A stretch of DNA of 64,000 nucleotides from an uncultured Candidatus Poseidoniales archaeon. Its GTDB lineage: Archaea > Thermoplasmatota > Poseidoniia > Poseidoniales > CAYMED01. The position numbers were made by a program, and so were the translations under genes. The DNA is taken from positions 122,217 through 186,216 of the forward strand of contig CAYMED010000001.1 in assembly GCA_964389655.1 (NCBI GenBank), given 5' to 3'. Positions 1-64,000 of this stretch are shown here, in pieces (the stretch's first letter is position 1; the number at the start of each line of letters is the position of its first letter). The notes below the pieces were generated by a model. That model was given only the letters and a program-made list of their open reading frames with translations. It was not told the DNA's origin and did no database searches.

Positions 1-113
1 AGATCACCTCTGATATCTTGTTCAGGTGGTCAGGGGCCGTTTATAGATTCTCTCTTTCGAAAGCGAGTTCAATAATACGCGCTACTCATAACACTTGATC
101 CAAGTCCCTGTTT

Positions 114-1112
114 GTGCGTATCGCTTGGTCATGGTGTGGGGCGGTGCTTTTCGATGATGAAAACATGGCTGTATCTCGCCTTCCGCTGGACGAAGATTCT
201 GATTGTGTAGTGATTTCTGATCGATTTCACTCGATTAATGAGCAAAAAATAACTCAAGAAGGCGCTGACCTTTTCAGTATTCATCCAGATGCTGTTGTAG
301 ATCGTAATGCGAGCCCCGGATGGATTCTTGGTTTTGCCCCATCTCCTGAGTTGAAAGCCCGGCGCGATGAGGTCCTTCAGCAACGCATTGTATCTGACTT
401 AAGGAAATCAGCACAAGCTCTTGATAGAAGAATAGAGCACCTTTTGTGCTCACTTGATGAGGCGCGTGAATCTCAGCAAATTGCTCATGCACGGTTGCTG
501 GAATGGGTTGGTCAACTATTACCTGAACTTGACCCTGATGCAGATAGAACTCACGTAAGTGAGGCTGTATTACAATCAAAAAACCTAGCTGAAGTTGCAA
601 CGCGCCTCAAATTGAATTCAGAACCCCCTGATATACAACCCTCAGAATGGAATGCAATGAACTCTTTTGCCTCTAACGCAGAAACTAGCAATTCATCAGC
701 CTCATTTGCTGAAGAAGCGCTGAGGCTTGTTACGGCCGAGCGCGCCCCTTCAATGTGTGTTTTGATAGGCCCTATAATTACAGCACGGATGATTGTTGCA
801 GCACGCAGCCTTGATCGCCTTGCTCGAATGAGCAGTGGGGGTATACAACTTCTAGGCGCCGAGCGCTCTTTTTTTAAGGCATTAGAGACGGGTGGCCCTC
901 CACCCAAACATGGCTCTATTATTTGGTCACACGTGTGGGTACATGGTAGCCCTCTCAAAGCAAGAGGACGCGTTGCTCGAATGCTTGCAGGACGGCTATC
1001 CATTGCAGCTAGAGTAGATGTTTTTGGTGGAGATACATGGGATGAAACTCATGCAAATGATGTTGGAAATGCAGTTCTAGAGATCCAAAAGCGGGCTAAG
1101 GGGGGGCAATAA
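114..1112 (+). CDS. nop5: Nop5/Nop56-58 family C/D box sRNP protein (divergent N-terminus)
   Basis: Nop-domain motifs IQLLGAERSFF, PPKHG and RGRVARMLAGRLSIAARVD; stop overlaps the fibrillarin start (TAATG). Confidence 0.9.
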   Translation: MRIAWSWCGAVLFDDENMAVSRLPLDEDSDCVVISDRFHSINEQKITQEGADLFSIHPDAVVDRNASPGWILGFAPSPELKARRDEVLQQRIVSDLRKSAQALDRRIEHLLCSLDEARESQQIAHARLLEWVGQLLPELDPDADRTHVSEAVLQSKNLAEVATRLKLNSEPPDIQPSEWNAMNSFASNAETSNSSASFAEEALRLVTAERAPSMCVLIGPIITARMIVAARSLDRLARMSSGGIQLLGAERSFFKALETGGPPPKHGSIIWSHVWVHGSPLKARGRVARMLAGRLSIAARVDVFGGDTWDETHANDVGNAVLEIQKRAKGGQ

Positions 1113-1807
1113 TGGGCCGAGGAAACTCCCGTAGTTGGAATCAAATAACGGAGCGCTGCGCAGTATTCCGAAGACGGCCATGGACCCGTTCTGCTTCAGA
1201 GCACCCCTCGTTTGGTGAATCACGACAACGGCGCAAGGGGGACACATGGCGGGCTTGGGACCCTCGCCGATCAAAAATTTCTGCTGGAATCGTCGCTTCT
1301 AAGGTGGGGGTTGGGGATTGGTTACCTCTTCCTGGAGAGAGCATCCTATACCTTGGAGCAGGACACGGGCAAACACTGAGCCATATTCATGACCTCACTT
1401 TTCTGGAAGATAAAAGCCGCATTATTGCCTGTGAAATCTCAAGCCGATGCCTTCGAAGTCTGAGAAGTGCTGCTGAAACTCGGGTTGGGATATATCCTGT
1501 TTTGATAGATGCTCGCCGTATTGATCTGATTGGACAAACGATAGATACTCCCGTTGATGTCGTGATTCAAGACGTATCTCAAGCAGATCAGGCCCGCATG
1601 TTTGCTCGCGCCTGCAACTTGCTTACTCCTTCTGGGAGAGGTCTCCTTTCTCTGAAACTTGCCTCTGAACGTGGAGGTATGCCGATGGCTGAAAAGAGCT
1701 TGAATGAGGCGAAATCAATGATACAGGGATATGGCCTGACTATAGATGAAGTCATTAACATTGAGCGTTGGCAACGAGGACATCGATTGATTATCGTTCG
1801 ACGTTGA
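1112..1807 (+). CDS. flpA: Fibrillarin-like rRNA/tRNA 2'-O-methyltransferase
   Basis: WRAWDPRRSKISA, ILYLGAGHGQTLSH, IQDVSQADQA, LSLK (K-D-K catalytic residues); adjacent to nop5. Confidence 0.92.
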   Translation: MGRGNSRSWNQITERCAVFRRRPWTRSASEHPSFGESRQRRKGDTWRAWDPRRSKISAGIVASKVGVGDWLPLPGESILYLGAGHGQTLSHIHDLTFLEDKSRIIACEISSRCLRSLRSAAETRVGIYPVLIDARRIDLIGQTIDTPVDVVIQDVSQADQARMFARACNLLTPSGRGLLSLKLASERGGMPMAEKSLNEAKSMIQGYGLTIDEVINIERWQRGHRLIIVRR

Positions 1808-1816
1808 GGGTATTTT

Positions 1817-2662
1817 GTGCCTGAACTTCCTGAAGTCGAAACTGTTCGAAAAGGCCTGATGCCTCTTCTAGGATGTACGATCTCGTCAATAGAGGTCAGA
1901 AGACGTGATCTTCGCCGCCTAATTCCTCTTGATTTTGAGCATAAAGTTCTCGGAAAACGCTGGTCTAAACTTCTGCGCAGGGGAAAACATCTGATTGTCA
2001 AATTGAATTCGGGGGATTACGTACTGATGCATTTAGGCATGTCAGGACGATTCCGCTTGTTCGCTCCATCAAAAGAACCAACTCTTGAAGAATCCCATAC
2101 ACACGTCATTTGGAAGTTTGCAGAAGGATTTGTTCTCAGACATATGGATCCACGACGGTTTGGTTGGGTTGATTTATGTGCCCATCTAGAAGATGACAGA
2201 TCAATTTCAGTACTTGGTCCTGACCCCCTCGACATCACCTGGGATGCTGCAACACTTGGTTTGTCGCTACGTGGGCGGAAAACCCCCATTAAATCTGCAT
2301 TGCTTGACCAACGTGTTGTAGCTGGTCTAGGAAATATCTACGTTTGTGAAATTCTCCATCATGCTAGAATTTCACCACGTAGGTCTGCCGACAGTGTATC
2401 TCGCACGTCTTCTTCTGAGAGTGGGCGAACAAATAGAATTGTATTAGCCACTCGAGAAATCCTTTCTAAAGCAATTAAGGCAGGGGGTTCAACACTCCGT
2501 GACCATCATGGGGTAGATGGGGACTTGGGGTATTTTCCAATTCAATTTCGAGTCTATGGGCGTAGTGGTGAACAGTGTCTTAGAATGGAATGCAATAGCG
2601 TTATTTCACGTATTGTGCAGAATGGAAGAAGCACTTTCTTTTGCCCATCATGCCAAAGGTGA
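1817..2662 (+). CDS. mutM: Formamidopyrimidine-DNA glycosylase Fpg/MutM
   Basis: N-terminal PELPEVE, RRGKHL, HLGMSG, H2TH motif LLDQRVVAGLGNIY, C-terminal Zn finger ending RSTFFCPSCQ. Confidence 0.97.
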   Translation: MPELPEVETVRKGLMPLLGCTISSIEVRRRDLRRLIPLDFEHKVLGKRWSKLLRRGKHLIVKLNSGDYVLMHLGMSGRFRLFAPSKEPTLEESHTHVIWKFAEGFVLRHMDPRRFGWVDLCAHLEDDRSISVLGPDPLDITWDAATLGLSLRGRKTPIKSALLDQRVVAGLGNIYVCEILHHARISPRRSADSVSRTSSSESGRTNRIVLATREILSKAIKAGGSTLRDHHGVDGDLGYFPIQFRVYGRSGEQCLRMECNSVISRIVQNGRSTFFCPSCQR

Positions 2663-2667
2663 TGTTT

Positions 2668-3747
2668 TCAGTTATCGGAATTTTCTGCAAGGCGAATAAG
2701 TCCCCCGTCAAGCACATGAATTCGCTTTTGGCCCAATCCTTCCTTGATTAGATTGTAAGCAGCAGTATCTGATCGTATTCCAAATGGACAAACGAGAAGT
2801 AAATCCACTTCTGGTTCTAATTCATCAATATCGCTTAAGATCGAATTTGTTGATGTGTGCATGCCTTCAACAAAAGGATATGGCAAAGACTCATTCGATA
2901 TCGGGCTCAAGTCAAGAATTACGGGGCTCCACCCATTGGTAAATCTTCTAATCACTTCATCAGGCTGAATACGCGTGGGTTCTTTTGGGAATGTCTCATC
3001 CCTCCAAAGAGGTTTGTGTGGTACTTCATTTTGTATTTTTATTTTCTGGAATTTTGTATTTTCCCCATCAACTAGAAGCAAGAATCCCGATAAAGAGGGA
3101 GCACGTCCAAGAATAATTTCGATCACTTGCCCTGCTTGAATTGAACCAATCAATGCGGGTATGTGGGGAAGTACCCCAGTGGCACTACAGTCGCGCTGAG
3201 GCTCAGGAGATGGGGGAAATAGGTCATTATATCTTGGGCCATTTCCCCATCCAAACACAGTTACTTGGCCACTAAATCGATAAATCCCTCCATGAACCCA
3301 AGGGATCCCACGTTCTGAGCAAATGGTATCAATATCCCTTCTGCTTCGAACTCGATCAGTTCCATCGAGAATCACATCTACTTTGTCGACTAGTTGCCTC
3401 CCTGTTTCGATATCAAATGTGCAAGCATGCGTTTCAACAACGATCTTTGGATCAATACGGTGTATTCCATCTCTTGCAGATTCTACTTTGAGGCGGCCTA
3501 TATCTGAAACGCCATGAAGCGGTTGCCGGTGGAGGTTTGTTCCTTCTACAATATCTGAATCAACTAGTATGAAATGGCCAACACCTGAACCTGCGAGTGC
3601 GGGAATTGCTGCAGAACCAAGTGCGCCACACCCGACAACCAGTACTGTTGCTCGCCGAATTCTTTGCTGCCCTTCCTTTCCTACTTCTGGCATGATCATT
3701 TGCCTAGCGAAGCGGACCTCGTCCCGGACTCCTTCCTCCAGTGCCAT
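2668..3747 (-). CDS. moeB: ThiF/MoeB-family E1-like adenylyltransferase with C-terminal rhodanese domain
   Basis: RFARQM..PEVGKEGQQRI, VGCGALG, NLHRQ, DCSATGVL; rhodanese loop LVCPFGIRS and LDGGL. Confidence 0.88.
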   Translation of the reverse strand: MALEEGVRDEVRFARQMIMPEVGKEGQQRIRRATVLVVGCGALGSAAIPALAGSGVGHFILVDSDIVEGTNLHRQPLHGVSDIGRLKVESARDGIHRIDPKIVVETHACTFDIETGRQLVDKVDVILDGTDRVRSRRDIDTICSERGIPWVHGGIYRFSGQVTVFGWGNGPRYNDLFPPSPEPQRDCSATGVLPHIPALIGSIQAGQVIEIILGRAPSLSGFLLLVDGENTKFQKIKIQNEVPHKPLWRDETFPKEPTRIQPDEVIRRFTNGWSPVILDLSPISNESLPYPFVEGMHTSTNSILSDIDELEPEVDLLLVCPFGIRSDTAAYNLIKEGLGQKRIHVLDGGLIRLAENSDN

Positions 3748-3763
3748 CTAGTCTGCGAGAATC

Positions 3764-4399
3764 ATGCCTTGTTCATGGTTCCGTCGCCGGCAAACCCTTG
3801 CACCCCCTGCCTCTCGTACTATCGTGGAATCCAAAGCATGGCGCAGTGGACCGCTGCGCATATCGAGAGTTGTGGGTGACCTCACAAGAGATCGTGCTGA
3901 TGCAATTGTCAATGCGGCGAATACGGCCCTTAGCGGCGGAGGTGGCGTAGATGGCGCCATCCATGCAGCAGCAGGACCAGAACTTGCAATTGCTTGTTCA
4001 GCATTTCCTGAAGTTGTAGAAGGCATTCGTTGTCCTGTGGGAAGTGCACGTGTAACTCTCGGTTTCGATTTAACATGCCGCTGGGTGATCCACACCGTCG
4101 GTCCCGTTTGGAGGGACCCAGAAAGTGATAGAGAAAGTCTAATCTCTGCGTTCCGTTCGAGTATCCGTTTAGCCGATGCACTTGGTAGCCGTTCATTGGC
4201 AATGCCAGCAATTTCTTGTGGCGTATATGGTTGCCCACATCGTGAAGCCGCTCTAGCAGCTGCAAAAGCCATTGAATTAGAATCATACAACCTTATTCGC
4301 TTGCGAAACCTTCGTTTTGTTTTGGTTTCAGAATCTGTTGCTTTGCAATGGGACGACGTATTTATGAGCCAATCTTGGGACTTGCTTGATTTACTCTAA
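3764..4399 (+). CDS. Macro domain protein (O-acetyl-ADP-ribose deacetylase, YmdB/MacroD type); start may be GTG 3824
   Basis: GDLT..ADAIVNAAN..LSGGGGVDGAIHAAAG, VIHTVGP, PAISCGVYG. Confidence 0.93.
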   Translation: MPCSWFRRRQTLAPPASRTIVESKAWRSGPLRISRVVGDLTRDRADAIVNAANTALSGGGGVDGAIHAAAGPELAIACSAFPEVVEGIRCPVGSARVTLGFDLTCRWVIHTVGPVWRDPESDRESLISAFRSSIRLADALGSRSLAMPAISCGVYGCPHREAALAAAKAIELESYNLIRLRNLRFVLVSESVALQWDDVFMSQSWDLLDLL

Positions 4400-5973
4400 G
4401 TGAGTAGTTGGATGATTTCTTCACCCCAAATAGAATAGGACAGGTCCGCTCCAGTTGCTGAGTCAGCAGCCCATTGAAGGCTGTAATTGTAGGGCTCAGG
4501 AGCCATGAAGCATTCTTTCTCAAATGCCCCTTCTCTCTCAATGTGCAGCGTTGTATTTTCACCATGGTGCGAGTGTAAATCGAAAGAGATACTTGATGTT
4601 GCTGACCAGATCCAGCATATCTGACCTCCTCTCGGAACACTCATGTCAACTTCAAAAGTAGTACCTGCCCAAATAACTTGGTTGTCTGTCAAATTTGCAC
4701 TTTTTTGTTTGGGATATGGGTCTAAAAGGATGGAATTAGACCAGTTGTCATATAGTTGGACCTGTACTATAGATGCATTTGAAGAAATGATGTGCAAAAT
4801 TGTGGAATTAGATAATAAATCCCCACCGGATGCAGAAAATGCCCAATTTGTTCCAAGATCATCAGTGATGTTTTGCCCGAATGGAATCTGAACCCGTTCT
4901 GAAATAGTCCACCAAGTTAAGGCATGTTTTTCGTAAATGATAAGGCTAAGGTTGTGGATTGGTATGAAAGATTCCGATTGAACGTATCCATTCCATTCAG
5001 TTCCATTTTCTGATTCTAGCCAATTAATGCTAAATTCTGGCCCAATTCGAGATGTGTTAATGCTGTCTGTGTCAGGAATTCGATAATTCACAGCGAAAGT
5101 TTCACGTGCTGATGATAGTTGGAACTTTGTCCAACGATTATCCGAATCAAAGTGCATAATCAATTCCAATTTTGGATTGTTGAAACGGATATTGTAGTTC
5201 GATTCTGTGATGTTTTCCACCTCTATAAACACATCCTCATTTGCATAATTTCTGAGACGCAAATCTAGTTCTTCGAATAAAGTCCTATTCACAACAGGTG
5301 CTAGATTAATGTCAAAGCAATTACTCCGGTTAGATATCAGACTCTTCCACATTTGGTGTCCATTATTGCACCCAAGAGGTCGTTGCTGATTTTGTATTGA
5401 GGTAAAAACCGGTGCTGATTTATGCAGTTGTAAAGTAGATGATGTGGAATAAATCCCATCCTTGACCCCCACCCATTCCCCCGACTTTGACATCCAATTG
5501 ATATTCCAAATTTGTGCGGCCTCCGATGAACCATTCCAGTATACGCCTGATGTTATTATTGCCTCCGATGACGACGAACTTGGGTCAAAAGTCGACCAAT
5601 TTATTGAATAATCAGCGAATGCACTTGTTGGTAGAGGTGTATTTAGTAACTGGGTAAATTGATCTTCTAAAGGAATCCCTTGATCCATAATTCTGTTCAA
5701 TGGATGTGTTTCAACATTAAATATCTGGCTTAAGATATGCAAATCCTCAACGGATTTATTTGCCAAATCGAGAAACTCTGCGTGTAAAGGGTTGTCCTGA
5801 GAGATGGAGGTATTTGTTCCTGATTCGCCCGTTCCTACCTGACAATCCCTATTTTCAAGAATGTATTCCTCTTGGCATTCCTTTTGATGCTGTGAATTAT
5901 CTTCTGATCCAAAACAACCAGCAGTGAGTAGACTTCCGATCACGAGAAGGCTGACGAATCTTAAGTCAGTCAT
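4396..5973 (-). CDS. Hypothetical lipoprotein
   Basis: 525-aa ORF; N-terminal hydrophobic segment with lipobox LTAGC; many N-x-S/T sequons; 6 bp downstream of icmF. Confidence 0.75.
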   Translation of the reverse strand: MTDLRFVSLLVIGSLLTAGCFGSEDNSQHQKECQEEYILENRDCQVGTGESGTNTSISQDNPLHAEFLDLANKSVEDLHILSQIFNVETHPLNRIMDQGIPLEDQFTQLLNTPLPTSAFADYSINWSTFDPSSSSSEAIITSGVYWNGSSEAAQIWNINWMSKSGEWVGVKDGIYSTSSTLQLHKSAPVFTSIQNQQRPLGCNNGHQMWKSLISNRSNCFDINLAPVVNRTLFEELDLRLRNYANEDVFIEVENITESNYNIRFNNPKLELIMHFDSDNRWTKFQLSSARETFAVNYRIPDTDSINTSRIGPEFSINWLESENGTEWNGYVQSESFIPIHNLSLIIYEKHALTWWTISERVQIPFGQNITDDLGTNWAFSASGGDLLSNSTILHIISSNASIVQVQLYDNWSNSILLDPYPKQKSANLTDNQVIWAGTTFEVDMSVPRGGQICWIWSATSSISFDLHSHHGENTTLHIEREGAFEKECFMAPEPYNYSLQWAADSATGADLSYSIWGEEIIQLLT

Positions 5974-5979
5974 TATTTC

Positions 5980-8900
5980 TCACATATCCCTTCGGAATGC
6001 TCCTCCAACTTCAAATAAAATTTCACTGACTTGTCCTACGGTACAAACAGGTGCTGCACGATATATTGCGGCAAACAGGTTTCCCCCTTCTATGGCGATT
6101 CGGCGCAAATTAGCCAATTCCTCTTTAGAATTCTCGGCATGTCTTTCCCTAAAGTCCCTATTTCGAGAAATAATCAATTTTTTCTCCTCATCATTTGAGC
6201 GTGTAACATCAACAGAAAATGTATCTGCAGTATCTGCAGAAAGAACTACCGCATTTTGGTCCACAAAATAATTCACTCCAGCAATTGGAAGTGACCCGTT
6301 ATCCTTTCTGTGCTCATATTCCATCGATTCTTCTTGGATGCGTGTTCTCTGAAATCCCGTTTCAAGCGAGCCAAGGACTCCTCCTCGCCGATTCATTTCC
6401 TCAAATATTTGCAACACCTCTTCTTCGACACGGTTAGTCAACCATTCGACAATAAACGATCCTTGCAATGGGTTTTCACACATGTTCCATCCATATTCAT
6501 TCGAGAGTATTAATTGTATTGCTACGGCATCTCGCACAGTATCCTCGGTTGGAGTTCCAAATGCCTCATCACGGCTATTTGTGTGCAAACTATTTGCAGA
6601 ATCTTGAATCGCATAAAGGGCTTGCATTGTGGTTCGGTAGTCATTCCAAGCAAATTCTTGCGCATGCAATGATCGTCCAGAACTTTGAATGTGATATTTC
6701 AATTTCTGTGATTTATTATTTGCACAATACTGTTCTCGCATTGCAATTGCCCAAATTCTACGACAAACCCTTCCTATCACTGAATATTCAATGTCCATCC
6801 CATTTGAGAAGAAGAAGGAAAAGTTTTGCAGGAACTCATCAACATCCATCCCCCTCGCCCTGAATATTTCGACATAAGTGAATGCATTTGCTAGAGTAAG
6901 TGCAGCTTGTGTAATTGGATTTGCTCCTGCCTCTGCGATGTGATAACCCGAAATTGAGACAAAATAGTGATTTCGTACATCATGTTCAGCATACCATTCA
7001 GCCACATCCCCCATCATTCGCAATGCAAAGTCTAGGCTGAAAACAAGAGTGTTCTGCCCCATCGCTTCTTTGAGTTGGTCTGCTTGTACGGTGCCCCGAA
7101 CAATAGATATTGCCCTCTTTTCAATCATTTCAGCCTCTTCTGAAGTTGGATCACGTCCATGCTCTTTCACGAATTTCTTCAGCTGCTGTTTTGCAGCAGT
7201 ATGGAAAAAACAAGCGAGATGCCACCAATAATTTCCATTAATTGTCATAGAGACTGATGTGTCGGAAGCGCATAGGTCGAATCCGTCATAAAGCAGTTCC
7301 ATTTCCTCAATTGTTGATATGCTGACTCCAGATTCACCCACTTTTCCATAAATATCTAATCGCTCATTAGGGTCTGCACCATAAAGTGAAGGTGAATCAA
7401 ATGCCGTGGATAACCGATTGAATGGCACGTCCTTTGACAGGAAATGAAAGCGCTCGTTAGTACGTTCGCTTGAGCCTTCTCCAGCAAACTGGCGTACAGG
7501 CAATTCATCTTTTCTTTTGAAGGGAAATACACCAGCAGTGTATGGATAATGCCCGGGGAGGTTCTCTGATCTAATATGTTTGAGTAATATTCCATTTTCT
7601 TCAATTGATGGAAGTGCAACCCGTGGTATATTGAGTCCCGAGAGTGATGATACATTTGTTCCAACTTGGATATTCTTTCCTCGCACTTGATACATTGCAG
7701 ACCCTTCACGGTATGATTTCATTTTCTCTTTGAACTCCCCAATTTCGACCCATATGTTCTCTGGGATTTCTCCGCGGATTTCTTTTGCTTGCTCAAATAG
7801 TTCTGAAGCGATTTCTTCTTTGCCCTTTCCGAGCATATGGTTTGCAGAATCTTCTAAATGGTCAACGAGATTCACCTTTTCAACAAATAAATCTGTTTGA
7901 AAATGATGCTTCCGCACATTTGTAGCCACATCTTGGAGATATGATTGATGCTCAAATGGAATATGGGACCGTCGTGAGGGAAGTCCCTTTGAATTCAGAT
8001 TTGGACCTGAAAAAGATAGATCTAATTGGTGGACATCATTGATAATAGTAGCAAGTCTGAACCACAACATATTGATCCCTTCATCATTGAATTGAGAAGC
8101 AATTGTGGGTACAACAGGTAGTTCATTTTCATCTAAATCCCACATTTTTCTGTTTCTCCGAACTTGTTTTCGAATTGCTGCGAGTGCATCTTCGGCACCC
8201 ACCTTCTCAAATTTATTTAGAACAACTAAATCGGCATCGAGCATTTCCAGTTTTTCTAATTGACTTGGCGCACCATATTCATTGGTTAACACATATACTG
8301 ACAGATCAGCAATAGAACGAACCGCATCATCACCTTGGCCAATTCCACTTGTTTCGGCAAAAATAAGATCGAATCCAACGGCTTGGCAGACTTCAATTGC
8401 TCGTTCCATGCATCCTGCAATTTCATTTCCCGAACCCCGGCTAGCGAAAGAGCGCATGAAAATATGCTCGCTTGATAGTGAGTTCATCCGAATCCTATCG
8501 CCTAACAAGGCGCCACCAGTACGCTTTCGACTAGGGTCGGTACAAAGTAGTGCCACTTTCAATCCAGGGTTATCACGCTGGATCCGAAGCATCAATTCAT
8601 CTAGTGTACTCGACTTTCCTGAACCACCAGTTCCAGTGAATCCAATTACTGGAACCTTTTCATCAGTCGGACGACTTCTAGATCTCTCAAGAACTTCATG
8701 GAATATCTCGTTTTCTAGATTTTCAGCAATAGTCATTAGGGAAGCAATTGAACCTCTTTGTCGTGGGTAAATTGGCCCATTTAGTGCATCAATTCTTTCT
8801 TGTGAGACTAAATCTAACTGAGTAGCTAATTTGAGTGCATCCTCAACCATTCCTGTTAACCCCAGAACTCGACCATCATCGGGGGAATATATCCTCGCAA

Positions 8901-9282
8901 TTCCTTCATCTCTGAGGTGACGTATTTCTTGAGGGAGAATTGTTCCTCCACCTCCTCCAAGGAGTACGACATGTTCAAATCCCTCAGCATCCAATATTTG
9001 CTTAGTTGCGGTAAAAAATTCTACCGCTCCACCCTGATAAGATGTGATCGCTATCGCATGTACATCTTCTTCAATTGCGGCTCGAGCAACTGCTTCAGCC
9101 GACCGGTCATGACCAAGGTGGATGACTTCAGCACCCATTGATTGGAATATTCTTCTCATGATATTGATTGCAGCATCATGGCCATCAAAAATCGCTGCAG
9201 CAGTGACAATTCGTACAGGCATTCCCGAGGAAGTCCGAGCGATTATATCGCCCCCCTCCCCGTCAGATGCACTTGCAGTCAT
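5980..9282 (-). CDS. icmF: Fused isobutyryl-CoA mutase / MeaB-like GTPase (IcmF)
   Basis: N-terminal B12-binding domain FDGHDAAINIMRR, P-loop GTGGSGKSS, GDRIRMN, ETSGIGQ, mutase barrel RQFAGEG, RLSTAFDS, SISGYHIAEAG; 1100 aa. Confidence 0.95.
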   Translation of the reverse strand: MTASASDGEGGDIIARTSSGMPVRIVTAAAIFDGHDAAINIMRRIFQSMGAEVIHLGHDRSAEAVARAAIEEDVHAIAITSYQGGAVEFFTATKQILDAEGFEHVVLLGGGGGTILPQEIRHLRDEGIARIYSPDDGRVLGLTGMVEDALKLATQLDLVSQERIDALNGPIYPRQRGSIASLMTIAENLENEIFHEVLERSRSRPTDEKVPVIGFTGTGGSGKSSTLDELMLRIQRDNPGLKVALLCTDPSRKRTGGALLGDRIRMNSLSSEHIFMRSFASRGSGNEIAGCMERAIEVCQAVGFDLIFAETSGIGQGDDAVRSIADLSVYVLTNEYGAPSQLEKLEMLDADLVVLNKFEKVGAEDALAAIRKQVRRNRKMWDLDENELPVVPTIASQFNDEGINMLWFRLATIINDVHQLDLSFSGPNLNSKGLPSRRSHIPFEHQSYLQDVATNVRKHHFQTDLFVEKVNLVDHLEDSANHMLGKGKEEIASELFEQAKEIRGEIPENIWVEIGEFKEKMKSYREGSAMYQVRGKNIQVGTNVSSLSGLNIPRVALPSIEENGILLKHIRSENLPGHYPYTAGVFPFKRKDELPVRQFAGEGSSERTNERFHFLSKDVPFNRLSTAFDSPSLYGADPNERLDIYGKVGESGVSISTIEEMELLYDGFDLCASDTSVSMTINGNYWWHLACFFHTAAKQQLKKFVKEHGRDPTSEEAEMIEKRAISIVRGTVQADQLKEAMGQNTLVFSLDFALRMMGDVAEWYAEHDVRNHYFVSISGYHIAEAGANPITQAALTLANAFTYVEIFRARGMDVDEFLQNFSFFFSNGMDIEYSVIGRVCRRIWAIAMREQYCANNKSQKLKYHIQSSGRSLHAQEFAWNDYRTTMQALYAIQDSANSLHTNSRDEAFGTPTEDTVRDAVAIQLILSNEYGWNMCENPLQGSFIVEWLTNRVEEEVLQIFEEMNRRGGVLGSLETGFQRTRIQEESMEYEHRKDNGSLPIAGVNYFVDQNAVVLSADTADTFSVDVTRSNDEEKKLIISRNRDFRERHAENSKEELANLRRIAIEGGNLFAAIYRAAPVCTVGQVSEILFEVGGAFRRDM

Positions 9283-9326
9283 AATGGCTCATCGACCTTT
9301 CTACCTTCAGCCCATCGGATTGATTC

Positions 9327-11252
9327 TCATTCTAGGGTATCAATCCTGTCAGCATGCTTGGCAAGAATTTTGGGTATGCGTGGTTTGAGTGTAGGGGTCA
9401 TCAGTCCATTTGTCGAAGGGTCCCACGCTTCGTGATCGAGGATTACTGTTGCTGGCTTTTCATAGGCCTTCCACACAGGTTCTAGACAAATATCATTACG
9501 CAAGTGTTCAAGAACGTGATTTTGTACTTCCTCATTTCGACATAATTCAGCTAAGGAACCACTGCTATTGATTCCAGACTTGACTAATGATGATTTGAGT
9601 TCATCTTCCTTTGGCACCACGACGACGAAAGTACGTGTCCGATCCCTTCCACCAAGGATTGCTTGTTCGATGAGCGGAGATGTGGAAAGTGTTGCTTCAA
9701 GCACGCCAGCAGCAACGAATTTACCATTTGCCAATTTCCACGTATTCTTTAGGCGACCAGTAATTGCAAGATATCCCTCTTCAGTAAGACGTCCCACATC
9801 CCCTGTTCGGTACCATCCGTCTTCCGTCATGACTTCAGCAGTACGTTCTTCATCACGCCAATATCCTTGGAATACATTTGGCCCACAAACCTGAATTTCA
9901 CCTTGATCTGGATTTTCATCATCATCGTATTCTTCAGTTGCAATACGTACCTCGACCCCAGGAATTGGCTTTCCGACGGTTCTGAGCTTGCTTCCACCAG
10001 GTCCCATCCACCCATTTGCAGCAACCATGGGGGAAAGTTCACTTGCCCCATACCCTTCATAGCAAGCCAAACTTGCTTGTTGGACAAATGCGGCCACATC
10101 AGGATTTAGTGCAGCAGCCCCTGATATGCAGAATCTGATCTTTCCTCCGAAGCGAGCCCGAACTTTGCCCCAAACAAGTTTATCCACCTTTTTCTCTAAC
10201 CAACCACTGGCTGGGACAGCGTCACAATCAATTCCTGACGCAATAATTCGCTTTTTTGCATCTTTTCTTGCCTTAGCAACCAATTTTGCTTTTAGTCCAG
10301 TAGCTCCATCAAGTTGACCAGATACTCTTTCATGAAATGTATCCCATATGCGTGGTACTGCACAGATGTAGGTCGGTTTGATCCGCATTGCTTCATCGGC
10401 CAATCGTTTTGGATCGCTAACGATATTCACGTGTACTCCTGCACGTAAACTCCAATGCAAATCTATCGCTTGTCCAAACGAGTGTGCCCATGGAAGAAAT
10501 GCTGCTGACCGATCTCCTTCTCCGATTTCAAAGCAACCTTGTACGCTAATTATATTTGAGAGTATATTCCAGTTTGACAGCATGACTCCCTTTGCTTTTG
10601 CCCCTGATGTGCCAGATGTCCAAATAAGTGAGGCTAACGCATTTGGGTCATTTGCCATATTTGATTTGGAGATTGGGTCCAATTTCCGTCCATGTATGAT
10701 CAAATCTCGCCATGCTTGGACCTTGATTCCAGTAGGTGCTTTTGGGGAGGCTTCTTCATCGTCAATAATGACCACACCTGCACTTGGCCATGCTTTTGGG
10801 TTTGTTCCCATCACTTCAGAAACACGTTCAAAAACATCCAAGTCAGAGACCAAAAGAAGTTTTGGCTCCGCTTCAGAAATAATATGTAACCAGTCTTCAG
10901 GAAGTACATGGGTATAGGTTGCAGTATGCACGGCGCCTAGGCGATTAGATGCATAAGCAGACACAGCCCATTGTGGGCAATTATCGAGTATCATCATGAT
11001 TCGATCTCCTGCCTCAATTCCCATATCCGAAAATGAAGCAGCAGCAGCATCGATCATTCCCCCCAATTCATTGAATGATATATTGACTGGGGGCATCTCT
11101 TGTCCAGTTCTGAAACCTAGTGCTGGGCGATCCCCATAACGGTCCACTGCAATACGAATCATTTCATCTAGAGTTTTTGGATCATCCTTGATTGGGCCAG
11201 ACCAATCCCGATCTGCCTCTGAGCGTTTGTAGACAAGCCTATCACCCGACAT
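9327..11252 (-). CDS. Long-chain fatty acid-CoA ligase (AMP-binding enzyme)
   Basis: TSGTSGAKAKGVML, FLPWAHSF, EGYGASE, GWYRTGDVG, ITGRLK. Confidence 0.92.
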   Translation of the reverse strand: MSGDRLVYKRSEADRDWSGPIKDDPKTLDEMIRIAVDRYGDRPALGFRTGQEMPPVNISFNELGGMIDAAAASFSDMGIEAGDRIMMILDNCPQWAVSAYASNRLGAVHTATYTHVLPEDWLHIISEAEPKLLLVSDLDVFERVSEVMGTNPKAWPSAGVVIIDDEEASPKAPTGIKVQAWRDLIIHGRKLDPISKSNMANDPNALASLIWTSGTSGAKAKGVMLSNWNILSNIISVQGCFEIGEGDRSAAFLPWAHSFGQAIDLHWSLRAGVHVNIVSDPKRLADEAMRIKPTYICAVPRIWDTFHERVSGQLDGATGLKAKLVAKARKDAKKRIIASGIDCDAVPASGWLEKKVDKLVWGKVRARFGGKIRFCISGAAALNPDVAAFVQQASLACYEGYGASELSPMVAANGWMGPGGSKLRTVGKPIPGVEVRIATEEYDDDENPDQGEIQVCGPNVFQGYWRDEERTAEVMTEDGWYRTGDVGRLTEEGYLAITGRLKNTWKLANGKFVAAGVLEATLSTSPLIEQAILGGRDRTRTFVVVVPKEDELKSSLVKSGINSSGSLAELCRNEEVQNHVLEHLRNDICLEPVWKAYEKPATVILDHEAWDPSTNGLMTPTLKPRIPKILAKHADRIDTLE

Positions 11253-11294
11253 GGCTAGCGCACAACGCCTCTCCCTGAAAAAATCACACCCACG

Positions 11295-12029
11295 TTAGAA
11301 ACCCAGCACATTAGCGAATGAAGCACGCCAATCAGCCCCCCCATTCCGATTTGAAGCCGGATTCGCAGGACTTGGATGTGGAATGTGATCAACAATAATT
11401 TTACCTCCATCAAACAATTTTCTTGCACATTTCTCTGCATATCTTCCAACACCAATGACGCGGCTTATGTTGAGGACTTGAGCAACATCATTGAGGTGTT
11501 GGTCACAAATACTTGTGAGTTCTTTTGCCACATCTCCCCGCAGTTTATCAGGTGTAATATTTCGTCCATCTTTATCAAACATCCATAGGGGGCAATGATT
11601 GGCAACTAGTAAATGCCGATGGATTTCTTTAGCATTTCCAAAATGTGTGGAAAGAAATCCCCAAATTCTTCGTCCAGATATTTCCACTTTTGGGCATGAA
11701 AGTCCATACACCTTCCTCTTTGGGTGTGTTTTTGCAGGTTCCTTTACTTCCAAATTAGTGATTTTGAGGACATCACGAACTTTTTCTGGACATCCAAATG
11801 GGACCCCTGTGTTCCCCATCCCATGACCTGGATTCATCCCAACAAGGAGAGTTTTTGCCCCCAAACCCCCAAATCGTTCTAGATATGCTTTGTGAGGTTC
11901 CCAAGCATATTCTAGAGGATTGTAAATCCAAGCAACTGGTCCCTTGCTCATGAGTAATTGCTGAGCCACCGAAGTGGAATGGTCCCGCAAATTTTCAGCA
12001 GCAGATACGAGACCTTCAACAACATTCAT
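11295..12029 (-). CDS. SMUG1-family uracil-DNA glycosylase
   Basis: YNPLEYAW, GMNPGHGMGNTGVPFG, EISGRRIWG, NHCPL, HPSPANP; ATG 12029 overlaps the upstream stop (ATGA). Confidence 0.93.
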   Translation of the reverse strand: MNVVEGLVSAAENLRDHSTSVAQQLLMSKGPVAWIYNPLEYAWEPHKAYLERFGGLGAKTLLVGMNPGHGMGNTGVPFGCPEKVRDVLKITNLEVKEPAKTHPKRKVYGLSCPKVEISGRRIWGFLSTHFGNAKEIHRHLLVANHCPLWMFDKDGRNITPDKLRGDVAKELTSICDQHLNDVAQVLNISRVIGVGRYAEKCARKLFDGGKIIVDHIPHPSPANPASNRNGGADWRASFANVLGF

Positions 12030-13747
12030 GTCCAATCCTCCAGTACTAATCGTGCCAATTCGGGTATGTCGAGATTAGCCAAATCAAACCATTCCTTGAT
12101 ATCACTAATGCTGGAATTTGAAGCCACAGCCTTTGCCCGCTCAGAGACCAGCCTCCAAGCAGATTTTGCTCCAATTCCTGGGATCGATGCTAATTGTTTT
12201 TCAGAGACATGCTCGCATCTTATACCAATTTCAACTCCCGTAAGTGAGCGTGAACCATGGCCGGTTACAAGTACGTCTGATGCAGTTTCAAGTGGGATGA
12301 GATATGGTACACCAACAAGGAGGGGATACGCTCCAATTTGGCGACCAAACGTGATTCCTCCTTTTCCATGAATCATGGGATCTTTGTGCTTGTGTAAATG
12401 AACATGGTCAGGCAGTCTTGTCCGGCTGTTATGTGATTCCCAGTGCACATGATTTAGACGCTGTCCGATTGGAAACATTTCGCGAACAAGGCTAGAATCA
12501 ACCGCTTTGCGGACAAATGTCTTGAATTCATCAAAATCACTCTTATTGACCTCTTGAAATCCTTCCCCTTCGACTTGTCGAATATTGATCCGACGCAACC
12601 ATAATCCTTCGTCGACCAAAGATTGGAGAAAAGTACGATTGAGGTTGTATGAATGGGACGTTTCACCGTTAAGACCAGCAATAAAATTCAATCCCGGCAA
12701 TAGTTGGGGTAACCCTCGTTTTCCCCTTTTTCGCCCATATTGATTTACATGCCGAATTGCAGTCAAAAGTTGATCTGAATTACAGTTTAGCCAGTTTAAC
12801 TCGTGTACGGTGGGATCAACAGATTCCAACCCGAATGAAAGAACAGCACCATCCGAGAGTGTTTCAACAAGAGTTTTTGTAATCTCGGTAGAGGGTTCAA
12901 TATGTTCTGAGATGATGCTAGGGTTGGCATTGTCTACATGGAGAATATCTAGTCGTTCATCATCCCTCAGAGAATAAAGAAGTTCGGCAATTGGTTCAGG
13001 GTTTGGTATTGGATATTCGAGTTCTTGAATTCCTTCAGCCATGTATGTGTACACATCAGTCATTCCACCTAGACGAATATGCTTGACGCCGTGATCAAGA
13101 GCAACAGATGCTTCTTCAATCACGTCTTTTGGGGTCCTCCAAATTGGCATCCCTTTCTTTGGTTCAATACAGAAGCGACACCCTCGCTTATACCGAACAC
13201 AACCTTGGTATACTTCGATTTCATAGATCAAGGGCCCTCCAATATCAGGATGGTTTCTCACAGATCGTGAAGATGCCCCTGCAATCGCCCATTTATTCCA
13301 TTCATCATTTGTCCTTCTTTGTTGCTTGAAAAAACCCGTACCGAGAAATTGATTGAGTGATGCATCTATATCTTGAACTGCGAAGAATAAATTTTCTCTG
13401 AATGGCAACCGGCCCTTCTGTTTCCACCCTCTTATTGCCCATCCTCCGGCCAGAAAAGGAAGGTGCTTTGGTGCCTCAGCAATGAGGTCGCACGCTTCTT
13501 TACACGAAATTGGCGTGCCACGCAAATATTTCCCTGGCACGATCGCTCCAGCAACAAGAACAATGCCCTCGACATCTGAAAAATCTAATTTTTGACTATG
13601 CCGTAAATGATCTATGGTTAGATATCTGTAGTCAATCCCTCTCAGTTCCAATACACCACATACATACCGTACATGAAATCCAATATAGGGGGGGACGCCA
13701 AAGGCAGCTGGTTCATCTTCGTAGCCATCTATGATGAGCCAAGTCAA
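12026..13747 (-). CDS. Radical SAM protein with C-terminal helix-hairpin-helix (COG1031-like)
   Basis: IIDGYEDEPAAFGVPPYI N-terminus, GCVRYKRGCRFC cluster motif, LRRINIRQV, FGRQIGAYP, HhH LASIPGIGAKSA. Confidence 0.88.
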   Translation of the reverse strand: MTWLIIDGYEDEPAAFGVPPYIGFHVRYVCGVLELRGIDYRYLTIDHLRHSQKLDFSDVEGIVLVAGAIVPGKYLRGTPISCKEACDLIAEAPKHLPFLAGGWAIRGWKQKGRLPFRENLFFAVQDIDASLNQFLGTGFFKQQRRTNDEWNKWAIAGASSRSVRNHPDIGGPLIYEIEVYQGCVRYKRGCRFCIEPKKGMPIWRTPKDVIEEASVALDHGVKHIRLGGMTDVYTYMAEGIQELEYPIPNPEPIAELLYSLRDDERLDILHVDNANPSIISEHIEPSTEITKTLVETLSDGAVLSFGLESVDPTVHELNWLNCNSDQLLTAIRHVNQYGRKRGKRGLPQLLPGLNFIAGLNGETSHSYNLNRTFLQSLVDEGLWLRRINIRQVEGEGFQEVNKSDFDEFKTFVRKAVDSSLVREMFPIGQRLNHVHWESHNSRTRLPDHVHLHKHKDPMIHGKGGITFGRQIGAYPLLVGVPYLIPLETASDVLVTGHGSRSLTGVEIGIRCEHVSEKQLASIPGIGAKSAWRLVSERAKAVASNSSISDIKEWFDLANLDIPELARLVLEDWT

Positions 13748-13793
13748 GAACTATCCCCTGCTTTGGGTATGGGCCATCTAAAATGAGTGTTGG

Positions 13794-15206
13794 CTATTCG
13801 TTTAGGCGCGATTCAAATTCGTTGCGAGAGATACTCCCTTCCTCAAGCATGGCCTGAAGTTCTCGTTTGGATTTTCTTTCTTTTGATCTATCTGTTCCAA
13901 GGCCAATTTTCTTATTTCCACCCTTTTGGCCAGATGGTTGCACATTTACTGGGCGGCCAAGTATCTTGGATCGATGAAGCTTTTCAATTGCTTTACTCGC
14001 ATTTTCAGGTGTCTCAAAAGTTACGAATCCGAACCCCCTTGAGCGCCCTGAATCCCGATCCTTCATGGCGATTGCATCGATCACAGTTCCGATTTGAGAG
14101 AAATGCTTGTGTAAATCAGTTGTTTCAGCTGCATGTGCTAAATTTCCAACGAATATCTTGCATGCTGGATCGAATTTTCGTTTTCCCCCTCCCCTTTGAT
14201 TCCCCTTCCCTTTCTTATCATCACCCGCTGGCCGAACACTAATTTTTGATCCTTGCATTTCTTTTCCATTAAGGTGGCCTATTGCACGTTTTGCTTCTTC
14301 AGGTGAGGACATTGTCACGAATCCAAATCCGCGTGGTTCGCGAGTATCTTTGTCTCGAACAGCAAATGCATCAGCAACGACTCCAACAACGGAGAAATGG
14401 TCATTGAGGTCTGATGTTTCAGCAGTTTTTGGCAAATTTCCCACAAATAGCCTACATGCCGGATCAAATGCATCTCGCGGTGAATCATTGCGCAATTGGA
14501 TTCCTCTTTCTCGGCGGCTTGCCGCCCATTCAGCCTCCACATTTGCAGCCCATCGTTTTCCACTGTTATTTAGCCGACTTATTTCTTCATCAGAAGATAG
14601 GGCATAACCATGGCCAAATCCATCTGACAAATTCCGAAACTCGCGCAATTTGCATGGATGACAAACGACATTGAAATCCCCATGACCTTCAGCATCAAGG
14701 GGAAAGCCACAGTTTGTGCATTGTGCATGGAGAACTCCTAATTCGCCTCCTTTTTTTGTTGACAATCGAACAATGGGGTCGGTGTCAATTACTTTTGCAC
14801 GCAATATATCTCTTTTCCGCATTGAATTTCTAGGTTCGGGAAGAAAACGGTCAACGATCTCATGAACCGCAATTTCTCCATATTCAAATTGAGGGATGAT
14901 GCCAGTTGCAGTACTTCCTTCAATCTGTAAAATACGTATTTCTACTGAACTATTGTTGAGCCGAACAACTTCTCCAATAACAACATCGCCCTTTTCCACT
15001 TTCCCCAATCCTGAATTAATCGCATCAACACGGATTGTATTATTTGAGCGATGTACATGTCCAAGGACAGTTGCAACAAGCTGTTCTCCAAATTCAGCCA
15101 CGCCACTCCCGGCTTCAGTTCCATTTGATGCGCAGATGATCGTTCCGGGAGTCACGAGTTCCTTTGAGGGGTTATCCACGTCTTGAGGGGCTCGGGTTCT
15201 GCTCAT
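13794..15206 (-). CDS. csl4: Exosome subunit Csl4 fused to two RRM domains and a SHOCT-like tail
   Basis: VTPGTII N-domain, S1 domain GDVVIGEV..DILRAKVI, Zn ribbon CTNC..CHPC; two RRMs with RNP2 (L/I)FVGNL and RNP1 RGFGFVT; start taken at ATG 15206 (ORF track 15251). Confidence 0.88.
   Translation of the reverse strand: MSRTRAPQDVDNPSKELVTPGTIICASNGTEAGSGVAEFGEQLVATVLGHVHRSNNTIRVDAINSGLGKVEKGDVVIGEVVRLNNSSVEIRILQIEGSTATGIIPQFEYGEIAVHEIVDRFLPEPRNSMRKRDILRAKVIDTDPIVRLSTKKGGELGVLHAQCTNCGFPLDAEGHGDFNVVCHPCKLREFRNLSDGFGHGYALSSDEEISRLNNSGKRWAANVEAEWAASRRERGIQLRNDSPRDAFDPACRLFVGNLPKTAETSDLNDHFSVVGVVADAFAVRDKDTREPRGFGFVTMSSPEEAKRAIGHLNGKEMQGSKISVRPAGDDKKGKGNQRGGGKRKFDPACKIFVGNLAHAAETTDLHKHFSQIGTVIDAIAMKDRDSGRSRGFGFVTFETPENASKAIEKLHRSKILGRPVNVQPSGQKGGNKKIGLGTDRSKERKSKRELQAMLEEGSISRNEFESRLNE
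13930..14468 (-). repeat. Tandem duplication of an RRM-coding unit inside csl4 (boundaries approximate)
   Basis: FDPACRLFVGNLPKTAETSDL..RGFGFVT vs FDPACKIFVGNLAHAAETTDL..RGFGFVT. Confidence 0.85.
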
Positions 15207-15223
15207 CAATCTGTTGACCTTTT

Positions 15224-15904
15224 CTACGAAGAATATCGCAGGCATCTCCATCCCCTGACTTGGGTTTTTTTTGCAGAACTACGGTGATAGATTTGTGTTG
15301 CTGGTAAGCGATATTCAGCATCAAAGATCACTTCTGAGTTCCATCCATATTCCTCGGCTAATCGTTCAATGTGGGAGGCTGTAGCAGCATGAAGTATGTG
15401 TATGGCTTTTGCGTTAGATGTGAATGCAGCTACCATTAGAGGGCGATCTGCCCCTCGGTTTATTGTGCCAAAAGGTGGATTCATCAAAATTGTGGCTGGC
15501 TGCAATATGTCTGGCCATTTCTCATCAATATTTGCATTCAATATAGTAACCTTTGGCGAATCTTCTTTGGGCCAGTTGCCGTGTATTGGTGGCCATCCTT
15601 TGATCTCACCTGTTGTGAGACCGAGACTTTTGGCAGCAAATACCGAAGAAGCCGCTCTTTCCTGATTCCTTTCAATCAAGAGGACTGGCTTTCCACTAAT
15701 CAGGTGTGCTCCAATTCCTAATATGCCTCCTCCTGCACCAAGATCGGCAATAGGCCCTTTTGTTAAATCTCCAAGTCGAAATGCGATCTCAAGCCATCGT
15801 GCAGCTAAATCTCCTTCGGTATTCCATGCTTCATCTTCTGGACCTGCAGAAGGCGGCGTTGGCAAAGCCGATAATCGCATTGCTAGGTCACGCAATCGCA
15901 TCAA
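15224..15904 (-). CDS. METTL5-family (COG2263) predicted RNA N6-methyltransferase
   Basis: ADLGAGGGILGIG SAM motif, ILMNPPFG, ADRP; lies upstream of csl4 as in other archaea. Confidence 0.85.
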   Translation of the reverse strand: MMRLRDLAMRLSALPTPPSAGPEDEAWNTEGDLAARWLEIAFRLGDLTKGPIADLGAGGGILGIGAHLISGKPVLLIERNQERAASSVFAAKSLGLTTGEIKGWPPIHGNWPKEDSPKVTILNANIDEKWPDILQPATILMNPPFGTINRGADRPLMVAAFTSNAKAIHILHAATASHIERLAEEYGWNSEVIFDAEYRLPATQIYHRSSAKKTQVRGWRCLRYSS

Positions 15905-15911
15905 CTTCGCC

Positions 15912-16241
15912 TCAAGTCTTGCGCATCAAATCCTTGAGGTTAGCAGACATATGCATTCGCCGCGCGCGGTGTTCTGCAGCCGATCGTTGTGCATTTTGAG
16001 AAACTTGTTGATCATGTGCATCAGGCACTTTCCAGTTTTCTGGCTTTGGGGCATTAGCAATTTGTGCTCCATTTCTATTTCCTGCTGCTTCACGTTGTAG
16101 TTCTTCGGACTCAATAATGCCGATCAAAGTGGCTCCACAAACTGCGCAAGCGGGAGTGCCTTCTCCTGCCACTTGTCCACAAGCCGTGCAGTAAACCATA
16201 CGAATGCCTATCCCCTTTCGTGTATGAAACCCACTGTTCAT
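15912..16241 (-). CDS. Small zinc-ribbon protein
   Basis: YCTACG..ACAVCGA (two CxxC); ATGA overlap with the upstream gene. Confidence 0.7.
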   Translation of the reverse strand: MNSGFHTRKGIGIRMVYCTACGQVAGEGTPACAVCGATLIGIIESEELQREAAGNRNGAQIANAPKPENWKVPDAHDQQVSQNAQRSAAEHRARRMHMSANLKDLMRKT

Positions 16242-17290
16242 CCTGCGACTTTAATGAATAGTGAATATTCATCTACACCTGCTGCGACTGCTCGGTCACT
16301 AGCAGATTGGAATTCTGGATGCTCAAGAATTTCAGAACCTTCAAGCCCTTCTCCCCGTAATTTGGCTATGAGGTCATCAATTTCTTTTTCCATTGTTGAA
16401 GCCGTCGAAGTACTTGAGGGGGTGATCTCTGAAATAATGTCTTGTGGTCCACTTAATGTTGACTTTGGTGCATCTGTGGAGGATAATGGAATTGGTTGAA
16501 TCGTCTGCCCTGTTGCCTGAATCACTTGCCCAACTGGTTGTGCTGGCATTTGGGTGGGTGGGTTTGGCATTGCTCCTTGTGCTGCCATTGCTTGCTGCAT
16601 CCAAATTTGCTGCATCTGCATCATTTGAGCCTGTTGCATTGCCATCATTTGCTCATTAGTCCAGCCCTGCTGCATCTGCTGTGTGGCTGGCAAAACTTGG
16701 GTTGATGCAGAGTCAGCAGGGCGTGAACTGACTTTTGCAACCATCGTGCCCACATCATTCGGTAATGCCTGTGGTGTTTCTCCAGTTGGAATGAATATGA
16801 ACGCTCTGCCAACAAGATGGTCTGGTCGCATGCCCATTGGGAAAAAGTCAATCTTCGGAAGTTCCGGATGCCGCCACATAGACCATGTTTGAGAATTGAA
16901 GTCCATTCTCGTAGGGACCGGAATTCCAGCAGGTATGGGAGTAATTTTGACAGAATGATCAAGCCAATCACTTCCTCGTAAACCCGCAACCCATTGTTCA
17001 ACATCTTTACGCGCAATATCGACAATCTGATAGGAAGCTGACATTAAGTCAAGACCTTGACTTTCTAGAACTTCAGACTCAGCGCCAGGCCGGAAGAAGA
17101 GCGTAATTACGGGTTCATGCAAGCTTATCGTTTCTCCACGCTTTTGGAATGCAGGTCTATCTGCTCGCCGACACATGATTAGGAATCTCGTTCTGTCGCT
17201 AGAAGTACCCAGTTCTCCCCATTTCCGGCCTTCTGCCTCATCAAGGAGCTCCGCGATGGTTACTCGATCAACGATCTCAAGTCTAGCCAC
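16238..17290 (-). CDS. Hypothetical protein with Gln/Met/Pro-rich low-complexity linker
   Basis: 350-aa ORF in a tightly packed run; QQMQQGWTNEQMMAMQQAQMMQMQQIWMQQAM tract. Confidence 0.75.
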   Translation of the reverse strand: MARLEIVDRVTIAELLDEAEGRKWGELGTSSDRTRFLIMCRRADRPAFQKRGETISLHEPVITLFFRPGAESEVLESQGLDLMSASYQIVDIARKDVEQWVAGLRGSDWLDHSVKITPIPAGIPVPTRMDFNSQTWSMWRHPELPKIDFFPMGMRPDHLVGRAFIFIPTGETPQALPNDVGTMVAKVSSRPADSASTQVLPATQQMQQGWTNEQMMAMQQAQMMQMQQIWMQQAMAAQGAMPNPPTQMPAQPVGQVIQATGQTIQPIPLSSTDAPKSTLSGPQDIISEITPSSTSTASTMEKEIDDLIAKLRGEGLEGSEILEHPEFQSASDRAVAAGVDEYSLFIKVAG

Positions 17291-17356
17291 AATATTGACC
17301 GGAGCATGTATTTGGCTTGACCATTATGCCGTTGAGCATCATATTTTCCCGCAACA

Positions 17357-18445
17357 ATGACAGGATGTATGCCGTCCGGTCTGACAATGGCTCTGGAAAA
17401 TTTGGCCAATACTCCCGTTCTAGTGACTGGTGGTGCTGGCTTCATAGGATCACACTTGTGTCAGAAACTCTCTGAGATTGGCTCACGAGTCATGATCCTT
17501 GATAATCTGGATACTGGCTCAGTAAATCGCCTTCCAGCAAACCTATGCCATCTTCGTTCAGACCAATCTGAGGGTGCTTGGACACATTGTAGTTCAGATA
17601 CGCCAGTGCTAGTAGAGGGCTCGATAGTGGATCATGAACTTGTCAAAACGCTTCTCAAAGGTGCAATCTCAGTCATCCATCTGGCCGCGATTGCTTCAGT
17701 CCAGCGAAGTCTTGACAACCCATTACTCCACAGATCTGTAAATATAGAAGCAACTAGAAACCTTATCGATGAATGCGATGAATTAACCAATATTCGATCC
17801 TTTTTGTTTGCTTCCTCCGCTGCAATATATGGAACAACAGATCAGTTGCCTATTGTAGAATCCACTGGAAAAAACCCAACATCAATTTATGGTAAAGGAA
17901 AATGGCTTGCTGAACGACTTGTACTCGGAAAGGAAGGTGGAATGGACGAATGGATTTCAGCATCCAAGCCCCGAAGAACTCCTGTTTCAGGACTGCGCTT
18001 CTTCAATGTGTATGGACCCGGGCAAGACCCTTCTAGCCCTTATAGTGGGGTCCTTTCAATATTTCATGACTTGGCTAAAAACGGGCAACCTATCACCATA
18101 CATGGTGATGGGAAGCAATCGAGAGATTTCATACATGTATCTGATGTGGTATCAGCAATTGTTGATGTAACTCACGCTCTCTTAGAAGGGGGCGTTGCTT
18201 CAGCCCTACATGCACAAGCATTCAATATTTCCACGGGATCTGGGGTGAGTTTACTGAATGTTATTGACATTCTTGAGGCAGAATATGGACCGCTTGATGT
18301 TGAGCATGGGCCTGTACGAGAGGGAGATATCAAGCACAGCCATGGTTCATCTGACTTAATCCAACAATGCACAATTTGGAAACCAAATGTGTTGCTAAAG
18401 GAAGGTCTTGTTTCTCTTATTTCTGACGACCGACCTTTGGCCTGA
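17357..18445 (+). CDS. NAD-dependent epimerase/dehydratase (extended SDR); start may be ATG 17387
   Basis: VTGGAGFIG, HLAA, SSAAIYG, YGKGK, LRFFNVYGPGQDP, GDGKQSRDF. Confidence 0.93.
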   Translation: MTGCMPSGLTMALENLANTPVLVTGGAGFIGSHLCQKLSEIGSRVMILDNLDTGSVNRLPANLCHLRSDQSEGAWTHCSSDTPVLVEGSIVDHELVKTLLKGAISVIHLAAIASVQRSLDNPLLHRSVNIEATRNLIDECDELTNIRSFLFASSAAIYGTTDQLPIVESTGKNPTSIYGKGKWLAERLVLGKEGGMDEWISASKPRRTPVSGLRFFNVYGPGQDPSSPYSGVLSIFHDLAKNGQPITIHGDGKQSRDFIHVSDVVSAIVDVTHALLEGGVASALHAQAFNISTGSGVSLLNVIDILEAEYGPLDVEHGPVREGDIKHSHGSSDLIQQCTIWKPNVLLKEGLVSLISDDRPLA

Positions 18446-19178
18446 TGGGTTCGGGAACCAAGCGTCGTGCAATGATTTTTCGGATGATTCTTGCTCCGTC
18501 AGATATAGACCCTAATTTTGCATCTCCAATTCGGCATTTGTAACTGATTGGGATTTCAGAAAATCTGAGATTTGTACGGCAGCATGCAGCATACATTTCA
18601 GCTTCTATTTCAAAATGTATTGAGTTGAGTTTAGGCAGTATTTTTTCGATTGTCCTTCGCTTAAATGCCCAATATCCAGTACATATATCTGAAATATACG
18701 TGCCATGAAGAACAACAGCAGACCAGGTCAAAAGATGATTTCCCACATAATTCAGCCTACTCATCGCTCCTTCCTCGATTGATCCACGGATCCGGCTACC
18801 AATTACTACATCGATATTATCTGTTAATTTGTCCAACAAGCGTGTAATGTCTTTTGGGTCATATGTGCCATCTGCATCAAGCATGATGAGGACATCATCG
18901 CCATTAATGAGGAATTCGGCGAATGCTTCGCGCATAGCAATTCCTTTCCCGCGCGGACCTTTCTGGATAAGCAAGTCACACCCGGCATCGAGAGCAATTT
19001 GCTGTGTTCCATCTGTAGATCGTCCATCTACCACAAGTATCCGCAGGTCATATCCAGCAGCAGAGATTTCATGGTAGGGGATTTGATTTAGAACCTTAGG
19101 CAATGCTCTGGCCTCATCAAGAGTTGGTAGCATCACAGTGAGCCGCTGCATTGGTGGTTCGAAAGAGTCAGAGACCAT
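18417..19178 (-). CDS. GT2 glycosyltransferase, polyprenol-phosphate sugar synthase-like
   Basis: PTLDE, VVDGRSTDGT, GKGIA, LDADGTY, VIGSR, FEIEAEM. Confidence 0.92.
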   Translation of the reverse strand: MVSDSFEPPMQRLTVMLPTLDEARALPKVLNQIPYHEISAAGYDLRILVVDGRSTDGTQQIALDAGCDLLIQKGPRGKGIAMREAFAEFLINGDDVLIMLDADGTYDPKDITRLLDKLTDNIDVVIGSRIRGSIEEGAMSRLNYVGNHLLTWSAVVLHGTYISDICTGYWAFKRRTIEKILPKLNSIHFEIEAEMYAACCRTNLRFSEIPISYKCRIGDAKLGSISDGARIIRKIIARRLVPEPIRPKVGRQK

Positions 19179-19191
19179 AGTAAATCCGCCT

Positions 19192-21612
19192 TTAATTTAG
19201 TGGACGCACTTCGACCCAGTGAATCCATACACCATTATTCGAGAACAATGTGTCTGTCCGCCCAGATATGGCGCGCGGATCAATCCAAGTTCCATCACTT
19301 GACCTGATTTCCACAGTCACCACGTGTGTGCCTGGTTTGAGGGAATCTATAATCCGGGTTGTAGCGTCCCATCCTAATTCAATATCAGTAGTAGCACTAG
19401 TGAGTGTTTCATTTTCTCGATTGATATTCCAATTAATTTTTGAATTCTCAGTTCCAGATGAAACAACAGTTATTGCTGCATCCTTTCCCCTCATATGTTC
19501 TGGAATTTCGAATTCCCAATTGATCTGGCCGTTGGATATCCAAGGGACCATTATATCATCTTGAGAGGCCCTTGGGTCAAATTTTTCATTCCATAGATGC
19601 GTACGCATTTTGCAGTCAACGGAGCAAGCCTCTTCTGATGGCCGAGATATGATACTTCCACTCCCGGGCCGATCAATATCCCGCAATTCCCAAATCCGTG
19701 ATCCATGTGATTCACGAATCACAATCCAGCCATCTGAAGTTGCTAGTTGTTCATGCAACAACCCAGAAGGGCTTGTCAATGCATGGGTAATGCCCAATTC
19801 TCGCATAGCTCGTGTATTGCCCTCTAGTGCCCAATATTTTGCCAGATATGCAGGCTGTTCTTCCACCTCAGTTAGTCCCACTCCATGGTAACTCGTTCGT
19901 GCCATTCTTGAATCTGCAGGAAGGCGTCCCCAAGGCGCTACTTCGCTTAGGAGAATTCCATCAACGTCCATTACAATTTCTTCAACTTCTTGCATCATCG
20001 CCCAATCACTTTCTGAAACAACGTGAATTTCGTTTTGATGGATTGAAATTAGCATCATCGCGCTAATTGCAATAAGAAATTGACCACTTGCAATGCATAG
20101 TACCATTATTCGTGTCCAAGGTGGTAATTGAGCATTTATTTTGATGTTGTCCTTTTCATCTAATTGAGATTCATCATCATCTTCTCGTTTTTCTTGTTCA
20201 TGATTGAAGAATTCCTTTGAAACAAATGGGGTCAAATGAGACTTAGATGAAAGTGCCAAGCCAGAGGCAACAGCAAAAGGTATGTGGAATCCATGGAAGG
20301 CCATGGAATAGAGTGCTTGATCTAGCAATGCGAGAGCACCAAATAATATCCAGCCAGATAATAAATGCACAAATGTCAGGAACCACAGCATACCGATCCA
20401 AATCCCAATTAAGCGCCCTTCAACTGTAAATCGTGTTTTCCAACTTGCTACAAGACTTAGGATAACCAGTATTGGCCCATTAGCAATCAGCAATGGCAAA
20501 CCTCCTTGCCATCCATACTCAGAAAGGATCTTTTCTTGAAATAAACGAGGAGCAAAAACCATCGTGGCAACAATCGTTCCGATAGAAAGAAGAATCGCAC
20601 TTGTTCCAACCAGCCTTGCATGCTTAGATCTCTCGCTGCTCTCTCTGTTGGTGATATTTGTCATGATGTGTGCTAGCATCAATAGTGCGAGATATATGGC
20701 ACCGGTTGGATGTATGACTGCTACGGAAATAACTGCAAAGGCATAAGCAAAATCATGATACTTTCGTCGTTCTTCAGAAGGCCGAACCAACACCACAAGC
20801 CCAATGACGAGACCCAGTTGGGAAGCAATTGTTGGCCATCCGGAGTCAAATGTTTTTGCGAAAATTCCAGCGCCCAGTGCTAGGGATGCAATTGTCATCG
20901 TGCTTGCCCCCCATCGGTCAGCAGCGCCAGCAATACCGAATATCAAGCATATTAGGGAGACATGCCCTAAAGCGGCAGTCGCATCGATTGGTGAAATCCT
21001 CAATGTATTTTCTATTACTGAGGATAGTGCTGGAAATGCTGGGGGATATGTCCATCGACCTACAGTTGGAGGAGGCAGGTTTACTTCACCAGTAGTCGCA
21101 AGAGCGTGACTAAGCGTTGAGAAACCCACCCAATCAATTCCCATTGGAATACGATAGAGAACCAGTGGTAAAAGTGAAACAATGCCTACAAAAACAAGTA
21201 CTAGTGGTAACCACACTGACCGCTGATTTGCCAAATTAGATCGGGTCTCAACTTCCTTTTCTAGGTCATCTTCCAGCCGAATTGTAATGTCACTGATTTC
21301 GATCTCATTGTGCCCTTCCATGGCCATTTCCATTTTTTCCCATGGGGTAAGGTGTCGTACTCGAAGGACATCTCGCTCCCAGAGCAATCCTGAAGCTACT
21401 ATGTTCAACAGCGCAATTTCTAGGATGGCTAAGAAATAGGAATGAAATCCAATTATGATGAGTGACCATCCCACAACTCCATAGATGAGAACAAGACCGA
21501 ATGCAGGAGAAAGTAGCAATATCCGCAATTGATCAGCGCTGGGGTCAAGTATCCTAACAAGTGCTCTTCCTGGAAGGTAAGATATTGCAAAGATGATGGA
21601 CAAAGAGAGCAA
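19192..21612 (-). CDS. Polytopic membrane protein, possibly GT-C-fold glycosyltransferase
   Basis: More than 12 hydrophobic segments; loop motifs GIDW and YPPAF; soluble C-terminal domain; adjacent to GT2. Confidence 0.6.
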   Translation of the reverse strand: MLSLSIIFAISYLPGRALVRILDPSADQLRILLLSPAFGLVLIYGVVGWSLIIIGFHSYFLAILEIALLNIVASGLLWERDVLRVRHLTPWEKMEMAMEGHNEIEISDITIRLEDDLEKEVETRSNLANQRSVWLPLVLVFVGIVSLLPLVLYRIPMGIDWVGFSTLSHALATTGEVNLPPPTVGRWTYPPAFPALSSVIENTLRISPIDATAALGHVSLICLIFGIAGAADRWGASTMTIASLALGAGIFAKTFDSGWPTIASQLGLVIGLVVLVRPSEERRKYHDFAYAFAVISVAVIHPTGAIYLALLMLAHIMTNITNRESSERSKHARLVGTSAILLSIGTIVATMVFAPRLFQEKILSEYGWQGGLPLLIANGPILVILSLVASWKTRFTVEGRLIGIWIGMLWFLTFVHLLSGWILFGALALLDQALYSMAFHGFHIPFAVASGLALSSKSHLTPFVSKEFFNHEQEKREDDDESQLDEKDNIKINAQLPPWTRIMVLCIASGQFLIAISAMMLISIHQNEIHVVSESDWAMMQEVEEIVMDVDGILLSEVAPWGRLPADSRMARTSYHGVGLTEVEEQPAYLAKYWALEGNTRAMRELGITHALTSPSGLLHEQLATSDGWIVIRESHGSRIWELRDIDRPGSGSIISRPSEEACSVDCKMRTHLWNEKFDPRASQDDIMVPWISNGQINWEFEIPEHMRGKDAAITVVSSGTENSKINWNINRENETLTSATTDIELGWDATTRIIDSLKPGTHVVTVEIRSSDGTWIDPRAISGRTDTLFSNNGVWIHWVEVRPLN

Positions 21613-21663
21613 AGAATTCCCTAGGGAAACAAATAGTGTACCTTCGATCTCGATCCCTCCGAC

Positions 21664-22719
21664 TCATGTTGAAAGATATGCCTTGAGTCGAGTTATGGGT
21701 CCAATATCAGTGGGGTCTTTCCCCCGCATCAATGCAACGCCATACGATAACCAATCACTCATTACACAACCATGAAGAAGTTGTGTTAACAGATCATCAC
21801 CCTCACAACGAAGTCGCCAAATGCATGGACTTTGTATGAGTTCATTTATTGTCCAGTCAATTCTACGTAACATTTCTCCTTCAATATCCTCTGTGTCGAT
21901 AACTATTACTGCATGATTCCTAGCGACTTCAAGAGATGATTCCCATGCGACAATTTCGTTGTGATGTGCTTCAGACAAGATTGATTCACGTGCAAAGACT
22001 CCGCCATTTTCATTGAGTTGAGCCCTTAGGCGTCGTGCCATTGGCCCAAGGGAATGAGGTGCCAGTAGGGCTAAAGGTGCTGCAGCAATTGTTTGGACCA
22101 TTTCACTTAATGGAATATTCTCTGATTTGGCAAGGTCATGTGAATCAACTTCTAGTTTCAGCCATTCAACAATTTCTTCAATACGCTCTTTCTTGATTGT
22201 ATGAATTGCACCTATAGCAGAACTAATTGCGATCAAGGCACCAAATAATTCCCCGAATGCAGTACGGGGTGGTCTTTCACCTTCGACTTTGATTGCTATG
22301 GCATTCTTTTCATTGGATGCAAGTTCAAGCAATTCTCCCCCTGAAGCTAAGGCAATTAATGGCCCACCTTTATTCACCACGTCTCGTACTGCTCGCAAGG
22401 TCTCTGAAGTTGATCCGCTATGGCTTGTGGCAATTGTTAGCCACTGAGGTGTCCACCAAGCAGGGATCACATCATGGCGTAAAGCAATGACTGGAATATT
22501 CCCTATCTGCTCTGCGAGGGCTGCAAGATGGTCCCCCCCTGCCCCAGATCCTCCCATGCCGAGACATAACAGTCCAGTTGGCTCTTCACTCCCCCACTCA
22601 TCCATCCGGGCGGATGCAATTGTAAAACCGCGTTTGAGGTCCTCGGGGAAGGTTCGGAGAAAGGTTGCCATCTTTGAGGTATCAAGCTCAGCAGCCATGG
22701 CTGGGAAATCAGGAGTCAT
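21664..22719 (-). CDS. Bifunctional phosphoglucose/phosphomannose isomerase (SIS domain)
   Basis: GMGGSG, SHSGSTSET, ASGGEL, PPRTAF, QLNEN, SEAHHNEI; SD-like GAGGAGTGA before ATG 22719. Confidence 0.9.
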   Translation of the reverse strand: MTPDFPAMAAELDTSKMATFLRTFPEDLKRGFTIASARMDEWGSEEPTGLLCLGMGGSGAGGDHLAALAEQIGNIPVIALRHDVIPAWWTPQWLTIATSHSGSTSETLRAVRDVVNKGGPLIALASGGELLELASNEKNAIAIKVEGERPPRTAFGELFGALIAISSAIGAIHTIKKERIEEIVEWLKLEVDSHDLAKSENIPLSEMVQTIAAAPLALLAPHSLGPMARRLRAQLNENGGVFARESILSEAHHNEIVAWESSLEVARNHAVIVIDTEDIEGEMLRRIDWTINELIQSPCIWRLRCEGDDLLTQLLHGCVMSDWLSYGVALMRGKDPTDIGPITRLKAYLST

Positions 22720-23770
22720 TGAAATCACTCCTCGGAAGGGATACCCATTCATCATCAATACTGGTGACTTGGATTGTAGAACCTCCTTTTTGGTAGTCCC
22801 ACGGCAATGCCACTGACCGTACATTCCAATCGCGTGGGTCAAGAAATTCTCCTACACTTGAATCAGAATGGATAAGTTCTACTGTGTATACGTCTTTTTT
22901 ACGTACTATCACTCGTGCGCGTTCTAGTTCCCTCCATCGTACTCCTTTTCTTTCATATCGGTCGACAGCCAAGAGAAGTAAGCCATCATTCCGACGCTGC
23001 TTCACCCGCCATTTCCTTTGCTCAAAAGTAATGATGTCACCAATTGCAAAGGCAGGAAGTCGATAGAGAAGTGTCATGCGAGTGACGTCTTCTCCTTCTT
23101 TTCTACCAACGATTGTATGGGTTTCATGTGTCTGACCTCCATGCGTGTTAACCATGGCTTGGACCCAAGATCGAGCAAGGCCTTTAGAACCTAGTTTTAC
23201 ATCATGTCCTCCTCGAACATCACCCTCTTCTGTCACAAACCAAGTGGCTTCAGCATTAGGATCATCTAGAAGTGTGCTAAGCATTGATCGTAGATCTTTA
23301 ATTTCATTGCGCTCGATTTCCCTACCTTGTGCACGCAGTTGTACCGTGGCTTCAACATAGAATCCGGCACGTTTTGAGCATGTCTGACAAACTGCATTTG
23401 AGGCGCTAGCAATTGTTTCGACTTTAGTGGTGATTTCAAACGGCTCTATTGATGCGGAGACGCTAACGTAAAGGCGCGTTGATCGCTCATCAAGTATTTC
23501 AGCATCCCACGAGATTGTAGGCTCCCCAAGTCGCTCATCTATCATCAAAGCATGCTTCAAGCATCGCTGCCAGATTTCCTTGTCGCAGTCGTCTGACCAC
23601 GCTTCCTTCCCAACCCGCTTATTCCCGCACCGCGGACACCGCTCGAACCGTATGCTATTGGGCACCCTTGCCACTTCTATCCGTTCAATTGTGCATATTT
23701 CACAGGTCGACATTGAGCATAATGGCGGTGGGGCGCCACATGCAACACAAAATCTTGCTCCATGGCTCAT
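22709..23770 (-). CDS. nmd3: NMD3-family ribosome biogenesis protein
   Basis: Four CxxC pairs (CVAC, CEIC, CPRC, CQTC), YVEATVQLR, GGHDVKLGS; start 23770 or 23785. Confidence 0.88.
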   Translation of the reverse strand: MSHGARFCVACGAPPPLCSMSTCEICTIERIEVARVPNSIRFERCPRCGNKRVGKEAWSDDCDKEIWQRCLKHALMIDERLGEPTISWDAEILDERSTRLYVSVSASIEPFEITTKVETIASASNAVCQTCSKRAGFYVEATVQLRAQGREIERNEIKDLRSMLSTLLDDPNAEATWFVTEEGDVRGGHDVKLGSKGLARSWVQAMVNTHGGQTHETHTIVGRKEGEDVTRMTLLYRLPAFAIGDIITFEQRKWRVKQRRNDGLLLLAVDRYERKGVRWRELERARVIVRKKDVYTVELIHSDSSVGEFLDPRDWNVRSVALPWDYQKGGSTIQVTSIDDEWVSLPRSDFNDS

Positions 23771-23843
23771 CACCTCACCCCCCATGCCAGCGGGTTGACA
23801 TGTTCCCTTGACAAAGCCACCGCATCTAGTTGGTCAGACATTC

Positions 23844-24080
23844 TTATTCTTCTTCATGGATCAACTTGTTGATTGCACCAAGTCTTAATTCAATTTCATT
23901 TAAGCGCCGGGCTTGTGCATAAGTATACCACAGCATACATCCAACAAATGCAATAATCGCAATTGCTAATCCAAGCAGCCCCGTAGTTGAATTTCCGGCA
24001 CTTGCAGAATCAGCCAATGCAAGTTTAGTTACTATTAATGTCGCAAAAATACCATAAATTAGAAAAGAGAATATTCTCAC
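23844..24080 (-). CDS. Small membrane protein, CcmD-like
   Basis: GTG overlaps the ccmC stop; TM helix ending LWYTYAQARRLNEIELRL (hydrophobic then charged tail). Confidence 0.55.
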   Translation of the reverse strand: MRIFSFLIYGIFATLIVTKLALADSASAGNSTTGLLGLAIAIIAFVGCMLWYTYAQARRLNEIELRLGAINKLIHEEE

Positions 24081-24766
24081 ATTACCCCCCCCTTTTGATC
24101 TAGTGCGCACTGCATGTTTCCAATCGTCTCTTCTACTTGTTCAATGCGCATGGAAGTCGATATTTGTCCCACAAGAAGGATTGTCATTGAAGCAAACCCG
24201 AGCATCCATATGAGAATCATTTCTTTTGGGAGCCCAGAATCTGCAGAATTTGTTAAAATAACAGGTCCTGGGTGTTGCACTTGCCACAAACGAGTTGCAA
24301 TATAGGTAAGGGGAACTAACATAAAACCGAATAGTCCAATGGACGCAAGGACATCTCTCGTACTCTCATCATCTGGCTGGCTAGCATGGCCTGAAACAAG
24401 AAAGAATGCGAGTCCTGTTAGAGCTGCAAATGTGTTCAATCTAACATCTCCCCAATCCCATGGTTTTCCCCATTCTACAGTTCCCCAAATCATTCCTGAA
24501 CTGAGTGCGATTGCCCCATAAAGTGCGGTAAGTCGTGCGCTTGTCCGGTGCAATTGCCACCCTTTTTGACTACGTGAAAGGTACCATTTAGCGCTCCCAA
24601 ATAAAAGGACTGCTGATGCAATCATTGTGGCCCAAGCAGCAGGGACATGAAGGTATATTATGCGTTGAGCAAGGGGGGCGTTCATTGAATCACTGCGTAC
24701 ACTAGGCGCCCAAAGGAGCCCCAATATCAAACTGATTAATAAGAGCAGCAATCCGATTACCTGCAT
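24077..24766 (-). CDS. ccmC: Heme exporter / cytochrome c biogenesis protein CcmC
   Basis: QRIIYLHVPAAW, WWD domain WGTVEWGKPWDWGDVRL, second His in QHPGP; SD-like GAGGAG before ATG 24766. Confidence 0.9.
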   Translation of the reverse strand: MQVIGLLLLLISLILGLLWAPSVRSDSMNAPLAQRIIYLHVPAAWATMIASAVLLFGSAKWYLSRSQKGWQLHRTSARLTALYGAIALSSGMIWGTVEWGKPWDWGDVRLNTFAALTGLAFFLVSGHASQPDDESTRDVLASIGLFGFMLVPLTYIATRLWQVQHPGPVILTNSADSGLPKEMILIWMLGFASMTILLVGQISTSMRIEQVEETIGNMQCALDQKGGVM

Positions 24767-24833
24767 CTTTGCTCCTCTAGCCAAATGCAAAGCACCCACA
24801 TGCGTCGCAGTAGATGATGGTTCAAATATCCTA

Positions 24834-26150
24834 TCAGGTGGTGGATGATAGAGGGTCCAAAAGGCGTGCAGCAAGTGCTGCAGCAAATGCCATCAATCCA
24901 GCGACCCCAAGGAGAACCACTGCTTCACTAGATATTATTCCTGCAATTTCATCAATCATCAATAGTACAGGTAAAGCGATAACAATTGCTAGAAGCATCG
25001 AAGCAGCAGCAATACTCCGTGATAGTTGGTTTAGCAATAATCCAAGAGATGCACTGAAGAAAGAGAGACAAATAACATTCCACAAGACGGTTATCAAGAT
25101 TAGGGGGGTGCTGGGGACATTGGCAATAGTGACACAAGCAATAAGTGCGACAGGAATGGTCCAAAATATCGCTTCGGCTACTGAGAGTAAACAAACGCGA
25201 TGAGCAATGAATGAGGTACTAGTCAGTGCTCTCCACCAATCCCCTGCTCTATCTTCTGAAAGCCAACCAAGTGCGGAGGTGCGGGAAAGAGCGATCAATA
25301 CGCATGGAAGCATAATTGCAGCAGCTCTGATTCTTTCATCATTTTGCATATCGACTAGTCCACTAGCCAGTGCCAATGCCAGTAATCCTAGAATGCCTCT
25401 ATTCATTGTAGATCTACCTGTGCGACCTTCCAGCCGTAACATCCAACTAAGTCGTGGCCCAGTCCTGAATTTTGGCCGACTGAATTTCACCACTTCAATA
25501 CCGTCGTCGGATTTGCAATTTATGTTAGGAGTATCATCTAGATTCAAGACCTGATCGGCAAGATGAGTGAGTGATTTCTCGTGGGTGGCTAGCAAAATTG
25601 CATGTCCCATCTTTTTTGCCTCACCTAGAGTCTCCTCTAATATGACGATTCCTTTTGCATCAAGGCCCCTTTCAGGCTCATCAAGAAGAATAATGGATGG
25701 TGAATTCGTTTCAATTATCAGTAATGAGACTGCTACAGCAAGCCGCCGTTTTAGTCCCCCTGATAGTTTTCCGATCCGGTCATGTTGCCGGTGTGCAAGT
25801 CCCCAGCGCTGCAATATTTTCTCTCTTTTTGATGAATCAAGTGTATATTCAAGCAATGATGCTGCTTCATCAATTCTTTCACCAACTGTTAGATCTCCAA
25901 CATGCCCGTCTGCCTGTAGGCACAATCCAATTCTATGCCGTTTTACTGCAAAATTGCAAGTTGCTTCGGAATTGAATCCTATGAGCCCAACAATTGCTTC
26001 AATGATACTGCTTTTCCCTGATCCATTCCCACCAAGAAGGACTATGCATTCACCTTGAACAAGGTCTAAATTCATCTTTTCAATAATCGTCTGACCATTG
26101 CGAGAGATGGAGGCTCCACGCAGACGCATCTGCACGATTCCGCTTTCCAT
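24834..26150 (-). CDS. ABC ATPase fused to a C-terminal membrane domain (CcmA-CcmB-like fusion)
   Basis: Walker A GGNGSGKS, LSGGL, LLDEP, ATHE; about 6 C-terminal TM segments; directly upstream of ccmC. Confidence 0.75.
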   Translation of the reverse strand: MESGIVQMRLRGASISRNGQTIIEKMNLDLVQGECIVLLGGNGSGKSSIIEAIVGLIGFNSEATCNFAVKRHRIGLCLQADGHVGDLTVGERIDEAASLLEYTLDSSKREKILQRWGLAHRQHDRIGKLSGGLKRRLAVAVSLLIIETNSPSIILLDEPERGLDAKGIVILEETLGEAKKMGHAILLATHEKSLTHLADQVLNLDDTPNINCKSDDGIEVVKFSRPKFRTGPRLSWMLRLEGRTGRSTMNRGILGLLALALASGLVDMQNDERIRAAAIMLPCVLIALSRTSALGWLSEDRAGDWWRALTSTSFIAHRVCLLSVAEAIFWTIPVALIACVTIANVPSTPLILITVLWNVICLSFFSASLGLLLNQLSRSIAAASMLLAIVIALPVLLMIDEIAGIISSEAVVLLGVAGLMAFAAALAARLLDPLSSTT

Positions 26151-26235
26151 GCCCTGACCTTTGGGCAGCATACAAGGAACCTTGCCTCGCAATTGTATAG
26201 AGAAACCGATAAGTCACCTCAAATTGGGCCACACC

Positions 26236-27270
26236 ATGGGCCCAACACTGTGGCGCGACATCGGCCTAGCAGACAGTGTATTGCTGCTACTGTTTGCAAC
26301 AGCTATCATTGGGCCTTATGCATACGCCCTCAAGCGTGATGTAAGTCTAGCTCTAGCAACCGTTCTTTCCATTGTACTCACTTATTTTGTCCAATGGATT
26401 GGAATTGTCCTTTGGCTTACAACAGGATGGGTGGAACCAATTGAGGGCTTATTGATGGCAGAACCCTTGATACAGGCATCTCCTGCACATTGGCATCGCT
26501 TCTTGACCTCAGCGTGGCTACATGCTCCTTCAGATCCATCGCACCTTTTGGGGAATGCAGTGATTATAGGGCTTGCAGGCATCCCTCTTGAGCAACGATT
26601 GGGAAAAGGTCGCTGGACTGTAGTTTACCTCTTGGGTGCCTTGGGGGGAAGTGCATTTTGGATGGTTGCGCATTTGGGTCAAAGTGCTCCCGCACTTGGC
26701 GCAAGTGGTGCTGTTTTTGGCATTCTTGGCGCTTATTTGGCTGCTTGGCCAAATGACGAAATTGAAATGCCCCTAATTCTTATCCGCCGCTGGCCAGTCT
26801 GGCTCATTGCATTACTCCGTTTTGGGTGGGAAATTGTTCAAGTGGGTATGATTCAGGGTGGATTGGCGAATCCCAGTGGGATCGCAAACTTGGCGCATAT
26901 AGGTGGCTTTCTACTTGCTTATGCGATTGGCCGACCTCTTGCACGTGGCGGCCCAGTTCCCCCAGGAACTAGGGATTCTGGACCGAGTGCTGCTTCTGCT
27001 GAAGAAGCAAAACGAAAAGCCATCAAAGACCGAATGGGGTCTCTTCAAGAGGATCCTTGGTCTAATGTTGAGATACCAAAAGAGGTCCAGCGCACTCTTA
27101 CCCGATTGCGTGAAGAAGGTGATGAACCCGAAACAAGGGAAGCATGGCTTGACCGCCTATCCCAGCAAGCAACATGCCCTTCATGCGATTCTAAGATTGA
27201 ATTAGAGATTGAACGAGGGGCCCCACGTCTTGTCTGTTCAAACGAGCGCTCTCACCTTTGTTGGCCTTAA
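26236..27270 (+). CDS. Rhomboid intramembrane serine protease with C-terminal Cys/His-rich domain
   Basis: TSAWLHA..HLLGN, GASGA (Ser), AHIGG (His); CPSC..CSNERSHLC tail. Confidence 0.92.
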   Translation: MGPTLWRDIGLADSVLLLLFATAIIGPYAYALKRDVSLALATVLSIVLTYFVQWIGIVLWLTTGWVEPIEGLLMAEPLIQASPAHWHRFLTSAWLHAPSDPSHLLGNAVIIGLAGIPLEQRLGKGRWTVVYLLGALGGSAFWMVAHLGQSAPALGASGAVFGILGAYLAAWPNDEIEMPLILIRRWPVWLIALLRFGWEIVQVGMIQGGLANPSGIANLAHIGGFLLAYAIGRPLARGGPVPPGTRDSGPSAASAEEAKRKAIKDRMGSLQEDPWSNVEIPKEVQRTLTRLREEGDEPETREAWLDRLSQQATCPSCDSKIELEIERGAPRLVCSNERSHLCWP

Positions 27271-27316
27271 ACGCTTGATGGCGGCATTTATCGTCAGTGG
27301 TTAGTTCGAATGGTTA

Positions 27317-30300
27317 ATGAGGAAGGGCTACCACCGGCGACTGGCTCTTCTCGTTCTGTTTATCTTGGTGATTCCAAGTCTATTACAGGTGCCTTCTACC
27401 GGTGTCGAAGAAAGTCCATCGCTACAGATTGTTGAAGCCTTGCCTTCTTCCACTTCAGCACCAATTCAGATCCCAGGTCTTCCCATTCCTTTGTGTGGCG
27501 ATGCGCCATGCCTTGCTATTGATCGCAACCCATCTATCCCCTCAGGCTCCGAAATTGGGCATGAACCATTTGGGTGGTGGCATACAGCTTCACCCGACCG
27601 AGATCACAATGGATTGGACGATCGCCTTCAACGGATTCTTGCAGGTGAATACGAAAGTCCAAGTCCAACCGCTGTAATTGGCCCTGATGGCAGGCTTACG
27701 GTTGCTTTGGTCCTAGATTGGGGTTGGCACCCGGGCCAGCGAGAACTCGACTTAGTTTTGCATGTACTTTCGGCTCATGGCTGGAATCGTCATGGGGCAG
27801 ATCTATTTCTTCCACCAACTCTAGACTCAATTGTCATCGACCGCGTTCCAGTATCTGCAATAACAGACTTGTGGCACATTTACGGAGTAGTTCATGTTGA
27901 ACAACAGAACGTGATGGTTCCTTTCAATGATGTTGCTGCAAAAGCAGTTCGTGCTCGCCCTTCAGAGGATTATTGGGCAACGGCTCATGAACGTGGCTAC
28001 CGAGGAGACGGCGTGGTCATTGCAGTATTGGATACGGGGGTGGATAACGAGCATCGTTCCCTAAATGATTTTGATGATGTTGATGATGAGCCAAACCTCG
28101 ACCCTCAATCCTATAGCGATCCGAAATGGGTGGCTGGTTATGACGCAACCAATCCCGTTTCCAATCCAGATGGGACAGTAGATCCCGATGATTCGAATGA
28201 ACCATCTGGTCACGGTACACATGTTGCCGGAACAGCTCTTGGGACGGGTGATGATACTCGCCAACACATGGGTGTTGCACCAGGTGCTTATCTTGTCGAT
28301 GTAAAAGTCCTCACTGATGCAGGTGGTACCAATAGTGCATCATCGATTCGTGGACTTACTTGGGTCCTGAATAATTCAGACAGTGATTGGGGGAACAATG
28401 CTTCTAGTCGTGGAATACAAGTGGCCTCTATGTCATTTGGTAGTGCGTCAAATCCGAATGATGATGATGTAGGGGATAATGGGACCTCTTCAGAAGCACG
28501 ATTGGTTAACCAAATTGTAGCGTCTGGTGTTACGTGCGTGATTGCGATGGGAAATGATGGGAAAAATAGGGTACCTTCACCCGCATCGGCTGATCTTGCG
28601 ATAACAGTTGGAAATGTGAATGAACGGGGGACTGTGGACCGGTCTGATGACCTGATGAATCCGTCCTCAAATTTTGGCCCACGTTTATCAGATGATGATG
28701 ACAACACATACGATGAACTCAAGCCGACAGTTTCAGCTCCAGGTACTGCAATCAATTCAGCTAGGTTCGTAGGTGCGGGCTCAGTTCCAAATCCACTTGG
28801 TGACCGTCCAAAGGCAGATCGTGAATATCATGAGTTGACAGGAACTAGTATGGCAACACCAGTGGTCAGCGGAGTCGTTGCCTTAATGCTCCAGGCGGAT
28901 TCAGATCTTGAACCAAATGACATCCGCTCATTGATGGAAAATCATTCAGAATCGTTTGACGATGCATATGACTCCACTCTTCACCCCGTCTGGAATGCAC
29001 GATGGGGTTTTGGAATGGTTGATTCTACGGCACTTCTCGACGCGATTTTAGGTGAAGACAATGGTGGCGGATCACCAGGGGGTCCAGGTACTGATCCAAA
29101 TTCAACTCAAGGTGGTCCTGAATGGGTGATTATCGAACAGCCCACCAATGCGTCTTGGGTTGTGCGCGGAAAAGCAATGGAAATTCGTGGAAGTATTGAT
29201 GCGCCCAGTGGTGAAGTTGTTGATCGCATACAAGTGCAAATCGGCAATGGTGAATGGATCAATGTTGCAGTTGGGAAAACGTGGAGCCGTACTGTGAATA
29301 TTGACAGTGAATATCCATTTGGCGAGCATCTTTACATCCGCGTCCGTGCAAGATCAGAGGGAGGAGAATGGTCTACGACCGCATCTCGTTTTGTTTGGGT
29401 TGGAGCAATGAAAGTATTTCCGGATGCCCCACCAGCCGATCGTGCTCTTTCTGGTGAACAAACCCTTACTGCAAACTGGGAAGCGATTGACCCCAATAGA
29501 ATCGAGATCAAAATAGATGATGGTGATTGGATGGTCAAAGGTACCATGTCAATAGATGAATCTCATAGCCACTCTGGAACAATTTATGCCAATGGCACTT
29601 GGTCATATACATTCAACACAGACACACTCCCAGATGGGCAACACAAGGTCCGATTCCGCGTGGTCAATGATTCGGGTCTCCTTAGTGACGAGGCTGCAAT
29701 TACAGTTGTGATTGACAATATCAATGCTCCTGACTTGAGAGTACGCGGTGATTTGGCAGTTGAAACCGCATCTGGTCAAACAGTTGGTTCCGCTTGGGTT
29801 GGCGAGCGCCTACAGGTTTCAGCCGAAATCACGAATATTGGAGATGCTACTGCATCAGATGTTCTAGTTCGACTAGAGGAAAATGGATTAATTTGTGATG
29901 CTGTTATTTTCACTATCGAGAGTGGTGCAAATGTCGTGGTCAAATTTCACTATACGTCTGAAAATTCAACTTGTGCAAGCTTAGCAGGTGATGCGAATTT
30001 GGTCGTACGTATTGATCCCGAAAAGCAGATTGATGATGTAGACCGGTCGAATAATGAGGCTGAAACAACCTTCAAATTACTCGAGCGACCAAGTGGCATT
30101 GATTTACTCGTTCACCGGACTGATGTCAGTACTGATCCACGCATCCCTCGTCCATCAGACCCTTTTTACATCCAACTGTATGTTTCAAATGAGGGTGCAG
30201 ATGTTTCGAATTCGGCAATTATAACAATTGATCGTTGGGGTACTGTGAATGGAAATGGTGGTTGGACAACATTAGTTGACAAGTCCTTGGGTAGTCTTCT

Positions 30301-31942
30301 TGGTGGTGAATTGTCATCTCAAATGATCCTAGAAATCCCCCCGACGTCTACAATTGGAGTTAGTTTGCACCGTATCCGCGTAGACTCCACTGACGAATGG
30401 GCAAATCGCACATCGAATAATGTTCTCGAATTCAATATTATTTCGGAAGATGTTGCTGTAAGTGCAGACATTGAAGCACCAGATGATTTAGAGCCCATAG
30501 AACTCATTAGGACAGATGATGGAGGCCTCCTGTTTTCGAGAGTTGGTGAGCAACTGCACGTTCGAAAAATGACAGCAACACGTACATTCATATCTTCACC
30601 CCTTGTTGTAGAAGATCGATGGTCAGGGGATCTTGCAGTATCTTCAACAGAAGGAGGTACTGTCTACGCTGCTTGGACGAGAATTGCTGAATCACATCAT
30701 GGGTCATTAGTCCAATATGTCAGTCTCGCAGCGATAGGTCCACGCGGTGAGGTATCCAGCCATATTGACCTCTTGGGTCCTCGCCCAATCCTTGAGGGAC
30801 GATGGTGGGGTTTGGATTTAGAGCAGCACAATGGGCATTGGAATTTGGCAGGATATGACCGCGACCTTGCATCAAATGGCACATGGATCGCTCGAACATC
30901 GATTTGGATCCTTGATTCATCCACTCCATTAGTCAAATCCTCTTGGAAAATGACTCCCAGCGTCATTGCTGATGTTGATTTATTACCGTCACAGGGCCAA
31001 TCCTTGGCACTGGGAGTCGGAGCACATCATGCTCATCTTTTGTATCAGTCACGCCGTGATGATGGTGGGGGTCTTTCTCGTCTTGGAACGTTCTATGCCC
31101 ATGGGAATGTTGGCACAGTAAAAGCTTGGGCCTTTGACATGGATGTTGGTGACCATGCATCTCAACCTAATTTAGAAGTTGTAGGCTCAAATGAGCAGAG
31201 CGACCTGCTTGCTCTTGCATGGTTTGAAGGTGCAGATTCATCGCGTCAACTTGTTATTCGAGCGATGCCAGACAATGCATCTAAAGATCAAACCACTGTG
31301 ATGAGGATTTCTACTCCTTCTGGGACGCGTGTTGCAATTGACCAAGATGCCGTAGGTGCTGTAATTTTATCTGATACTGCTCAGAGGTTTGGCCATCAGA
31401 TTGTATGGGGAAGGATCTTCATTACTGCAAATGGCTCTCTTGACGTGTGGTATGGAAATGAAATTGCTGATGGACGCCTAATTTCCGCATCATCATTGGC
31501 AGATGGTACAGAGGTCCTCTATGCCTCTGATGATGGACGCTTGCTTGTACGGGGGCTGGTGTTAGACCCCATTTCTCAATCCGTTCCGCAGAATTCCCAA
31601 CGTGGTCTATCATCCCTTTTACCTTCATTATCTCTTCCAGTTGGTATTACATTCGCCGCCATTGTAGTTTTTTGTCTCACCGCGGTCTCTCTTCGTCGGA
31701 GGAAAATACGAAGAATAGGTGAGAACACCGCAAAAGTTTGGTCAAATGATGAAATGACAGCTAATTCTATTTCCACTTCTGTTGGTGGTGAAGGCGAGCA
31801 GAAGGAAACGAAGCGTGAACGGAAGCAGAGAGAGCGCGAGGAAATTGAGGCCGAAGCCCAAAAAAGCGAGGCTGCAAAACTCCGCCAAGAACGCCGTAAA
31901 TCACGAGTTGCTAAGATGGAACAAGATGATAATGAACATTAA
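27317..31942 (+). CDS. Secreted, membrane-anchored S8 subtilisin-like peptidase with Ig/CARDB domains
   Basis: Signal peptide; triad VLDTG, GHGTHVAG, GTSMATP; CARDB-like ITNIGD..IDP..DRSNN; C-terminal TM followed by RRRK. Confidence 0.93.
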   Translation: MRKGYHRRLALLVLFILVIPSLLQVPSTGVEESPSLQIVEALPSSTSAPIQIPGLPIPLCGDAPCLAIDRNPSIPSGSEIGHEPFGWWHTASPDRDHNGLDDRLQRILAGEYESPSPTAVIGPDGRLTVALVLDWGWHPGQRELDLVLHVLSAHGWNRHGADLFLPPTLDSIVIDRVPVSAITDLWHIYGVVHVEQQNVMVPFNDVAAKAVRARPSEDYWATAHERGYRGDGVVIAVLDTGVDNEHRSLNDFDDVDDEPNLDPQSYSDPKWVAGYDATNPVSNPDGTVDPDDSNEPSGHGTHVAGTALGTGDDTRQHMGVAPGAYLVDVKVLTDAGGTNSASSIRGLTWVLNNSDSDWGNNASSRGIQVASMSFGSASNPNDDDVGDNGTSSEARLVNQIVASGVTCVIAMGNDGKNRVPSPASADLAITVGNVNERGTVDRSDDLMNPSSNFGPRLSDDDDNTYDELKPTVSAPGTAINSARFVGAGSVPNPLGDRPKADREYHELTGTSMATPVVSGVVALMLQADSDLEPNDIRSLMENHSESFDDAYDSTLHPVWNARWGFGMVDSTALLDAILGEDNGGGSPGGPGTDPNSTQGGPEWVIIEQPTNASWVVRGKAMEIRGSIDAPSGEVVDRIQVQIGNGEWINVAVGKTWSRTVNIDSEYPFGEHLYIRVRARSEGGEWSTTASRFVWVGAMKVFPDAPPADRALSGEQTLTANWEAIDPNRIEIKIDDGDWMVKGTMSIDESHSHSGTIYANGTWSYTFNTDTLPDGQHKVRFRVVNDSGLLSDEAAITVVIDNINAPDLRVRGDLAVETASGQTVGSAWVGERLQVSAEITNIGDATASDVLVRLEENGLICDAVIFTIESGANVVVKFHYTSENSTCASLAGDANLVVRIDPEKQIDDVDRSNNEAETTFKLLERPSGIDLLVHRTDVSTDPRIPRPSDPFYIQLYVSNEGADVSNSAIITIDRWGTVNGNGGWTTLVDKSLGSLLGGELSSQMILEIPPTSTIGVSLHRIRVDSTDEWANRTSNNVLEFNIISEDVAVSADIEAPDDLEPIELIRTDDGGLLFSRVGEQLHVRKMTATRTFISSPLVVEDRWSGDLAVSSTEGGTVYAAWTRIAESHHGSLVQYVSLAAIGPRGEVSSHIDLLGPRPILEGRWWGLDLEQHNGHWNLAGYDRDLASNGTWIARTSIWILDSSTPLVKSSWKMTPSVIADVDLLPSQGQSLALGVGAHHAHLLYQSRRDDGGGLSRLGTFYAHGNVGTVKAWAFDMDVGDHASQPNLEVVGSNEQSDLLALAWFEGADSSRQLVIRAMPDNASKDQTTVMRISTPSGTRVAIDQDAVGAVILSDTAQRFGHQIVWGRIFITANGSLDVWYGNEIADGRLISASSLADGTEVLYASDDGRLLVRGLVLDPISQSVPQNSQRGLSSLLPSLSLPVGITFAAIVVFCLTAVSLRRRKIRRIGENTAKVWSNDEMTANSISTSVGGEGEQKETKRERKQREREEIEAEAQKSEAAKLRQERRKSRVAKMEQDDNEH

Positions 31943-31997
31943 CTGATATCCTCATAGTTCAATAGCAGTTGTCATTACCGTTAGTTAAAGTGGTTTC

Positions 31998-33821
31998 ATG
32001 TGTGGTATCTTTGGAAGCGTCGGTGATGACCGCAACATAAGGCACCTGGTGGAAGGCCTCCAGCGCCTTGAATATCGCGGATATGATAGTGCTGGAATTG
32101 CGTGGATTGAGGATGGAGGTCTAGCAATTCACAAATCAATTGGCCGGGTAGGTGAAATGGCTGCTAACTTGCCACCTGCACGCTCGGCCTGCGGAATCTC
32201 GCACACGCGCTGGGCAACACATGGGGGTGTAACCAATGAAAACGCTCACCCACATTTAGATCCCAATGGTCGTGTCGCGATTGTCCACAATGGGATTATC
32301 GATAATGCAGACTTGTTACGGTCGAACCTTGAGCGCCTTGGTGCCACATTTGAATCAGAAACGGACTCGGAAATTCTAGCCCACCTCATATCTAGATCTC
32401 TCTCTCGGGTAGATAGCCCAGTTGAAGCCGTAAGGTCTGCTTTGAAGCGGGTGCGAGGAACATGGGGCTTAGCAGTCATATTTGCAGACCATCCCGAAAT
32501 CATTGTCTGTGCCCGCAATGGATCCCCTCTTGTTGTTGGATTAGGTAAGGGTGAGACTTTTGTTTCAAGTGACCCACATGCACTGATTCCAGTAACTCGG
32601 GACGTCGTATTTCTTGAAGATGGAGATGTTGCTACATTGACCTCTAGTGGCTTACGAAAATGGCGATCAGATGGGGAAGAAAGCGATTCAGTAGTTGAAA
32701 CAATAGAGGATGAATGGGAATTAGAATCGAAAGGCGATCACCCTCACTTTATGCATAAAGAAATACATGAACAGCCAAGATCTCTTCGATTATGTATTTC
32801 GGGCCGCGTTCTTGCCAAAGAAGGACAAGCAAGATTGGGTGGCCTCCACCTTTCACCAGAACAATTGCAATCCATTTCTCATGTTCGCTTGCTTGGATGC
32901 GGGACTGCTTTTCATGCTGCCCAAATTGGCGCTAGCGTCATTGAGCGCCTTGCTCGAGTCCCAGCATCTGCACATATTGCCAGTGAATTTCGACATGGAC
33001 AGCCCGTGATAGACCCCAATGCCCTCTACTTTGCAGTTAGTCAATCTGGTGAAACAGCAGATACTCTCTCGGCAGTGAAAGAGATACAACTCAAAGGGGG
33101 TCACGTAATGGGCGTAGTCAATGTTGTGGGCTCATCAATTGCACGAGCTTGTGGCCAAGGGGCATATATTCATTCAGGTCCAGAACAAGCTGTAGCCTCA
33201 ACCAAAGCATTCTCAAACATGGTTGCGGCTCTTACGCTGTTTGGCCTGCAAATTGGGAGGTCCCGCGACCTTAGCCGTTCCAAGGGCCAAGAAATTGCTA
33301 AAGCGATAGTCGAGATTCCATCAAAGGTAGAATTGGCGTTAAAGGATCCCGGGCCAATCGATGATGCTGTACGTCTAGTTGCAGGAACTCGCCCAGTATT
33401 ATTTCTAGGCCGTGGGCAATCAGCTGCCGTGGCTAGGGAGGGTGCTCTCAAACTGATGGAGGTCGCCTATGTTCCCTGTCTTGCTTACCCCGCAGCAGAG
33501 ATGAAACATGGGCCTATTGCCTTGTTGGAAGAAGGCAGCACAGTTGTTGTCGTCGCCCCAAATGACGAACTCAAGGAACGCACTCTCTCAAATATACAGG
33601 AATGCCGTGCACGAGGTGCTTCAATCATTCTTGTTCATACAACTGATGATGATATTGCTGAGTATGCCGACGTGGCCTTGCCCGTCCCTAAGACTCACCC
33701 TATCCTGTCAGGGATGCTATCAGTACTACCGCTACAATTGCTAGCATATGGCGCGGGTTTAGCACTTGGATGTGACATTGATCGCCCACGAAACCTAGCT
33801 AAATCAGTCACTGTTGAATGA
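31998..33821 (+). CDS. glmS: Glutamine-fructose-6-phosphate transaminase
   Basis: MCGIFG, LEYRGYDSAG, HTRWATHG, SQSGETADT, C-terminal PRNLAKSVTVE. Confidence 0.98.
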   Translation: MCGIFGSVGDDRNIRHLVEGLQRLEYRGYDSAGIAWIEDGGLAIHKSIGRVGEMAANLPPARSACGISHTRWATHGGVTNENAHPHLDPNGRVAIVHNGIIDNADLLRSNLERLGATFESETDSEILAHLISRSLSRVDSPVEAVRSALKRVRGTWGLAVIFADHPEIIVCARNGSPLVVGLGKGETFVSSDPHALIPVTRDVVFLEDGDVATLTSSGLRKWRSDGEESDSVVETIEDEWELESKGDHPHFMHKEIHEQPRSLRLCISGRVLAKEGQARLGGLHLSPEQLQSISHVRLLGCGTAFHAAQIGASVIERLARVPASAHIASEFRHGQPVIDPNALYFAVSQSGETADTLSAVKEIQLKGGHVMGVVNVVGSSIARACGQGAYIHSGPEQAVASTKAFSNMVAALTLFGLQIGRSRDLSRSKGQEIAKAIVEIPSKVELALKDPGPIDDAVRLVAGTRPVLFLGRGQSAAVAREGALKLMEVAYVPCLAYPAAEMKHGPIALLEEGSTVVVVAPNDELKERTLSNIQECRARGASIILVHTTDDDIAEYADVALPVPKTHPILSGMLSVLPLQLLAYGAGLALGCDIDRPRNLAKSVTVE

Positions 33822-33843
33822 CCTTTACTCAGGTTATCCGGTT

Positions 33844-34575
33844 TCAAGACACGGAGAACCGCTTTTCATCAGGGTCCCATTTGAAGCCACTGTAGCCAAG
33901 CTTGTGTTCTGTATGGCGCATTTTGATGACTGCGAGTTTGCGGGTAAATGAATCTCCATTTCGCTCCATCGCCAGAGAGATAACTCCATCAGAAAGGTAA
34001 TCTTCGACTCCGAATTCACCGTATTGGTTTTTTGTCTCACCCATCATTTCACAAACGAAAAATGAAGTCAAGCCCATTCTGCGCACTGCTTCAAACACAC
34101 GAAAAATCTCATCACGGGCCCGTTCTTTCTCGGTACGAGTCAGCTGAAAGAATGCACCAATGCTGTCAAATATAAGCAATTCAAAACCGATTGTATCTCG
34201 ATATTTCTGAAGTTGGCGCAATAGTTGCCCCATCCAATCAATCTTATCGGTCATATGTTGTTTGTCGAGTTGCACGCGTAAATCTGCAAGGTCGATCACA
34301 GCGATTCTATTTCGTACACGAGGGTCATCAACATCCATCCCCATTCCTGCCATGTGTTTTGCTAAACTCTCCTTTCCTTGTTCAAGTGTAAGATACACGC
34401 CAGAGGTGCCTTCGTGCAGAACCGCATTGTAAAGCATGCTAAATGCAATACTAGATTTCATGGACCCTGAAACACCCGAAACAAGAACAATATGGCCTTC
34501 TGGAATCCCCCCTTGCATGCGCTCGTCAAGTCCTTGAATGAATGTGCGAAAGCGTCGGCTAGTAGGCTCGGCCAT
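33844..34575 (-). CDS. RAD55/KaiC-like RecA-superfamily ATPase (single domain)
   Basis: GLDERMQGGIP, Walker A GVSGSMKSS, TLEQ, IFDS, YLSDGVI, KMRHTEH. Confidence 0.9.
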   Translation of the reverse strand: MAEPTSRRFRTFIQGLDERMQGGIPEGHIVLVSGVSGSMKSSIAFSMLYNAVLHEGTSGVYLTLEQGKESLAKHMAGMGMDVDDPRVRNRIAVIDLADLRVQLDKQHMTDKIDWMGQLLRQLQKYRDTIGFELLIFDSIGAFFQLTRTEKERARDEIFRVFEAVRRMGLTSFFVCEMMGETKNQYGEFGVEDYLSDGVISLAMERNGDSFTRKLAVIKMRHTEHKLGYSGFKWDPDEKRFSVS

Positions 34576-34650
34576 GTGAATCGTGTGTGGATGGATGATT
34601 ATAAGATAAAACCAACCCATTCAACCGTCAAGTTGGCATGAGGTGTTCAC

Positions 34651-35316
34651 GTGGCCCAAAAACCGCTGCTTCCAATCATTTCTCTTGCATCAAAATCAAC
34701 ACGCCGGAGGGAAATTCTAGAATCGAGATGGGGGAACTTGGTATCCCTTCAATCATCTTTTTTAGATGCCGATGAACCGGATTTTCAAGGAACTTCAGCC
34801 TTTAAACGGGTTTATTCGACAGTTTGTTGGAAGGCTCATCAAGCAGTCACATCGGAATTTCTTCATGCTTGTGACGCGGTTATTGTAGCGGATACACTCA
34901 TAGAAGATCCAGAATCTAGTTTGGCACTCGGCCAACCAAAATCTCCTGAAGATGCATCAAAAATGCTTTCTCATCTTATTGGACGCCGTCATCGGGTTTG
35001 GACATCTACCGCCCTAATCATTCCTGAAGAAGGTCCTCTTGTCGAAGGACTTCAGTCAATGGACCTAGGCCTGCCAGAATGTACTGCTTGGATGAATGTG
35101 GTTTCAGCAGATGTGGATGTAAGCATGGTCTCAAGGCATGACCTCGATGAGTATGTAAAATCTGGATATTGGAGAGGGAAAGCAGGAGGTTATGATGCGG
35201 ATGGCGCATTTAGTGAATGGATTGAGCATATTCACGGTGACAGGGAAACTGTTCTTGGAATTTCCACGTTGGTACTTGAGTCTCTTGAGAAGGCTTTTGA
35301 CATCATTCTTCAATGA
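34651..35316 (+). CDS. maf: Maf-family nucleoside triphosphate pyrophosphatase
   Basis: LASKSTRRREIL, IVADT, GRRHRVWT, GKAGGY. Confidence 0.88.
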   Translation: MAQKPLLPIISLASKSTRRREILESRWGNLVSLQSSFLDADEPDFQGTSAFKRVYSTVCWKAHQAVTSEFLHACDAVIVADTLIEDPESSLALGQPKSPEDASKMLSHLIGRRHRVWTSTALIIPEEGPLVEGLQSMDLGLPECTAWMNVVSADVDVSMVSRHDLDEYVKSGYWRGKAGGYDADGAFSEWIEHIHGDRETVLGISTLVLESLEKAFDIILQ

Positions 35317-36356
35317 TTATATGCAGATACGCACAATTTCAATCCTTCTTCAAGAGATGTTTCAGCCTTCCATCCCAATTTTGCAGTGGCTGAACTAGCA
35401 TCCCCCCGTCTCCGTGGCACATCTCCAGGATGTCCCTCAACAATTTCCGTATTCCTCAAAGTAGGGTCAACAGATCCCTTTGCTATTCGAATCAGGGAAC
35501 TGGCCAATTTTTGTATGGAGATTTCATCTTCACTTGTGATATCTAATGCACACCCTGAAAGAGAAGTTCCATCTTTTCCGATATCTAAGTTACCCGCTAG
35601 AATGAATGCATTGATTACGTCGCCGATCCAAGTAAATGCCCTTGTTTGTGTCCCTGGTGCGTGAATTGGAAGAGGGTCGCCTCGAAGAGCTGCGCGCAGA
35701 AATATTCCGACAACTTGTCCACCCGCATCATCAATCTGGCGTGGTCCATATGCATTATGGGGCCGTATAATTCTTGCATCTAGATTTGAAGATCGAACGA
35801 GATGTTGGATTCGGATTTCATCTAGGTGTTTTGCAACACCGTATGAATGGCGACCGTGCCGGCTGGGATTTTCAAAAAGGCTTGCTTCATGAGGCAAACT
35901 GCTATGTCCTGTAGCTAATCCAAATGCTTCAGGACTTGATGCATAAACGAGTCTAATTGAATACTTATTCGATAACTCAAGCACTGCTTTGGTGCATCCA
36001 AGATTCACATCAATGACGTCATCTGCTCGATCATGAAACCATTGAGTTCCATTTATTGCAGCTAGATGAACAATAACATCAGGAACTCCGTGCCTCTGAA
36101 GCAGTCTTTCGGAGAGTCCGGGGTTGCGTAAATCTCTGACAATCAAATCGAAATTTGCATTTTCGATAGACTTTTCAAGGTTTTTTCTAGATCCCCTGCT
36201 TAAGTCATCGATTCCCAGAACTGAATGGTTTTCATTTAGGAGCCGATCTACCAAATGACTTCCGATGAATCCAGCCGCCCCGGTTACCCACCACCCCGCC
36301 ATATGGCGTGGCACCCCATGTCTACTGATGGATGCCACGGTCATAAACTCGCTCAA
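35310..36356 (-). CDS. NAD-dependent epimerase/dehydratase (UDP-glucuronate decarboxylase-like); start uncertain
   Basis: VTGAAGFIG, HLAA, YGVAK, RPHNAYGPRQ, QTRAF. Confidence 0.9.
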   Translation of the reverse strand: MSEFMTVASISRHGVPRHMAGWWVTGAAGFIGSHLVDRLLNENHSVLGIDDLSRGSRKNLEKSIENANFDLIVRDLRNPGLSERLLQRHGVPDVIVHLAAINGTQWFHDRADDVIDVNLGCTKAVLELSNKYSIRLVYASSPEAFGLATGHSSLPHEASLFENPSRHGRHSYGVAKHLDEIRIQHLVRSSNLDARIIRPHNAYGPRQIDDAGGQVVGIFLRAALRGDPLPIHAPGTQTRAFTWIGDVINAFILAGNLDIGKDGTSLSGCALDITSEDEISIQKLASSLIRIAKGSVDPTLRNTEIVEGHPGDVPRRRGDASSATAKLGWKAETSLEEGLKLCVSAYNH

Positions 36357-38079
36357 TCACTTCAAGGATGACTTTTTCTTTGATCAACCTCATCTCAATA
36401 AGATCGCCATTGTTGATTTCAAGACATGGGTCTGCACTGAAACCGTGAGCATACGGTATCTTAAGCAGAGAACAGGCTGGTAGGACAAGTGGGCACACAT
36501 CTCGGCTGATGATTGCTAGGGGTCCTCTATTTACATACGCTAAACCCATCAATACATAGGGGGCGACAGTTGACCCAGAGCCTCTTGGGTGGATGAGAAC
36601 TTTTCCATCTATTTGGTGTCCATTGAGCGGATGTGATTCGTCCTCAATTATGCCCGTTTCTCGATTTACATGACCAAGCCATGTCAAAGGAACATCTGTT
36701 ACCAAGGCTTCACCTCTCACCTTCCAGATTTTTTGGCTAGATATTGATCTTCCTTCAAGTGTACAAGGGCCTTGACGATCTGTTTTTGATGTGGGGCTAA
36801 GCTCTTTTTTCCGATCTTCAAGAGTTGGCTGCTTCCCATGTGCTAATGATGGTTCAAAAGCATGTGCTACACAATCCTTCAATCTTGCAACAGAAGTAGG
36901 TAGACGATTTAGCCCACTCGTCAGATAATGTTCAGCCTTCATCGAATTTGTGAGCAAATGGTTGTATTTTTTCCGGTTATAGGGAGTTACTTCTGGGCAT
37001 GTATCTTTCAGCACAATGGCTCCAGCCTCAGTGAGCAATGCTACTGTTCCTTCTTCCTCTAACTGCTCATAATTGAATGCACTTGTAAAAACCCATAGCC
37101 GCTGATTTTGGATTTGAAAACCAAGTTCCATGCGTGCGCGAACATGTGCAGCAGTAGCACGTACCTCGCCTATGCTTGCTTGTGGACAACCAATCACAAT
37201 TAGGTCCACGGTACCAGTTGGAGAAAGTTCATCCAAGCGTCGTTCAAGGCATTTTTCTGTAAAATGGATTTCTGGTATCCTCCCCAAGGGGGGGGGGTCG
37301 GATGTTATTCCATCGATCCAAAGCATTGGACAACCATGATTTGCAGCAGCTGCAGTCAATGCTTTTTTCATTTCAAATGAAGCATCTACAGGAAGTCCCT
37401 TAAACAACGGCATAGGACCGTACGGGAAATTCAATTCAGGAGACATGCATGTGCTGATCCAATCCCCTAACACACTCCATTCAGTTGGTTCTTCAAGTTT
37501 GCAATCGACGTGGATAACCATATTCGGCTTCCTATTTTCTTTGAGATGTAGGCCCCATTTTGGTGCCCAACCAGTTAGGGCAGTTGCCAATGCAGAAAGA
37601 CCAGACTCTCTATTTGTGATGAGGTTTGAGTAGGTATTTGCATAACAAACCGCATTTGACTCTGCCCACGCACCAAGGCTGCTCTCAATTTGATTTCCCC
37701 GATCATATGGGGTACAAGATAGAGTTGCATATATGCCAAGACTTTCATAAGCGTGGATGATCTCAAATTGCAGTTTAAGGAAATCAGGAACTACAATATT
37801 CATTTCTTTCATTTGTTCATGGTCGCATCCTGCTGCATTGAGGGTTGTGGGGATCGCTACTTCGGCATTTATGTCACTGGTCAGTTCGGAAAGGAAGCGA
37901 CGTAATCCGTATCCTCCTGTAAGGACAGATACACCTGAAACATGTGCCTCGTCAACCTCAACAAAATCAGAAACTTTAGCGACATTTGCAAGATCGATTA
38001 TAAGACGCGCAGCCATTTGTGCAGCTGGTCCTTTTCCTCCCTCCAGCATGGTACGTAAAGGCTGAGGAATCAGCATCAT
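36322..38079 (-). CDS. Aconitase X, fused large (DUF521) and small swivel (DUF126) subunits
   Basis: AHVSGVS, TTLN, SCTPY, AWAESNA, IGCPQAS, DTCPEV, TNSMKAEHY; C-terminal GEALV, HPLNG, GSGSTV. Confidence 0.9.
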   Translation of the reverse strand: MMLIPQPLRTMLEGGKGPAAQMAARLIIDLANVAKVSDFVEVDEAHVSGVSVLTGGYGLRRFLSELTSDINAEVAIPTTLNAAGCDHEQMKEMNIVVPDFLKLQFEIIHAYESLGIYATLSCTPYDRGNQIESSLGAWAESNAVCYANTYSNLITNRESGLSALATALTGWAPKWGLHLKENRKPNMVIHVDCKLEEPTEWSVLGDWISTCMSPELNFPYGPMPLFKGLPVDASFEMKKALTAAAANHGCPMLWIDGITSDPPPLGRIPEIHFTEKCLERRLDELSPTGTVDLIVIGCPQASIGEVRATAAHVRARMELGFQIQNQRLWVFTSAFNYEQLEEEGTVALLTEAGAIVLKDTCPEVTPYNRKKYNHLLTNSMKAEHYLTSGLNRLPTSVARLKDCVAHAFEPSLAHGKQPTLEDRKKELSPTSKTDRQGPCTLEGRSISSQKIWKVRGEALVTDVPLTWLGHVNRETGIIEDESHPLNGHQIDGKVLIHPRGSGSTVAPYVLMGLAYVNRGPLAIISRDVCPLVLPACSLLKIPYAHGFSADPCLEINNGDLIEMRLIKEKVILEVIERVYDRGIHQ

Positions 38080-38144
38080 CGTGGTGCAGGGGCTATTGAC
38101 AAAAGAACTACGCGCCAAATTGAACAAGATCATTATGATGTCTG

Positions 38145-38360
38145 TTAACTACCATCGAGACGCGCATAGGTGTCTTGAGCGATTGCCACTTTGCGACCGT
38201 TTTGATCAAGCAGATCGGCTTCTGCAACACACAGGTGTTTGCCCGACTTCACTCCTCGAGCGTGGCAGGTAGCGTCTAGGGTGTTCATCATAGGGACTTT
38301 GTTCACCCTATACATCATGGCCTCAATCTCGGCTTTGCTCAATGTTGTCGTGTCAATCAT
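38145..38360 (-). pseudogene. PaaI/hot-dog thioesterase remnant with internal in-frame deletion
   Basis: C-terminal strands CHARGVKSGKHLCVAEADLLDQNGRKVAIAQDTY follow VPMMNTL directly; the HGG helix region is missing; only 71 aa. Confidence 0.6.
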
Positions 38361-38377
38361 GGCATAACGCCTCTTGT

Positions 38378-40108
38378 CTATTCAGTTTGCGTGTGTTTTG
38401 CTGCGAGTGGTTGTCTCCACCCTTGCCCAAATGCCCGTTCACTCACTCTTGGTGCAGGGGGCATCTGCCAGCGCTTGTGCTCGGCATAATTGAATTTCTC
38501 AAGTACGTCGATGATTACATCAGGACTTGCTATTTTTGCTGCGATAATAGATTCTAAACTCATCCCTTTTTCGATATGCAACGAGAGAATCTGATCCAGT
38601 ATGGTATATGGGGGTAATGAATCCTCATCAATCTGGTTTGGAGCTAATTCAGCACTTGGAGATTTGTCGAGAATATGTGAGTGGATTGGGGGAATATTTT
38701 CTTTTTCAAGAGCCTCTTGATTCAAAACATGTGCTATGTCGTAAACTTCAGTTTTGTATAAGTCGCCTATTGGTGCATAGCCCCCTGCCATGTCACCATA
38801 TAGTGTGCAATAACCGACGGCTAATTCGGATTTATTTCCTGTTGCCAATAACATTCCTCCCCGCGCATTAGCAATTCCCATCAGTAATACAGCACGCAAG
38901 CGTGCTTGGATGTTTTCAGCAGCAACATTGTGGCCCATTTTTAGTTCATCTTGAATCACGAATTCTGTTGCTTGATGCATTTCCTTAATTCCTCGTTGGA
39001 GCAATTCAATACCTAGTGCATTTGCAACTTCGATTGCATCCTCAATACTATGTGCTGATGAATGGCGTGAAGGCATGGCAAGTGCACAAACAGCATCAGG
39101 TCCAAGAGCACGAGATGCTAGAGCTGCAACGACAGCTGAATCAATACCCCCGGAGAGCCCAAGGACAACGCGCTCGATTCCAGACTTCTCTACATAATCT
39201 GAAAGTCCAATACTAACAGCATCTAGCAAGTCTCTAGCATCACTAGGGAGCTTTGGGTTTTCATTTGGGCGTGTCAATAGTGGTGAGCTTTGGGTTGAAG
39301 TGGTAGTGTCAAGGGGAATCCACTTGCAAGCAGTAGGGTCATCAAGGTCGACTAAGAATATTCCCTCTTCCCATGCAGGGGCCATGACGATGTGTCCATC
39401 AGGCCAAGCAACCATACTTCGCCCATCAAATACAAGGTCGTCCATTCCTCCTACTTGGTTTGCTACAAGAAAAGGATGTCCTAGACTTGCCGCTGCAGCG
39501 CGAGCCACTCCAAAGCGAGTTGCTGACTTACGCAAATGGTACGGGGATGCTGACAAATTCACAGTTGCCGCCAAAGTTTCTCTTCCTGCAATCATCTCAC
39601 TGATCTGCTCTATTGGGTCTAAATCATAATCAGATGGGACTTCACCAGCACATTGCCAGGCATCTTCACAGACAGTAATTGCAATTGAAACCCCATTTTT
39701 GATGCGGATAATGCCAGGCGATCGTCCAGATTCAAAATATCTTGATTCATCAAAAACATCGTATGCTGGTAGAAGTTGTTTACGTGCAACAATTCGGGGA
39801 AGTGCGCCTGACATGCACAAATAAACTCCGTTAGAGGGCTTTCGTCTAGATCCTTCTGGAAGAAGTGCAGAACCAATTAGCATAGGTATTTGACGCCCTA
39901 TGGTCTTAATTTCCTCAATTCCCTTTTTGATAAAATCAGGTCTATTAAGGCGATCTCGGGGTGGATATCCATGGATCATCAATTCAGGGGTTACTGCTAG
40001 GTCCACTTCCTCGGGTGCGAGAAGATCCAATGCCTTCTCAACGCGTTTTCGATTGTCCTGAAACGCCCCAACTGTCGGGTCGAGTTGTAGAAGAGCGATC
40101 ATAGGCAC
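38378..40108 (-). CDS. nadE: Glutamine-dependent NAD+ synthetase
   Basis: Nitrilase domain (TPEL, RKQLLPAYDVFDE, VCEDAW) plus synthetase domain (LGLSGGIDS, ENIQARLR, TGNKSE, PSAEL). Confidence 0.96.
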   Translation of the reverse strand: MPMIALLQLDPTVGAFQDNRKRVEKALDLLAPEEVDLAVTPELMIHGYPPRDRLNRPDFIKKGIEEIKTIGRQIPMLIGSALLPEGSRRKPSNGVYLCMSGALPRIVARKQLLPAYDVFDESRYFESGRSPGIIRIKNGVSIAITVCEDAWQCAGEVPSDYDLDPIEQISEMIAGRETLAATVNLSASPYHLRKSATRFGVARAAAASLGHPFLVANQVGGMDDLVFDGRSMVAWPDGHIVMAPAWEEGIFLVDLDDPTACKWIPLDTTTSTQSSPLLTRPNENPKLPSDARDLLDAVSIGLSDYVEKSGIERVVLGLSGGIDSAVVAALASRALGPDAVCALAMPSRHSSAHSIEDAIEVANALGIELLQRGIKEMHQATEFVIQDELKMGHNVAAENIQARLRAVLLMGIANARGGMLLATGNKSELAVGYCTLYGDMAGGYAPIGDLYKTEVYDIAHVLNQEALEKENIPPIHSHILDKSPSAELAPNQIDEDSLPPYTILDQILSLHIEKGMSLESIIAAKIASPDVIIDVLEKFNYAEHKRWQMPPAPRVSERAFGQGWRQPLAAKHTQTE

Positions 40109-40149
40109 ATGCTCCGGATGGTGCGCCCCTCCATCAGGGCTGCGGCTGT

Positions 40150-41226
40150 TTATTCATCCTCTGTATCTGCTAACCAAGGGCGTAGTGCATCGATCACAGC
40201 ATTAGTCCCATCAGAAAGGGGAACGTGGGGAGATTCTCCGAGATTCTCCGAGGCCTCGGCGAAAATTTTTGCAGATGCAGAACGCGAGCGTACACACGTG
40301 ATGCGGTCAAACACCTTTGCCGCAATCCGAGCATTGATTCGTTGTTCATCTTGACCTGGCTCTGGAACTAATATGGCGGGTACACCTAGATGTGCAATTT
40401 CTCCAATGATTTGGCTGCCTGCTGTACAAATAACCATGTCTGATGTAGCCATGTCTTCGATAAATGTAGCCTCTGAGATTGGCCTTTCAGTGACGTGACT
40501 GCCTTGCACAACCCCGTGCACCCCATATATCCGGAATTCTTTATGCTGTTGTTTAGAGAACTCGGCGGCAGCATGAATAGCTTTGCTCGACTTACCTCGA
40601 AAATATCCTGTGATATGTGTGCCGTTTGGTTCCCAGGTACGACCCCGCAGGGATTGACGTATCATTGGCCCAACTAACAGAGCATCAGAATGTTTGGTTT
40701 TCAGTTTAGTAAATGGTTTTGAAACGATTGTGATTGTGGGCTTCGGGCAGAAAAAGCGGGCAGTTGCACCAATGGAGATACCCTTTATTCGGTCTCGCAG
40801 TGAAAGGAAACCCTGCGTTTTAATCACTCTAAGAAATTGCTGACTCGAAAATTCGATCAAAGGAAGTTTCCGGCGTCTTGCAAGCCGTGGCAAGATCGGT
40901 TCAAAATCTGAGATGACAATATCTGGATTGAATGAATCCAAAGTCTGGCCGATTTTCTTTGCTTGAAACAGTACTTTTGGTATGAAATGAAATGTGAATT
41001 TCACTCCAGATAGAAAATAAGAGACGCCCCAGGGAGTATTTTGGAGCCTTGGAACGGGCATTTTCTGAACCGAACCCTGGCCAAAATGCTCCTCTAGCAA
41101 TTCTCTTGCATCCGCATCTGTCCAATACATGACTTCATGGCCATCTGCAATCAACGCCTCTCCCAGCGAAACTGCTCTTGTGCAATGTCCGCGCCCTTCT
41201 CCGGCCAAACCATAGGCGATTCGCAC
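40150..41226 (-). CDS. GT-B glycosyltransferase, MJ1255/VC2487 (GT28-like) family
   Basis: MRIAYGLAGEGRGHCTRA, PDIVISDFEP, ICTAG..IGE..LGVP, GQDEQRINA. Confidence 0.88.
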   Translation of the reverse strand: MRIAYGLAGEGRGHCTRAVSLGEALIADGHEVMYWTDADARELLEEHFGQGSVQKMPVPRLQNTPWGVSYFLSGVKFTFHFIPKVLFQAKKIGQTLDSFNPDIVISDFEPILPRLARRRKLPLIEFSSQQFLRVIKTQGFLSLRDRIKGISIGATARFFCPKPTITIVSKPFTKLKTKHSDALLVGPMIRQSLRGRTWEPNGTHITGYFRGKSSKAIHAAAEFSKQQHKEFRIYGVHGVVQGSHVTERPISEATFIEDMATSDMVICTAGSQIIGEIAHLGVPAILVPEPGQDEQRINARIAAKVFDRITCVRSRSASAKIFAEASENLGESPHVPLSDGTNAVIDALRPWLADTEDE

Positions 41227-41229
41227 TTT

Positions 41230-42174
41230 TCATGCCTCTAACCGCAATGCATCCTCATTTGTTTCTTTATTCGTGTCCTCAAGAAATGAATCAGGTAATT
41301 GTTGAGTGTCACGTGGCCAATGAATCAATTCAATTCTCCCATCACTAAATTCTATGACTGATGAAAGTGTTTCAACCCAATCGCCATCATTCCAATATTC
41401 TGTACCGTCATAAATGGCATGTTTAGCATTGTGTGTATGACCGCACAATGCCATCTCACAGCCATTCCGTCTTGCTTCTTCTGCCACTGCTCTCTCAAAT
41501 GCTTCTTGGTCCTGAGCACGCTGTTTCACTTTGGCACGTAGATATGCAGATAGTGACCAGTATGGTTTTCTCAGAAGCCAGCGTATCCCATTGACAAAAT
41601 GATTGAGATACATACTCAATTCATATCCAAGGTGCCCAAGTGATGCAACCCATCTCTTTCTCCTTACAACTTGGTCGAACTCATCCCCATGTAGCACCAA
41701 CATTCTCCGGCCATCCAACGTCTCGTGCACATGTTGCTGCTCTATGCAGATTTGTGCAATATTTGTCCCAACCCATCGTCGGAATGCATCGTCGTGGTTA
41801 CCCGGTACATAGATCACTTCTGTCCCACTAGCAGCCCTCCGCAATATTTCTCGTAAAACGCGATTGCAATCCTCTTTCCAATGCCATCTTCGTCCAAGCA
41901 CCCACAGATCAATAACATCGCCGACAAGAACGATTTTTTCACATTCAACTTGACGAAGGAACCTCAATAGATGGTCCGGACGCGAGCCTCTAAATCCAAG
42001 GTGAATATCAGATATGAAGACTGTCTTAACTTTGATTTTGATGTCTGCTAGTCCATCAACATCTCCTCTTGGACAGATATTTCCAGTTGCAGGGTCAAAA
42101 CGCAGTGCTTCTGATAACGAGGCTAGCAATTGCACCTCGTGCTTACGCCTTCGGCGCCTCGCAAACCTCCCCAT
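41230..42174 (-). CDS. Metallophosphoesterase of the PlcP/LpxH2 type (putative Mn-dependent phospholipase C)
   Basis: FISDIHLG, LVGDVID, PGNHD, VLHGDEFD, YWSLSAY, CGHTH, NDGDWVE. Confidence 0.88.
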   Translation of the reverse strand: MGRFARRRRRKHEVQLLASLSEALRFDPATGNICPRGDVDGLADIKIKVKTVFISDIHLGFRGSRPDHLLRFLRQVECEKIVLVGDVIDLWVLGRRWHWKEDCNRVLREILRRAASGTEVIYVPGNHDDAFRRWVGTNIAQICIEQQHVHETLDGRRMLVLHGDEFDQVVRRKRWVASLGHLGYELSMYLNHFVNGIRWLLRKPYWSLSAYLRAKVKQRAQDQEAFERAVAEEARRNGCEMALCGHTHNAKHAIYDGTEYWNDGDWVETLSSVIEFSDGRIELIHWPRDTQQLPDSFLEDTNKETNEDALRLEA

Positions 42175-42267
42175 TGATAGGGTTCCTAAGCATAGAGGGG
42201 TTGAACCCTTCGGCGCAGTGCTAGTTGATTTTTTTTTATCAAGTGTCTTTTCAGATTGACGAAATCA

Positions 42268-42924
42268 TCAGTGACATGCCTTTCCATATTTTTTCAGTCG
42301 CCAGTAGTTGTAGGGCCATGGGGTTAGGAAACCAACCACGAGCATGAATGGTATTGCTATCGGATTCATTCCTAGTTCTCCCGAGGTGAACAAGAGGTCA
42401 GTCACCTCCATCGCGATCTCCATCATTAGCATCGAGATGAATGACATTCCAAGGGCCGTTGAGAGAGCGTTTCGGAAGTCCATCTGGCCACGCATCAGGA
42501 TGGCGGTCTCTAACATCACGCTGGTGATGAGGCCGTTGATGAGAGGCAGTATTGCGTAGAAGTACCAGATGTTGGAAAATAGTTCTAGATCAGCAGTAAT
42601 TCCAGAATAGGAATAGTAAGCAAGAGTTCCGAACTCACCAATTGAGCAACCGACCAAACACCATTTCGTGTTATTCGCAGATTCTTTCCATATTGCTCGA
42701 TCGGACCAATCAAATTTTGGTGCCCCTACGGTGAACCCAGCAGCAGTAATAGTTTCAACGAACGCACCGTGCCCTACATTATCTGAGGATTCAATGCGTG
42801 CAAGGCCCGATTTATGACATACGTCAACTTCTGAGACACCTTGCATGGCTGCAAGCGCTTCGGAAAGGCGGCTAGAACAGCCTCCACAGGTCATCCCCCC
42901 TACTACAATCTCGGTACTTGTCAC
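42268..42924 (-). CDS. HMA metal-binding domain fused to a DUF4396-like membrane domain
   Basis: GMTCGGC; WCLVGCSIGE, ALGMSFISMLMMEIAME, FLTPWPYNYWRLKKYGKACH; start taken at GTG 42924. Confidence 0.85.
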   Translation of the reverse strand: MTSTEIVVGGMTCGGCSSRLSEALAAMQGVSEVDVCHKSGLARIESSDNVGHGAFVETITAAGFTVGAPKFDWSDRAIWKESANNTKWCLVGCSIGEFGTLAYYSYSGITADLELFSNIWYFYAILPLINGLITSVMLETAILMRGQMDFRNALSTALGMSFISMLMMEIAMEVTDLLFTSGELGMNPIAIPFMLVVGFLTPWPYNYWRLKKYGKACH

Positions 42925-42997
42925 AAGACCTTCGACTAGTGCTCTACCTATCAATGCCCCTCGCATGGTTGAAAGCATAGGCTCAGGTCCCGCCGTC
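42925..42997. promoter_or_regulatory. Putative back-to-back leaderless promoters (HMA-DUF4396 gene / ileS)
   Basis: 73-bp divergent spacer with TTGAAA (+, 42969) and TTGATA (-, 42954), each about 29-30 bp from its start codon. Confidence 0.5.
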
Positions 42998-45900
42998 ATG
43001 GTTGTGCCTGAGGTAACTGGTGACCTTGATCCAGTTGCGCTTGAGACCGGACTCATGAGGCTCTGGAATAAGGAAGGAACATTTGCAGCCCAAGTAAACA
43101 ATCGTCGGAATGGAAAGCCCTTCATATTTCTTGAAGGCCCCCCAACAGCGAATGGGCGGCCGGGCATTCATCATGTAGTTGCCCGAACCTTCAAAGATCT
43201 AGTTTGTCGCTGGAAAGCGATGCAAGGGTATCTGGTGGAGCGAAAAGGTGGATGGGATACACACGGTCTTCCAGTTGAAATTGAAGTTCAGAAGCGGCTG
43301 GATTTGATGAGTAATGATGCGATTGAAGAATTTGGCATGGCAGAATTCAATGAGGAATGCCGAAATAGCGTTTGGACGTATGAGCAAGCGTGGCGGGAAA
43401 TGACCGAAAGAATGGCTTTTTGGGTTGATTTAGAAGACCCCTACATTACTCTGAACAACAACTATGTCGAATCTTGTTGGTGGGCATTGAAACAGATGTT
43501 TGAGAAGAATTTGTTATATCGTGGCCACAAAGTTCTCCCATTTTGTCCACAAACGGGAACGAGTTATTCTAGTCACGAAGTTGCTCTTGGCTACAAAGAA
43601 GTTGAGGAGCCTTCTGTTTATGTAAAATTCAAATTAGTTGATCAAGCGGCTAGCATCCTTGCTTGGACGACAACCCCTTGGACCCTTCCCGGCAATGTTG
43701 GTTTAGCCGTTGGCCCGAATGTAACTTATGTTAGGGTACGCGTGGATTCCAGTTCTGGAGACTCTTGGGATGGACGTGGAGGTGCGAATGTTGGTGACGA
43801 ATTGATTGTTGCAAAGGACTTGCTCAAAGACGTCATTCGAAATCAAGTATCAATCATAGATGAATTCTCAGGTGATGATTTGGTAGGGCTAGCGTACCAA
43901 CCCCTATTTCCCGATGCTGTTGATCGTGGAGAAAGTACAACTGCCTGGACAATTCTCTCGGCAGACTGGGTTACTACAACTGATGGCACAGGTGTAGTTC
44001 ACACAGCAGTAATGTATGGTGAAGATGACTATAATCTCGGAATGGAAGTTGGATTGCCAGCACAACACACTGTTGATATAGAGGGGCGTTTCATTGAAGG
44101 CACTCATCAACAACTTGATGGAAAATATGTCAAAGATTGTGATGACAGTATTATTGAGATTCTTTGTAGCGAAAATCTCCTTTATCGCGAGAAAATGTAT
44201 TCTCATGACTATCCTCATTGTTGGCGAACTGAACATCCCTTGCTTTACTACGCAATGGACTCTTGGTTTGTCCGCATGACTGCAGTCAAAGAGCGCCTAA
44301 TTGAGTTCAATAATCAAGTTGAGTGGGCACCAGATTGGGTTGGCGAGAAAAGATTTGGTGACTGGCTTTCAAATGTCAAAGATTGGGCAATTTCTCGTGA
44401 ACGATATTGGGGGACTCCTCTCCCTGTATGGTGTACAGTATCAGGAGAAATGAAGTGCATCGGTTCAATAGCAGAACTTCAGGCCGAAGTGGCGAAGGCA
44501 GTTAAAGCAGGCTTGGCCAACCCTCCTTGTCCTGATGATGTTGATTTGCATAGGCCAGTTGTGGATCAATTCACTCTTGTTTCTGATTCAGGCGAGCCGA
44601 TGAAGCGGGACCCGTTTGTGATGGATTGCTGGTTTGACTCGGGTTGCGCATCATTTGCACAATGGCACCATCCATTTGGTGGCATCGAAAAATTTGCTGA
44701 AAACTTTCCAATCGATTATATCTGCGAGGGGGTCGACCAAACAAGGGGTTGGTTCTACACCCTCCTTGCAGTTAGTACAGCAGTCTTTGATTCCATTTGC
44801 TACAAAAGTTGCCTTTCCTTGGGGCACATCCTCGATAAAGATGGTAAGAAGATGTCCAAGTCACGTGGTAATGTTGTTGACCCCTGGGACCATTTCAATA
44901 GAGAAGGTGCAGATGCCTCTCGATGGTATATGGTGTCGTCAGGCTCACCTTGGAATCCACTAAAATTTGATCCGGACGGTGTGCGGGAATCCTATGGGAA
45001 AATGTTTCTAACTCTATGGAATGTGCATCGCTTTCATGCTGATTATGCAGCATTGGATGGTTTTGACCCCACAGATTATGCTTTGGATTACTCCAAGCGA
45101 TCTCTGCTAGATCAGTGGATCATTAGCCGCATCGACACTCTTGTTTCTTCAGTACAGGATTTGTTTGAATCTTGGGACTTCCATAAAGCCTGTAGGGAAA
45201 TCGAATATTTTGTTGTTAATGATCTTTCTAATTGGTATGTGCGACGAAGCCGTCGTCGGCTTTGGGATGAAGCAGATTCAACGGATAAGACCAATTGTCA
45301 ACTAACACTGCATGAGGTTCTAGTGGCAGTTAGCCAGCTAATTGCCCCTATTGCTCCATTTATTGTGGATAAAATATATCGAAACCTCACTGGGGAATCA
45401 GTTCATCTCTCTGATTGGCCAATTCCAACCGGTGCAAAAAACCCCGAACTTGAACAAGCGATGGATCTTGTTCGTCGATTAGCAGAAGCAGGTCGGAGAG
45501 TTCGGATTGATGTGGAACGGCGTCAGCGCTTGCCATGCCGTGAAGGGTGGATTGTTGGGGGTATTGATGTTTCAGATTTTCATGAAATTCTCGCAGAGGA
45601 AATTAACGTTGAATTAATGTCTACAGAAACCGACCTTGATCGTTTTCAGCGAATTGAAATCGTTCCTGAAAACAAATCTCTAGGTCGAAAATGCCGAGCC
45701 GACTTGCCAATGGTTAAGGCGGCTATTGAAGCCGCTGATCCGGAAGACTTGTGGGGTCAGATTTCAGCGAATTGCGCAGATATTGGAGGTTATTTAATCA
45801 CAACTGAAGATGTTAATATCCGTCGTGTGGAAAAAGTGGGCTTTGCAGCGACTACAATCAAAATAGGCGAGGGTGAGGATGAGCAAGACGTGAGTCTTGT

Positions 45901-46183
45901 CCTTGATATATCTATTACGCCTGAGCTAATTTCCAAAGGCTTGGCACGAGAAATAATTCGTCGAGTACAAGCACGGCGAAAGGAACTTGATCTCGATATT
46001 GAGAGTAAAATCACTCTTACTCTTTGGCTTCCTGCCGATGCGCCCGAACTTTTTGAGACGGACTGGCTACATATTTGCGCGGAAACTAGGTCCTTGTCTG
46101 GTGATTTAATACGTGATGTACCAGTAATTGATGTTGCTTCATTTAACATCGATGGAGTTGATGTCGGATTTAAAATAGAGTAA
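42998..46183 (+). CDS. ileS: Isoleucyl-tRNA synthetase, type 2
   Basis: EGPPTANGRPGIHH, GWDTHGLPVE, WTTTPWTLP, DGTGVVH, DWAISRERYWG, EGVDQTRGWF, KMSKS. Confidence 0.97.
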   Translation: MVVPEVTGDLDPVALETGLMRLWNKEGTFAAQVNNRRNGKPFIFLEGPPTANGRPGIHHVVARTFKDLVCRWKAMQGYLVERKGGWDTHGLPVEIEVQKRLDLMSNDAIEEFGMAEFNEECRNSVWTYEQAWREMTERMAFWVDLEDPYITLNNNYVESCWWALKQMFEKNLLYRGHKVLPFCPQTGTSYSSHEVALGYKEVEEPSVYVKFKLVDQAASILAWTTTPWTLPGNVGLAVGPNVTYVRVRVDSSSGDSWDGRGGANVGDELIVAKDLLKDVIRNQVSIIDEFSGDDLVGLAYQPLFPDAVDRGESTTAWTILSADWVTTTDGTGVVHTAVMYGEDDYNLGMEVGLPAQHTVDIEGRFIEGTHQQLDGKYVKDCDDSIIEILCSENLLYREKMYSHDYPHCWRTEHPLLYYAMDSWFVRMTAVKERLIEFNNQVEWAPDWVGEKRFGDWLSNVKDWAISRERYWGTPLPVWCTVSGEMKCIGSIAELQAEVAKAVKAGLANPPCPDDVDLHRPVVDQFTLVSDSGEPMKRDPFVMDCWFDSGCASFAQWHHPFGGIEKFAENFPIDYICEGVDQTRGWFYTLLAVSTAVFDSICYKSCLSLGHILDKDGKKMSKSRGNVVDPWDHFNREGADASRWYMVSSGSPWNPLKFDPDGVRESYGKMFLTLWNVHRFHADYAALDGFDPTDYALDYSKRSLLDQWIISRIDTLVSSVQDLFESWDFHKACREIEYFVVNDLSNWYVRRSRRRLWDEADSTDKTNCQLTLHEVLVAVSQLIAPIAPFIVDKIYRNLTGESVHLSDWPIPTGAKNPELEQAMDLVRRLAEAGRRVRIDVERRQRLPCREGWIVGGIDVSDFHEILAEEINVELMSTETDLDRFQRIEIVPENKSLGRKCRADLPMVKAAIEAADPEDLWGQISANCADIGGYLITTEDVNIRRVEKVGFAATTIKIGEGEDEQDVSLVLDISITPELISKGLAREIIRRVQARRKELDLDIESKITLTLWLPADAPELFETDWLHICAETRSLSGDLIRDVPVIDVASFNIDGVDVGFKIE

Positions 46184-46224
46184 TTATCAAGATGTTGATT
46201 CTTACGGTTCCCGCGGATCACATG

Positions 46225-46232
46225 TTTTTTTT
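46225..46232 (+). terminator. Possible oligo-T terminator after ileS
   Basis: T8 tract about 40 bp after the ileS stop, at a convergent gene junction. Confidence 0.3.
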
Positions 46233-49200
46233 ATCCTTGCAAATACCATTCACCTGTAGCGGGATCTCTGTAATACCAAATTGCACTTCCTTGAGGGAAT
46301 TCTAGCCATTCCCAACCCTCATAATCATATTCTCCAACCAAATTTCTGTTGGGCCACTGATCAGACTGCAGGGGAGGGTGAATCTGTCCCTCGATCGGCA
46401 TTTGTGCATAATCTTCAGAGTATTCATTTGTTGCTGAAAATTCTGTGGAACCTTGCACCATTATTTCATCAGTCAATTCAGTGTCATGATCAGTGAAATC
46501 AGATTTTGTTTGTTGCAATTCATGCTCGGCTTTTTCTTGCCATTCTTCTACATTCTTACCCCGCCTTGATCTGAAGAAAAATAGGCTCGCAATGGCCCCA
46601 AATATTCCAATACCTAGTATGACTAAAAACATAGACATGGCTGAGTTGCTACTTTTTTCTCCGACTCCACTATAAGTACCACTTTCATTCACGGCGCTAT
46701 TGTCTTGTAGTGTCTGATTCATGGATGAATTTGCATTGTTTTCAGTGAGTGTTGAATCAACATTTGCATCTTCCTTGTCAAGTAAATCACATATTTTGTC
46801 GCCATCCCTGTCATTTGGGATCATCAACTTGTTGAGTGGGTCTGTATTACACAATTCTTCCTGTTCGTCAGACCACCCATCCCCGTCATCGTCTTCATCA
46901 GCAACATTTCCTATCCCATCATTATCGGTATCTTTTTGTTCTCCTCTGTCAAGGGGGAAATCATCAACCACATCTAAAAATCCGTCTTCATCATCATCCT
47001 CATCAACTAGATCACAACTAAGGTCTTGATCTGTATCTATTGGTTGCGAAAGCGCATCTAATGGGTCTGAATCGCAGTTCTTTTCAATTTCGTCAGCCCA
47101 TTTGTCTCCATCGTCATCGGTGTCAATGTTATTGCCCAGCCCATCTGCATCAGTATCAGTATCTTCACTAGCATTTAGCGGGAATGCATCTGCATCATCG
47201 AGTGCTCCATCATTGTCATCGTCAGGGTCTAGATGGTTGCATGTTTTGTCTCCATCTGTATCCTCTGGTGTGTCTGTGGATATGAGTGGGTCTGTATTGC
47301 AATCAATCTCAAGGAGATCATCCCATTGATCTCCATCCTTGTCAGGATCGCGAGGATCACAGATTCCATCCGAATCAGTGTCAGTTGGATAATCCGAGGA
47401 ATTCAATGGATCACTACCGCAAGGGGTTTCTACATCATCTGGCCATGAATCACCATCATCGTCAATGTCATCAATATCTGGAACCCCATCGATGTCCGTA
47501 TCAAGAAAAATTTCAATGGTAACTGTAGTGACGTTGTAACCAACATCATTTGTCGCATTGATGGTGTATGTTACTGCAGATGAAATAGCAGTCGGAGTTC
47601 CTTGAATTGTGCCTGTAGATGGGTCAAAAGTAAGGCCTTTGGATAGATCAGGCGTAATTGACCAAATAGTTGCAGGTCCCCCGCTATTTATGAAGAAAAT
47701 CGGTGCAATTGGAGCGCCACTACCCAAATTGATTGATGTTGCAGAAGCGGTAATAGATGGGGCGATTTCACTCACACTAATATTAACTATAATCGTATCC
47801 CAGCCAAATCCATTACTAACATTGATTGTATAGGTATGTCCTGATTTTGGAATTGTTGGGGTTCCGCTGATTGTACCCGTCTTGTTGTCTAGGGAAAGCC
47901 CTTCAGGGAGTGGTGGGGTGATTGTGAAATTGTAAGTTTCTCCCCAGTGTGTTAGAATTGTTGGGGTAAGTGGTGTAATTGTCTGATTTCTTGATGCATT
48001 GATGCTATATCTATCGTAAGTTGCAGCAGATATTACACTAATATTTAGACTTCCATAGACAAAAATTTCTGATGTTGTGTTGTTTCCCCAAACAGTTAAC
48101 ACAGTTCCATTTGAAAATTCAGAAGGTGTTCCATTCCAAGCATTACCTGTAAAGTTGAGGCCAAGTAAAGTGCCCGATGCCTCAATTATAGAGGCGTTTT
48201 CGCGCATCGAATTATCAAGGGGGATTGCAATCGTGTATTCAAAGCCCCGCGCGATTGTAATAGGCGTTGGGCTTTGAGAAGACACGTATTTCAATTTCAG
48301 AAAAATAGAATCCGAACCATTTGCAGAAGATGCCGTGATGTTGTACGTATTGTTGAATGAAATCATGAGATTTGATAGATTTCCCGATATAGACCCGTCT
48401 GTTGTATTTAGGGCGAACCCCTTGGGTAAAGGGGGTGTGGCTGAAACAGAGCACCACGAGCACAAGAGCACGGGGTTGATTGAGATGTTCGCAGAAACAG
48501 AGATGTCTATTTCAGCAGGGTCATATTCTAGTCCCTGTATGACACTTACATTGACTTTTGCATAATATGATGACATGACCGTCGAGTCATTTGCCCAAAC
48601 GGTCAATATCAGATTCGTAGTTGTTACTGAAGGCCGACCAATCCAAAGGCCCGAGGCATTCCCAGCAATCAATGGGATTTTGAGAACTTTGGCGGGGTCA
48701 AAATGATTGTAGGTGGTGTTATCACCAATTTGTCCATACAGGTTTCCCCCCCAACACCGCATAGTACCATCTGCTAATATTGAGCAGGTATGTGACATGC
48801 CAGACATAATTGATAGCCCGGCACGGCCCAAGGGCAAATTCGTATGTTTTGGCAATTTTTGGTTGGAATATGATCCCTCGCCTAGTTGCCCCGCACCATT
48901 CCGTCCCCAACACATCAATTCTTCATTGTCCAAAATAGCACAAGTATGGTCTTCGCCAGTAGTAATGGATACCCCAGTACGCCCGCTAGGCAAGTCCGTT
49001 TTTGTTGCAGTTGTCCGATTAGTAAAGCCAGTTGTTGTTGTCCCATCACCAATTTGCCCATAGACGTTGCTTCCCCAGCAAAGGACTGAACCATTATTGA
49101 GAATAGCACATGTGTGAGAGCCACCACTGGCAATGTGAAGTGCATTGTATGTTCCGTTGCTGTACATGTTTACACTTATAGGCGAATTTTGATCAATATT

Positions 49201-51774
49201 GTTTCCATCCCCCAATTGGCCATACTCATTTAATCCCCAACACAAAATGGTTCCATTATCGAGTATGGCACATGTGTGTGATATTCCCGATGAAATAGCA
49301 ACTGCAGAGCGGTTTGTAGGAAGAGCAACATTTGCCGGATTCGTAACAAACGATGTCGACGAACCAATTCCAAGTTGTCCATTCCCGTTGTATCCCCAGC
49401 AGCGTATTGATCCATCGTCAAGAATCGCGCATGTATGTGAATCACCGGCTGAGATGTCGATAGCAGTCCGATTTGTAGGTAGGTTCACGCGCGTGGGTTT
49501 GTTATGAGATGTTGTAGAGCCATCTCCAAGTTGACCTGCGTTGTTTTGACCCCAACACCAAAGACTGCCATCGTCAAGTATTGCACATGTATGTTGATAA
49601 AATCCTGCTGAGACCGCGATGGCAGTTCGTCCCGTTGGAAGCATTGTTGTTGTTGGCTCCATTCGGTTTTGTGTTGTGTTATCCCCAAGCTGCCCTGCGC
49701 TATTTCTTCCCCAACAGCGCAGGCTACCATCTTTTACAATCACACAAGTGTGTTCGGACCCTGCGGCAATTGTATTGTTTGGAAGTAAAGTCCCATTACC
49801 TATTCCCCCTTTTGCAGTGAATGAAAGGCCAGGTACCATCCCAGATGCCTCGACAGATGTTGGATCTTGCTGTAACGATGTGTTCAGCGCAGTCCCAATT
49901 TGATGTTCAAACCCTCGTACGAGTGTGTGTTTGATTGGTGGGGTGGGTGATGTGAAGATCAGTTGAACAACAACATCGTCTGATCCATTCGACCCTTCTG
50001 CGAGTATGGAATAATTGTTTTTGAACGAAACAGCAGTGTTGACCAAGGCACCAGTTATGGAACCCGTAGCATTCATTTTGAGCCCGAGAGGCAAACTCGG
50101 AGATACTGAAAGGGTACACCAACTACAATGTAGTGTGGGGTGAATGCTGATGTTTGCACTTGACAGCAGTGAGATGCTTGATCCATTGTAATCTAGCGCT
50201 TTTACAACACTCACATTGACATGATCCATGTGTGAAAATGCACCACCTGTTGTGGTGTTATTTGCCCAAATTGTAAGGCTTATACCACCAGTAAGTTTTG
50301 TTGGGGTTCCTTTCCAAAGCCCGGGGTCTTCGTTTAAACGAGTTACATTCGTGGGTGTTCTTCGAACCGTATTCCTGCCAGATGTTCCATCTCCAATCTC
50401 CCCATATCTGTTTCTCCCCCAACACCTCATTGATCCATCATCAAGGATTGCACAAGTATGGTAACGGCCAACTTCTAAATCTGTAGCATTTCTACCCGTG
50501 GGGAGACTGGCATTGGTTGGCATTGGACTTGACTGACTTGCTCCATTTCCAATTTGACCGTAGTTATTTCTCCCCCAGCACTTCACACTTCCATCGTGGA
50601 AAATAGCGCAGGAGTGGTCATCACCTGCTGAGATATCAAAAGCAGAAATATTTCCTTGCATGCTCATATTCACACGTACGGGTGTTGATTCCCCTCCTAC
50701 AGTTGATTGCGGCCCTGTTGTTCCATCTCCAAGCTGGCCGAAAGAATTGTGCCCCCAGCAATAGATGGATCCATTGTCTACAATTGCGCAGGTATGCGTA
50801 TAGCCTGAACCGAGAGCTATTGCTTTGCTTCCATTTGGCAAAGTAACATTCTCAAGAGGTTGGTTTAGATCTGACGTGTTTATTCCAAGTTGCCCATTTG
50901 AATTAGACCCCCAACACTGTATTTTTCCATCATCAAGAATAACGCAAGTATGCGCATTTCCAGTGGTAATTGCAGTTGCAGTTTGATTCAAACTGACATT
51001 GGTTGGTGTCGTTCTATTCGCATTTGTTCCATCTCCCAATTGGCCATTTTCATTTAGCCCCCAACACCATACAGTCCCATTGTCGATAATTGCACATGTA
51101 TGGGACTCTCCTGCAGAAACTGCAACAGCGTAGTGCCCATTCGGAAAACTAACATTTGTCAAAGAACTGCGGTCAGTTGTGGTATTATCCCCGATTTGAC
51201 CAAATTCGTTGTCCCCCCAACATTGCAGGTAGAAATTTTGCAATATAACGCAATTGTGATTGTTTCCTGCTTCTGCTTCAATTGCCGTGATTCCCGTGGG
51301 TAGGTCGACTTTTGTTGGTCTAGTTCTGCTGCCCCCCCCTCCATCTCCAATTTGGTCCTCGTTGTTTCTCCCCCAACACCGCATTTCTCCAATTTCAAGA
51401 ATTGCACACGAGTGGTACCTCCCAGTTGCTACAGTTCCATTTTTGACTTTTCCAGTGCCTGAGAATGAAAACCCATCAAGTTCTCCTGATGCCTCAACGC
51501 TCGTGCTTGAATCAAGGATAGTTGAATTCAAATTCGACCTGAATTCCGTATCAAATCCAAGCACAAGTGTGTGATTCCCATCATTCCCGCCACTTCTTAG
51601 AATTTCGGGGGTCAATTGGGTTTTTCCTTTGTCCATGTCCCAGTCTCCGTTAAGTCCAGCACTGAGTGACGCAACTAGCATGATGAACACGAGGAAAGCC
51701 ACCAGCGTGGCCTGCGAACGATGTGGACATTCCCGGGAGATGGATGCCATCATTGAGTACTGAGGGATAAACAA
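46231..51774 (-). CDS. Giant cell-surface protein: two RCC1 propellers, He_PIG/Ig-like domains, TSP3-like Ca-binding repeats, C-terminal TM and Trp-rich tail
   Basis: Repeated HTCAIL.DG...CWG.N..GQLG; LP.GL.....G.I.GTP Ig motifs; DxDxDG repeats; TM FLVILGIGIFGAIASLFFF then RSRR. Confidence 0.92.
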   Translation of the reverse strand: MFIPQYSMMASISRECPHRSQATLVAFLVFIMLVASLSAGLNGDWDMDKGKTQLTPEILRSGGNDGNHTLVLGFDTEFRSNLNSTILDSSTSVEASGELDGFSFSGTGKVKNGTVATGRYHSCAILEIGEMRCWGRNNEDQIGDGGGGSRTRPTKVDLPTGITAIEAEAGNNHNCVILQNFYLQCWGDNEFGQIGDNTTTDRSSLTNVSFPNGHYAVAVSAGESHTCAIIDNGTVWCWGLNENGQLGDGTNANRTTPTNVSLNQTATAITTGNAHTCVILDDGKIQCWGSNSNGQLGINTSDLNQPLENVTLPNGSKAIALGSGYTHTCAIVDNGSIYCWGHNSFGQLGDGTTGPQSTVGGESTPVRVNMSMQGNISAFDISAGDDHSCAIFHDGSVKCWGRNNYGQIGNGASQSSPMPTNASLPTGRNATDLEVGRYHTCAILDDGSMRCWGRNRYGEIGDGTSGRNTVRRTPTNVTRLNEDPGLWKGTPTKLTGGISLTIWANNTTTGGAFSHMDHVNVSVVKALDYNGSSISLLSSANISIHPTLHCSWCTLSVSPSLPLGLKMNATGSITGALVNTAVSFKNNYSILAEGSNGSDDVVVQLIFTSPTPPIKHTLVRGFEHQIGTALNTSLQQDPTSVEASGMVPGLSFTAKGGIGNGTLLPNNTIAAGSEHTCVIVKDGSLRCWGRNSAGQLGDNTTQNRMEPTTTMLPTGRTAIAVSAGFYQHTCAILDDGSLWCWGQNNAGQLGDGSTTSHNKPTRVNLPTNRTAIDISAGDSHTCAILDDGSIRCWGYNGNGQLGIGSSTSFVTNPANVALPTNRSAVAISSGISHTCAILDNGTILCWGLNEYGQLGDGNNIDQNSPISVNMYSNGTYNALHIASGGSHTCAILNNGSVLCWGSNVYGQIGDGTTTTGFTNRTTATKTDLPSGRTGVSITTGEDHTCAILDNEELMCWGRNGAGQLGEGSYSNQKLPKHTNLPLGRAGLSIMSGMSHTCSILADGTMRCWGGNLYGQIGDNTTYNHFDPAKVLKIPLIAGNASGLWIGRPSVTTTNLILTVWANDSTVMSSYYAKVNVSVIQGLEYDPAEIDISVSANISINPVLLCSWCSVSATPPLPKGFALNTTDGSISGNLSNLMISFNNTYNITASSANGSDSIFLKLKYVSSQSPTPITIARGFEYTIAIPLDNSMRENASIIEASGTLLGLNFTGNAWNGTPSEFSNGTVLTVWGNNTTSEIFVYGSLNISVISAATYDRYSINASRNQTITPLTPTILTHWGETYNFTITPPLPEGLSLDNKTGTISGTPTIPKSGHTYTINVSNGFGWDTIIVNISVSEIAPSITASATSINLGSGAPIAPIFFINSGGPATIWSITPDLSKGLTFDPSTGTIQGTPTAISSAVTYTINATNDVGYNVTTVTIEIFLDTDIDGVPDIDDIDDDGDSWPDDVETPCGSDPLNSSDYPTDTDSDGICDPRDPDKDGDQWDDLLEIDCNTDPLISTDTPEDTDGDKTCNHLDPDDDNDGALDDADAFPLNASEDTDTDADGLGNNIDTDDDGDKWADEIEKNCDSDPLDALSQPIDTDQDLSCDLVDEDDDEDGFLDVVDDFPLDRGEQKDTDNDGIGNVADEDDDGDGWSDEQEELCNTDPLNKLMIPNDRDGDKICDLLDKEDANVDSTLTENNANSSMNQTLQDNSAVNESGTYSGVGEKSSNSAMSMFLVILGIGIFGAIASLFFFRSRRGKNVEEWQEKAEHELQQTKSDFTDHDTELTDEIMVQGSTEFSATNEYSEDYAQMPIEGQIHPPLQSDQWPNRNLVGEYDYEGWEWLEFPQGSAIWYYRDPATGEWYLQG
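46780..47505 (-). repeat. Thrombospondin type 3-like Asp-rich repeats (boundaries approximate)
   Basis: Four DGD.W.D..E..C..DPL...P.D.D.D..C units plus two D.FPL units. Confidence 0.85.
48690..49775 (-). repeat. RCC1 repeat block 2 (7 blades, boundaries approximate)
   Basis: Seven HTC......CWG.N..GQ.G units. Confidence 0.88.
50340..51430 (-). repeat. RCC1 repeat block 1 (7 blades, boundaries approximate)
   Basis: Seven H.C.I.....CWG.N..G..G units. Confidence 0.88.
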
Positions 51775-51846
51775 ATTGGCCTATTGTGTTGGCAAACACG
51801 ATTTCTAGAGAACCTATTCATTGGACGTTGCAGAAGCGAAAGAAAA

Positions 51847-53142
51847 TCAACCACCTTTCAAAAATCCTGCACCAATTAGCGAGATCAACAATCCTATGGT
51901 TATGCTGATTGCGAGTCCGTGAGAGGTTACACAAAGCAGAATTTTGCTGCTACGACTATTTGCCCGCTGGAAGAGAAAAAGTTCTGATACCTTGTCATGA
52001 CCTCCTTTGATCCCATAAACTGCTCTAGCATATGTTGCGTGTCTAATAACCTCAAAGCAAACCATGACTCCCAGCATGACCAAGAATGTCCCTAGTGCCA
52101 GACCTATGTAATAACCAATGCCAAGAATCCCAAAAATGGCAATAGGCAGGAAGGTCAGGTGCATATGCATAATGTAGGTGGGATATACTGCCTCATTGAG
52201 GTAAGTCAGCCATTTGCTTGGGCGATTCAACAATTTTGAAGCCCAACTGAATATGAATAAACACCAAAACCAAGCGTGGAAGGACTGTATCACCGATGCC
52301 ATTGTCGCACCTAGAGAGAATGCAGCATATCCTTTGTGCACCCATCCACCCTCCATTACGGAGGGAATTTCGCACTTTTCATTTAACAAATACCAACATA
52401 TTGCTAATATTGGCATCAGAATGGTCACTGGAACCCTAATTTTATCAATCACGTGAAAGTAATCATCTTTCGCTGTAATCATTAGATATCCGAATAAGAA
52501 GTACAGGAGATAACGGGGGAATTCCCACCACATCCCCACTTCTCCAAATTGCCACGGCTTGAATAATATTCCATTGAGACTGAGGATTAGTGGAGGTAAC
52601 AGTAGTATACCAAGTCCGTAGCGAACACTGAACACATATTTTACGAATCGAACCACTTTACCTTCGGGATTGTTTCGCACATGGGTGAATAGCGGTGTTA
52701 GGAGGAGCGAATAGATGAGGAGATTGTAGATGAACCAAAGGTGCCCATATGGCATGCTTTCAGCACCTGGAAATATGGTGAAAAAACGCCCAGTGGTCCC
52801 GATTGGATCGAAGATTCCAAACCACAAGATGTAGGTGCCAAACAATAGGGGTATGCCGAGGCGCGCCCCTCTTTCCTTGACATAGGTTTTCCAAGTTCTA
52901 CTGCGAAAGGCGAATGCAGTACCCATACCTGAAATTACGAACAACGCCGCAAGGCGCCATTGGTGCATGATTCCGATGACGATGAATAAGGGGAAATTGA
53001 ACACCTCTATGCTTCCTCCCTCCTTGATTTGTCCAAGGGAGAACACTGCATAATGAAACCAGATGAGCAAAGCAAAGAGGATGACGCGAAGCCAATCAAT
53101 ATCATGTCGCCGGATTTTTCCAAGGGTTTTTTTGTCCATCAT
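51847..53142 (-). CDS. Acyltransferase-3 family membrane protein (OpgC/MdoC-like)
   Basis: RRHDIDWLR, HQWRLAALFVISG, ERGARLGIP, HLWFIYNL, YLNEAVYPTYIMH. Confidence 0.88.
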   Translation of the reverse strand: MMDKKTLGKIRRHDIDWLRVILFALLIWFHYAVFSLGQIKEGGSIEVFNFPLFIVIGIMHQWRLAALFVISGMGTAFAFRSRTWKTYVKERGARLGIPLLFGTYILWFGIFDPIGTTGRFFTIFPGAESMPYGHLWFIYNLLIYSLLLTPLFTHVRNNPEGKVVRFVKYVFSVRYGLGILLLPPLILSLNGILFKPWQFGEVGMWWEFPRYLLYFLFGYLMITAKDDYFHVIDKIRVPVTILMPILAICWYLLNEKCEIPSVMEGGWVHKGYAAFSLGATMASVIQSFHAWFWCLFIFSWASKLLNRPSKWLTYLNEAVYPTYIMHMHLTFLPIAIFGILGIGYYIGLALGTFLVMLGVMVCFEVIRHATYARAVYGIKGGHDKVSELFLFQRANSRSSKILLCVTSHGLAISITIGLLISLIGAGFLKGG

Positions 53143-53158
53143 AATCCCTTGTATATCA

Positions 53159-53929
53159 TTATCCGGTTGGTGGTTGTTCTCCAATCGTGATGACTTTACT
53201 GGTTTCGACTCCTTGAGCAGAAAGCATGACTTGCTCACCAGTAGGAATCATTTGTTGGGGGATCATCATGCCATCAGGACCCATTACCATCGTTGGGATG
53301 TTATTCTCTCGAAGTACAACCGCGAGAACAATCCCAATGATGAGAACTAACACGCCACAACAACCTGAACCAAAACCAAGTGCAATAGCCTCACCAGCCT
53401 CCCCCATCTTTTGCAGATTTTTGTCGTCATAGGTGACCCACACTGGTGCATTGGATGTGAATTCCATTTCGCCTACTGTGCATGCAAGACAACCTCTACC
53501 AACTTTTACCATTCTTTTTCCTTCGAGAATATTTTCTTTATTCATCCCACTGGCACTACAATCACTAGTTTGTCGTCCATCGAAATTGTATTTTACTTCA
53601 TAGTAAAACATACCCATCTTCGTGTCATTTTCCATTTCCCAGTTCGCTAACTTTGGATGCTTCGTAACTGTGATGTTCGTAGATTCACAATGGTCCCAAA
53701 TGTTGTCATCATCTTTGTCTACATAATCTCCTAAAACCCAAAAGGTTACACCGAGATCGCCAGAATCATCCTCATCTGTGATGGACACAGTCCCATTTGT
53801 GACATTTTCAAGGGAGAATGTGTTCTTGTCAAGGTCCGCAAAGGAAGAGACTCCTCTCACACCAAATAAAGCAGCTCCCAAAATAAGAACGGCCCCAAAG
53901 GCAATGGTGATTTTAGACAAAATATGCAT
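53159..53929 (-). CDS. Hypothetical membrane protein (two TM helices flanking an extracellular Cys-containing domain)
   Basis: N-terminal TM; C-terminal TM GCCGVLVLIIGIVLAVV; Met/Gln-rich tail. Confidence 0.7.
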   Translation of the reverse strand: MHILSKITIAFGAVLILGAALFGVRGVSSFADLDKNTFSLENVTNGTVSITDEDDSGDLGVTFWVLGDYVDKDDDNIWDHCESTNITVTKHPKLANWEMENDTKMGMFYYEVKYNFDGRQTSDCSASGMNKENILEGKRMVKVGRGCLACTVGEMEFTSNAPVWVTYDDKNLQKMGEAGEAIALGFGSGCCGVLVLIIGIVLAVVLRENNIPTMVMGPDGMMIPQQMIPTGEQVMLSAQGVETSKVITIGEQPPTG

Positions 53930-53971
53930 GCGCGTCGCATTTCCAGTGAATATTTAGTGTTGATCACCGTA

Positions 53972-55339
53972 TTATGAAAGTACGCCTGTGCCTACAATGA
54001 CAAGCAAGGCTGCAGCCATGTGCATGTATATGGTCTGTGCATTTGCCGTGGTCAGACTTCGATCATTATATTCAGCAAATACCCGCTTCGTTAGGTATGC
54101 TGCCCAAGGCACACAGAACATTCCAATGAGTGCCATTGCAGGGATTATTCCTGCAACGTAGAGCCAACCGAGGCTTCCAAATGCGGCTACTAGGAGGCTT
54201 GCATATCCATAACGTGCTCTCTCAAGACCCATTGTCGCAACGAGGTGAATCTTCCCGGTAGCAATATCGGATGGCGTGTCTGGAAATTCATTGATCCAAA
54301 GGATAGCGGTAGTTAGCAACCCGAGTGGTATGCCTAGAAGGAATGCTTCCATAGAATGACTTCCCGTGTATGCATATACTGATCCCATTGTCATGAGTGG
54401 CCCAAAAAGCAATCCTATGACCAATTCTCCTAGACCATGCCGGGAGGATAATTTGAGTGGTGGCGCTGTGTAGAAGAAACCCCCGGCAGCACCTGCAAAA
54501 CCATACATCCAGATCTCAGCTCTATTAGGGGGTCCAAACATCACCCATGCACCAATTAGTGAGGCTAGGGCGATGAGTGTTGAAGCAAGAATGATTTGTC
54601 CCCTTATTGTAATGATTCCAAGTTCAACAGCGCGTGATCCTCCTGAAAAACCGAGAAAATAGTCGTTGTTTGCATCATCGGTACCTGCAATCACATCAAA
54701 GACATCATTGAATACATTAGCAGAAAGGTGCATGAACGCTGCAGCCCCAATAATGGCAAAGACAAGCAGCCAATTTGTTGCTAGATCAGCATCGGCGTAG
54801 TGTACCCAAACAAGGCCTAGAATGGCTGGAAGAATTGCAGCAGAAACAAATGGCAGTCTCAAAATAATCAGCCAAGCAAACATTCGTGTAAGGAAAGATG
54901 TCTTTGGAGTAACATCATTAGGGTTTACATCCAAGAGCGGCTCTGTTCTTCCGCAGAAACCCACTTGGACACGATTTCCATCAATCGTTTTGTACGTGGG
55001 TGTAATCTTAAATTGAGCAGCAAAACGACTTCCATCTTTGCGGATAAAGGCTGTTTTCCCATTATATTCTCCATCATTGCTGGCAGTAGCAAGCCAACTT
55101 CCAACATGCCCTAAAACCACTTCTCCCGGGCTGAACATTGAGACTCGACGCTTTCCAATAATTTCTTCACCAGAGTACTGGAATATCTCTTCAGCCCCTT
55201 CATTGTATGTCTCGATTCTTCCTTCCATATCGCATGTGATGATAGAGATGGGTCCTGATCCTTTTTCTTCATCATTCATCGTATCGTCTTCACTCATTGA
55301 GTCGCCGAGAGAGACAGGGTTGAAGAAACCGTTGTTCAT
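53972..55339 (-). CDS. menA: PAS domain fused to a MenA/UbiA-family prenyltransferase; start 55339 or 55297
   Basis: PAS: IITCDMEGRIETYNEGAEEIFQYSGEEIIGK..RKDGSRF; MenA: NVFNDVFD..GTD, SGGSR, YTAPP..GLGE, INEFPD..SD..GK. Confidence 0.85.
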   Translation of the reverse strand: MNNGFFNPVSLGDSMSEDDTMNDEEKGSGPISIITCDMEGRIETYNEGAEEIFQYSGEEIIGKRRVSMFSPGEVVLGHVGSWLATASNDGEYNGKTAFIRKDGSRFAAQFKITPTYKTIDGNRVQVGFCGRTEPLLDVNPNDVTPKTSFLTRMFAWLIILRLPFVSAAILPAILGLVWVHYADADLATNWLLVFAIIGAAAFMHLSANVFNDVFDVIAGTDDANNDYFLGFSGGSRAVELGIITIRGQIILASTLIALASLIGAWVMFGPPNRAEIWMYGFAGAAGGFFYTAPPLKLSSRHGLGELVIGLLFGPLMTMGSVYAYTGSHSMEAFLLGIPLGLLTTAILWINEFPDTPSDIATGKIHLVATMGLERARYGYASLLVAAFGSLGWLYVAGIIPAMALIGMFCVPWAAYLTKRVFAEYNDRSLTTANAQTIYMHMAAALLVIVGTGVLS

Positions 55340-57213
55340 TAGTCCTCGGCAAGGACAACAATTCGGTCACCGAGTGAGAGTTTTGCCTTTGTTTCATGGC
55401 GTGGATTAAGAGTCACTCCATGATGTGGGTGATCAGGAGTTACATCTTCAAGCCTTCTCCAGCCAACGGCAATTTCGTTTCGCTTACGGGCTGCAGCAGA
55501 GATTGTTGCAAAATTCACCTCATCACCTTCACGTATGTAATACTGAACCGGTCGAAGATAGATTTCACATCCCGCAGCATCAAACAATTCTGCATATACA
55601 TCTGCAAGCTCTTTTGTTTCTGAGATTTGTGCTAACGTCAAACTGATGAGACGGTCGCTGACAACAAAGTCATCAGAAGCAGTGACTTCTGCAAGGCGCC
55701 GGTTTCGAATATCCATCATTTCTGTTGAAATCCTGAGTTCATGATCCTCTTTACGAGATATGTCTCTCAAGTGCATCAGGGTAATGAGTGAACGGGCATC
55801 AGCGCGCTGGGGCTCAAGCCGCTCAGAGTAGGATAATAGAATAACTCGATCGACCTTTTTCAGTTCCAGCGCTTCTAACTCTCTTCGGTCTGTGGTGTCA
55901 CCTAGTTTTGTGTGCACTTGCAGGTTGGCAAACCCATCTACCCCCTTTGGTATCTCGTCTAGGTCCGCGAAAAGGTCAATGCGGCTTCCAGATGGGACGA
56001 ATTCGTCAAGTTGTTCAATGATCAATGGTGCGCGACGATTCCATCCAATGATCATTAACCTCTCAGGTTCGTCTTCGACTTCATCAGTGGCATCAATCGC
56101 ATCCTTGTCGATGTATCTCCGACCATCTCCTTCAAGGTGAATTTCACTATCATCTTCCGCGAGGACAATGATTTTGTCACCTGTAGTAAAAGTAGAATCG
56201 TCCTTTGGGTTGAGTTCTGGCTTTTCATCCTCGCGCTGGATTCCAATTGGTACCGCATCACTGAACAAATAGAGTGCTTCTCCAAAAGTCCGCCCCTCCA
56301 ATCCCGCGGTTGGATGGAAATAGATCTCTTGCCCATCAAAATCAAGAATTTCACTATACACTGCGGAAAGTCCCGACTTGCGAGATGTCTGAGCAGTTAG
56401 ACGTGCGAGAAAATCATTTGTCAAGACAAATTCTACTTCATTTCCTCCAACAATTCTGCACACATCTGCATTCTTTGGATCATGAACTTCTGCTACGATA
56501 TGATAAGGCTTCGTTCGTCGGTCTGGATCGTTCACGATGGCTAGAAGAATCTTGATGACATCTGCGTCCGGGTCTTCGGCATCGGGTGAAGCGATAATGA
56601 TTGATTTTGCTTCACGAATGGCGGCCAAACGCAAATCATTCATGTTCATTGGATCGCCACGCCGAGTCACAACTCGCGTGGTTTTGGTATTAGACAACTG
56701 GCTTCGAATATCATCATCCATCTCAGCTTTGGATCGATCTGCTAAAACCATGACACAAGCGCGTGCTTCTGATTCATTTGCAATAATGAGTTGCTCGATG
56801 ATCGCCATTGCTTGTGTTGACCAGCCAAGCAGTACTGTATGCTCTCGCTCAACGACAGGAGACCGTCCTAGTCTGAGATCTCGGAGACGATCATTGAGAC
56901 CTGTTGTGAGCACACCAATCAGCACACCCACGCTGATAAGCCCGGTAAAGAGAAACAAGCCTCCAGTAATTCGCAACCAAGCAGAAGAATCACCTTCTGT
57001 AGGGTCACGGTCTAGGGCTACAGTCCATAATACACCTGACAAAAACCGTTCAAGGAGGCTTCGTTCATCTCCAACTGCTAGGTGTTGGAGCAGCGCGATT
57101 CCAAATACAAGGGTCAGTGTACCTAAGGCGAGAGCAATGATCAGTACGCCAGCGCCTCGCTCAAGGAGGTTGTCCAGTTGATACCGCCATCGGCGGGGTG
57201 GTTGCACGTCCAC
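55339..57213 (-). CDS. CASTOR/POLLUX(DMI1)-like putative ion channel with two RCK domains
   Basis: RYQLDNLL.RG, LRLGRSPVVE..HTVLLGW, AQTSRKSGLSAVYSEILDFDGQEIYF, ADARSLITLMHLRD, GCEIYLRP. Confidence 0.9.
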   Translation of the reverse strand: MDVQPPRRWRYQLDNLLERGAGVLIIALALGTLTLVFGIALLQHLAVGDERSLLERFLSGVLWTVALDRDPTEGDSSAWLRITGGLFLFTGLISVGVLIGVLTTGLNDRLRDLRLGRSPVVEREHTVLLGWSTQAMAIIEQLIIANESEARACVMVLADRSKAEMDDDIRSQLSNTKTTRVVTRRGDPMNMNDLRLAAIREAKSIIIASPDAEDPDADVIKILLAIVNDPDRRTKPYHIVAEVHDPKNADVCRIVGGNEVEFVLTNDFLARLTAQTSRKSGLSAVYSEILDFDGQEIYFHPTAGLEGRTFGEALYLFSDAVPIGIQREDEKPELNPKDDSTFTTGDKIIVLAEDDSEIHLEGDGRRYIDKDAIDATDEVEDEPERLMIIGWNRRAPLIIEQLDEFVPSGSRIDLFADLDEIPKGVDGFANLQVHTKLGDTTDRRELEALELKKVDRVILLSYSERLEPQRADARSLITLMHLRDISRKEDHELRISTEMMDIRNRRLAEVTASDDFVVSDRLISLTLAQISETKELADVYAELFDAAGCEIYLRPVQYYIREGDEVNFATISAAARKRNEIAVGWRRLEDVTPDHPHHGVTLNPRHETKAKLSLGDRIVVLAED

Positions 57214-57263
57214 GTTTATCCCAAGGCCTTCTAGTGTTTGATATTCTCGCCTCTCACAACATC

Positions 57264-58496
57264 TTAGTTGAAGTCTGATTCACAAATCATATTTTCTATA
57301 TTTCTCGTCAATGCGGCGCCCTCATTGCGCAATGCCCGGAACAGGCGTGTACACCCTTCTGCCATTTCAGCTGGAGTCGTCAATCCCATGCACCCGATTC
57401 GGAAAATACGGTGCTTGAGATTATCTTGCCCCCCGATGACATGAACACCATGATCTGTTGCAAGGTGCGCGCGGAAGTGGTCATCAAGTCCCGATGGAAG
57501 TTCGACAGCAACCACAGTATCTGACCAAATTGATTCGTGTCCATATGGAGTAAGCCCTGCATGCATCAGAAGTTTTCGAACACCCGCTGCTAAAGACCGA
57601 CATCGTTGCTCTCGATTCGATAGCCCTTCATCAGCGAGTTCTCGCAGTGCTTGTCGCCACCCGAAAACAAGATTGACTGCAGCGGTCCAAGGTGTTTGAT
57701 CATCTTCGCTTTTTTCAAGTGCGGGTAATATATCGAGATAGAATGCGCATGGGACCCCCAATTCACGCCGTTCCCTAACTTTCGAGACGTAACTTTGGCT
57801 GACGGCCAAAGCAGCCAGCCCCGAAGGGCCAGCAGTACATTTCTGTGCACCAATTGCGGCGGCTTCAATTCCCCATTCTGCTAATTTTGTGGGGATCCCC
57901 CCAACACTCGTGATGGAGTCTAGCAGAAATGGGACATCATATGCTGTAGCAATCTTCGCAAGCGAATTGACATCTTGCATGACGCCAGTTGATGTTTCGT
58001 TATGGCACACCATCATTCCGTCAATCTCGCCCGTGGAAAGGCGTCCTTCGATCAAAGCCTGATCGATTGGTTCCCCCCATAGTCCTTGCAAGTGTTCAAC
58101 ATTACAATATCTCGATCCAATCTTTGCAACACGCTCTCCGAATTTTCCATTTGTCGGGACGAGAATTCGGTCGTGGCGGCTAAATCGATTCAAAATCATC
58201 ATTTCAACAGCTGCAGTGCCACTGCCATTGACTAGTATTGTTGTCCAATTGTCATCTCCCGTACACGACCTCGTTCCTGCAATTGTGGAGGTGGGTGTGA
58301 GCCCAAATGCGATTCGCAAAAGGCTCAGCGTTTCTGCCATGACTTTTTTGAAAGCCTGTGAGCGAGCCGTCATAGCTGGTTCACACATCGCATCAAGTGT
58401 CGCCTGAGACATTCGTACAGGGCCCGGAATGAGAAATATCTGGTCGAGTGGGGATGGGGCCTTCGGACGCAGATTCACAGTTGCCCTCGGTAGCAC
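57264..58496 (-). CDS. Class V PLP aminotransferase (alanine-glyoxylate/serine-pyruvate family)
   Basis: LIPGPV, GSGTAAVE, NGKFGER, HNETSTG, DSITS, GAQKC, FRIGCMG. Confidence 0.92.
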   Translation of the reverse strand: MLPRATVNLRPKAPSPLDQIFLIPGPVRMSQATLDAMCEPAMTARSQAFKKVMAETLSLLRIAFGLTPTSTIAGTRSCTGDDNWTTILVNGSGTAAVEMMILNRFSRHDRILVPTNGKFGERVAKIGSRYCNVEHLQGLWGEPIDQALIEGRLSTGEIDGMMVCHNETSTGVMQDVNSLAKIATAYDVPFLLDSITSVGGIPTKLAEWGIEAAAIGAQKCTAGPSGLAALAVSQSYVSKVRERRELGVPCAFYLDILPALEKSEDDQTPWTAAVNLVFGWRQALRELADEGLSNREQRCRSLAAGVRKLLMHAGLTPYGHESIWSDTVVAVELPSGLDDHFRAHLATDHGVHVIGGQDNLKHRIFRIGCMGLTTPAEMAEGCTRLFRALRNEGAALTRNIENMICESDFN

Positions 58497-58559
58497 CCAG
58501 TTGATGAATTAGACTCCTATAATCGAAATTCAAATTTGAGTCGCCCGTTTCGGCATTCC

Positions 58560-59240
58560 ATGATCCGCATTGGGGTGATTGGAATTCAAGGTGCGATCCA
58601 TGCTCATGAGGCATCATTGATGTGCGCAGCTTCTGCTATTGGTGCCTTAATCGACGTGCATGTTTTGCGTCATCCAGAACAAATTTCGAATATTGATGGA
58701 TTTGTTATGCCGGGTGGAGAATCCACTGCGATGCGCTTAGCCGGTTCTTCTATTCTGTCAGCACTCTTTGAACGCTTGGAACATGAATCAGAACTTCCAG
58801 TTCTTGCAACATGTGCGGGTGCTATCCTTCTTGCAGACCCTGGTGGTGATATGGACCCACTTATTGATGTGGAAATAACTCGTAATGCGTGGGGGCGCCA
58901 AAAAGAATCGTTTGAGGCTTCAATCCGGACAACCTTGCCCGAACCACCGGATGCGCATTCAAAGATCTCCACGATTGAGGATGCCCGTGAACTGTCCATG
59001 ACCCGGACAGCGCTTGGAAGTCCGTCTTCAGACGTAGAAACTAGGAGCGGATTGATGCCTGCCGTATTTATCCGAGCGCCGAAATTTGGGGATTTAGGAC
59101 CATCATGTGAAGCTATTGCATGGTTGGGTGACGAGGTGGTCGGTGTTCGTTCAGGGCACAAGGTCGCAGTCTCTTTCCATCCCGAATTAACCTCTGATTT
59201 TCGGATACACCTCTCGTTCATTCAATCATGTTTAATTTAG
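58560..59240 (+). CDS. pdxT: Pyridoxal 5'-phosphate synthase glutaminase subunit
   Basis: IGVIGIQG, PGGESTAM, TCAGAIL, RNAWGRQKESFE, FIRAP, FHPEL. Confidence 0.95.
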   Translation: MIRIGVIGIQGAIHAHEASLMCAASAIGALIDVHVLRHPEQISNIDGFVMPGGESTAMRLAGSSILSALFERLEHESELPVLATCAGAILLADPGGDMDPLIDVEITRNAWGRQKESFEASIRTTLPEPPDAHSKISTIEDARELSMTRTALGSPSSDVETRSGLMPAVFIRAPKFGDLGPSCEAIAWLGDEVVGVRSGHKVAVSFHPELTSDFRIHLSFIQSCLI

Positions 59241-59277
59241 CGCGAGGATGAAGGTGGGCTAATCCTTCGGCCCATTC

Positions 59278-60396
59278 ATGGCGGCCAAATTGCCCATGTT
59301 GCCGGCACGCGCTGATGTGCCTGAAATAGGCGAAGCAAAGGGCTGTATAGAATGCCAAAAGGGCCGTAAAATGGTTCTTTTCGTAACTGGTCGTTGCCAT
59401 TGGGCATGCGATTATTGTCCTTTATCTGAGAATAGACGTGAATCTCCTGTCATGTATGCCAATGAGAGACCTTGCACTACTTTTGAGGATGTAATTCGGG
59501 AAGCAGAAGCGATGAATGCAACAGGAACTGGGATCACAGGTGGTGACCCCATGATGGACGCAAAACGAACGCTCGAAGCGATTTCAATTCTCAAAGAGAG
59601 ATTTGGGATGGACCATCACATCCACCTTTACACGAGTCTCACACCATCAAATGATCTAATCGGGGAATTGGCTAGGGCTGGGCTTGATGAGATGCGTTTT
59701 CACCCTCTGCAATTGAAACTGAATTCCTATGCGGATTCTATTGAATCAGCATCTAAGGCAGGTATATCTGTTGGGATTGAAGTCCCATGTGAACCAGATA
59801 AGGAAGCTGATCTATTTGCCATGTTGACTGATATTGAGTCTCTACCCATCGAGTTTCTAAATCTCAATGAATTGGAAATCACAATTGGTAATCAAGACCA
59901 CATGGAAGTTAGAGGCTTCAATCTCGCAACTTCGTTAACAGCTGGTGCTGAGGGTAGTATGGATCTTGCTCAAAGAATTAAACGCCACGTCGAGTTGAAT
60001 GATGATGGCACTTCTTCGAAATTTCATGTAAAGGTCTGTTCATCATCATACAAAGATGCAGGACAATTGCGAGCTCGCTTCCGTCGTCGCGGCGAGGCCT
60101 CTCTTTTGCCACATGAGTCACTTACCGAGGACGATACGGTTGTGTTTGGAGTCATCATCTCGGAGGATGAATCGATAGAGAGTGACTTGGCAGAACTGCT
60201 TGATATGACGGACCTGCCCGCTGATTGGGCTCAAATTAATAAATTGGAAAATAGAATCGAGATTCCTCTTGATTTGGCAGAGGATCTAGCAGACGTCATT
60301 GACCGACCAATTGCGGCAATTGAGGTTCATCCAACTCATGAACGCCTTGAAGTTGGTCTTGTCTGGCTTAATGATTATCGTCCAAAGGTTGAGTGA
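59278..60396 (+). CDS. Archaeal radical SAM protein (COG2108-like)
   Basis: GCIECQKGRKMVLFVTGRCHWACDYCPLS, ITGGDP, HIHLYT, GLDEMRFH, NLNELE. Confidence 0.9.
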   Translation: MAAKLPMLPARADVPEIGEAKGCIECQKGRKMVLFVTGRCHWACDYCPLSENRRESPVMYANERPCTTFEDVIREAEAMNATGTGITGGDPMMDAKRTLEAISILKERFGMDHHIHLYTSLTPSNDLIGELARAGLDEMRFHPLQLKLNSYADSIESASKAGISVGIEVPCEPDKEADLFAMLTDIESLPIEFLNLNELEITIGNQDHMEVRGFNLATSLTAGAEGSMDLAQRIKRHVELNDDGTSSKFHVKVCSSSYKDAGQLRARFRRRGEASLLPHESLTEDDTVVFGVIISEDESIESDLAELLDMTDLPADWAQINKLENRIEIPLDLAEDLADVIDRPIAAIEVHPTHERLEVGLVWLNDYRPKVE

Positions 60397-60463
60397 CCAA
60401 CTATTTGCTGCATTTATCTCGCGCAGTCGCTTCTTTCAAGGAGTAGGTGTCTGTGGGGAAAGT

Positions 60464-61969
60464 ATGCCTAGTGCTTATGAGACCTTAATTGAGCGACTGA
60501 AGGAGATCTATTTAGTCGGTGAAATTGGAGCATTGCTTGGTTGGGATCAAGAAGTCATGATGCCAGCAAGTGGTACAGCAAGCCGTGCGGATGCCTTCGC
60601 GTGGCTCTCCGGCCGTTCGCACGCTATGGCCACTGACCCTGAACTGGGCCAAGCGATTGCAGCTTGTGAAGAATCAGTAGTTCACTCAACGCTTGATGAA
60701 AATCAGCAAGCCAACGTACGTGAAGCGCGTCGGGGGTGGGACAAGGCTACTAAATTACCAGCAGACCTTGTGATGCGACTTGCTAAACACACGAGTCTTT
60801 CACAATCAGTATGGGCTGAATCACGTGCGAAAAATGACTTTGCTACTTTCCAACCTTACTTGGAAACGATGGTGAAATTACAACGGGAGAAGGCTGACTG
60901 CATTGGCTATGAATCTACTCCTTATGATGCCTTGCTCGATGATTATGAAACAGGAATGCGATGGGCTTCACTTGAACCCATGTTTGCAGCCATGCGCACT
61001 CGCCTCGTTGCCTTGCGGGAAGCAATTGACGCAGCAGGTCCGACAACATCGTTTGATTTTGCTAAACATGGTCCTTTCCCTGTAAGCGATCAAGATGCCT
61101 TTGGTAAATTCATTGCTGAAAGCCTCGGATTCGATTTTACAGGGGGCCGTGCAGATGCGTCATCTCACCCGTTCTCGACAAGCATTGCCATAGGTGATAT
61201 TCGCTTTACAAGCCGCTTTGACCCTGAAGACCCTCTTTCATCCTTGTATGCAGCAATTCATGAAACGGGCCATTCACTCTATGAGCAGGGCCTCGACCCT
61301 GCGCATGCACGAACACCTCGTGGCGGTGCTGTAGGGTTGGGAATTCATGAATCACAATCTCGTCTATGGGAAAACCGAGTTGGCCGAAGCCTTGCTTATT
61401 GGACTTGGATGTGGCCTCACCTTGTTGCATCCTTCCCCTCACTTGAAGTGGGCGATGCAACCTCCGGATTTCTTGCAGCAAATTGTGTACAGCCATCCTT
61501 CATACGAGTGGAAGCTGATGAAGTTACATACGATTTACACATCATGCTACGAGCGGAGCTTGAGAAAGCAATGATTGAAGGGGATTTGCAGGTATCTGAC
61601 CTCCCATCAGCGTGGAATGATGCCATGAGTCGGTTCTTCGGAATTGTACCAGACACTGATGCTGATGGATGTATGCAAGATATTCATTGGTCAATGGGTG
61701 CATTCGGATATTTTCCAACATATACATTGGGAAATATTTGTGCGGCTCAACTGATGAACACGGCCTCTCTCGCCCTCCCAACTTTGTGGACAGACATAGA
61801 ATGTGGCCAATTCAGTGGGCTTCTCGATTGGCTAAAGAAAGAGGTGCACTTACGCGGCAGCCTCTATGATCCTCCTGAATTGATGAAGCACATTACTGGA
61901 TCAGAACCACGAGCAGAGGCACTTTTGGACACGCTGGAAGCCAAATATGCGGACATCTATGGTCTATGA
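60464..61969 (+). CDS. M32 metallocarboxypeptidase
   Basis: LLGWDQEV, HPF, HETGH, HESQS, IRVEADE, GCMQDIHW, GYFPTYTLG. Confidence 0.96.
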   Translation: MPSAYETLIERLKEIYLVGEIGALLGWDQEVMMPASGTASRADAFAWLSGRSHAMATDPELGQAIAACEESVVHSTLDENQQANVREARRGWDKATKLPADLVMRLAKHTSLSQSVWAESRAKNDFATFQPYLETMVKLQREKADCIGYESTPYDALLDDYETGMRWASLEPMFAAMRTRLVALREAIDAAGPTTSFDFAKHGPFPVSDQDAFGKFIAESLGFDFTGGRADASSHPFSTSIAIGDIRFTSRFDPEDPLSSLYAAIHETGHSLYEQGLDPAHARTPRGGAVGLGIHESQSRLWENRVGRSLAYWTWMWPHLVASFPSLEVGDATSGFLAANCVQPSFIRVEADEVTYDLHIMLRAELEKAMIEGDLQVSDLPSAWNDAMSRFFGIVPDTDADGCMQDIHWSMGAFGYFPTYTLGNICAAQLMNTASLALPTLWTDIECGQFSGLLDWLKKEVHLRGSLYDPPELMKHITGSEPRAEALLDTLEAKYADIYGL

Positions 61970-62010
61970 ATCAGCCGCCATACTCATGAGTCAGTGTCGG
62001 TCCGCCGCGT

Positions 62011-63663
62011 TTGATGGCCAATACCGGGCGTCTCCTCCTTGAAGTTGAGGAGATTGCCAAGTCTTTTGGTTCACTTGACGTCTTAGAAAATGTATCATTC
62101 AATGTTCATGAAGGCGATCGAATCGGGCTTGTAGGGTCGAATGGGTCTGGCAAAACAACGATTCTCGACCTCATATCAAATGGTGGACAAGATCTTGGAG
62201 AAATTCGACCTGTGGATGGCCTGCGTATGGCATACGTTACCCAAGTCCGGGATATTGAAGATAACCTTGACGTTGCAACAGAACTTGATCGTAAACCTCG
62301 CCAGTTCCGAGAAATTGAAGATGAATTATCCCTTATCGAATCACAAATGGCAGACCCAGCATTCTATGATGGTGATTGGCAATCCGTTATGGATCGCTAT
62401 CAGGAACTTCAAGCAACCCTCAGCCAATCAGGGGGTGGTGATGTGGCGGGTGCTGCCAAGGCAATTCTTCGAGGACTCGGGCTAGGCCATATTGACCTTA
62501 GTCAGAAAGTATCGAGTCTGTCTGGTGGCGAACGGGCGAAACTTGCTCTTGCCCGTTCATTGGTTGGCCTTTCAGCGATCGATTTATTGATTCTTGATGA
62601 ACCGACCAATCATCTAGACATTGAGACTTGTGAATGGCTTGAAGATTTTCTGATTGATTTTGAAGGAGCCCTGATTGTAGTCAGCCATGACCGGTACTTT
62701 CTCGATAAGGTCTGCACGCGCATTATCGAAGTTGCTGAAAAAACGACACAAGCATATACAGGAAACTATTCTGTGCATCTCCGAATTAAAGAAGCAAATG
62801 ATGCAGCAGACCGAGCAGCTCTCGACACAATTGAGAAGAAAATTGAGCATACGCAGCAAGCATTACGGCACATGAAGAGATCGAATAAATATGATAAATC
62901 AATTTCTTCAAAGCACAAGATGATTGAAGAAATGCAAAAAGAGCGAAAAGAGATCAAGTCTAGGATTAAACCCCGCCCCAAATCCTTGCACATTCAAATT
63001 GCTTCAGAGGAGAAATCATCGAATGAGATGGTGGAATTTACAGATGTGTCAATGGTCTTTTCGGGTAATGACTCAAAATTGGTTTTTGAAGATCTTAACC
63101 TTGAGGTTCGAAAAGGGGACCGCCTCGGTATTGTCGGTCCGAATGGCTCGGGAAAGACAACACTTCTTCGGATGATATTAGGGGATATTGCCCCCACGTC
63201 GGGTGATTTTTCCCTTTCTCCAGGTGTGCAGATCGGATATTTTCACCAAGATCACCGCTTGTTGAACTTCAACAAGAGTTGCATTCAGGAGATCGAAGCC
63301 GTACGTCCAGACCTTGATTATGGGCAAGTACGCGGTGCACTTGGTCGGTTTCGTTTTTCTAAGGATTCAGCACATTCCCAAATCGGCGATTTATCGGGTG
63401 GGGAAAGGGCACGAGTTGCAATCTTGAAATTGCTGCTTGAGCCATCAAACATGCTATTGCTTGATGAGCCCACGAATCACCTCGATATTCCTTCTAAGGC
63501 GGCACTTGAAGAAGCCTTACGTGGGTACGAGGGCTCCATGCTTGTGATCAGTCATGATCGATATTTTCTAGACAAGATTGCGAATGGAATTCTCTCGGTT
63601 TCAGATCACAAGATAACCCGATATGCAGGGGGTTATTCGGAATTTATTACCTCTCGATTTTGA
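62011..63663 (+). CDS. ABC-F family ATPase (ribosome-associated)
   Basis: Two NBDs (GSNGSGKT, GPNGSGKT; LSGGE twice; LDEPTNHLD twice; SHDRYFL twice); no TM segments. Confidence 0.95.
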   Translation: MMANTGRLLLEVEEIAKSFGSLDVLENVSFNVHEGDRIGLVGSNGSGKTTILDLISNGGQDLGEIRPVDGLRMAYVTQVRDIEDNLDVATELDRKPRQFREIEDELSLIESQMADPAFYDGDWQSVMDRYQELQATLSQSGGGDVAGAAKAILRGLGLGHIDLSQKVSSLSGGERAKLALARSLVGLSAIDLLILDEPTNHLDIETCEWLEDFLIDFEGALIVVSHDRYFLDKVCTRIIEVAEKTTQAYTGNYSVHLRIKEANDAADRAALDTIEKKIEHTQQALRHMKRSNKYDKSISSKHKMIEEMQKERKEIKSRIKPRPKSLHIQIASEEKSSNEMVEFTDVSMVFSGNDSKLVFEDLNLEVRKGDRLGIVGPNGSGKTTLLRMILGDIAPTSGDFSLSPGVQIGYFHQDHRLLNFNKSCIQEIEAVRPDLDYGQVRGALGRFRFSKDSAHSQIGDLSGGERARVAILKLLLEPSNMLLLDEPTNHLDIPSKAALEEALRGYEGSMLVISHDRYFLDKIANGILSVSDHKITRYAGGYSEFITSRF

Positions 63664-63711
63664 GGTCAATCAATCGAAAGCATATTCATCAAGTAATTAC
63701 GCAAAGATTCG

Positions 63712-64000
63712 ATGCGAGCCACGCGGCGTACCCTCAATGTGTTGGCGCTCACTCTACTGCTGCTGCTCAGCAGTTTTGGAAGTGGTTGGCTCTCGCTCGG
63801 CAATGAGCCAAAAATTGAGGAGCAAGAATCCTTGCCCTTCACGATTTCAATGGAGGCAAAAAATGCAAGTCAATCGATCGCGTTCAATACGACTTGGACT
63901 AAAGTGAATTCCCCTTATTATCTCAACCATCCAGTATCTGTTCAGAAAGGCATCCGCCTGACCATCGAGCCAGGTGTGAAAGTGTACATGAATACGACTA
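63712..64000 (+). CDS. 5' part of a secreted protein, probable parallel beta-helix type (runs off the window)
   Basis: Manual translation MRATRRTLNVLALTLLLLLSS (signal peptide) ... TWTKVNSPYY..VQKGIRLTIEPGVKV; frame open to the window end. Confidence 0.75.
   Translation, partial: MRATRRTLNVLALTLLLLLSSFGSGWLSLGNEPKIEEQESLPFTISMEAKNASQSIAFNTTWTKVNSPYYLNHPVSVQKGIRLTIEPGVKVYMNTT

What the first reader, a model, noticed from the sequence alone, without database searches (positions are those of the whole stretch)
13794..15206. Exosome cap protein Csl4 extended by tandem RRMs and a SHOCT-like tail
Seen: a complete Csl4 (N-domain, S1, Zn ribbon) continues in frame into two highly similar RRMs with intact RNP1/RNP2, joined by a G/K-rich linker (GDDKKGKGNQRGGGKRK). 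It ends in ELQAMLEEGSISRNEFESRL, which resembles the SHOCT consensus. Established: archaeal Csl4 is normally about 180-200 aa, canonical RRMs are scarce in archaea, and eukaryotic exosomes get RRMs from separate adaptors such as RBM7 and Nab3. Inference: this is an exosome with a built-in RNA-targeting adaptor, made by capture and local duplication of an RRM.
Basis: partly seen in the sequence, partly recalled or inferred. Interest (0 to 1): 0.78.

Follow-up and report, generated by a model that had tools for sequence, protein, structure and literature searches.

The report
Exosome cap Csl4 with built-in RRMs
In this Marine Group II (Poseidoniales) ocean archaeon, the only gene for Csl4, a lid subunit of the RNA-degrading exosome, is a real and conserved fusion to two RNA-binding RRM domains and a short two-helix tail, so the exosome probably carries its own RNA-catching arms, though nobody has tested this.

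Summary
Window 13794-15206 (minus strand) encodes a 470-aa protein. It has a full Csl4 (NCBIfam equivalog above cut-off; top fold match is A. fulgidus Csl4, 2BA1), a conserved 50-aa extension, two canonical RRM_1 domains on flexible Gly/Lys linkers, and a confidently predicted two-helix tail.

The fusion is not an assembly artefact. 39 of 41 genomes of the order carry Csl4 and RRM in one frame, in the same gene cluster. In the sister order and in nearly all other Thermoplasmatota sampled, Csl4 sits in an open frame of about 190-220 aa, and none of the longer ones has an RRM.

This genome has Rrp4, Rrp41, Rrp42 and DnaG, a single Csl4, and no RRM outside this gene.

New for this window:
- It belongs to a third family of the order. 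A genome of the same genus has one RRM; this one has two.
- Trees, family-specific flanking motifs and residual DNA similarity point to an in-gene duplication, separate from the two-RRM form of the other family. The likelihood (AU) test does not exclude the alternatives.
- The SHOCT likeness of the tail is real but below threshold.

Function is inferred. This scan already found Csl4-RRM in at least 14 other genomes. I found no paper on it.

The parts
13794..15206 (-). Csl4-RRM-RRM gene (470 aa from M16; an upstream in-frame ATG at 15251 would give 485 aa and overlap the upstream gene)
   Evidence: (P0002, 470 aa)
14607..15161 (-). Csl4 core (residues 31-215 in the 485-aa numbering): N-terminal domain, S1 barrel and C4 Zn ribbon
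   Evidence: NCBIfam NF034126 at 102.5 bits, cut-off 90; PDB 2ba1_A E 7e-15; Foldseek 2ba1_A E 5.8e-18; pLDDT 83-94
14640..14738 (-). Zn ribbon of Csl4 (CxxC ... CxxC; C178, C181, C197, C200)
   Evidence: Three cysteines invariant and the fourth at 90% or more in 36 homologues
14484..14636 (-). Conserved post-Csl4 extension (residues 206-256), partly helical, specific to the order, function unknown
   Evidence: Invariant R206, G213, G231, R233, W234, D256; helices 224-228 and 236-249; lies beyond the end of the A. fulgidus Csl4 alignment; no lead from the protein atlas
14229..14456 (-). RRM1 (residues 266-341)
   Evidence: Pfam RRM_1 (14241-14450); RNP1 and RNP2 intact; pLDDT 89-95
14163..14228 (-). 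Gly/Lys-rich flexible linker between the RRMs
   Evidence: pLDDT below 50 at residues 347-359
13935..14162 (-). RRM2 (residues 364-439)
   Evidence: Pfam RRM_1 (13947-14156); RNP1 and RNP2 intact; pLDDT 92-95
13797..13874 (-). C-terminal two-helix tail (residues 460-485). The first half (S-K-R-E-L-x-A-M-x-E-E-G) is shared with the two-RRM forms of other families. The second half (x-I-S/T-x-x-E-F/Y-x-x-x-L) is specific to this family. SHOCT-like, below threshold.
   Evidence: Helices 462-470 and 476-484, pLDDT 87-89; SHOCT E 0.012, with the other top matches (GvpG, DUF1707 'SHOCT-like', SHOCT_2) SHOCT-related by name or by my recall; orthologous tails hit SHOCT/SHOCT_2 at E 1e-4 to 9e-3
15224..15904 (-). 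Upstream METTL5-like methyltransferase gene, conserved neighbour
   Evidence: PDB 1wy7 (PH1948) E 1.9e-17, human METTL5 6h2u E 1.5e-11; found upstream of Csl4 in 37 of 38 relatives' loci, the exception being a truncated one
12026..13747 (-). Downstream radical SAM / helix-hairpin-helix gene, conserved neighbour
   Evidence: Pfam Radical_SAM and HHH_5; found downstream of Csl4 in 36 of 38 relatives' loci

Best explanation
This is the Csl4 cap subunit of the archaeal exosome, the (Rrp41-Rrp42)3 ring capped by Rrp4 and/or Csl4. In the order Poseidoniales it carries a permanent C-terminal RNA-binding arm.

In this species the arm has five parts: a conserved 50-aa extension, RRM1, a disordered Gly/Lys linker, RRM2, and a basic linker ending in a two-helix SHOCT-like tail.

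Proposed mechanism (inferred):
- The Csl4 part docks on the ring as usual.
- Each Csl4 then holds two bacterial-type RRMs on flexible basic tethers near the cap. These raise the local concentration of single-stranded RNA and feed 3' ends to the S1/central pore, for phosphorolytic decay or A-rich tailing.
- Up to three Csl4 per complex would give up to six RRMs, hence multivalent capture.
- The tail may pair arms or dock them.

Shown here: domain identity, conservation, uniqueness in the genome, presence of all partner genes, and evolutionary origin.
Inferred: ring binding, RNA binding by the RRMs, and the effect on substrate choice.

History: an ancestor of the order fused a small stand-alone RRM protein to Csl4. 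This lineage later duplicated its RRM unit inside the gene.
For: - Csl4 identity. RRM identity.
- It is the only Csl4 and holds the only RRMs in a 93%-complete genome.
- An SBDS-Rrp4-Rrp41-Rrp42 operon and DnaG are present.
- 39 of 41 genomes of the order have Csl4 and RRM in one open frame of 436-598 aa (one locus is cut by a contig end). The two without lack Csl4 in the assembly; one of them was also searched for RRM_1 and lacks it.
- Outside the order, Csl4 open frames are mostly about 185-220 aa, including both MGIII genomes. A few are longer, but none of those genomes has an RRM_1 match.
- The METTL5-like, Csl4, radical SAM gene order is conserved in the relatives.
- AF2 gives confident domains joined by linkers with pLDDT below 50.
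- RNP1 aromatic residues F311, F407 and F409 are invariant or nearly so.
- Duplication.
- In 1.84 billion representative proteins, only the top-scoring group of Csl4 relatives (387-487 aa) carries RRMs. The others have a median length of 192 aa.
Against: - There are no experimental data of any kind. The organism is uncultured.
- Ring binding could not be modelled, because only single-chain prediction was available.
- RRMs can also mediate protein contacts.
- Rrp4 and DnaG are present too, so RNA recruitment does not obviously need an extra arm.
- The arm's composition varies within the order (RRM+RRM, zinc finger+RRM, zinc finger+zinc finger, one RRM). That argues for a generic role rather than a specific one.
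Confidence: 0.7

Rival explanations
1. The arm is not a substrate recruiter. It would be a regulatory or tethering module that anchors the exosome to another RNP (ribosome, nascent transcript), gates the cap, or supplies an RNA-chaperone activity like that of small cold-inducible bacterial RRM proteins. Csl4 would serve as its platform.
For: - The nearest stand-alone relatives are 81-110 aa prokaryotic RRM proteins that some sources label 'cold-inducible RNA-binding protein'.
- NCBIfam NF058537 'RNA-binding regulator' matches at 122 bits against a cut-off of 100.
- The conserved tail and the 50-aa extension have no assigned RNA-binding role.
- Rrp4 and DnaG are already available for RNA recruitment.
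Against: - RNP1 and RNP2 are intact in both RRMs.
- The basic Gly/Lys or RGG linkers are typical of direct RNA binding.
- The arm domains that vary across the order (RRMs, and zf_Tbcl_2 fingers of unassigned function) sit among basic Gly/Lys or RGG stretches.
Confidence: 0.17
2. The protein no longer works in the exosome. The Csl4 moiety has been reused as an S1/Zn-ribbon RNA-binding module in a free multi-domain RNA-binding protein, and the cap is made of Rrp4 alone.
For: - Some archaea (Undinarchaeota and cluster 2 DPANN) run an exosome without Csl4 (PMC7414124).
- Pfam ECR1_N and EXOSC1 score below their thresholds for this protein.
- Identity to Csl4 outside the order is only 25-35%.
Against: - The full-length Csl4 equivalog model is passed.
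- The N-terminal domain, which by my recollection of the 2BA1 structure is the ring-contacting part, is confidently folded and conserved: P35, G36, G48 and G50 are invariant.
- The gene keeps its place beside the METTL5-like gene, which I recall as the canonical Csl4 context.
- The whole exosome gene set is retained.
Confidence: 0.1
3. Artefact: a chimeric assembly join, or a frameshift or read-through that merges two neighbouring genes.
For: The genome is a 104-contig metagenome bin with 5.7% contamination.
Against: - The same single open frame occurs in 39 of 41 genomes of the order, including single-contig genomes, with no internal stops.
- Many independent public contigs encode it.
- The junction region is itself conserved.
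Confidence: 0.01

Closest known systems
Canonical archaeal Csl4 (A. fulgidus AF0206, PDB 2BA1/3M7N/3M85; NCBIfam NF034126)
   Same: Same three-domain core (N-terminal domain, S1, C4 Zn ribbon). Passes the equivalog model and is the top fold match. Single copy. Sits beside a METTL5-like methyltransferase gene.
   Different: 470 aa instead of about 180-200. It has a conserved 50-aa extension, two RRMs, basic linkers and a two-helix tail after the Zn ribbon. Ring binding was not tested.
Small prokaryotic stand-alone RRM proteins (bacterial/cyanobacterial Rbp type; NCBIfam NF058537; 81-96 aa forms in MGIII and other Thermoplasmatota)
   Same: 45-56% identity to RRM2. Same single-RRM unit followed by a short basic/Gly tail. 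Likely the kind of gene that was captured.
   Different: They are free proteins. Here the unit is fused to Csl4 and duplicated. The tree does not tie the fused RRMs specifically to the MGIII copies.
Csl4-RRM forms of the other two Poseidoniales families
   Same: Orthologous Csl4, the same conserved extension, and the same gene neighbourhood.
   Different: One family has Csl4, a zf_Tbcl_2 zinc finger, one RRM and an RGG tail. The other has two RRMs of two old types and a tail ending in a basic run, with no SHOCT-like second helix. In this window both RRMs are of one type, and the tail is longer.
Eukaryotic exosome adaptors with RRMs (NEXT complex RBM7; Nrd1-Nab3)
   Same: An RRM brings RNA to an exosome. 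This is an analogy of function only.
   Different: Those are separate proteins acting through the Mtr4 helicase or Pol II and have known sequence preferences. Here the RRM is covalently part of the cap, no helicase is implied and no specificity is known. No homology beyond the RRM fold.
Bacterial PNPase (RNase PH ring with built-in KH and S1 domains) and the Sulfolobus Csl4-DnaG interaction
   Same: A phosphorolytic ring whose RNA-binding modules are attached (PNPase) or docked through Csl4 (DnaG; from my knowledge of the literature).
   Different: A different domain type (RRM), attached to the cap subunit rather than to the ring. DnaG is also present in this genome, so the RRMs do not replace it.

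Membership tests
Archaeal Csl4 (NCBIfam NF034126, equivalog) | Whole-protein score above the curated cut-off with end-to-end coverage of the model | tested here: met
   102.5 bits against a cut-off of 90; profile positions 1-178 of 180
Archaeal Csl4 | Three-domain fold: N-terminal domain, S1 barrel, C-terminal Zn ribbon with four Cys | tested here: met
   Foldseek 2ba1_A E 5.8e-18 over 184 columns; C178, C181, C197 and C200 conserved. Pfam ECR1_N alone is just under threshold at 25.2 bits against 27.
Archaeal Csl4 | Binds the Rrp41/Rrp42 hexamer as a cap subunit | not testable with these tools
   Only single-chain prediction was available. Partner genes Rrp4, Rrp41 and Rrp42 are present.
Archaeal Csl4 | Typical length of about 180-200 aa with nothing after the Zn ribbon | tested here: not met
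   470 aa here. Relatives outside the order have a median length of 192 aa. This is the variant feature, not a reason to doubt orthology.
RRM_1 (Pfam PF00076) | Score above the gathering threshold, intact RNP1/RNP2, and beta-alpha-beta-beta-alpha-beta fold | tested here: met
   131 bits against 20.7 with two stretches; each domain 68-71 bits; topology in the AF2 model; tandem-RRM structures among the Foldseek hits
SHOCT (Pfam PF09851 and related SHOCT-named families) | Score at or above the gathering threshold (27 bits) | tested here: not met
   15.7 bits, E 0.012. Orthologous tails reach 16.1 and 21.9 bits, and SHOCT_2 reaches 22.7 against 24.
SHOCT | Short C-terminal two-helix module with the L-x-x-L-x-x-x-G-x-I-S/T-x-x-E-F pattern | tested here: inconclusive
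   The position is C-terminal, two helices are predicted at pLDDT 87-89, and the pattern is visible. SHOCT tops the list and the other top matches (GvpG, DUF1707 'SHOCT-like', SHOCT_2) are SHOCT-related by name or by my recall. The segment is too short for significance. I call it SHOCT-like, not a member.
Eukaryotic RRM exosome adaptors (RBM7/NEXT, Nab3) | A separate adaptor protein acting with Mtr4 or Nrd1; orthology to RBM7 or Nab3 | tested here: not met
   The nearest RRM relatives are small prokaryotic RRM proteins, not RBM7 or Nab3. Analogy only.

The most novel reading that the evidence does not exclude
Poseidoniales exosomes carry a modular, evolvable capture arm on Csl4 that has been rebuilt several times: RRM+RRM by two independent duplications, zinc finger+RRM, zinc finger+zinc finger, and a single RRM. 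In this lineage the SHOCT-like tail would join the arms of neighbouring cap subunits, or of two exosomes, into a multivalent RNA trap. That would be a prokaryotic, covalent counterpart of eukaryotic exosome adaptor complexes, giving real substrate selectivity.
Probability: 0.15. Interest if true: 0.72.

Novelty: new variant of a known kind. Interest (0 to 1): 0.55.

Why it matters
Marine Group II archaea are among the most abundant archaea in surface oceans, and none is in pure culture, so their RNA metabolism is known only from sequence. Here the sole Csl4 carries RRMs. The archaeal exosome is usually described as recruiting RNA through the S1/KH caps and DnaG. In this whole order it has an extra arm that is covalently attached and has been remodelled repeatedly.

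This gives a natural system for asking how adaptors shape exosome substrate choice. It needs only recombinant proteins, comparing constructs with and without the arm.

Public records call the protein 'hypothetical', 'CxxC-x17-CxxC domain-containing' or 'cold-inducible RNA-binding protein'. Exosome inventories of these genomes could therefore miss Csl4.

Tried and rejected
- Quick RRM tree. It placed RRM2 with stand-alone RRMs, but constrained searches found better trees, so I discarded it. I used careful IQ-TREE runs on 48 and 60 rows instead.
- AU tests. They could not exclude RRM2 grouping with the other families' RRM2 (p 0.10) or with stand-alone RRMs (p 0.26). The duplication is therefore best-supported, not proven. 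The test that all fused RRMs form one clade did not finish.
- Link between the fused RRMs and the MGIII stand-alone RRMs. Not recovered: the MGIII copies group with other Thermoplasmatota stand-alone RRMs, so the donor is unresolved.
- Idea that the RRMs replace DnaG. Rejected, because DnaG is present (NF003108, 400 bits).
- Conserved extension, residues 206-256. The protein atlas gave no hit and Pfam gave nothing.
- Bacterial-type promoter and terminator scan. Uninformative: counts match the shuffles, and archaeal promoters are not covered.
- Other long Csl4 relatives in the representative library, 276-497 aa. No RRM or other recognisable domain.
- Literature. Five searches found no paper on a Csl4-RRM fusion. 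The one paper that mentions both Poseidoniales and Csl4 concerns loss of Csl4 in DPANN. The library lacks most subscription journals.

Full report
**What is there.** The minus-strand ORF 13794..15251 translates without stops. The likely start is M16 at 15206, for three reasons. It gives the 470-aa product that public gene calls report (P0002). It lies 17 nt after the stop of the upstream gene. Orthologues begin 8-15 aa before the Csl4 homology. Residue numbers below use the 485-aa numbering.

**Domains.**
- Residues 31-212 match the NCBIfam Csl4 equivalog NF034126 end to end: 102.5 bits against a cut-off of 90, E 2.3e-29. They also match A. fulgidus Csl4 in PDB 2ba1 at E 7e-15.
- Pfam finds two RRM_1 domains (E 1.2e-38), each at 68-71 bits in the genome scan. 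RNP1 and RNP2 are intact.
- An AF2 model built on 36 homologues has mean pLDDT 81.5. It gives confident Csl4, RRM1 and RRM2 modules, disordered linkers (pLDDT below 50 at 247-259, 347-359 and 442-457), and a confident two-helix tail (462-470 and 476-484).
- Foldseek ranks the Csl4 chain of the archaeal exosome core first (E 5.8e-18), followed by tandem-RRM proteins.
- The four Zn-ribbon cysteines and several S1 residues are invariant in the alignment. So is a 50-aa stretch after the Zn ribbon, with G213, G231, R233, W234 and D256 invariant. Canonical Csl4 lacks this stretch.

**Not an artefact, and order-wide.**
- Of 41 genomes of the same order, 39 have Csl4 in an open frame of 436-598 aa with the RRM match in the same frame and no stops. 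One of the 39 loci is cut off by a contig end. Names identify the order as Candidatus Poseidoniales, Marine Group II.
- The other two genomes lack Csl4 in the assembly. G015 was also searched for RRM_1 and lacks it, as expected if one gene is missing from an incomplete bin.
- In a 201-genome sample of the phylum, most Csl4 outside the order sits in open frames of about 185-220 aa. That includes both genomes of the sister order in the same class, at 214 and 187 aa. A few outside-order frames are longer (up to 747 aa), but none of those genomes has an RRM_1 match.
- In a library of 1.84 billion representative proteins, only the top-scoring Csl4 relatives (387-487 aa) carry RRMs. The rest have a median length of 192 aa. 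The few other long ones show no RRM or other known domain.

**Genomic and cellular context.**
- The gene lies between a METTL5-like methyltransferase gene (PDB 1wy7 E 1.9e-17, human METTL5 E 1.5e-11) and a radical SAM/HhH gene. Among the 38 relatives' loci, the methyltransferase is found upstream in 37 and the radical SAM gene downstream in 36.
- As I recall from the comparative genomics of the archaeal exosome, a predicted RNA methylase next to csl4 is the canonical context.
- The genome (2.1 Mb, 93% complete) has an SBDS-Rrp4-Rrp41-Rrp42 operon and DnaG.
- It has a single Csl4 and no RRM anywhere else.

**Architecture varies by family**.
- One family (19 genomes) has Csl4, a zf_Tbcl_2 zinc finger, one RRM and an RGG tail.
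- A second family (18 genomes) has Csl4, two RRMs, and a tail with a conserved S-R-E-L-x-A-M-x-E-E motif followed by a basic run.
- The window's own family has the RRM(s) followed by a longer tail. A genome of the same genus and three public clusters have one RRM. This genome has two.
- One representative even has two zinc fingers and no RRM.

**Origin of the RRMs.**
37 of 165 non-Poseidoniales Thermoplasmatota sampled, including both MGIII genomes, encode stand-alone RRM proteins. The twelve I extracted are 81-96 aa. In MGIII these genes are on different contigs from Csl4.
- The nearest free relatives of RRM2 are such small prokaryotic proteins, at 45-56% identity. Capture of a small RRM gene at the base of the order is therefore the simplest history.
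- Careful ML trees recover three solid groups: RRM1 of the two-RRM family (96/98); its RRM2 together with the single RRM of the zinc-finger family (99/91); and a clade of this window's family that holds both of its RRMs (90/92 and 94/92).
- Both units here carry the family's own flanks, F/Y-D-P-A/S-C before the first strand and V-R/Q-P-A/S-G after the last. They retain 72% DNA identity over 78 nt, E 2e-8.
- The second RRM here therefore most likely arose by an in-gene duplication of about 98 codons, independent of the older pair in the other family.
- The RRMs are only 50% identical. The strict sister grouping has 71/55 support. AU tests do not exclude the alternatives.

**The tail.**
- Scanned alone, its best Pfam match is SHOCT (E 0.012). 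The next three are GvpG, DUF1707 (described by Pfam as 'SHOCT-like') and SHOCT_2, which I take to be related. All are below threshold.
- Tails of two orthologues hit SHOCT or SHOCT_2 at E 1e-4 to 9e-3. The tail of the other two-RRM family hits nothing.
- Together with the predicted helix-turn-helix, 'SHOCT-like' is fair, but membership is not established.

**How it probably works (inference).**
- Csl4 sits on the ring. I recall from the 2BA1 structure that its Zn-ribbon domain lies on the outside of the cap, so the arm would project outward.
- Two RRMs on basic, disordered tethers per Csl4, and up to three Csl4 per complex, would capture single-stranded RNA and raise its local concentration at the S1 pore.
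- The rivals are a regulatory or tethering role, or a life outside the exosome. Neither is excluded. Both are less consistent with the intact RNP motifs, the basic linkers, the retained Csl4 core and the retained exosome gene set.

**Novelty.**
- Five literature searches found nothing on this fusion.
- Public records name the protein 'hypothetical', 'CxxC-x17-CxxC domain-containing' or 'cold-inducible RNA-binding protein'.
- This scan had already reported Csl4-RRM in at least 14 other genomes, with the same reading. My checks were made independently and agree with it.
- Specific to this window are the third-family form, the one-versus-two RRM difference within a genus, the evidence for an independent duplication, and the SHOCT-like tail.

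Noticed in passing
window 12026-13747 (-): Radical SAM protein with a C-x6-C-x2-C motif (CVRYKRGCRFC) in place of CX3CX2C and a C-terminal helix-hairpin-helix. It lies 46 nt downstream of csl4 on the same strand and keeps that position in 36 of 38 relatives' loci. It may belong to an RNA-modification and decay gene cluster.
   Followed up: partly
window 15224-15904 (-): METTL5-like methyltransferase (PDB 1wy7 PH1948; human METTL5) directly upstream of csl4. It is conserved there across the order.
   Followed up: partly
P0276 (representative library hit, 460 aa): A Csl4 relative of the same group with two zf_Tbcl_2 zinc fingers and no RRM. This shows the C-terminal arm is modular.
   Followed up: partly
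L002 (G001:C6, same genus) and P0004-P0006: The closest relatives of this protein have one RRM, not two, with the same SHOCT-like tail. RRM copy number differs within one genus.
   Followed up: yes
L047-L058 (G066, G201 and ten other Thermoplasmatota): Stand-alone RRM proteins are found in 37 of 165 non-Poseidoniales genomes of the phylum sampled and are concentrated in a few families (20 of 24 genomes in one). The twelve I extracted are 81-96 aa. Archaeal RRMs are less rare than usually stated.
   Followed up: partly
G000:C3:14385-14771 (L042): A third RNase PH-domain gene (open frame 271 aa, 93.6 bits) lies outside the rrp4-rrp41-rrp42 operon. It could be a bacterial-type RNase PH or contamination (the bin has 5.7% contamination).
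   Followed up: no
window 16238-17290 (-) and 15912-16241 (-): A 350-aa protein with a Gln/Met-rich middle and no family match, followed on the same strand by a 109-aa Zn-ribbon protein. Both lie upstream of the methyltransferase-csl4 cluster. The Zn-ribbon gene is also seen in the same-genus relative.
   Followed up: no
P0356, P0330, P0392, P0323, P0320 (representative library): Csl4 relatives from elsewhere with 115-300 aa N-terminal extensions that match no Pfam family.
   Followed up: partly
window 11295-12035 (-): A UDG-superfamily glycosylase-like gene (Pfam UDG, 29 bits) overlaps the end of the radical SAM gene by about 10 nt.
   Followed up: no
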